Positions 1 to 23,240 of a stretch of 23,240 nucleotides of DNA are shown here, in pieces. The stretch comes from Promethearchaeota archaeon (GTDB lineage Archaea > Asgardarchaeota > Lokiarchaeia > Sigyniarchaeales > SOKP01), in the NCBI GenBank assembly GCA_019058015.1, contig JAHLWH010000083.1:1-23240 (forward strand), given 5' to 3'. Under the pieces are notes generated by a model. It was not told the origin of the DNA, made no database searches, and saw only the letters and a program-made list of their open reading frames with translations. Position 1 is the stretch's first letter. Every line of letters begins with the position of its first letter. The translations under genes and the position numbers were made by a program.

Positions 1-94
1 ATTCTTTTTTATTTATATAGATTTAATTTCTAATTATTTTTAGAATAAATTCACTAATAAAATAAAATTTATGAAAATTGAAAATTGATTTAAT

Positions 95-1528
95 ATGAGT
101 GAAATTGATGAGTTCGAATTAACTGATATAAAGAGCGATAAAAAACGAGAAAAGAATTCAGATATTTCCAAAGAAGTTAGTGATAACTACATTTCATATA
201 AGGAATTTATGAAAACTGTTAAAAAAACGAGAATTTTACCTTCTTCTTATAAGAATTTTCCACATTTTGATGAGATATCCGCAGAAAAGCAAATAGAGGA
301 TATAAAAGTAGGGAAAAAAAAAGGACCGATTGATAATGAGCAAACTTTTGATATATACTCTGGAGATATTAGCGATGATAACGCTGAAGAGAGTAACAAA
401 CACGTTTCTTATGAGGAGTTTTTAAGAAGGGTTAAAAAAACTAGGATCACACCCCTTTCTTCAGAAGGTTTACCAAATTTTGGTGAAAGATCTCTTGAAC
501 AACCACTAAATGATACAAAAGCAGGTAAAAAGAAAGTTGAGATTGAAAATAAGCAGGCTTTTGATATGTATTCTGGAGATATTGATGTAGATAAGGCTGA
601 AGGGAGGAACAAACACGTTTCTTATGAAGAGTTTTTGAGAAGAGTTAAAAAAACAAGAGTCACACCTCTCTCTACAGAGGGTTTACCAAATTTTGAAATG
701 AAACCTCAAGAACAAATCATAAAAGATGGTATTGAAGTTAAGAAGAAAATTGAGAACGATGATGAAAAAATATTGGTCTTTAAATCAAAAAAAGAGGAAA
801 AAAATTCAGAAACAATTGAGAATATATCAAAAAAAATTGAAAATAAAACAAAAAAAGAGTCTATTAAGAAGAGTGATGAAAAGGTAAAAGAGGAAAAATC
901 AAAAGTAGAAGAGGAGAAGAAAAAAGAGATTAAAAAATCTAAAGAAGAGACATTGGAAGAAAAGCAAAGATCCAAAGAAATTAACGGAGAAAAAGAAAAA
1001 TCAGAAGAAGAAATAAAATCAGAATCCTCTTTAGTGAATGATGAGAAAAAAGAATTACCTTCAGAAAAGCAAAAATCTCAAGATATCAAAAGAGAAGGAG
1101 AAAAAACGGATCAAAAGCAAGAGAAGAAGAAAGAAGAGAACTGGAATGAGATATTAAGAAAAAAGACCAGAGAGGAGAGAGAGGAGCAGATTTGGAACGA
1201 TCCAGAAAAAGAAGGAATACACAGTGATATGTTGAAATTAAATAATGAATCCAACGATATAGAATCTATAAGAACAAAAATTAAAAAAGTGGAGCCTTTA
1301 AAGGAGAGTATAAAAGAAGAACAAAACCTAGAAGATTTAAGAAAGGGTTTAAAAGGGGGTTTAGAAGAGGATATAAGTAGGACCAAGGGAGAGGGGGATT
1401 TTAAAAATTTAAAAATACCAAAAGATCTCTTTTATAAAGGAAAAAATGGTTATAACTGCAAGGATGAAAATTTGTTAAAGAAAATATATGAGACACAAAA
1501 ATCATTTACTAAAACTGATTATACCTAA
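95..1528 (+). CDS. Lys/Glu-rich tandem-repeat protein, copy A (unknown function)
   Basis: Long ATG ORF of 477 aa. It holds three 71-aa units (xSYEEFLRRVKKTRxTPLSxEGLPNF...FDMYSGDI...), followed by a K/E-rich low-complexity, coiled-coil-like region. A clear paralog lies at 11547..12888 on the minus strand. No recognised family. Confidence 0.6.
   Translation: MSEIDEFELTDIKSDKKREKNSDISKEVSDNYISYKEFMKTVKKTRILPSSYKNFPHFDEISAEKQIEDIKVGKKKGPIDNEQTFDIYSGDISDDNAEESNKHVSYEEFLRRVKKTRITPLSSEGLPNFGERSLEQPLNDTKAGKKKVEIENKQAFDMYSGDIDVDKAEGRNKHVSYEEFLRRVKKTRVTPLSTEGLPNFEMKPQEQIIKDGIEVKKKIENDDEKILVFKSKKEEKNSETIENISKKIENKTKKESIKKSDEKVKEEKSKVEEEKKKEIKKSKEETLEEKQRSKEINGEKEKSEEEIKSESSLVNDEKKELPSEKQKSQDIKREGEKTDQKQEKKKEENWNEILRKKTREEREEQIWNDPEKEGIHSDMLKLNNESNDIESIRTKIKKVEPLKESIKEEQNLEDLRKGLKGGLEEDISRTKGEGDFKNLKIPKDLFYKGKNGYNCKDENLLKKIYETQKSFTKTDYT
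191..790 (+). repeat. In-frame tandem repeat, 213-bp period, about 2.8 units (191-403, 404-616, 617-~790)
   Basis: DNA-level similarity is visible, for example cacgtttcttatgaggagttttt at 401 versus cacgtttcttatgaagagttttt at 613. It encodes the 71-aa protein repeat. Confidence 0.8.
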
Positions 1529-2972
1529 AAAATCAAGATTGTGAAAATATTCCAAATAGTTCTACGATACAACGATTAGCTCAAAAGTCATTTAAATCTA
1601 AATTAGAATATAATACTTGGAGACATGATATTAAATTAAGAGAAGTTCAAGAGATCGCCAAGGAGAGAGGTGGGGAATGTCTCTCTACTGAATATAAAAA
1701 GAGTCTTACCAAATTAAGATTTCAATGTAAGAATGGACATGAATTTGAAGCTACACCAAATGCTGTGAAAAATAAGGACCATTGGTGCCCTACATGTTCG
1801 GGAGTTAAAAAATTAACTTTAGAAGAATTTCAAGAGAGAGCCAAAGAGAGAGGTGGGGATTGTCTCTCTACTGAATATAAAAATAATTACACAAAATTAA
1901 GATTTCGATGTAAAAACCGACAGGAATTTGAAGCTACACCAATTGCTGTGAAGAATAAGAACAATTGGTGTCCTAATTGCACAAGAAATAAAAAATTAAC
2001 GCTTAAAAAGTTTCAAGATATAGCAAAAGAGAGAGGAGGGGAATGTTTATCTACTGAATATAAAAATATTGGCATAAAATTAAGATTTCAATGCAAGAAT
2101 GGACACGAATTTGAAGCTACACCAAATGCTGTGAAGAATAAAGACTCTTGGTGCCCTACATGTGCGGGAGTTAAAAAATTAACTCTTGCAGAAGTTCAAG
2201 AGACCGCCAAGAAGAGAGGTGGAGAATGTCTCTCTTCCGAATATATAGATAGTAAAAGTAAATTGAAATTTCGATGTAAAAACGGGCATGAATTCGAAGC
2301 TATTCCGAATGATGTTAGATCCAAGCATTCTTGGTGTCCTATTTGCGCAGGAAATAAAAGATTAACGCTTAAAGAGTTTCAAGATATAGCAAAAGAGAGG
2401 AGAGGGGAATGTTTATCTACTGAATATAAAAATATTATCACAAAATTAAGATTTCGATGCATGAATGGACATGAATTTGAAGCTATTCCGAATGATGTAA
2501 AATTTAAGGACTCTTGGTGTCCCATTTGCTCTGAAAGAGCCGGTGAGAGAGTTTGTCGAGGTCTTTTCGAAGGTATATTTAATAAGGATTTTGAAAAAGC
2601 TAGACCTGAATGGTTAAAAATAGTGCAGGTCATCAATTGGAGTTAGATGGATATAACGACGAATTGAAGCTTGCTTTTGAGCGCCAGGGAGAACAACATT
2701 ATGAATGGCCTAACTATTTCCACAAGACCGTAAAAGATTTTATATCACAATTGTCTAATGATCAACAAAAGGAAGAACTGTGCGAGACGCATGGAGTAAC
2801 CTTAATTGAGGTTCCTTATCGGATAAAATTTGAAGAATATCAAGATTATATCATTAAACAGTGCAAAAAGAGAGGAATAAATGTCCCTCAAATGAAAAAT
2901 AAAATAGATTGGAAAAAATTTAAGTGGGATACCAACGATGATAGCAATAGATCATTAAAGGAATGGATTTAA
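1519..2972 (+). pseudogene. Tandem zinc-ribbon (5x) protein with a C-terminal PD-(D/E)XK-like endonuclease domain; frameshifted, with no start codon for the first unit
   Basis: Five 60-aa units match KLTLxEFQxxAKERGGECLSTEYKNxxxKLRFxCKNGHEFEAxPNxVKxKxxWCPxC. The C-terminal segment ...ARPEWLK/NSAGHQLELDGYNDELKLAFERQGEQHY...LIEVPY is split between ORFs 1765..2646 and 2610..2972 at an A5 run (2616-2620). The frame is open from 1519 but has no ATG, GTG or TTG before GTG 1765, although the first repeat unit starts at about 1633. Confidence 0.6.
1633..2535 (+). repeat. Tandem 180-bp coding repeat x5 (zinc-ribbon units)
   Basis: Near-identical blocks such as gccaaagagagaggtgggga(a/t)tgtctctctactgaatataaaaa recur every 180 bp. 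Confidence 0.85.
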
Positions 2973-3157
2973 AAATTCGATTAATTTTAAAATTTATTGA
3001 AAATAATATAAAATTTTTTTATTTCTTATTTGCTTCATTATTTTTAAATCTCTTAAATAATATTAAAAAAAATCTATATAGATTAATAAAAATTAAAAAT
3101 AATTAAAAACCCAAATTTAGATTATCTTATTATAAAAAAGAAATGTGATTTAAATTT

Positions 3158-3691
3158 ATGCCTGGAAAAGAAAAAGCAGTTATAGAGATATCAAAAGAAG
3201 TATTTAAAGAGCCATTAGAAGTAATAAAGCAAATGACTAAAAATTTTGATAGCATAACGTTTACGAAAGTTATTCAAACCTATGTTATAGAAAATCAAAA
3301 TATAAATTTAGCATTAGAACGAAATGGTAATATTTTCGCAAAGGGAAAACTTGTGTGGTTGGGAAACCGAAAAGATTCCAGTGAGGGTAGCATATTTTGT
3401 TTTGATACAGGGAGTCAGATGAGAACAATTACTCCATCACCTGATAATACAGAAAAGGTAATTTTAGATCCAAGAAAAGATTTAATAAAAATTTCAACTA
3501 TATCCAGGATTAAATGCCCAATTTGTGAGAAAAGTATAGAAATTTTCGATGAGCAGGTAATTTGCCCAATTTGTGGTGCAAAGGCTCATAAAAATCATTT
3601 CTTCGAATGGGTAAAGATGAAAAAATCCTGTCCAGTTTGTAAAAAAGCACTAGAAATATCTGAAGATGACCAGATTTATATAACAGAATAA
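3158..3691 (+). CDS. RING-like (C4H2C2 cross-brace-like) zinc-finger protein, N-terminal domain unknown
   Basis: The C-terminus is CPICx12CPICx4HxxHx10CPVC, eight Cys/His ligands with RING-like spacing. The ORF is 177 aa with an ATG start. Confidence 0.5.
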   Translation: MPGKEKAVIEISKEVFKEPLEVIKQMTKNFDSITFTKVIQTYVIENQNINLALERNGNIFAKGKLVWLGNRKDSSEGSIFCFDTGSQMRTITPSPDNTEKVILDPRKDLIKISTISRIKCPICEKSIEIFDEQVICPICGAKAHKNHFFEWVKMKKSCPVCKKALEISEDDQIYITE

Positions 3692-4447
3692 TTATATAAT
3701 CGACCTAAGAGAAGATAACATATAATTTTTAATTTGTTGAGGTTTAATTAATCCTTCATGAATTGCCGTAGCAAGCAAGACTCCTGAAAAATTATGTTTT
3801 TCAATTTTAAGAATGTCATTAAAATCTTTAATACCGCCTCCTATTAAAAGAGATATTTCTGTGTTATTACGGATTTCGATAAATTCTCTAGGGATATTTC
3901 CTGTTTTTTTACCCACTCTTGATAAATCTAAAAGAATAACTTCTAAAACTCCTAATTTTTGAATTTGCTTAATAAATTGAAAAGGGCTAAAATTTTTGAT
4001 TTCTTGACTCTGGGTTAAAAGTAGATTATTTTTAAGATCAATACTTACAATAATATCTCTCTGCTTGAATATATCAAGAGCAATTTCAATAATTTTCATA
4101 CATAGAATTGTTTCCGTTCCAAGAATTAACTTATTTATTCCTAATTCATAGAATTTCCAAAGGTCTTCCTCAGATTTTATTCCAGGATCTAATAATATAT
4201 CTACATCAAAAGTATTAATGATATTTTTTATTATATCAAGATTCGGAGTATTTTTAAGTATAGAATCCAAATCTGCAATGTAGATCTCAGACACTGATAA
4301 TTTTTCAATATATGCTTCAATTAATTTAATGGGATCTGAAGAATCCTTTATTAAAACTGATAATAATGGAACATAAGTTTCTCTTTTACCAGCAACGGCA
4401 TGTATAACCATTGAATTTAGGAGATCAATGACCGGTATAATTCTCAT
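3692..4447 (-). CDS. HisA/HisF-family (beta/alpha)8-barrel protein
   Basis: N-terminus is MRIIPVIDL...G. Also present are IYIADLDSI, LILGTET, IVSIDLK, LLDLSRVGKKTGN and LIGGGIKDFNDI, which are typical HisA/HisF-like phosphate-binding barrel motifs. Confidence 0.75.
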   Translation of the reverse strand: MRIIPVIDLLNSMVIHAVAGKRETYVPLLSVLIKDSSDPIKLIEAYIEKLSVSEIYIADLDSILKNTPNLDIIKNIINTFDVDILLDPGIKSEEDLWKFYELGINKLILGTETILCMKIIEIALDIFKQRDIIVSIDLKNNLLLTQSQEIKNFSPFQFIKQIQKLGVLEVILLDLSRVGKKTGNIPREFIEIRNNTEISLLIGGGIKDFNDILKIEKHNFSGVLLATAIHEGLIKPQQIKNYMLSSLRSII

Positions 4448-4705
4448 TAGGAAATAAAAATCTCTTTTTTATTTAAAAATATCAATAATGAGAAATTAAT
4501 AAAATCATAGTAAAAAAAAATTGTCACGCTTTTTTTTAAAAATTTAAAAAAAAAATTTCAACTTGTTTTTTTACTTATTATGATGATAATAATAAATTAT
4601 TAATTTGCAGAAGTAATATCTTTTAAAAGATTTGTAATAATGAAATTTTATAAAAACCATACATTTTGTAAATGAAAATAATAATCAAAAGGATATTAAA
4701 GAGAT

Positions 4706-6427
4706 ATGAGCGAAAACGAAGAATACATAAATAAAATTATCCAAAAAACGGGTTTAAGTAAGAAAGAAATACAAAAACGAATGGAAGAGAAAAAATTAGC
4801 CCTAAAAGGTTTAATTTCTGATGAAGGAGCTCTTTTTATTGTTGCCAAGGAATTGGGGGTGGAGATACAAAATAAAAATAAAATCACTTCAGAGAAAATC
4901 GAAATAAATATCAGTGATATTTCGTTAAATATGAAAAATCTTTCATTGATCGGAAGAATAAGAGAAACTAATCCAGTAAATAATTTTACAAGAAAGGATG
5001 GAACTTTAGGCTTGGTTGGTTCTTTTTTACTTCATGACTCAACCGGAGATATACGTATTGTTCTTTGGGATGAGAAAACAAAAATAATAGAAAATGATTA
5101 TTTTCAGAAAAATGAATTAGTAAAAATTATTAATGCTAACGTTAGAATGGGAAGATATAATGAAAAAGAAGTCCATGTAGGTAGAAATGGGAGAATTATT
5201 CTATCTCCTGATGATGTTGATTATAAGAAATATCCAGAAATTAAAGAACAATTAATTTCTATTAAAGATATTAATTTAAATTTAAGATCAATTACTATCT
5301 CTGGAGAAATCTCGCAAATATATCCAAAACATGAATTTAAGAGGACTGATGGTGAAATAGGAAAAGTTCGTTCTCTAGTTATTGGTGATTCTACAGGCAT
5401 AATAACAGTTACTTTTTGGAATCAAGATGTGGAGAAATTATCTGAATATAATTTGGGAGATTTTGTTAATATTTCAAATTTATATCCTAAACAAAATAAT
5501 AGAAATCCAGAAAAAATTGATTTATATTTTGGAAAAACTTCACAAATAAAAAAAGAAAAAACCAAAAAAAAGGAGCAACAACTCTTAAAAATTGAACTGC
5601 TCCAAAAACATCAAGGTTTTGTCAATTTTCAAGGAATTATTACACAAATCGATAATCTTAAAAAAGTCAAATTAAAAAATAATGAAGAAATTTCCCTTTT
5701 AAATTTTATCGTGAGTGATGATACTGACGCAATTAGAGTATCATTATGGAAAGATGCAGCAGAAAGATTTTCAGATATTCTTAAATTGGGTGATGGTATA
5801 TCATTAAAAAATGTCTTAGTTAAATTTAATTCATTTTCTTCAAGAAATGAGGTTTCATTTACAACAACATCAGAAATTGATAAAATCGATTTAGAAATTC
5901 AAGACATTAAAAATATCTCCCAAGATTATTCAACTCAAGGAACAGATAAAACTAAATTTTCGGGAAAATATACAAAAATTTCAGAAATAAATTCTTCTGG
6001 GAGATTCGAAGTAAAGGGCTTTATTGCAAAAGAAATTTCTAATATTACCGTTTATAATTCTTGTCCTGATTGTTTCAAAAAAGTTGAGAATTGCACATGT
6101 GATATAAAAAAAGATTTTATTCCTAGAATGATTTTGAATTTAATATTAGATGATGAATCCGGGACAATAAGAGGGAGTTTTATTGGAGATCTGGCAGAAA
6201 AAATTCTAGGAGTGAAAACATCTGATTTAGTTTTTATAAAAGAGACTCCTGAGTTTGAAGATTATTTAAAAAAAATCTCTGAAAAATTATTAGGTAAAGA
6301 AATTATTATCAAAGGTAAATGCAAGTTTAATGATTTTAGTAATAATTATGAAATAAACGTATATGATTTTAAAGAAGTAGATCCAATACTTGAATTGAAA
6401 CATATCGTTAAAGAAATTGAAAGTTAA
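4706..6427 (+). CDS. rpa: Replication protein A-like ssDNA-binding protein with multiple OB folds and a zinc motif
   Basis: 573 aa. Repeated OB-fold-like segments are present (GRIxxxxxxxxFxRxDGxxGxVxSxxxxDxTGxIRVxxW). A CPDCxKKVENCTC zinc motif lies in the last OB region. The N-terminal helical segment resembles archaeal RFA/RPA. Confidence 0.8.
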   Translation: MSENEEYINKIIQKTGLSKKEIQKRMEEKKLALKGLISDEGALFIVAKELGVEIQNKNKITSEKIEINISDISLNMKNLSLIGRIRETNPVNNFTRKDGTLGLVGSFLLHDSTGDIRIVLWDEKTKIIENDYFQKNELVKIINANVRMGRYNEKEVHVGRNGRIILSPDDVDYKKYPEIKEQLISIKDINLNLRSITISGEISQIYPKHEFKRTDGEIGKVRSLVIGDSTGIITVTFWNQDVEKLSEYNLGDFVNISNLYPKQNNRNPEKIDLYFGKTSQIKKEKTKKKEQQLLKIELLQKHQGFVNFQGIITQIDNLKKVKLKNNEEISLLNFIVSDDTDAIRVSLWKDAAERFSDILKLGDGISLKNVLVKFNSFSSRNEVSFTTTSEIDKIDLEIQDIKNISQDYSTQGTDKTKFSGKYTKISEINSSGRFEVKGFIAKEISNITVYNSCPDCFKKVENCTCDIKKDFIPRMILNLILDDESGTIRGSFIGDLAEKILGVKTSDLVFIKETPEFEDYLKKISEKLLGKEIIIKGKCKFNDFSNNYEINVYDFKEVDPILELKHIVKEIES

Positions 6428-6570
6428 TTCAATAGTCTATATTTTAATTCATTATTTGGATTTTTTTTTTTCCACAAATAATATAAATGAAAACATAATT
6501 AGATTAAAATAAAACCCTAATTAAGCTAATCAATTTAATTGTGATTCAATAGTTCATTAAATTGAATAAT

Positions 6571-7512
6571 ATGCCAAATTCGCCAGAAATATTAGGATTA
6601 GGAGAAATTGTAGTAGATTGGGTATCCCAAATTCCTCATTTTCCTAAGCCAGACGAGAAAATTGATTCTTTTCACCAAGAGATATTTGGTGGTGGAGTAA
6701 CGGCAAACTTTTTAGTTGCTACAACAAGATTAGGTGTATTTTCTGGATTTATTGGTGCTGTAGGACAAGATGAGAATGGTGAGTTTTTAATTAAAGATCT
6801 TAAAAATGAAGGTGTAGATACAAAATATACTTATAAAAAGGGAGATCTTAAAACACCAGTTAATTTCATCATAGTAGCGTCAAATAGTGGAGAGAAAATG
6901 ATAATTCAATCTCCTTATATGCAATATTCTCTCTCAATAAAGGATCTAGATAATGATTATATAGCTTCCTCAAAATTATTACATACTACAGCAATTCATC
7001 ATGAATTGACGGAGGAAGCAATCAAAATTGCAAAGAAAAACGACGTTAAGGTTTCTCTTGATCTTGAAACACAAATTGCTATAAGGGGATGGAATAAATT
7101 AAAAAAAATAATTCAAAATGTAGATGTTTTATTACCTAATAAAGAAGGGGCAATGTCAATAACTAATACAAATTCCCCTAAGGAAGCTGCGAGTTTTCTT
7201 ACAAAAAAAGGAATACCTCTCGTGATAATTACTCTTGGGAGTCAAGGTGTATTAATTTCCACAGAGAATTTTCAAAAAGTAATTTCATCCTACAACATAG
7301 ATAAAGTAGTAGATACTACTGGTGCTGGTGATACTTTTATTGGCGCATTTTCAGTTGCTTATTGGATTAAGGGATGGGATTTGGTTAAAGCATGTAAATA
7401 TGCAAATGCAGCAGCGGGAATTAAAATTGGTAAGCTTGGTGCTCGAACAGGTATGCCAACACATAAAGAAATTTTAGCTTTTTTAGAAGAGAGGAATGAG
7501 AATTTATTTTAA
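6571..7512 (+). CDS. PfkB/ribokinase-family carbohydrate kinase
   Basis: Contains GLGEIVVDWV, GGGVTANF and the C-terminal DTTGAGDTFIGAF signature. ATG 6571 is preferred over the upstream TTG 6562 used in the ORF track. Confidence 0.85.
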   Translation: MPNSPEILGLGEIVVDWVSQIPHFPKPDEKIDSFHQEIFGGGVTANFLVATTRLGVFSGFIGAVGQDENGEFLIKDLKNEGVDTKYTYKKGDLKTPVNFIIVASNSGEKMIIQSPYMQYSLSIKDLDNDYIASSKLLHTTAIHHELTEEAIKIAKKNDVKVSLDLETQIAIRGWNKLKKIIQNVDVLLPNKEGAMSITNTNSPKEAASFLTKKGIPLVIITLGSQGVLISTENFQKVISSYNIDKVVDTTGAGDTFIGAFSVAYWIKGWDLVKACKYANAAAGIKIGKLGARTGMPTHKEILAFLEERNENLF

Positions 7513-7517
7513 AAAAA

Positions 7518-8207
7518 ATGGTGAAAAAAATGGATTTTATTCAGAAAAGGTATGAATTAGTTGAAAGATTAAAAAAAGGAAGGTATTTAAATAAGAAATC
7601 GGTAATAAACGCGATGTTAAATGTTCCTCGAGAATTATTTCTTTCAGAGGATAATAAAAAAATGGCTTATATTGATACCCCCTTAACAATTGGTTATGGG
7701 CAAACAATAAGTGCCCCCCATATGAATGCTATGATGTGTGAATATTTGGATCTAAAAGAAGGAGACAATTTACTTGAAATTGGAACTGGTTCTGGATATC
7801 ATGCAGCGTTATGTGCTTATATCATAGCTCCTGAACATTCAAAAAACCCAGGTCATGTATATACAGTTGAGAGAATTAAAGAACTGGCTAATAATGCTAG
7901 AAAAAATATTGAAAAAGGAGGGTTTAGTAAAAGAATTGATGTTATACATTCCGATGGAACCTTAGGATATGAAAAAGAAGCACCCTATGATAGAATTCTT
8001 GTAACAGCCGCTTCACCACTTCCAATACCAGAACCGTTAAAAGTTCAATTAAAAGTCGGAGGAATTATGTGTATCCCTGCGGGATCAAAGAATTTCTCCC
8101 AAGATTTGTATTTATATACCAAAATAAAGGAAGATAAATTTAAGGTCGACAAGGTATGTAGTGTTCGTTTCGTACCACTGCTAGGACGTTATTCGTTTTC
8201 TGAGTAG
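7518..8207 (+). CDS. pcm: Protein-L-isoaspartate O-methyltransferase
   Basis: Contains GQTISAPHM, LEIGTGSGY (SAM-binding motif I) and YDRILVTAA. Family-typical length of 229 aa. Confidence 0.9.
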   Translation: MVKKMDFIQKRYELVERLKKGRYLNKKSVINAMLNVPRELFLSEDNKKMAYIDTPLTIGYGQTISAPHMNAMMCEYLDLKEGDNLLEIGTGSGYHAALCAYIIAPEHSKNPGHVYTVERIKELANNARKNIEKGGFSKRIDVIHSDGTLGYEKEAPYDRILVTAASPLPIPEPLKVQLKVGGIMCIPAGSKNFSQDLYLYTKIKEDKFKVDKVCSVRFVPLLGRYSFSE

Positions 8208-8389
8208 TTTCTTTATGAATTTTAGGATATCTCTCTATTATTTAATGCTATACGAGTCTCAAGTAATTTCGCCGAGGCACTTTTTTAGTTATTTTCATTT
8301 ATTAAAATATCATTTAATTTTTTCATCAAAGGTTCTGGCTCAAATACCCACGTTTTTGAGTCATTAATAATGACGCATTTTATTTTATC

Positions 8390-8617
8390 ATGCCTTTAAC
8401 TCCTGAATGGACTAATTTAACTCAAATAGAGCAAATGATATTGTTATCGATTGGAATTTTTTCAATGGCAGGTTTTTTTTCATTCATTTATGGAACAATA
8501 TTAATTACAGGACAAAGCTTCTACAACAGACATAAAGGTATAAAGATAATTGTTATAAGTGTAATTATTCTCTTCATTTTAGGAGTTTCTCCTGGAATTT
8601 CATTGTTGATTATTTAA
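8390..8617 (+). CDS. Small hypothetical membrane protein (2 predicted TM helices)
   Basis: 75-aa ORF with two hydrophobic stretches and no recognisable family. Coding status is uncertain. Confidence 0.3.
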   Translation: MPLTPEWTNLTQIEQMILLSIGIFSMAGFFSFIYGTILITGQSFYNRHKGIKIIVISVIILFILGVSPGISLLII

Positions 8618-8708
8618 TCTTCTGTTTTTTTTCCATTACTAGGTGCTAAGGGCTTCTCACAGTAATCTCCTAAATTCCTTTATGCGTTAAATCTTAACTC
8701 CTTAAAGT

Positions 8709-9179
8709 TCAATTGATTAAAGTTATATTTATGAAATCATCTGGATTATTAATCATATGATTTATTTCAGAGAGTAATTGATTTAAATCAAAGCTCTTTT
8801 TTAAATTGAATTCAATTGGCCAAATTCCAATAATAACATCTCCAATTGATTTTACATTCCCTATTAGTATTCCCTTTCTCATGCTATTTGATTTCAACGT
8901 ATAGAGAAGAATATAATAATAAGGGCAATTACTGAATTGAAAGTCTTTTCCTAATTGGAGAACTTCCTTAATATTTTGAAAAAAGAAAATGTTTTCTCTC
9001 TTTATTGTTAATTCTTTTATTTTATTGATAAAGGCTGGCTCAATCTTTACTGGTTCTTTTAAAGATAACACTTCAAAAGTTAAATTTAAAATATTTTCCT
9101 CTGAATCTAAAAATCCTTTAAATAGAACTTTATAAAACTTTCTATCATCATCTTTTTTTATATTTTTGTTTGACAACAT
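8709..9179 (-). CDS. Hypothetical protein
   Basis: 156-aa ORF immediately downstream of SUI1 on the same strand, overlapping it by 32 nt. No recognised motifs. Confidence 0.45.
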   Translation of the reverse strand: MLSNKNIKKDDDRKFYKVLFKGFLDSEENILNLTFEVLSLKEPVKIEPAFINKIKELTIKRENIFFFQNIKEVLQLGKDFQFSNCPYYYILLYTLKSNSMRKGILIGNVKSIGDVIIGIWPIEFNLKKSFDLNQLLSEINHMINNPDDFINITLIN

Positions 9180-9507
9180 TCCGAATTTCTATATTTTCTT
9201 CTGGAAAACCATTATCTATTAAAAATTTTTTTATTTTAAGTCGATGATCACCTTGGAGTTCTATTGTTTTGTTTTTAACTGTTCCACCGGAAGCACAAAA
9301 CTTTTTTGCCTTTTTTGAGAAATCATTTAAATTTATATCAATATTTCCTAGAAAAGAAACAACAGTAACCCATCGACCCCATTTCCTTCTTTCAGTATAA
9401 ATATCAACACGTTGTTCCTCTTGACCTAACGATTCACAAATACATAAATCCTTAGGAAAAGAGCATTTTGGGCAGATATTTTGGTCATTAGGTATTTTTC
9501 TATACAC
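9148..9507 (-). CDS. sui1: Translation initiation factor aSUI1/eIF1 homolog
   Basis: N-terminal CPKCx7CIC zinc knuckle. SUI1 core is ...RVDIYTERRKWGRWVTVVSFL...FCASGGTVKNKTIELQGDHRLKIKKFLIDNGF. Confidence 0.9.
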   Translation of the reverse strand: MYRKIPNDQNICPKCSFPKDLCICESLGQEEQRVDIYTERRKWGRWVTVVSFLGNIDINLNDFSKKAKKFCASGGTVKNKTIELQGDHRLKIKKFLIDNGFPEENIEIRNVVKQKYKKR

Positions 9508-9684
9508 TACCTTACTTTTTTTAAAAAGGTACTTTAAAATATAATTATTATTAGAATTAAATCTTATAAAAATCTTTCACTCCAAATTAAGGATCTATTT
9601 ATATGATGTCAAGTAAAAATAAATAAAATAAAATAAGTATAATTTTTTTAAATTTATATAAAAAATTGATAAAAGTGATATTAA

Positions 9685-10212
9685 ATGTCAAGTTCATGGA
9701 TATTTAAAGTAATAGTAGCTGGTGCTGGTGGTGTGGGAAAAACAGCACTGGTTACAAGATATTGTACTGGAAAATTTATAGAAGATCATAAGATGACAAT
9801 CGGGGCTGCATTTTATACTAAAGAAGAGAAATTAGATACAGGCGAACAATGCAAAATGCAACTCTGGGATTTTGCAGGAGAGGAAAGATTTAGAAGTTTA
9901 TTATCTGATTATTGCAAGGGAGCAAGTGGTGCTTTTATTTGTTTTGATGTCACTGATTATGATACATTTAGGCAGCTACCTGAATGGCTAACAATCATTA
10001 GAAAAACCGCGGGTTTTATTCCAATTATTTTACTAGGAATGAAATGGGATCTACCTAATCATGAAATTGATATTGAAACTGCTCAAAAATACGCTGAACA
10101 AGCCAAATGTAATCAATCTGTTTTTACTTCCTCAAAGATGGAATTAAATATTAATGAATCATTTCAAGCGATGGCAAAATGGTTGATTTACTATGCCTCT
10201 CTTGAAAAATAA
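9685..10212 (+). CDS. Rab/Ras-like small GTPase
   Basis: G1 is GAGGVGKT. Switch I is TIGAAFYTK. G3 is WDFAGEERFRSL. G4 is GMKWD and G5 is SSK. Overall layout is Rab-like, 175 aa. Confidence 0.85.
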   Translation: MSSSWIFKVIVAGAGGVGKTALVTRYCTGKFIEDHKMTIGAAFYTKEEKLDTGEQCKMQLWDFAGEERFRSLLSDYCKGASGAFICFDVTDYDTFRQLPEWLTIIRKTAGFIPIILLGMKWDLPNHEIDIETAQKYAEQAKCNQSVFTSSKMELNINESFQAMAKWLIYYASLEK

Positions 10213-10324
10213 TTCAAGTCTTATCTATTCATCTCTAAAACTAGGAAAATAAGAATTAACTTGTAAAAATAAAATTTTAAAATCAAAGAGATATTAAAAA
10301 GATCATTAAAATTAAAAAAAGATT

Positions 10325-10447
10325 GCCTCAGTAGCTCAGTCGGTAGGGCATCGTTAAATATGGTGTGCCAAAAGCACTCGGCTGTTAAATAATTTAACAG
10401 ATTGTACAGCCACCGAGCGGTCACATGTTCGATCCATGTCTGGGGCG
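10325..10447 (+). tRNA. tRNA-Asn(GTT) with two introns (10347..10372 in the D arm; 10388..10411 canonical 37/38)
   Basis: Acceptor is GCCTCAG/CTGGGGC with discriminator G. Anticodon stem is CTCGG/CCGAG and the loop is CTGTTA|A. T arm is ACATG-TTCGATC-CATGT. The canonical intron shows CTGT/ACAG exon-intron pairing with bulged splice sites. Removing 10347-10372 gives the consensus D arm GCTCAGTCGGTAGAGCA. That intron has a relaxed BHB with 3 of 4 central base pairs. Confidence 0.85.
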
Positions 10448-11532
10448 CTTTTTTTTATTTTGCTTTTCATTTTGTTTTGTTTTTAAAATCTTTAAAAAAA
10501 TATCAATATCTTTATCTTTAAGAAACTGTTTTGCTTCTCTATAATTTTTTGGGCCATTTGGACCAAATATTTCTTTTATTATTCTATTTATTGTTGGACC
10601 AGAGATGTTATATTTTTTTTTTAAATCCTTCTTTAGGATCTTATTTTTTATATCAGTTAGAAACTCTTTCTTATTAGATATTTATTTATCTTTCCACCTC
10701 TTTTCCGCTGCTTTAAGCATCTTTTCTTTAAATTCGGGAGTTTCTCTTACTTTTTTCTGCTTTTTTTGATATTCTTTATCTTTCCACCTCTTTTCCACCC
10801 CTTTACTTACTTTTTCTCGATGTTCTGGATCTTTCCACTTATTTTCCTTTCCTTTTCTATGTTTTTCTTTAAATTCGGGAGTTTCTCTTACTTTTCTCTG
10901 ATTTTTTTGATATTCTTTATCTTTCCACTTCTTTTTCATTCCTTTACTCACTCCGTTGCTTACTTTTTCTCGATGTTCTGGGTCTTTCAACTTCTCTTCC
11001 ATTGCTGTACTCACTCCTTTACTTACTTTTCGTTGATGTTCTGGGTCTTTCCACTTCTCTTCCATATATTTTTTTATTTTTTCTTTTACTTCTGGTCGTA
11101 ATTTTCCGCCCTCTCCACCATCACTCATATTATAACCTTTTTTGGGATTCATTGAATTATATTTCTTAATCCAATCCTTTTCTTTCTCATCTAATTCTTT
11201 TTGGTTATTTGCAGTATCAATTTTTTTAATAGAAAATGCTTTTCCCCATATTTTCTAATACTATTTTGCAAATGTGGAGAACTATAACTCTTATTTTTAG
11301 CATCTTTTATGTGTTCTTTCCATCTTTCTTCCCATTTTTTTCTTGTAGTTTGTCCAATATATACTTTTCCATTTACTGTGTTTGTTGCTTTATAAATATA
11401 TCCATAAGACTGTTCAAATTCTTTCTTTGGCTCTAAAAATTCATTTGAAACCTTATCTGTAAGGGCTTCTTTCTTGTTTTCCTCTTGCTTTATATTTACA
11501 TCTCTCCTTTTTTCAATCGCTTCCGAAGTCAT
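10421..11532 (-). pseudogene. GIY-YIG homing-endonuclease-like gene (GIY-YIG domain, basic NUMOD-like repeats, C-terminal HTH), multiply disrupted
   Basis: ORF 11191..11532 encodes YGYIYKATNTVNGKVYIGQTTRKKWEERWKEH...YGEKHF. The rest of the domain (ELDEKEKDWIKKYNSMNPKKGYNMSDGGEGG) continues in another frame after a T7 run at 11221-11227. Repeats of WKDPEHREKVSKGV / WKDKEYQKxQxKVRETPEFKEK follow. There is an in-frame TAA at 10682-10684, then ISNKKEFLTDIKNKILKKDLKKK. A frameshift at the T10 run 10613-10622 leads to YNISGPTINRIIKEIFG (HTH-like). The reading frame runs into the 3' end of tRNA-Asn. Confidence 0.7.
10449..10456 (+). terminator. Oligo-T tract directly after tRNA-Asn
   Basis: T8 run starting 2 nt after the discriminator base. 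Archaeal RNAP terminates at oligo-T. Such runs are common in this AT-rich DNA. Confidence 0.35.
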
Positions 11533-11546
11533 CTTATTCTTAATTT

Positions 11547-12888
11547 TTAATTATTTTTTACCTTTTTAAAATCCGAGTTTTCTTTATTTGATATGTTTTC
11601 GCTTCCATTCAATTCTTGCTTTTTTTGCTCTTGTTTCTCTTGGTTAGAAAGTAGGTTTTTTAATTCTTTAGCCTTTTCTTTTGAAATTTGCAATTCGTCT
11701 TTCAATTCTTCGCTTTTTTGTTTTTGTTTGAGCTCAATCTTTTTCTTTTCTAATACCTCTCCCTTTTTTACTCTTAATTTTTCATTATTTATTATTTCAG
11801 AGTGAGAAAAATTATCGTTAAATTCTGTTAATTGTTTCTCAATTTGTGCGTTTTCTTTTGTTAATTCTTTTAATTTTTTTTCATATCCTTCACGCGTTAT
11901 AATTCCGTTAAAAATTCCCTCTTGTAATTTCTTTATACTATGATCAATTAAATTGTTATTGTTGTTTCGTTGTTTTTCTAAATCATTAATTTTATTTGTA
12001 ATATCTTTAATTTCTTTGTACTTTTCTAAATGCTCCTTCGTCACTTTCTTTTTCTCAATCTCTTTCTCCTTCTCTTTCTTCGGTTCACTAATTTTTTTTT
12101 TTTCACTTGAAATATCTCGCTTATTTTTTGTATCTATATTTTTTGATTTTTTTTCCTTTATTTTTTCACTTTCTTTACTATCCTTTTCCTTAACTTTTTT
12201 TTGTTCTTTATGTTCTCGGTTAATATCTTTGGATTTTTTCTTTTCTTCCAAAATTTCTTCTTTAGATTTTGAAGTCTCTTTTCTCTTCTTCTCTTCAACT
12301 TTTGATTTTTCCTCTTTTACTTTTTCATCACTATTTTTAATAGGCTCTTTTTTTGTTTTATTTTCTACTTTTTCTGAGGTCTTATCAATTTTTTCTGAAT
12401 CATTTTTTGATTTAAATACTAATAGATTTTTATTATCGCCTTTAACTTTCTTTTTACTTTCAATACTATCCTTTGATATTTGCTCTTGAAGTTTCTTATC
12501 AAAATTTATTAAACTCTCTGAAGGGAGAGGTGTGATTCTAGTCTTTTTAACACTTCTTAGAAAATCCTCATAAGAAATTCTTCTATTACTCTCCTTAGCG
12601 TTATATAGATCAATATCCCCTGAATGCATATCAAAAGTATATTTATTTCCATTTATACCTTTATTTTTATCTGCTTTTGTATCTTCTATTAGTTGTTCTG
12701 GAGATCTTTCATCAAAATGTGGAAACTTTTTATAAGAGTAAGGCAAAATTCTCGTTTTTTTAAACGGTTTTCATAAATTCCTCATATGAAACATAGTTAT
12801 CACTAACTTCTTTCGAAGTGTCTGATTTCTTTTCACGTTTTTTATCACTCTTAGTATCTTTAAATATATTTCCGCTAATTCCACTCAT
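11547..12888 (-). pseudogene. Lys/Glu-rich tandem-repeat protein, copy B; N-terminal 47 codons separated by a 1-nt frameshift
   Basis: ORF 11547..12746 is paralogous to 95..1528 (YKKFPHFDE..., ISYEDFLRSVKKTRITPL..., NSDEKVKEEKSKVEEKK). Upstream, 12747-12888 encodes MSGISGNIFKDTKSDKKREKKSDTSKEVSDNYVSYEEFMKTV. This matches the copy A N-terminus but is out of frame because of one extra base at 12762-12764 (gttt+A7 versus gtt+A7 in copy A). It has two 71-aa units instead of three. A 399-aa product from ATG 12746 remains possible. Confidence 0.65.
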
Positions 12889-13161
12889 TTTACATCAATA
12901 TGTCAATTTTTACAAATTTTATTTTATTGATGAACTCTAATTAAAAAAATTATAAATTGAAACTATTTAAATAAAAAAAGAGAGATTTGGTTATAAAATT
13001 CAATATCTAAATAATTTTTTAATTAAGTTATAACTTTAAATAAAGAATCTCCATAGTTCTTTGATAAAATCAAAATTATATCACTAACATTCGTAAGTAC
13101 CCAAAAGCTGCAATAATTTTCGATTTTTTTAAATAATAAGGATTAAAGAATAATATTTTTA

Positions 13162-13255
13162 TGCTCTCGCCGGGATTCGAACCCGGGTCACCAGGGTGAA
13201 AGCCTAGCATGCTTAGCCTCAATTTTAAAGTTTGGCCGAGCTACACTACGAGAGC
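13162..13255 (-). tRNA. tRNA-Glu(TTC) with a ~19-nt intron in the D loop/stem junction (about 13213..13231)
   Basis: Acceptor is GCTCTCG/CGAGAGC with discriminator A. Anticodon stem is CTAGG/CCTGG and the loop is CTTTCAC. The variable loop is 4 nt. T arm is CCGGG-TTCGAAT-CCCGG. D region GTGTAGCTCGGCCAA...CATG has 19 extra nt. A GGCC/GGCT 4-bp helix is flanked by AAA and AAG bulges. Boundaries are +/-2 nt. Confidence 0.8.
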
Positions 13256-13431
13256 AAATTTTTTTTTTTAATTAATTTATTGAAAAATATTAATAATAAA
13301 ATTAAAATTTATTTATGAGGTTTTTTCTTAAATTAAAAAAAACAAATTAAAAATTATCATAATATAAATATTTTAATGAAAAAATTATTTTCTATATAAT
13401 ATTATAGGAGTATAACTATAATTTGAAAAAT

Positions 13432-13533
13432 GCAGGGATCGCCAAGCCTGGTCAAAAAATAGTATTGATTAAAGGCGGTGGACTTAGGATTCACTCTCAT
13501 AGGAGTACGGGGGTTCAAATCCCCCTCCCTGCA
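13432..13533 (+). tRNA. tRNA-Leu(TAG) with a 17-nt intron in the D loop (13456..13472)
   Basis: Acceptor is GCAGGGA/TCCCTGC with discriminator A. Anticodon stem is GTGGA/TTCAC and the loop is CTTAGGA. The long variable arm is TCTCATAGGAGTAC. T arm is GGGGG-TTCAAAT-CCCCC. Removing 17 nt restores the class II D arm GCCAAGCCTGGTCAAAGGCG. A GGTC/GATT helix is flanked by AAA/AAA bulges. Confidence 0.85.
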
Positions 13534-13680
13534 AATTAAGAAAAGAAGGATATACAAAGATTTATCTAAAAGCATTATTGAAATTAAAATAACTTTAAAT
13601 TTTATAAAAATCAATATAATTTTAATAAAATAATCCACAAGAATTAAAAAAACAAGGAAATAGTTTGTATGGTTATATAA

Positions 13681-14682
13681 ATGAGTATTAGGGAATCATT
13701 AATTAAATATTTAACAGCGATTCTAAGATCTTCAAAAGAAACTTTGATGGTAATATTGTGTGATGAAAATGGATTATCAATCGCTCACATAGGCAGAAAA
13801 AGTGACCTTAAATTAGATGCTAATGTAATTACTGGACTTGCTTCAATATCTTTTTCTGCAAGTGAAGAAAATTGGAATGATTTGGGAATTAAAGACCAGA
13901 TTATTTCCTTTTCTTTTTTTAAAAAAGTTTGTTTAATTACAATTAGAATAAATCAAACATTATTAACTATAGTGCATAACTATAAAGGTGAATGGCCTTT
14001 AGATCCTGATAATCTTGCAAGTAGTACTTATCACTTAAAAAGAGAAATTGGTAATTTTTTTGGCGGATTTCCTAATTCAGAAAAGGATTTAGAAGAATTT
14101 TCTAATAAAGTTCGCAGTGCAATTTATTTATTTTCAATGGGAACAGAAATCTCTTTTACTTCATATAATAATGATAATTACAAGGACTTAGAGACGCTAC
14201 AAGCAATAGGAAATATTTTGGATTCAATTAAAAATCCGGTTTTTTCTAGATATAGTTTGGTGAATCTTTCTGGTTTAACTTTAGATGCAAGAGATGTATC
14301 TGATCAATCTTTACCCTTAACTATAGAAGCTTTCTCAGCAAATGCAAATGTTGGTTTCCAAAAAATGTTAGAAGAAACTCAAAATATTGCTTTGGGAAAA
14401 CTTTTATTATATATATGTATTTCTGGTCAAGATTCTGAATCTTTTTATGGAATTTTAGCATGTCATTCAGGAGAATTACAGTTTTCTGATGAAATTACAA
14501 AAGAATTAAATATACAAAATATTTCTTTTGTTGCTTTATTTCCTTTAACATTTGGCGGAATTCCAGTAATGGGGGAAGCACGAAATATTATATTTTCTAT
14601 ATTAGAAATAATAGGAACTAATGATATCACGGAACAATTAATAAATTCTATAAATATCATTACAAGTTCAAAATTCGAATAA
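13681..14682 (+). CDS. Roadblock/LC7 (MglB-like) domain protein, probably tandem domains
   Basis: N-terminus is ...LMVILCDENGLSIAHIG...ITGLASISFSASEE...LITIRINQTLLTIV, resembling the Roadblock/LC7 fold pattern. A second similar segment starts at about aa 190 (SLVNLSGLTLDARD...). This is a motif-level call only. Confidence 0.5.
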   Translation: MSIRESLIKYLTAILRSSKETLMVILCDENGLSIAHIGRKSDLKLDANVITGLASISFSASEENWNDLGIKDQIISFSFFKKVCLITIRINQTLLTIVHNYKGEWPLDPDNLASSTYHLKREIGNFFGGFPNSEKDLEEFSNKVRSAIYLFSMGTEISFTSYNNDNYKDLETLQAIGNILDSIKNPVFSRYSLVNLSGLTLDARDVSDQSLPLTIEAFSANANVGFQKMLEETQNIALGKLLLYICISGQDSESFYGILACHSGELQFSDEITKELNIQNISFVALFPLTFGGIPVMGEARNIIFSILEIIGTNDITEQLINSINIITSSKFE

Positions 14683-14684
14683 AC

Positions 14685-15140
14685 TTAATTTTTAGTTAGG
14701 CCTTCGAAATTTAATTTTAAAAATTCAGTTCCCCAAGAAAATTTCGAGAGAAGTAATTTTGCGAATGGTTTAAATCCTATAATGTACAAAGCTGCGGCTA
14801 GTGCTTCAACAGAACTTAATTTTTCCCATTTACCATAATTTACCGGATTTGTTGCGATTAGTGGGGGTAGTTTTCTTTTATTTTTAAATTTTAAAGTTGT
14901 AATATTTAAAATATTTTTCCAGGAGCAATCAATTACTGTAATTCCATACTTAATCACCAAATTAATATCTTTTTCTGATAATAATCTTTCTGCAAAGGGG
15001 TCTAAAAGAATAGAATTTTTCATTTTATTAATTACAATATTAGAGGTTGTTACTAAACCGAATTTTTTTAGTTTTAGTGAAGTACATTTTGTGGGGTCGC
15101 ATTCATTAAAATGTAATGCAAAGAGTTTGATTTTGTTCAT
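14685..15140 (-). CDS. tsr3: 16S/18S rRNA aminocarboxypropyltransferase Tsr3 (DUF367)
   Basis: Contains CDPTKCTSLKL, ILLDPFA, VIDCSW, RKLPPLIATNPVNYGKWEKLSSVEALAAALYIIG and FSWGTEFLKLN, which are characteristic Tsr3 motifs. Confidence 0.9.
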   Translation of the reverse strand: MNKIKLFALHFNECDPTKCTSLKLKKFGLVTTSNIVINKMKNSILLDPFAERLLSEKDINLVIKYGITVIDCSWKNILNITTLKFKNKRKLPPLIATNPVNYGKWEKLSSVEALAAALYIIGFKPFAKLLLSKFSWGTEFLKLNFEGLTKN

Positions 15141-15199
15141 TTGTAAAAAAAAGTTGAGATATTTATTTATGTAAAAATAAAAAATTAAAAAAAATATAT

Positions 15200-16831
15200 T
15201 TAATCCATATCCGGGGGCATTTGTGGACCACCAGCTCCTGCTTTCATTCCACCTGAGGCAGCTATTACATCATCTATTTTTAAAATCATCGATGAAACTT
15301 CTGTTGCAGATTGGATAGCTTGCATTAAAACCACTAAAGGTTCAATTACACCCTCTTCGATCATATTGCTTGGTTTTCCAGTTTGAATATTCACACCTAT
15401 TGCTTTACCATCGGGGGTATCATGTTTCGCCCTTAATTCAACTAATAAATCAACTGGATCAAATCCTGCATTTTCTGCTAAAGTAGTTGGGACAACCTCT
15501 AAAGAATAAGCATATGCTTCTATTGCTAATTGTTCTCTACCACCAATAGTTGTGGCAAAATCCCTTAATTGTTTTGATAATTCTATTTCCGAAGATCCGC
15601 CACCTCCTAAAATATATGGATTATTTATTATATTTCTTACAACACATAAAGCGTCATTTAATGTCCTTTCTGCTTCATCCACAACATGTTCAACACCCCC
15701 TCGAATTAAAATACTTACAGCTTTTGGATCTGAACATTCTGAAACAAAAATCATATTGTCAGTACCAACTTTTTTTTCTTCTACCAATCCAGATGCTCCA
15801 AGATCTTCTGAAGAAAGTTCAACAAGATTGGTTGTAATCTTAGCTTTTGTAGCTCTTGATAATTTTTCCATATCTGAACGTTTTACTCTTCTAATTGCAA
15901 TTATATTTTCTCTTGCTAAAAGATTCTGAGCTTTATCATCAATTCCTTTTTGACAAAAGATTACACTTGCTCCTGAATTAACAATTGCAGATACTTTTCT
16001 TTTTAGCATATTTTCTTCTTCCTCAAGAAAACGAGTTATTTGATCTGGTGATTGAATTTTAATTTCAGCATCGAATTCAGTCTTTTCAATTTCTAAAGGA
16101 GCATCGATTAGAGCTATTTTTGTATTTTTTAAGCTCTTAGGCATCATTGGGTGTACTATTTCTTTATCAATGATCAATCCGTTGATTAATTCAGTATCTG
16201 ACAGACTTCTTCCTTCTTTTTTAATTATTTGAATTTGATCTATATCAATTATTTTTAAGTCTCCTCTAAGATCAATAATTTGGAGTACAGATTTGACAGC
16301 AATTTCTGCAAAATGCTCCCTCGCTCCCACTATTGATTTACTATTCATTGCTGTTATTGCAGCCTGTTTTAATATTTTTTTATCGGAACTATCTACCTTT
16401 TCTGCAATTTCTTTTAATATATCTTTACTTTTGATTAGAGCTTTTCTATATCCTCTCAAAATAATTGTTGGATGAACTGATTGATCAATCAATTCCAGTG
16501 CTGATTTTAGAAGTGATCCTCCAATTATTACACTTGTTGTTGTTCCATCTCCGACTCTTAAATCTTGAGTTTTTGCAATTTCTATCATCATTTTAGCTGC
16601 TGGATGCTGTACATCTATTTCATCGAGTATTGTAGCCCCATCATTAGTGATTGTTACATCTCCTAAAGAATCAACTAACATTTTATCCATTCCTTTTGGA
16701 CCTAATGTCGTTCTTATTGCTTCAGATACAGCTATAGAAGCAGTTATATTATTTTTCTGCGCATTTCTTCCCTGTCTTCTTTCAGTGCCTTCTTTTAAAA
16801 CAATTACTGGAACTCCTGAGAATTGTACCAT
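15200..16831 (-). CDS. ths: Thermosome subunit (group II chaperonin)
   Basis: 543 aa with [37 protein letters not shown] and VIEPLVV, plus a Gly/Met-rich C-terminal tail. Confidence 0.95.
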
Positions 16832-17268
16832 TTTTTTTCCCTTTATTAATATTAATTTCGATATTTTATATTTATAGAACTCTATGTCATAAAAATATTT
16901 CCTTTTTTTAAAAGATTGTAAGGGTTAATGAGATTATTCTATTTTTTTAGAAAATTTTACAAAAGCAATGTTGAAAAAATAGTTTTTGTTGTAATTAATC
17001 AATATTTTCGATTGGTTTATGATTAACTTGTCATTCTTTAATATTTAAAGATTAGTCTTAAAGAAGAATCAGTTTTGACTTATCTTTACTAATTAAAAGA
17101 TCAGTATTTTTAAAATAAAAAGATTTTAGATGATTAGTAAACCAGTTGCAAAAGTTAAAAAACGAAATAATGATTAAAAATTACAGTTCTTCTGAGATAA
17201 GGTTAAATTAAAAGAAATCTGAATTTATGGTTTAGTATTTAAATTTAATATCCAAATTTTTTTTTGAA

Positions 17269-20019
17269 ATGGTTGATTTTTTTTGGGTTTTACTTTATTA
17301 CGGTTTTTTTTGTTTTCTAATTTTCATTAATTTTCTATTTTTCCTTTTAAGAAAAAGAGGATTTAACATACCCAACCATAAGAAATCAATATTATTTCTA
17401 AATACAACGAATATATTCTTTTTAATTTTTTATTATATATTTCAAATTAATATAAAATCTGAATCAGTTCCGTTAAATGTCTTTATTTCTCTTATATTAA
17501 TTGGTATAATTCTTTCAATAATATTACTAGTTTTGTCATCCTTTTATCCAGTTAATAGGAAAATTATAGATTTATCGATTCCCTCTCGAATGGATTCAAG
17601 AAAAGGTAAAATAAAAATTGGTCGGTTGGTTAGGAAAAGGAGGAAAAGATTTAATTTTTATTTAACAAAAAAAGACTTAGAAAGACATATGTTTATTTTT
17701 GGATTTACAGGAACAGGTAAAAGCAATTTTGTACAAAATTTTTTAATAAATTTTAAAAAAAGAGAAAGTATTCCATTTTTTTTAGTAGAATTTAAAGGAG
17801 AATATAAGTTTCTATGTAAAAGGTTAAAGAATATTTTAATTTTATCTCCTGGAGAAAATTTTTCAATTAATATTTTCAATCCGGAATTTACAATTCCATC
17901 TATTCATGCTGAAAAAATATTTGAGATCTTAAAAAGCTCACAATTTCTCGAATCTAAAGTTGAATATACACCACAAATGGAAAAAGTTTTAATAGATCTC
18001 CTAATAAATGTTTGTAATAAAAAAAATGCAAGAAATTGGCAAAGTTTTCATAATTTTTGTGAAGAATATTTACTTAAATATGAAAATCAAATCCCCCAAT
18101 TAAAACAAACGATTATAAGCATAAAGAATAGGATTCGTAGGTTTTCTGAAGGACCTTTAAAAAAAGTTTTTGAAAATAATACATCAATTTCTATAAAAGA
18201 GATTTTACAAAGAGATTGTATTTTAGATTTAAGTTCAATTATTCGTCTTGGTGGAGATAAAGAGGATTTAATTTTCTTTTTAAACGTTATACTTAAATAT
18301 TTGTGGGATTATAACTTAGAATCTGGCATGTATCAGGGGATTAAACACGTTACTATTGTTGAAGACGCTCAATATTTTGCTCCAAAAAGTAAAACTAAAA
18401 AAAGTAAATTAAGTACTTATTTAGAGGATATTGCCTTATTACTAAGGGGAACTGGTGAATGTCTTATATGTATTGCCACTCGACCTGATATAAGTGAAGA
18501 AATATTAGCAAATTCAGGTGTTGTTGTAAGTTTTAAAAATTATTATGAAAAGGAAATATTGGGAGAATTAATGTCTTTACCAAAAGATCATTATGATTAT
18601 TTATCTTATTTAAATGAAGGTCAATGTATTGTAAGAGTAAATTCAATGAAAGAACCATTTGTTCTTCAAATTCCTTTTAAGGCAGAAAAAAAAAGTAAAT
18701 TAGACCCAAAGCTAGAGAATCAAATTTTGATTTTACTGAAAAAGAAGATCAAAACATTATTTAATTCGATAAAAAAAGGATTAAAATTTAAATCTATTAA
18801 CTTTGAAAAGTCATTTAGAAGAACTAAACATGAAATTTTGAACCCCTTTAATAGAAATAATAAAAATTTAGTTGAGTTTAAAAAAGATACAGAGGATAAG
18901 TTTTCAAATAACGCTGAAAGAAATACTATGAAAAATTTTTATGAGAAAAAGAAAATAACAATTAAAAATTTAAAAGAGCGGATCAAGAGTGCTCAAAAAT
19001 ATTATTTGAGTAAATCTTTTGAATATTGTAAACTGGAATGCAAAAATATCATTGAGGAACTTTTAGAGCAAATAGCATGTCGACTAAATTACAAATTCTA
19101 TAATATTAATGATTTTCTAGCGAATATTGAAAAAAATCAATTAAAAAAGAGTTTTATTATATATTCAGAATTAAAGAAACTCAGTAAAATTATTGAAATA
19201 AGCGATTCTTCAGGAAAAATTTCTGCAGAGGATGCTAATCTCCTTTTAAAATATACCAAAAAAGTATTCTTGAAATTAAATAATTTAAGAAAAAGCTTTA
19301 ATGGTAAAAATAGAAAATTTCATAGTGCGTATGAATATTATTTTAACGAGTTAAAAGAGGACATCGATTCAAATGAACTTATCAACGTTGAGGTGAAAGG
19401 AGAAACAGATGAAAAAAAAATTCCTAATTATTTATTAATATTATCAATTTTTGACAATACAAAAGGACCTATTCAGTTCTTAAAAATTTCAAGCTTAAAA
19501 TTATCAGATAAACTTCAGTCGATTATCTTTTCTTCTTTTAATGACAATATTGAAAGTAAGATACTTGTTCAAGAAGGATATAATATCTATAATCAATCAT
19601 TTCAAATCTCATCTAAATGGAGTCGAGAATTCAAAGAGAATGTATTATTATCTTTACTCTTTAAAGAAACAGAAATCTCAAAGGAAGTTGATAATACACA
19701 AATTTTTAATATATTAAATGCATCAATTAATGAGATTAAAAATAATAAAATGATTTTTAAAGGGTTTTATTTTCATAAAAGAACGAATTATTTTTCGAAA
19801 TTAGCAGTTAATCAAAAGGAAATACTTGAAAATTATAAAATTCTAAAAAAGATTTTTATTAAATTAAACAGAAAAATAAAATCCCTTTTTATGTCTTTTA
19901 AAAATTTTGAATTTTCTACCAAAAAGGAACAAGATTTTCAACTTTTAAAGCAATTAATTGAAAATTTAATTGAGCCAAATAACCCAAATAATTTAATTAA
20001 TGAAAAAATAGTCTCTTAA
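17269..20019 (+). CDS. Membrane-anchored HerA/FtsK-like (DUF87-type) P-loop ATPase with a long C-terminal extension
   Basis: Three N-terminal hydrophobic helices. Walker A is FGFTGTGKSNF, followed by PFFLVEFKGEY. Walker B-like is HVTIVEDAQYFAP. About 430 aa of Lys/Asn-rich C-terminal sequence has no recognised family. Confidence 0.65.
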   Translation: MVDFFWVLLYYGFFCFLIFINFLFFLLRKRGFNIPNHKKSILFLNTTNIFFLIFYYIFQINIKSESVPLNVFISLILIGIILSIILLVLSSFYPVNRKIIDLSIPSRMDSRKGKIKIGRLVRKRRKRFNFYLTKKDLERHMFIFGFTGTGKSNFVQNFLINFKKRESIPFFLVEFKGEYKFLCKRLKNILILSPGENFSINIFNPEFTIPSIHAEKIFEILKSSQFLESKVEYTPQMEKVLIDLLINVCNKKNARNWQSFHNFCEEYLLKYENQIPQLKQTIISIKNRIRRFSEGPLKKVFENNTSISIKEILQRDCILDLSSIIRLGGDKEDLIFFLNVILKYLWDYNLESGMYQGIKHVTIVEDAQYFAPKSKTKKSKLSTYLEDIALLLRGTGECLICIATRPDISEEILANSGVVVSFKNYYEKEILGELMSLPKDHYDYLSYLNEGQCIVRVNSMKEPFVLQIPFKAEKKSKLDPKLENQILILLKKKIKTLFNSIKKGLKFKSINFEKSFRRTKHEILNPFNRNNKNLVEFKKDTEDKFSNNAERNTMKNFYEKKKITIKNLKERIKSAQKYYLSKSFEYCKLECKNIIEELLEQIACRLNYKFYNINDFLANIEKNQLKKSFIIYSELKKLSKIIEISDSSGKISAEDANLLLKYTKKVFLKLNNLRKSFNGKNRKFHSAYEYYFNELKEDIDSNELINVEVKGETDEKKIPNYLLILSIFDNTKGPIQFLKISSLKLSDKLQSIIFSSFNDNIESKILVQEGYNIYNQSFQISSKWSREFKENVLLSLLFKETEISKEVDNTQIFNILNASINEIKNNKMIFKGFYFHKRTNYFSKLAVNQKEILENYKILKKIFIKLNRKIKSLFMSFKNFEFSTKKEQDFQLLKQLIENLIEPNNPNNLINEKIVS

Positions 20020-20294
20020 AATACTATTTTTAAATTACTTTGATCTTAAAAACATAAATGATGATAGTTAAAAAAAATTTAATTAGAAAGAATAAATTAA
20101 TTTTAATAAATTCATTAAACTGTTATTATGATGCAATTTTATTAAAAAGATAAATAGAACTTTAATTTTAATTAAAAAAGCTCAAAATATTTATTCTGAA
20201 AATATTTTTAAAAGACTTTAATAATTATATTTTTTTAATTTAACTAAAATGCAATAAATTATATATAAATAAATTAAGTTATAAGTGAAAATAT

Positions 20295-21545
20295 GTGCTA
20301 ATCGGTGTAGTAGGGAAATTATTTTAGAATATTTATATAAAAAGATTCTAATTTAACCCTAAACCTTCTTCCGGTAAAAGTACATTCTTAAATAGTGCTT
20401 GTTTAACTCATGCTAAAGTTGGAGATTATCCCTTTACAACTATCGATCCTAATAAAGGAATAGGATATGTTAAAAAACCGTGTGTATGCAAAGAATTAAA
20501 TGTTAAGGATAATCCTAAGAATTCAAAATGTATAGAACAAATTCGTTTTATTCCTATTCAATTATTAGATGTAGCTGGTTTAGTTCCAGGAGCTCATGAA
20601 GGGAAGGGGCTTGGGAATAGATTTTTGAGTGATTTAAGCCGAGCAGATATACTATTACATATTATTGATATTACTGGATCTTTGGATGCGAATGGAAATA
20701 CAGTAGAGTCAGGGTCCCATGATCCTTATAAAGATATAATGTTTTTAGAAGACGAAATAAATTTATGGTTTAAAGGAATTATTGAAAGAGAGGATTGGGA
20801 AAAATTCTCAAGGAGAGTTATTAAGGGGAGGAATGAGCTTATTGAAGCATTGTATCAAAGATTATCTGGATTATCTATTAAAAAGAATGATATAGAGAAA
20901 TCAATTGAAAAATCTAATTTAGATGGAAAGCCAATATCTGAATGGGATAAAGCAGAACTAAATATTTTTTCAAAATTTCTTAGAGAAATCTCTAAACCGA
21001 TAATAATAATTGCTAATAAAATTGATAAAGAGATTGGTATAAAAAAAATGGATGAGCTAAAGAAAAAATATAAAAAAAAAATTATTCCATGCAGCGCTTT
21101 AGCAGAATTAATTCTTAGGAAATATAATAAGGAAGGTATTATCAAATATATGCCTGGTGATACTGATTTTATTATAATTAAAAAAAAGAATCTAAAAGAA
21201 AATGAATTGGAAACTCTAGAAAAGATTAGAGAAAAATTATTACAGGGAATTGGAGGTACAGGAGTTCAAAAAACATTAAATTATGCAGTATTTTCTTTAT
21301 TAAACCAAATTACTGTATATCCTGTTGCAAATTTAAATACTTTATCAGATAAAGATGGAAATGTACTCCCTGATGTCTTTTTAATTAGAAAAGGAATAAA
21401 ATTACGGGAATTTATTAGAGAAAAAATTCATACTGACTTAGCAAAACATTTTATTTACGGAATGGAGGTAAAATCGAAAATGAAATTAGGAGAGAATTAT
21501 TTTTTAAAAGATAATGATGTGATAAAAATTTTTTCAGCAAAATGA
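20295..21545 (+). CDS. Ygr210/Obg-like GTPase with C-terminal TGS-like domain, interrupted by a 45-nt intervening sequence (exons 20295..20317 and 20363..21545)
   Basis: GTG 20295 begins (M)LIGVVGK, followed by 45 nt carrying two in-frame stops. Then PSSGKSTFLNSA...VGDYPFTTIDPNKG...DVAGLVPGAHEGKGLGNRFLSDL runs in frame with ORF 20625..21545. Deleting 20318-20362 gives the Walker A GVVGKPSSGKST. Confidence 0.75.
20318..20362 (+). other. Candidate bulge-helix-bulge (BHB-like) intron inside a protein-coding gene
   Basis: The central 4-bp helix is AGGG (20312-15) paired with CCCT (20357-60). Each strand continues into an AAA bulge (20316-18 and 20361-63). The inner helix pairs 20319-21 with 20354-56, 20324-30 with 20345-51, and 20332-34 with 20341-43, closing a 6-nt loop. 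The outer exon-exon helix is weak. Splice positions (2 nt into each bulge) restore the reading frame exactly. Confidence 0.6.
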
Positions 21546-21554
21546 TTAGAATAG

Positions 21555-21674
21555 TTATTCTGAACGAGATGTTAAGGCAATGTATATCAAAATAAAAATT
21601 AATAAAATAACGCCCATAAGATTTATAATGAATTCATAAGTAGTTCCATCGATCCCAGGAATTTGAATTAACAT
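21555..21674 (-). CDS. Possible 39-aa small membrane protein
   Basis: ATG ORF encoding MLIQIPGIDGTTYEFIINLMGVILLIFILIYIALTSRSE, with one hydrophobic helix. It was not in the supplied ORF track and is weakly supported. Confidence 0.2.
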   Translation of the reverse strand: MLIQIPGIDGTTYEFIINLMGVILLIFILIYIALTSRSE

Positions 21675-21840
21675 AATACACAACTAAATTCTAATGAAAT
21701 TGATTATTTTTATAATTTTAATTTTCTATTTTATTAAAATTTTTTTAAGTGAAGTTTAAATATTTCTATGTTAATTTAATAGAAAAATAAAATAACATTT
21801 TTCTAACAACTCTTATATGAAAAATAAGGTTTAATAAAAA

Positions 21841-22269
21841 ATGTATAATAAAATCACAAATTATGATGAGATATATAAAATATTAGAAAGTTTATTTAAT
21901 CCTCAAAGCACAAAATTTAAAATTATTTTAGGAACAGAGGAAGGTTTAATTTTTTTTTCAAACATAAAAACGGGAGAAAAATTAATTGCATCTTTTAAAA
22001 AAATTTTAGATATTTTTTATTCAATTAACTATAAACAATTATATTTATTGAAAAAATTAATAATTCAAACAAATAATATGTATTCAATAATATTTCCTTT
22101 AAGCATTAATGTTGAAAAATATATTGTTTGGATTGAGTTTCCAAAAGGATTCTCAAGCAGGAAATGTATGATTAAAGCAGAAAATATAATAAAAAAAATA
22201 AAAGGTCTATTTTATATGAATTCAATAAAAAAAATGGACCTGACGGGAATTGAACCCGTGACCTCTTGA
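21841..22269 (+). CDS. Hypothetical protein, possibly Roadblock/LC7-like
   Basis: 142-aa ORF. The segment KIILGTEEGLIFFSN...LIIQTNNMYSIIFPL resembles Roadblock/LC7. The last ~35 nt overlap tRNA-Ala on the opposite strand, so the C-terminal residues (DLTGIEPVTS) are read-through of tRNA sequence. Confidence 0.4.
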   Translation: MYNKITNYDEIYKILESLFNPQSTKFKIILGTEEGLIFFSNIKTGEKLIASFKKILDIFYSINYKQLYLLKKLIIQTNNMYSIIFPLSINVEKYIVWIEFPKGFSSRKCMIKAENIIKKIKGLFYMNSIKKMDLTGIEPVTS

Positions 22270-22372
22270 ACTCTTGGCCTCTTGAATGAAAATCAATCAA
22301 GCTAACGTGCAAGTCAAGCCTAAGTTTGAGTGCGAGACCGAACCCAATGATCTTCCACTGATCTACAGGCCC
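22235..22372 (-). tRNA. tRNA-Ala(TGC) with two introns (22320..22348 at position 25/26; 22271..22307 canonical 37/38)
   Basis: Acceptor is GGGCCTG/CAGGTCC, including the G3:U70 alanine identity pair, with discriminator A. D arm is GATC-AGTGGAA-GATC. Anticodon stem is CTTGA/TCAAG and the loop is CTTGCA|T. Variable loop is AGGTC. T arm is ACGGG-TTCAATT-CCCGT. The canonical intron has CTTG/CAAG exon-intron pairing. The first intron has a TTGGG/CTCAA inner helix and a 3-of-4-bp central helix. Confidence 0.8.
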
Positions 22373-22499
22373 TTATATTTCATATTACTTTAATATGTTC
22401 TTATTATTTAAAATTAATTTAAAAAAGTTTTTTAATTTTAACAAGAAGATTTGATATCAATTTCCCTAAAAGGATTTAAAAAAGATTAAGATAAATAAA

Positions 22500-23240
<741 letters not shown>

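Follow-up and report, generated by a model that had tools for sequence, protein, structure and literature searches.

The pre-mRNA of cbf5 in Crenarchaeota was reportedly found to carry an intron by Watanabe in 2002, and Marck and Grosjean are said to have described in 2003 the non-canonical tRNA introns of archaea, with their hBH and HBh' motifs. Splicing of the cbf5 transcript was demonstrated by cDNA and in vitro cleavage (Yokobori 2009, PMC2738675), and the endonuclease involved cuts between residues 2 and 3 of a bulge (PMC2738675). An earlier note on the DNA analysed here held that cbf5 is essentially the sole precedent for introns of this type in archaeal protein-coding genes. This is nearly right, but the literature adds the intron in the 5'UTR of HVO_1309 of Haloferax (PMC7714728; PMC10485636), and EndA-dependent mRNA splicing is thus established for cbf5 and HVO_1309 (PMC2738675; PMC7714728; PMC10485636). 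A review of 2023 states that “at least two” genes of archaea are spliced in this way and considers further cases likely (PMC10485636). EndA and RtcB are universal in archaea (PMC4090602), and the EndA of Asgard archaea is a broad-specificity (αβ)2 enzyme with an L1 loop, which confers specificity for relaxed BHB motifs (PMC5829648). A search of the literature for BHB introns in mRNAs of Asgard archaea returned nothing relevant.

Here we describe a candidate for such an intron in a stretch of 23,240 nucleotides (the window), for which the closest genomes are MAGs of Promethearchaeia/Promethearchaeota, in keeping with its initial description as “Asgard-like”. The Walker A codons of a conserved GTPase gene are interrupted by 45 nt and, judged mainly from the comparison of orthologous loci, this insert is very probably a genuine endonuclease-type (BHB) mRNA intron of a GTPase of Promethearchaeia (Lokiarchaeia-type Asgard archaea). 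It would be the second archaeal coding sequence to need BHB splicing and the first in Asgard archaea.

The interrupted GTPase gene and the fold of the insert

Exon 1 (20295-20317, forward strand; 23 nt or 7 2/3 codons) opens with a GTG start codon at 20295-20297, encodes (M)LIGVVGK and stops after base 2 of the Lys codon. Read on from VLIGVVGK, the frame encodes LF and then meets TAG at 20325-20327 and TAA at 20349-20351, and the unspliced RNA codes for a 10-residue peptide only. When the proposed intron of 45 nt (20318-20362, forward strand) is deleted in silico, the junction becomes GGG AA|A CCT TCT TCC GGT AAA AGT, i.e., GVVGKPSSGKST, which gives back the motif GKPSSGKST and a 401-aa ORF ending at 21545. 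The position of the insert, its in-frame stop codons and the repair of the Walker A motif by removal of exactly 45 nt were thus correctly recognized in the earlier note. Exon 2 (20363-21545, forward strand) runs from PSSGKST to the stop codon and covers the remainder of a YGR210-like/YchF-related GTPase. The gene has Pfam matches to MMR_HSR1 (residues 3-121), YGR210-like_G4 and TGS. Residues 1-399 of the spliced protein align with residues 1-394 of PDB entry 1wxq_A (E=8e-103), colinear from residue 1 and ungapped at the junction, and the spliced ORF, which has full length, can be aligned colinearly with orthologues that have no intron. From its sequence, this appears to be an essential-looking gene of the YGR210/YchF type (Obg family).

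In the pre-mRNA, AGGG from the end of exon 1 (20312-20315) would pair with the intronic CCCU (20357-20360) to form a central helix of 4 bp, which is paired in all nine orthologous loci compared below, with one change from G-C to G-U. An AAA bulge would lie 3' of each strand, at 20316-20318 on the 5' side and at 20361-20363 on the 3' side, each with a predicted cut AA|A; both are the same in 9/9 loci, and neither the MFE fold nor the consensus fold pairs the 5' bulge. An intron-internal hairpin (20319-20356; arms 20319-20330 and 20345-20356, loop 20331-20344), of which 10 of the 12 pairs are formed in the window sequence, would stack on one side of the helix, and weak pairing of exon with exon would close the other. 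The (αβ)2 splicing endonuclease of the host would then cut both sites between bulge bases 2 and 3, and an RtcB-type ligase would join GGGAA to ACCU, yielding the Walker A codons for GKPSSGKST and the 401-aa ORF. Spliced transcripts are predicted to contain the junction k-mer GGTGTRGTAGGGAAACCWTCYTCYGGTAAAAG, unspliced ones GTAGGGAAAYTA and CCYTAAACC, and a circularized intron would carry the junction ...CCCTAA|ATTATTTTAG....

The fold of an archaeal endonuclease substrate that had been proposed for this site is borne out, with qualifications. The AGGG/CCCT helix, both AAA bulges and the inner hairpin are present, but the outer helix at the 3' bulge is weak (2-3 bp, GGU/ACC) and mismatched in the window sequence, where A20309 faces C, and the MFE fold shifts to UAGGG/CCCUA, a helix of 5 bp whose bulge is AAC, instead of AGGG/CCCU with AAA. 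In RNAalifold, the third A of the 3' bulge pairs with U20311, which leaves a bulge of 2 nt. A distal closing helix, AUCGG (20301-20305) with CCGGU (20371-20375), is paired in 9/9 sequences but constitutes weak evidence because both of its strands are coding, and its changes are one-sided only (C-G/U-G, G-C/G-U). The weak outer helix and the shifted MFE fold make this motif, therefore, a “relaxed” one rather than a strict hBHBh', and its cleavage would consequently need an enzyme of broad specificity. Likewise, the frame-restoring junction does coincide with a cut between bulge nucleotides 2 and 3, as claimed before, but since both bulges are AAA this match is 4-fold degenerate: intron starts at 20316-20319 represent four cut registers with one identical product. 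The fold has a z-score of -3.0 over 91 nt but only -1.5 when the 68-nt core is taken. In a loose BHB test with a fixed 45-nt register, 30 out of 22335 positions pass (~0.13% per register, ~0.5% for four), and a generic scan of the whole window for BHB motifs that merge ORFs gave thousands of matches in this DNA of 28% GC and is too permissive to inform. In the window alone, the intron signal is only moderate; the claim rests on comparative data and not on the fold. At the Rfam gathering threshold, the window contains SSU rRNA and one tRNA only, and the insert matches no known RNA family.

The tRNA genes in the window provide some context. The tRNA-Glu gene has a 19-nt intron in the D-loop (GGCC-AA|A...GGCU-AA|G), removal of which leaves a clean tRNA-Glu; for this intron it is indeed true that AAA-type bulges flank non-canonical tRNA introns, as had been remarked. 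A tRNA-Ala has two introns, at 25/26 and 37/38. ARAGORN reports this region (22235-22372) as a tRNA-Pro(CGG) with a 65-nt intron, but we prefer the two-intron tRNA-Ala(UGC) because of its G3:U70 pair, its CUUGCAU loop and its position just downstream of the 3' end of the 16S rRNA. The tRNA-Glu and tRNA-Ala genes suggest that the host uses BHB splicing, including at non-canonical sites, and the tRNA-Glu intron points to A-rich bulges as typical of its BHB sites. Genes for EndA and RtcB are both absent from the 23-kb window. Among the other ORFs of the window, those at 1765-2646 and 2610-2972 are apparently a single gene split by an A-run frameshift, not by an intron, and those at 9148-9507 and 8709-9179 are separate genes.

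Orthologous loci and a second type of insert

The alignment of orthologous GTPase loci, one of the checks that had been proposed, showed the insert at the identical nucleotide in nine out of nine distinct loci (type 1), which were assembled independently (ENA, JGI, Logan and NCBI) and share 73-94% aa identity. The inserts measure 44, 45 or 47 nt, five of the nine not being multiples of three, and all have a TAG three codons past the junction. In silico splicing yields a 401-aa ORF in each case. The pseudogene decay in relatives that would have spoken against an intron was not seen: no further lesions occur in the nine loci, dN/dS is 0.08-0.20 and dS reaches 1.5-2.0, values that point to purifying selection on both exons. 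The start codon of exon 1 is GTG, ATG or TTG at one position, and its other differences are confined to synonymous third positions (CTA/CTG, ATC/ATT, GGT/GGA, GTA/GTG); exonic changes flanking the junction are also synonymous only.

The structure is conserved as well, and the check for covariation was equally favorable. AGGG-AAA...CCYU-AAA is invariant among the nine loci, with the central helix 100% paired, and in the inner helix six pairs have changed on both sides, including a UA<->CG exchange (5:4) that adjoins the bulge. For the structure taken as a whole, 88.9% of the cells are paired, compared with 32-56% when the partners are slid, and none of 500 shuffles matches the observed pairing or covariation score, although this statistic overstates the significance because the sequences are related. 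The RNAalifold consensus gives the same helices, with a 3' bulge of 2 nt.

Close relatives without the intron exist (L012, L028, L038, L039, P0036, and P0039), and three other loci (L027, L035, and L037) possess an unrelated insert of 31 nt, located 5 nt downstream of the type-1 site. The MFE fold of this second type is a textbook hBHBh', in which AGCC/GGCU lies between the bulges AAG and UAG, with an outer helix of 9 bp and an inner helix of 8 bp; it matches the strict motif exactly, and cuts at the canonical positions give GKPSSGKST back. Each of its 21 pairs is formed in every one of the three sequences, with one compensatory change from C-G to U-A. Four relatives of L027 with truncated proteins (P0124, P0126, P0093, and P0128) were also considered as carriers but rejected: where the DNA was read (L038 and L039) it is intron-less, and the truncation reflects the choice of start codon.

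The two unrelated introns (44-47 nt and 31 nt) are located within 5 nt of each other in the same Walker A coding segment, each in a lineage of its own, and are absent from close relatives. The intron itself is probably carried along as a neutral or selfish element, retained because its imprecise loss from the P-loop would be lethal, as has been argued for cbf5. It is conceivable, though we consider it rather doubtful, that BHB introns of Promethearchaeia are active and recurrent invaders of protein-coding genes and not a one-off case, with ongoing gain and loss and possibly mobility by reverse splicing or recombination. If so, many endonuclease-spliced mRNAs may hide behind “truncated” Asgard gene calls, and protein-only mRNA splicing would form a routine layer of gene expression in the closest archaeal relatives of eukaryotes. 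In any case, two independent introns in one motif would offer a natural system for the gain and loss of BHB introns in mRNAs.

The public annotation of this universal GTPase is wrong in the relevant MAGs, where it is either truncated (306-353 aa) or read through as “MSESQVL.K.CIKRL-SSGKST”. Each of the 32 members of the cluster at 90% identity has been called in truncated form (306, 326 or 349 aa) and none is full length, and an exact look-up of eight spliced protein sequences in a collection of 15 billion proteins retrieved none of them. Phylogenies and measures of gene completeness in which this GTPase is used are affected by the faulty annotation.

Alternative explanations for the insert

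Programmed translational bypassing would leave the mRNA unspliced, the peptidyl-tRNA-Lys leaving AAA at 20316-20318 and landing on AAA at 20361-20363 over a gap of 45 nt. Gaps of 31-47 nt fall within the range of known bypass elements, and the sizes of both insert types fit it. The putative take-off and landing triplets are, moreover, identical and in frame, both in the nine type-1 loci (AAA/AAA) and in all three type-2 loci (AGU/AGU), and the hairpin begins directly after the putative take-off codon. However, the identity of the triplets needs no bypass since A-rich bulges seem typical of the BHB sites of this organism, and a stop or stall signal adjoining the take-off codon is absent, TAG following only two codons on in type 1 and ten codons on in type 2. 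Bypassing also gives no reason to expect that the ends of exon and insert form a helix of 4 bp and that each junction lies exactly 2 nt 3' of one of the strands, and this BHB geometry is common to two unrelated inserts and the tRNA-Glu intron. To our knowledge, bypassing is unknown in archaea, whereas the EndA and RtcB needed for splicing occur in all of them (PMC4090602). We consider bypassing, therefore, highly improbable and an intron the preferred reading.

The gene could also be broken, or only an N-terminally truncated product could be used, the insert being an old insertion (e.g., of a small mobile element) that leaves the P-loop unrestored. Gene callers do annotate truncated ORFs only, of 306-353 aa. 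Against this, the region from the insert to the first internal start codon (20363-20624) is open and conserved in 9/9 loci, there is no in-frame start between the last stop of the insert and PSSGKST, and the start of exon 1 is kept with synonymous change only while dS saturates. A truncated product without G1-G3 would not be a GTPase because MMR_HSR1 spans residues 3-121. None of the nine loci has another lesion, and the window holds no second copy of the insert at up to 3 mismatches. The insert also does not have the architecture of terminal inverted repeats, since its 3' end is complementary to the exon and not to its own 5' end. A broken or shortened gene is thus given hardly any weight. 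A pseudogene was rejected in view of dN/dS and the intact 401-aa ORFs. Insertion of a MITE or IS element was similarly rejected, as CCCU pairs with the exon without TIR geometry and the orthologous position is kept at dS above 1.5.

The metagenome-type window of low GC content (28%), with its A-run frameshift near 2610-2646 as a sign that it may contain some errors or pseudogenes, might suggest that the insert arose in sequencing or assembly or that the contig is chimeric. The insert recurs, however, in at least nine distinct sequences that come from unrelated samples and assemblers and differ by lineage-specific substitutions and in insert length, so that the chance of this is negligible. Read-through or an altered code is excluded because the length of five of the nine inserts is not divisible by three, and inserts of 44-47 nt with stops or frameshifts fit neither a group I/II intron, whose ribozyme core takes hundreds of nucleotides, nor an intein, which needs a protein-splicing domain in frame.

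Comparison with known systems

The proposed intron resembles that of cbf5 in many respects. Both are short and interrupt the coding sequence of a conserved gene with a housekeeping role, with a relaxed BHB and cuts predicted between bulge residues 2 and 3. Both hit the most conserved motif of the protein, i.e., the codon of the catalytic Asp in cbf5 and Walker A here, in hosts that have, or would here be expected to have, an (αβ)2 EndA, and their patchy distribution implies gain and loss. The gene, however, is a different one (a YGR210/YchF-type GTPase), in a mesophilic host of a different phylum (Asgard/Promethearchaeia) with 28% GC. Its exon 1 measures no more than 23 nt, two unrelated introns occur 5 nt apart in different lineages, and splicing has been shown for cbf5, whereas for the present intron it is predicted from the sequence. 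As proposed here, the archaeal splicing endonuclease acts on an mRNA in the case of HVO_1309 of Haloferax volcanii (PMC7714728; PMC10485636), but there the intron lies in the 5'UTR, where no ORF needs repair, and the euryarchaeal host has a strict enzyme of the α2 type. Non-canonical tRNA introns share the structural signal and presumably the enzymes (PMC4090602), the core of the tRNA-Glu intron in the window (GGCC-AAA...GGCU-AAG) being nearly that of the mRNA introns; in the mRNA, however, it is the reading frame and not a cloverleaf that depends on precise excision.

The bypass elements of T4 gene 60 and the byps of Magnusiomyces mitochondria are also short, structured gaps in coding sequence with identical in-frame triplets at their ends, but here an adjacent stop or stall signal is lacking, bypass elements do not have the exact BHB geometry, and the host is an archaeon. 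As in the unconventional cytoplasmic splicing of HAC1/XBP1 in eukaryotes, a short intron defined by stem-loops would be excised from an mRNA by proteins alone and independently of the spliceosome, with joining by a tRNA-splicing ligase and a change of frame (PMC13149111). There, however, the nuclease is IRE1 and not EndA/TSEN, the RNA motif is another one, and splicing is regulated by stress, of which nothing is evident here. The locus described here makes it testable how far protein-only mRNA splicing, of the HAC1/XBP1 type and with RtcB, reaches back into the archaea.

The interrupted GTPase gene and its fold

In the window, which has a GC content of 28%, the frame VLIGVVGK of a YGR210/YchF-type GTPase starts with a GTG at 20295 and continues in frame with LF, a TAG (20325-27) and later a TAA (20349-51), past which the same frame resumes as PSSGKSTFLNSA...DYPFTTIDPN. 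In silico deletion of the 45 nt at 20318-20362 creates the junction GGG AA|A CCT and results in a single 401-codon ORF ending at 21545; the insert, its stops and the restored reading frame are as the earlier note described. The spliced protein matches the Pfam families MMR_HSR1, YGR210-like_G4 and TGS and can be aligned over residues 1-399 with 1WXQ, a solved Pyrococcus GTP-binding protein (E=8e-103), with no alignment gap at the splice junction (MEIGVVGKPNVGKSTF vs MLIGVVGKPSSGKSTF).

The earlier note attributed this insert to splicing at a bulge-helix-bulge (BHB), and all the elements that it named are present: a central helix AGGG (20312-15)/CCCT (20357-60) on the forward strand, an AAA triplet 3' of each strand and an inner hairpin. 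The AA|A cut that it placed at the canonical position does restore the frame, but the register is ambiguous since the AAA/AAA identity at both sites leaves four equivalent cut registers. The MFE structure for a 91-nt stretch (-22.2 kcal/mol; z=-3.0, and -1.5 for the 68-nt core on its own) includes the AGGG/CCCT pairing but prefers a UAGGG/CCCUA helix with an AAC 3' bulge. A loose BHB test with fixed 45-nt spacing was passed by 30 out of 22335 window positions, which implies a chance of ~0.5% for four registers. From the window alone, the case for an intron is suggestive rather than decisive.

Inserts, probably introns, in orthologous loci

A homology search with the spliced protein as query revealed that the annotated relatives above ~70% identity (P0001, P0002, P0007, P0012, P0021, and P0029) are all N-terminally truncated (326-353 aa) and that those at ≤65% identity, annotated as YchF-related GTPases of Promethearchaeota, Loki-, Thor- and Hodarchaeota MAGs, are full length (~403 aa). 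In the protein cluster at 90% identity, each of the 32 members is a truncated call and none is full length. The DNA of loci from the homology search was read together with matches in GTDB genomes and JGI metagenomes, resulting in nine distinct sequences with this first type of insert, i.e., the window and loci L008 (Promethearchaeia ABR01), L001, L009, L003, L004, L005 (WORB4), L006, and L007. The alignment of orthologous loci, a check proposed in the earlier note, places the insert, 44, 45 or 47 nt in length, at exactly the same nucleotide in all nine, with its structure kept. In every locus the unspliced frame ends at a TAG three codons past the junction and in silico splicing gives a 401-aa ORF; the exons are in different frames in five of them. 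The lowest pairwise amino-acid identity is 73%, dS reaches 1.5-2.0 and dN/dS is 0.08-0.20. Variation in exon 1 is limited to synonymous third positions and to the start codon, which is GTG, ATG or TTG but always in the same place, and the opening codons of exon 2 show synonymous differences only.

In this alignment (A1) all cells of the central helix are paired (100%), a single G-C to G-U change included, and neither AAA bulge varies. Six pairs of the inner helix have changed on both sides, including UA<->CG (5:4) at the one adjoining the 5' bulge. Over the whole structure, pairing holds for 88.9% of cells vs 32-56% after the partners are shifted by 1-3 columns; neither the observed pairing nor the covariation score was reached in any of 500 shuffles, a significance that is overstated as the sequences are related. 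RNAalifold independently recovered these helices and added GGU/ACC, a 3-bp helix that leaves a 2-nt 3' bulge. The flanking helix at the 3' site is, therefore, short, and the motif belongs to the relaxed kind, as has likewise been reported for most cbf5 introns (PMC2738675).

The same Walker A codons are interrupted in the orthologous locus L027 (59% identity), but by a different insert of 31 nt (L027:1091-1121) that sits 5 nt downstream from the window's site (GGA AAG CCA A|G...UA|GT TCT GGC). Its predicted fold (MFE -27.3 kcal/mol) combines the helix AGCC/GGCU, the bulges AAG and UAG, an outer helix of 9 bp and an inner one of 8 bp; this is a textbook hBHBh', the strict form with flanking helices. 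Cutting in silico between bulge residues 2 and 3 gives GKPSSGKST and a 403-aa ORF. L035 (GCA_019058445.1) and L037 carry the same insert; across the three carriers every one of the 21 pairs is kept (100%), with one C-G to U-A compensation. The public gene calls P0121, P0122, and P0123 continue through this intron in the frame of exon 2 and start with MSESQVL.K.CIKRLSSGKST. Its distribution is patchy, since it is absent from P0036, P0039, and L039 (~90% identical to L027) and from L038 (79% identical). The two types of insert have no common sequence and intron-less lineages lie between them; independent gain is the simplest reading.

tRNA introns and other features of the window

Every tRNA gene in the window is interrupted. 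The gene at 13161-13256 (-), called Ser(tga) or Leu(gag) by ARAGORN, is instead tRNA-Glu(UUC), which is clean after removal of a 19-nt non-canonical D-loop intron (13231-13213) that lacks an inner helix and whose sites are GGCC-AA|A...GGCU-AA|G. The 138-nt gene at 22235-22372 (-) is, judged from its sequence, best read as tRNA-Ala(UGC) with a relaxed 29-nt intron at 25/26 (about 22348-22320) and a canonical 37-nt intron at 37/38 (about 22307-22271). Its G3:U70 pair, CUUGCAU loop and place directly downstream of the 16S rRNA 3' end led us to set aside the Pro(CGG) with a 65-nt intron returned by ARAGORN in intron mode. Interrupted tRNAs with such sites indicate that the endonuclease of this organism handles relaxed, non-canonical sites with A-rich bulges, and the remark in the earlier note on AAA-type bulges at non-canonical tRNA introns is borne out. 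A tRNA-like gene of 124 nt at 10325-10448 (+), forced by ARAGORN into a "Phe(aaa)" that has an abnormal arm and a 25-nt intron, probably contains two or more introns.

The archaeal 16S rRNA (22502-23240, -) is partial (model positions 740-1478) and runs off the window end. At the corresponding side, the related loci L004 and L035 have a LAGLIDADG_3 ORF, pointing to rRNA introns that carry homing endonucleases among relatives. A GIY-YIG-like N-terminal ORF (11191-11532) and, after it, an ORF made up of KWKDPEHR/KDKEYQK repeats (10682-11152) occupy 10682-11532 (-); these may represent one split homing-endonuclease-like gene, or two genes. Two large lysine/glutamate-rich ORFs (95-1528, +; 11547-12746, -) have repeat units in common (ISYEEFLRRVKKTRITPL...FPHFDE...) and form a putative paralogous repeat-protein family. 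The ORFs 1765-2646 and 2610-2972 (+) seem to be parts of one gene (1765-2972) with repeated zinc-ribbon units and a C-terminal domain (...PEWLK|NSAGHQLELDGY...), broken near 2610-2646 by a frameshift in an A-run, for which a sequencing error, a pseudogene and a programmed frameshift are all conceivable; a BHB intron was rejected as the cause of this break.

Alternative readings and known systems

Translational bypassing across the gap would profit from end triplets that are identical and in frame (AAA/AAA; AGU/AGU). However, a stop or stall signal directly behind the take-off codon is not present, and bypassing does not predict the exact BHB geometry that two unrelated inserts share with a tRNA from this genome; we consider bypassing very unlikely. 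Just as unlikely is a truncated or broken gene, the 401-aa ORFs and low dN/dS ruling out a pseudogene. Read-through or an altered genetic code is ruled out by the five frame-shifting inserts. An artefact is the least probable of all, that of assembly being ruled out by the nine distinct sequences.

The comparative and structural evidence supports the BHB interpretation, and the insert most likely represents an authentic mRNA intron of the endonuclease type in an Asgard archaeon, a new case of the cbf5 kind. Asgard archaea have been reported to possess an (αβ)2 splicing endonuclease (EndA) with an L1 loop conferring broad specificity (PMC5829648). Our literature search for endonuclease-type introns in Asgard protein-coding genes found no report. 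The earlier note regarded cbf5 as essentially the only precedent; this holds for cbf5 in some Crenarchaeota, but the 5'UTR of HVO_1309 in Haloferax is also known to be spliced by EndA (PMC7714728; PMC10485636), and the published count is "at least two archaeal genes" (PMC10485636). As a rule, cleavage occurs between bulge residues 2 and 3 (PMC2738675). The GTPase site shares its layout with canonical pre-tRNAs, whose 4-bp helix has its exon strand on the 5' side of the 5' bulge (PMC4090602). Like the cbf5 intron, which interrupts the catalytic Asp codon, both GTPase introns split the protein's most constrained motif.
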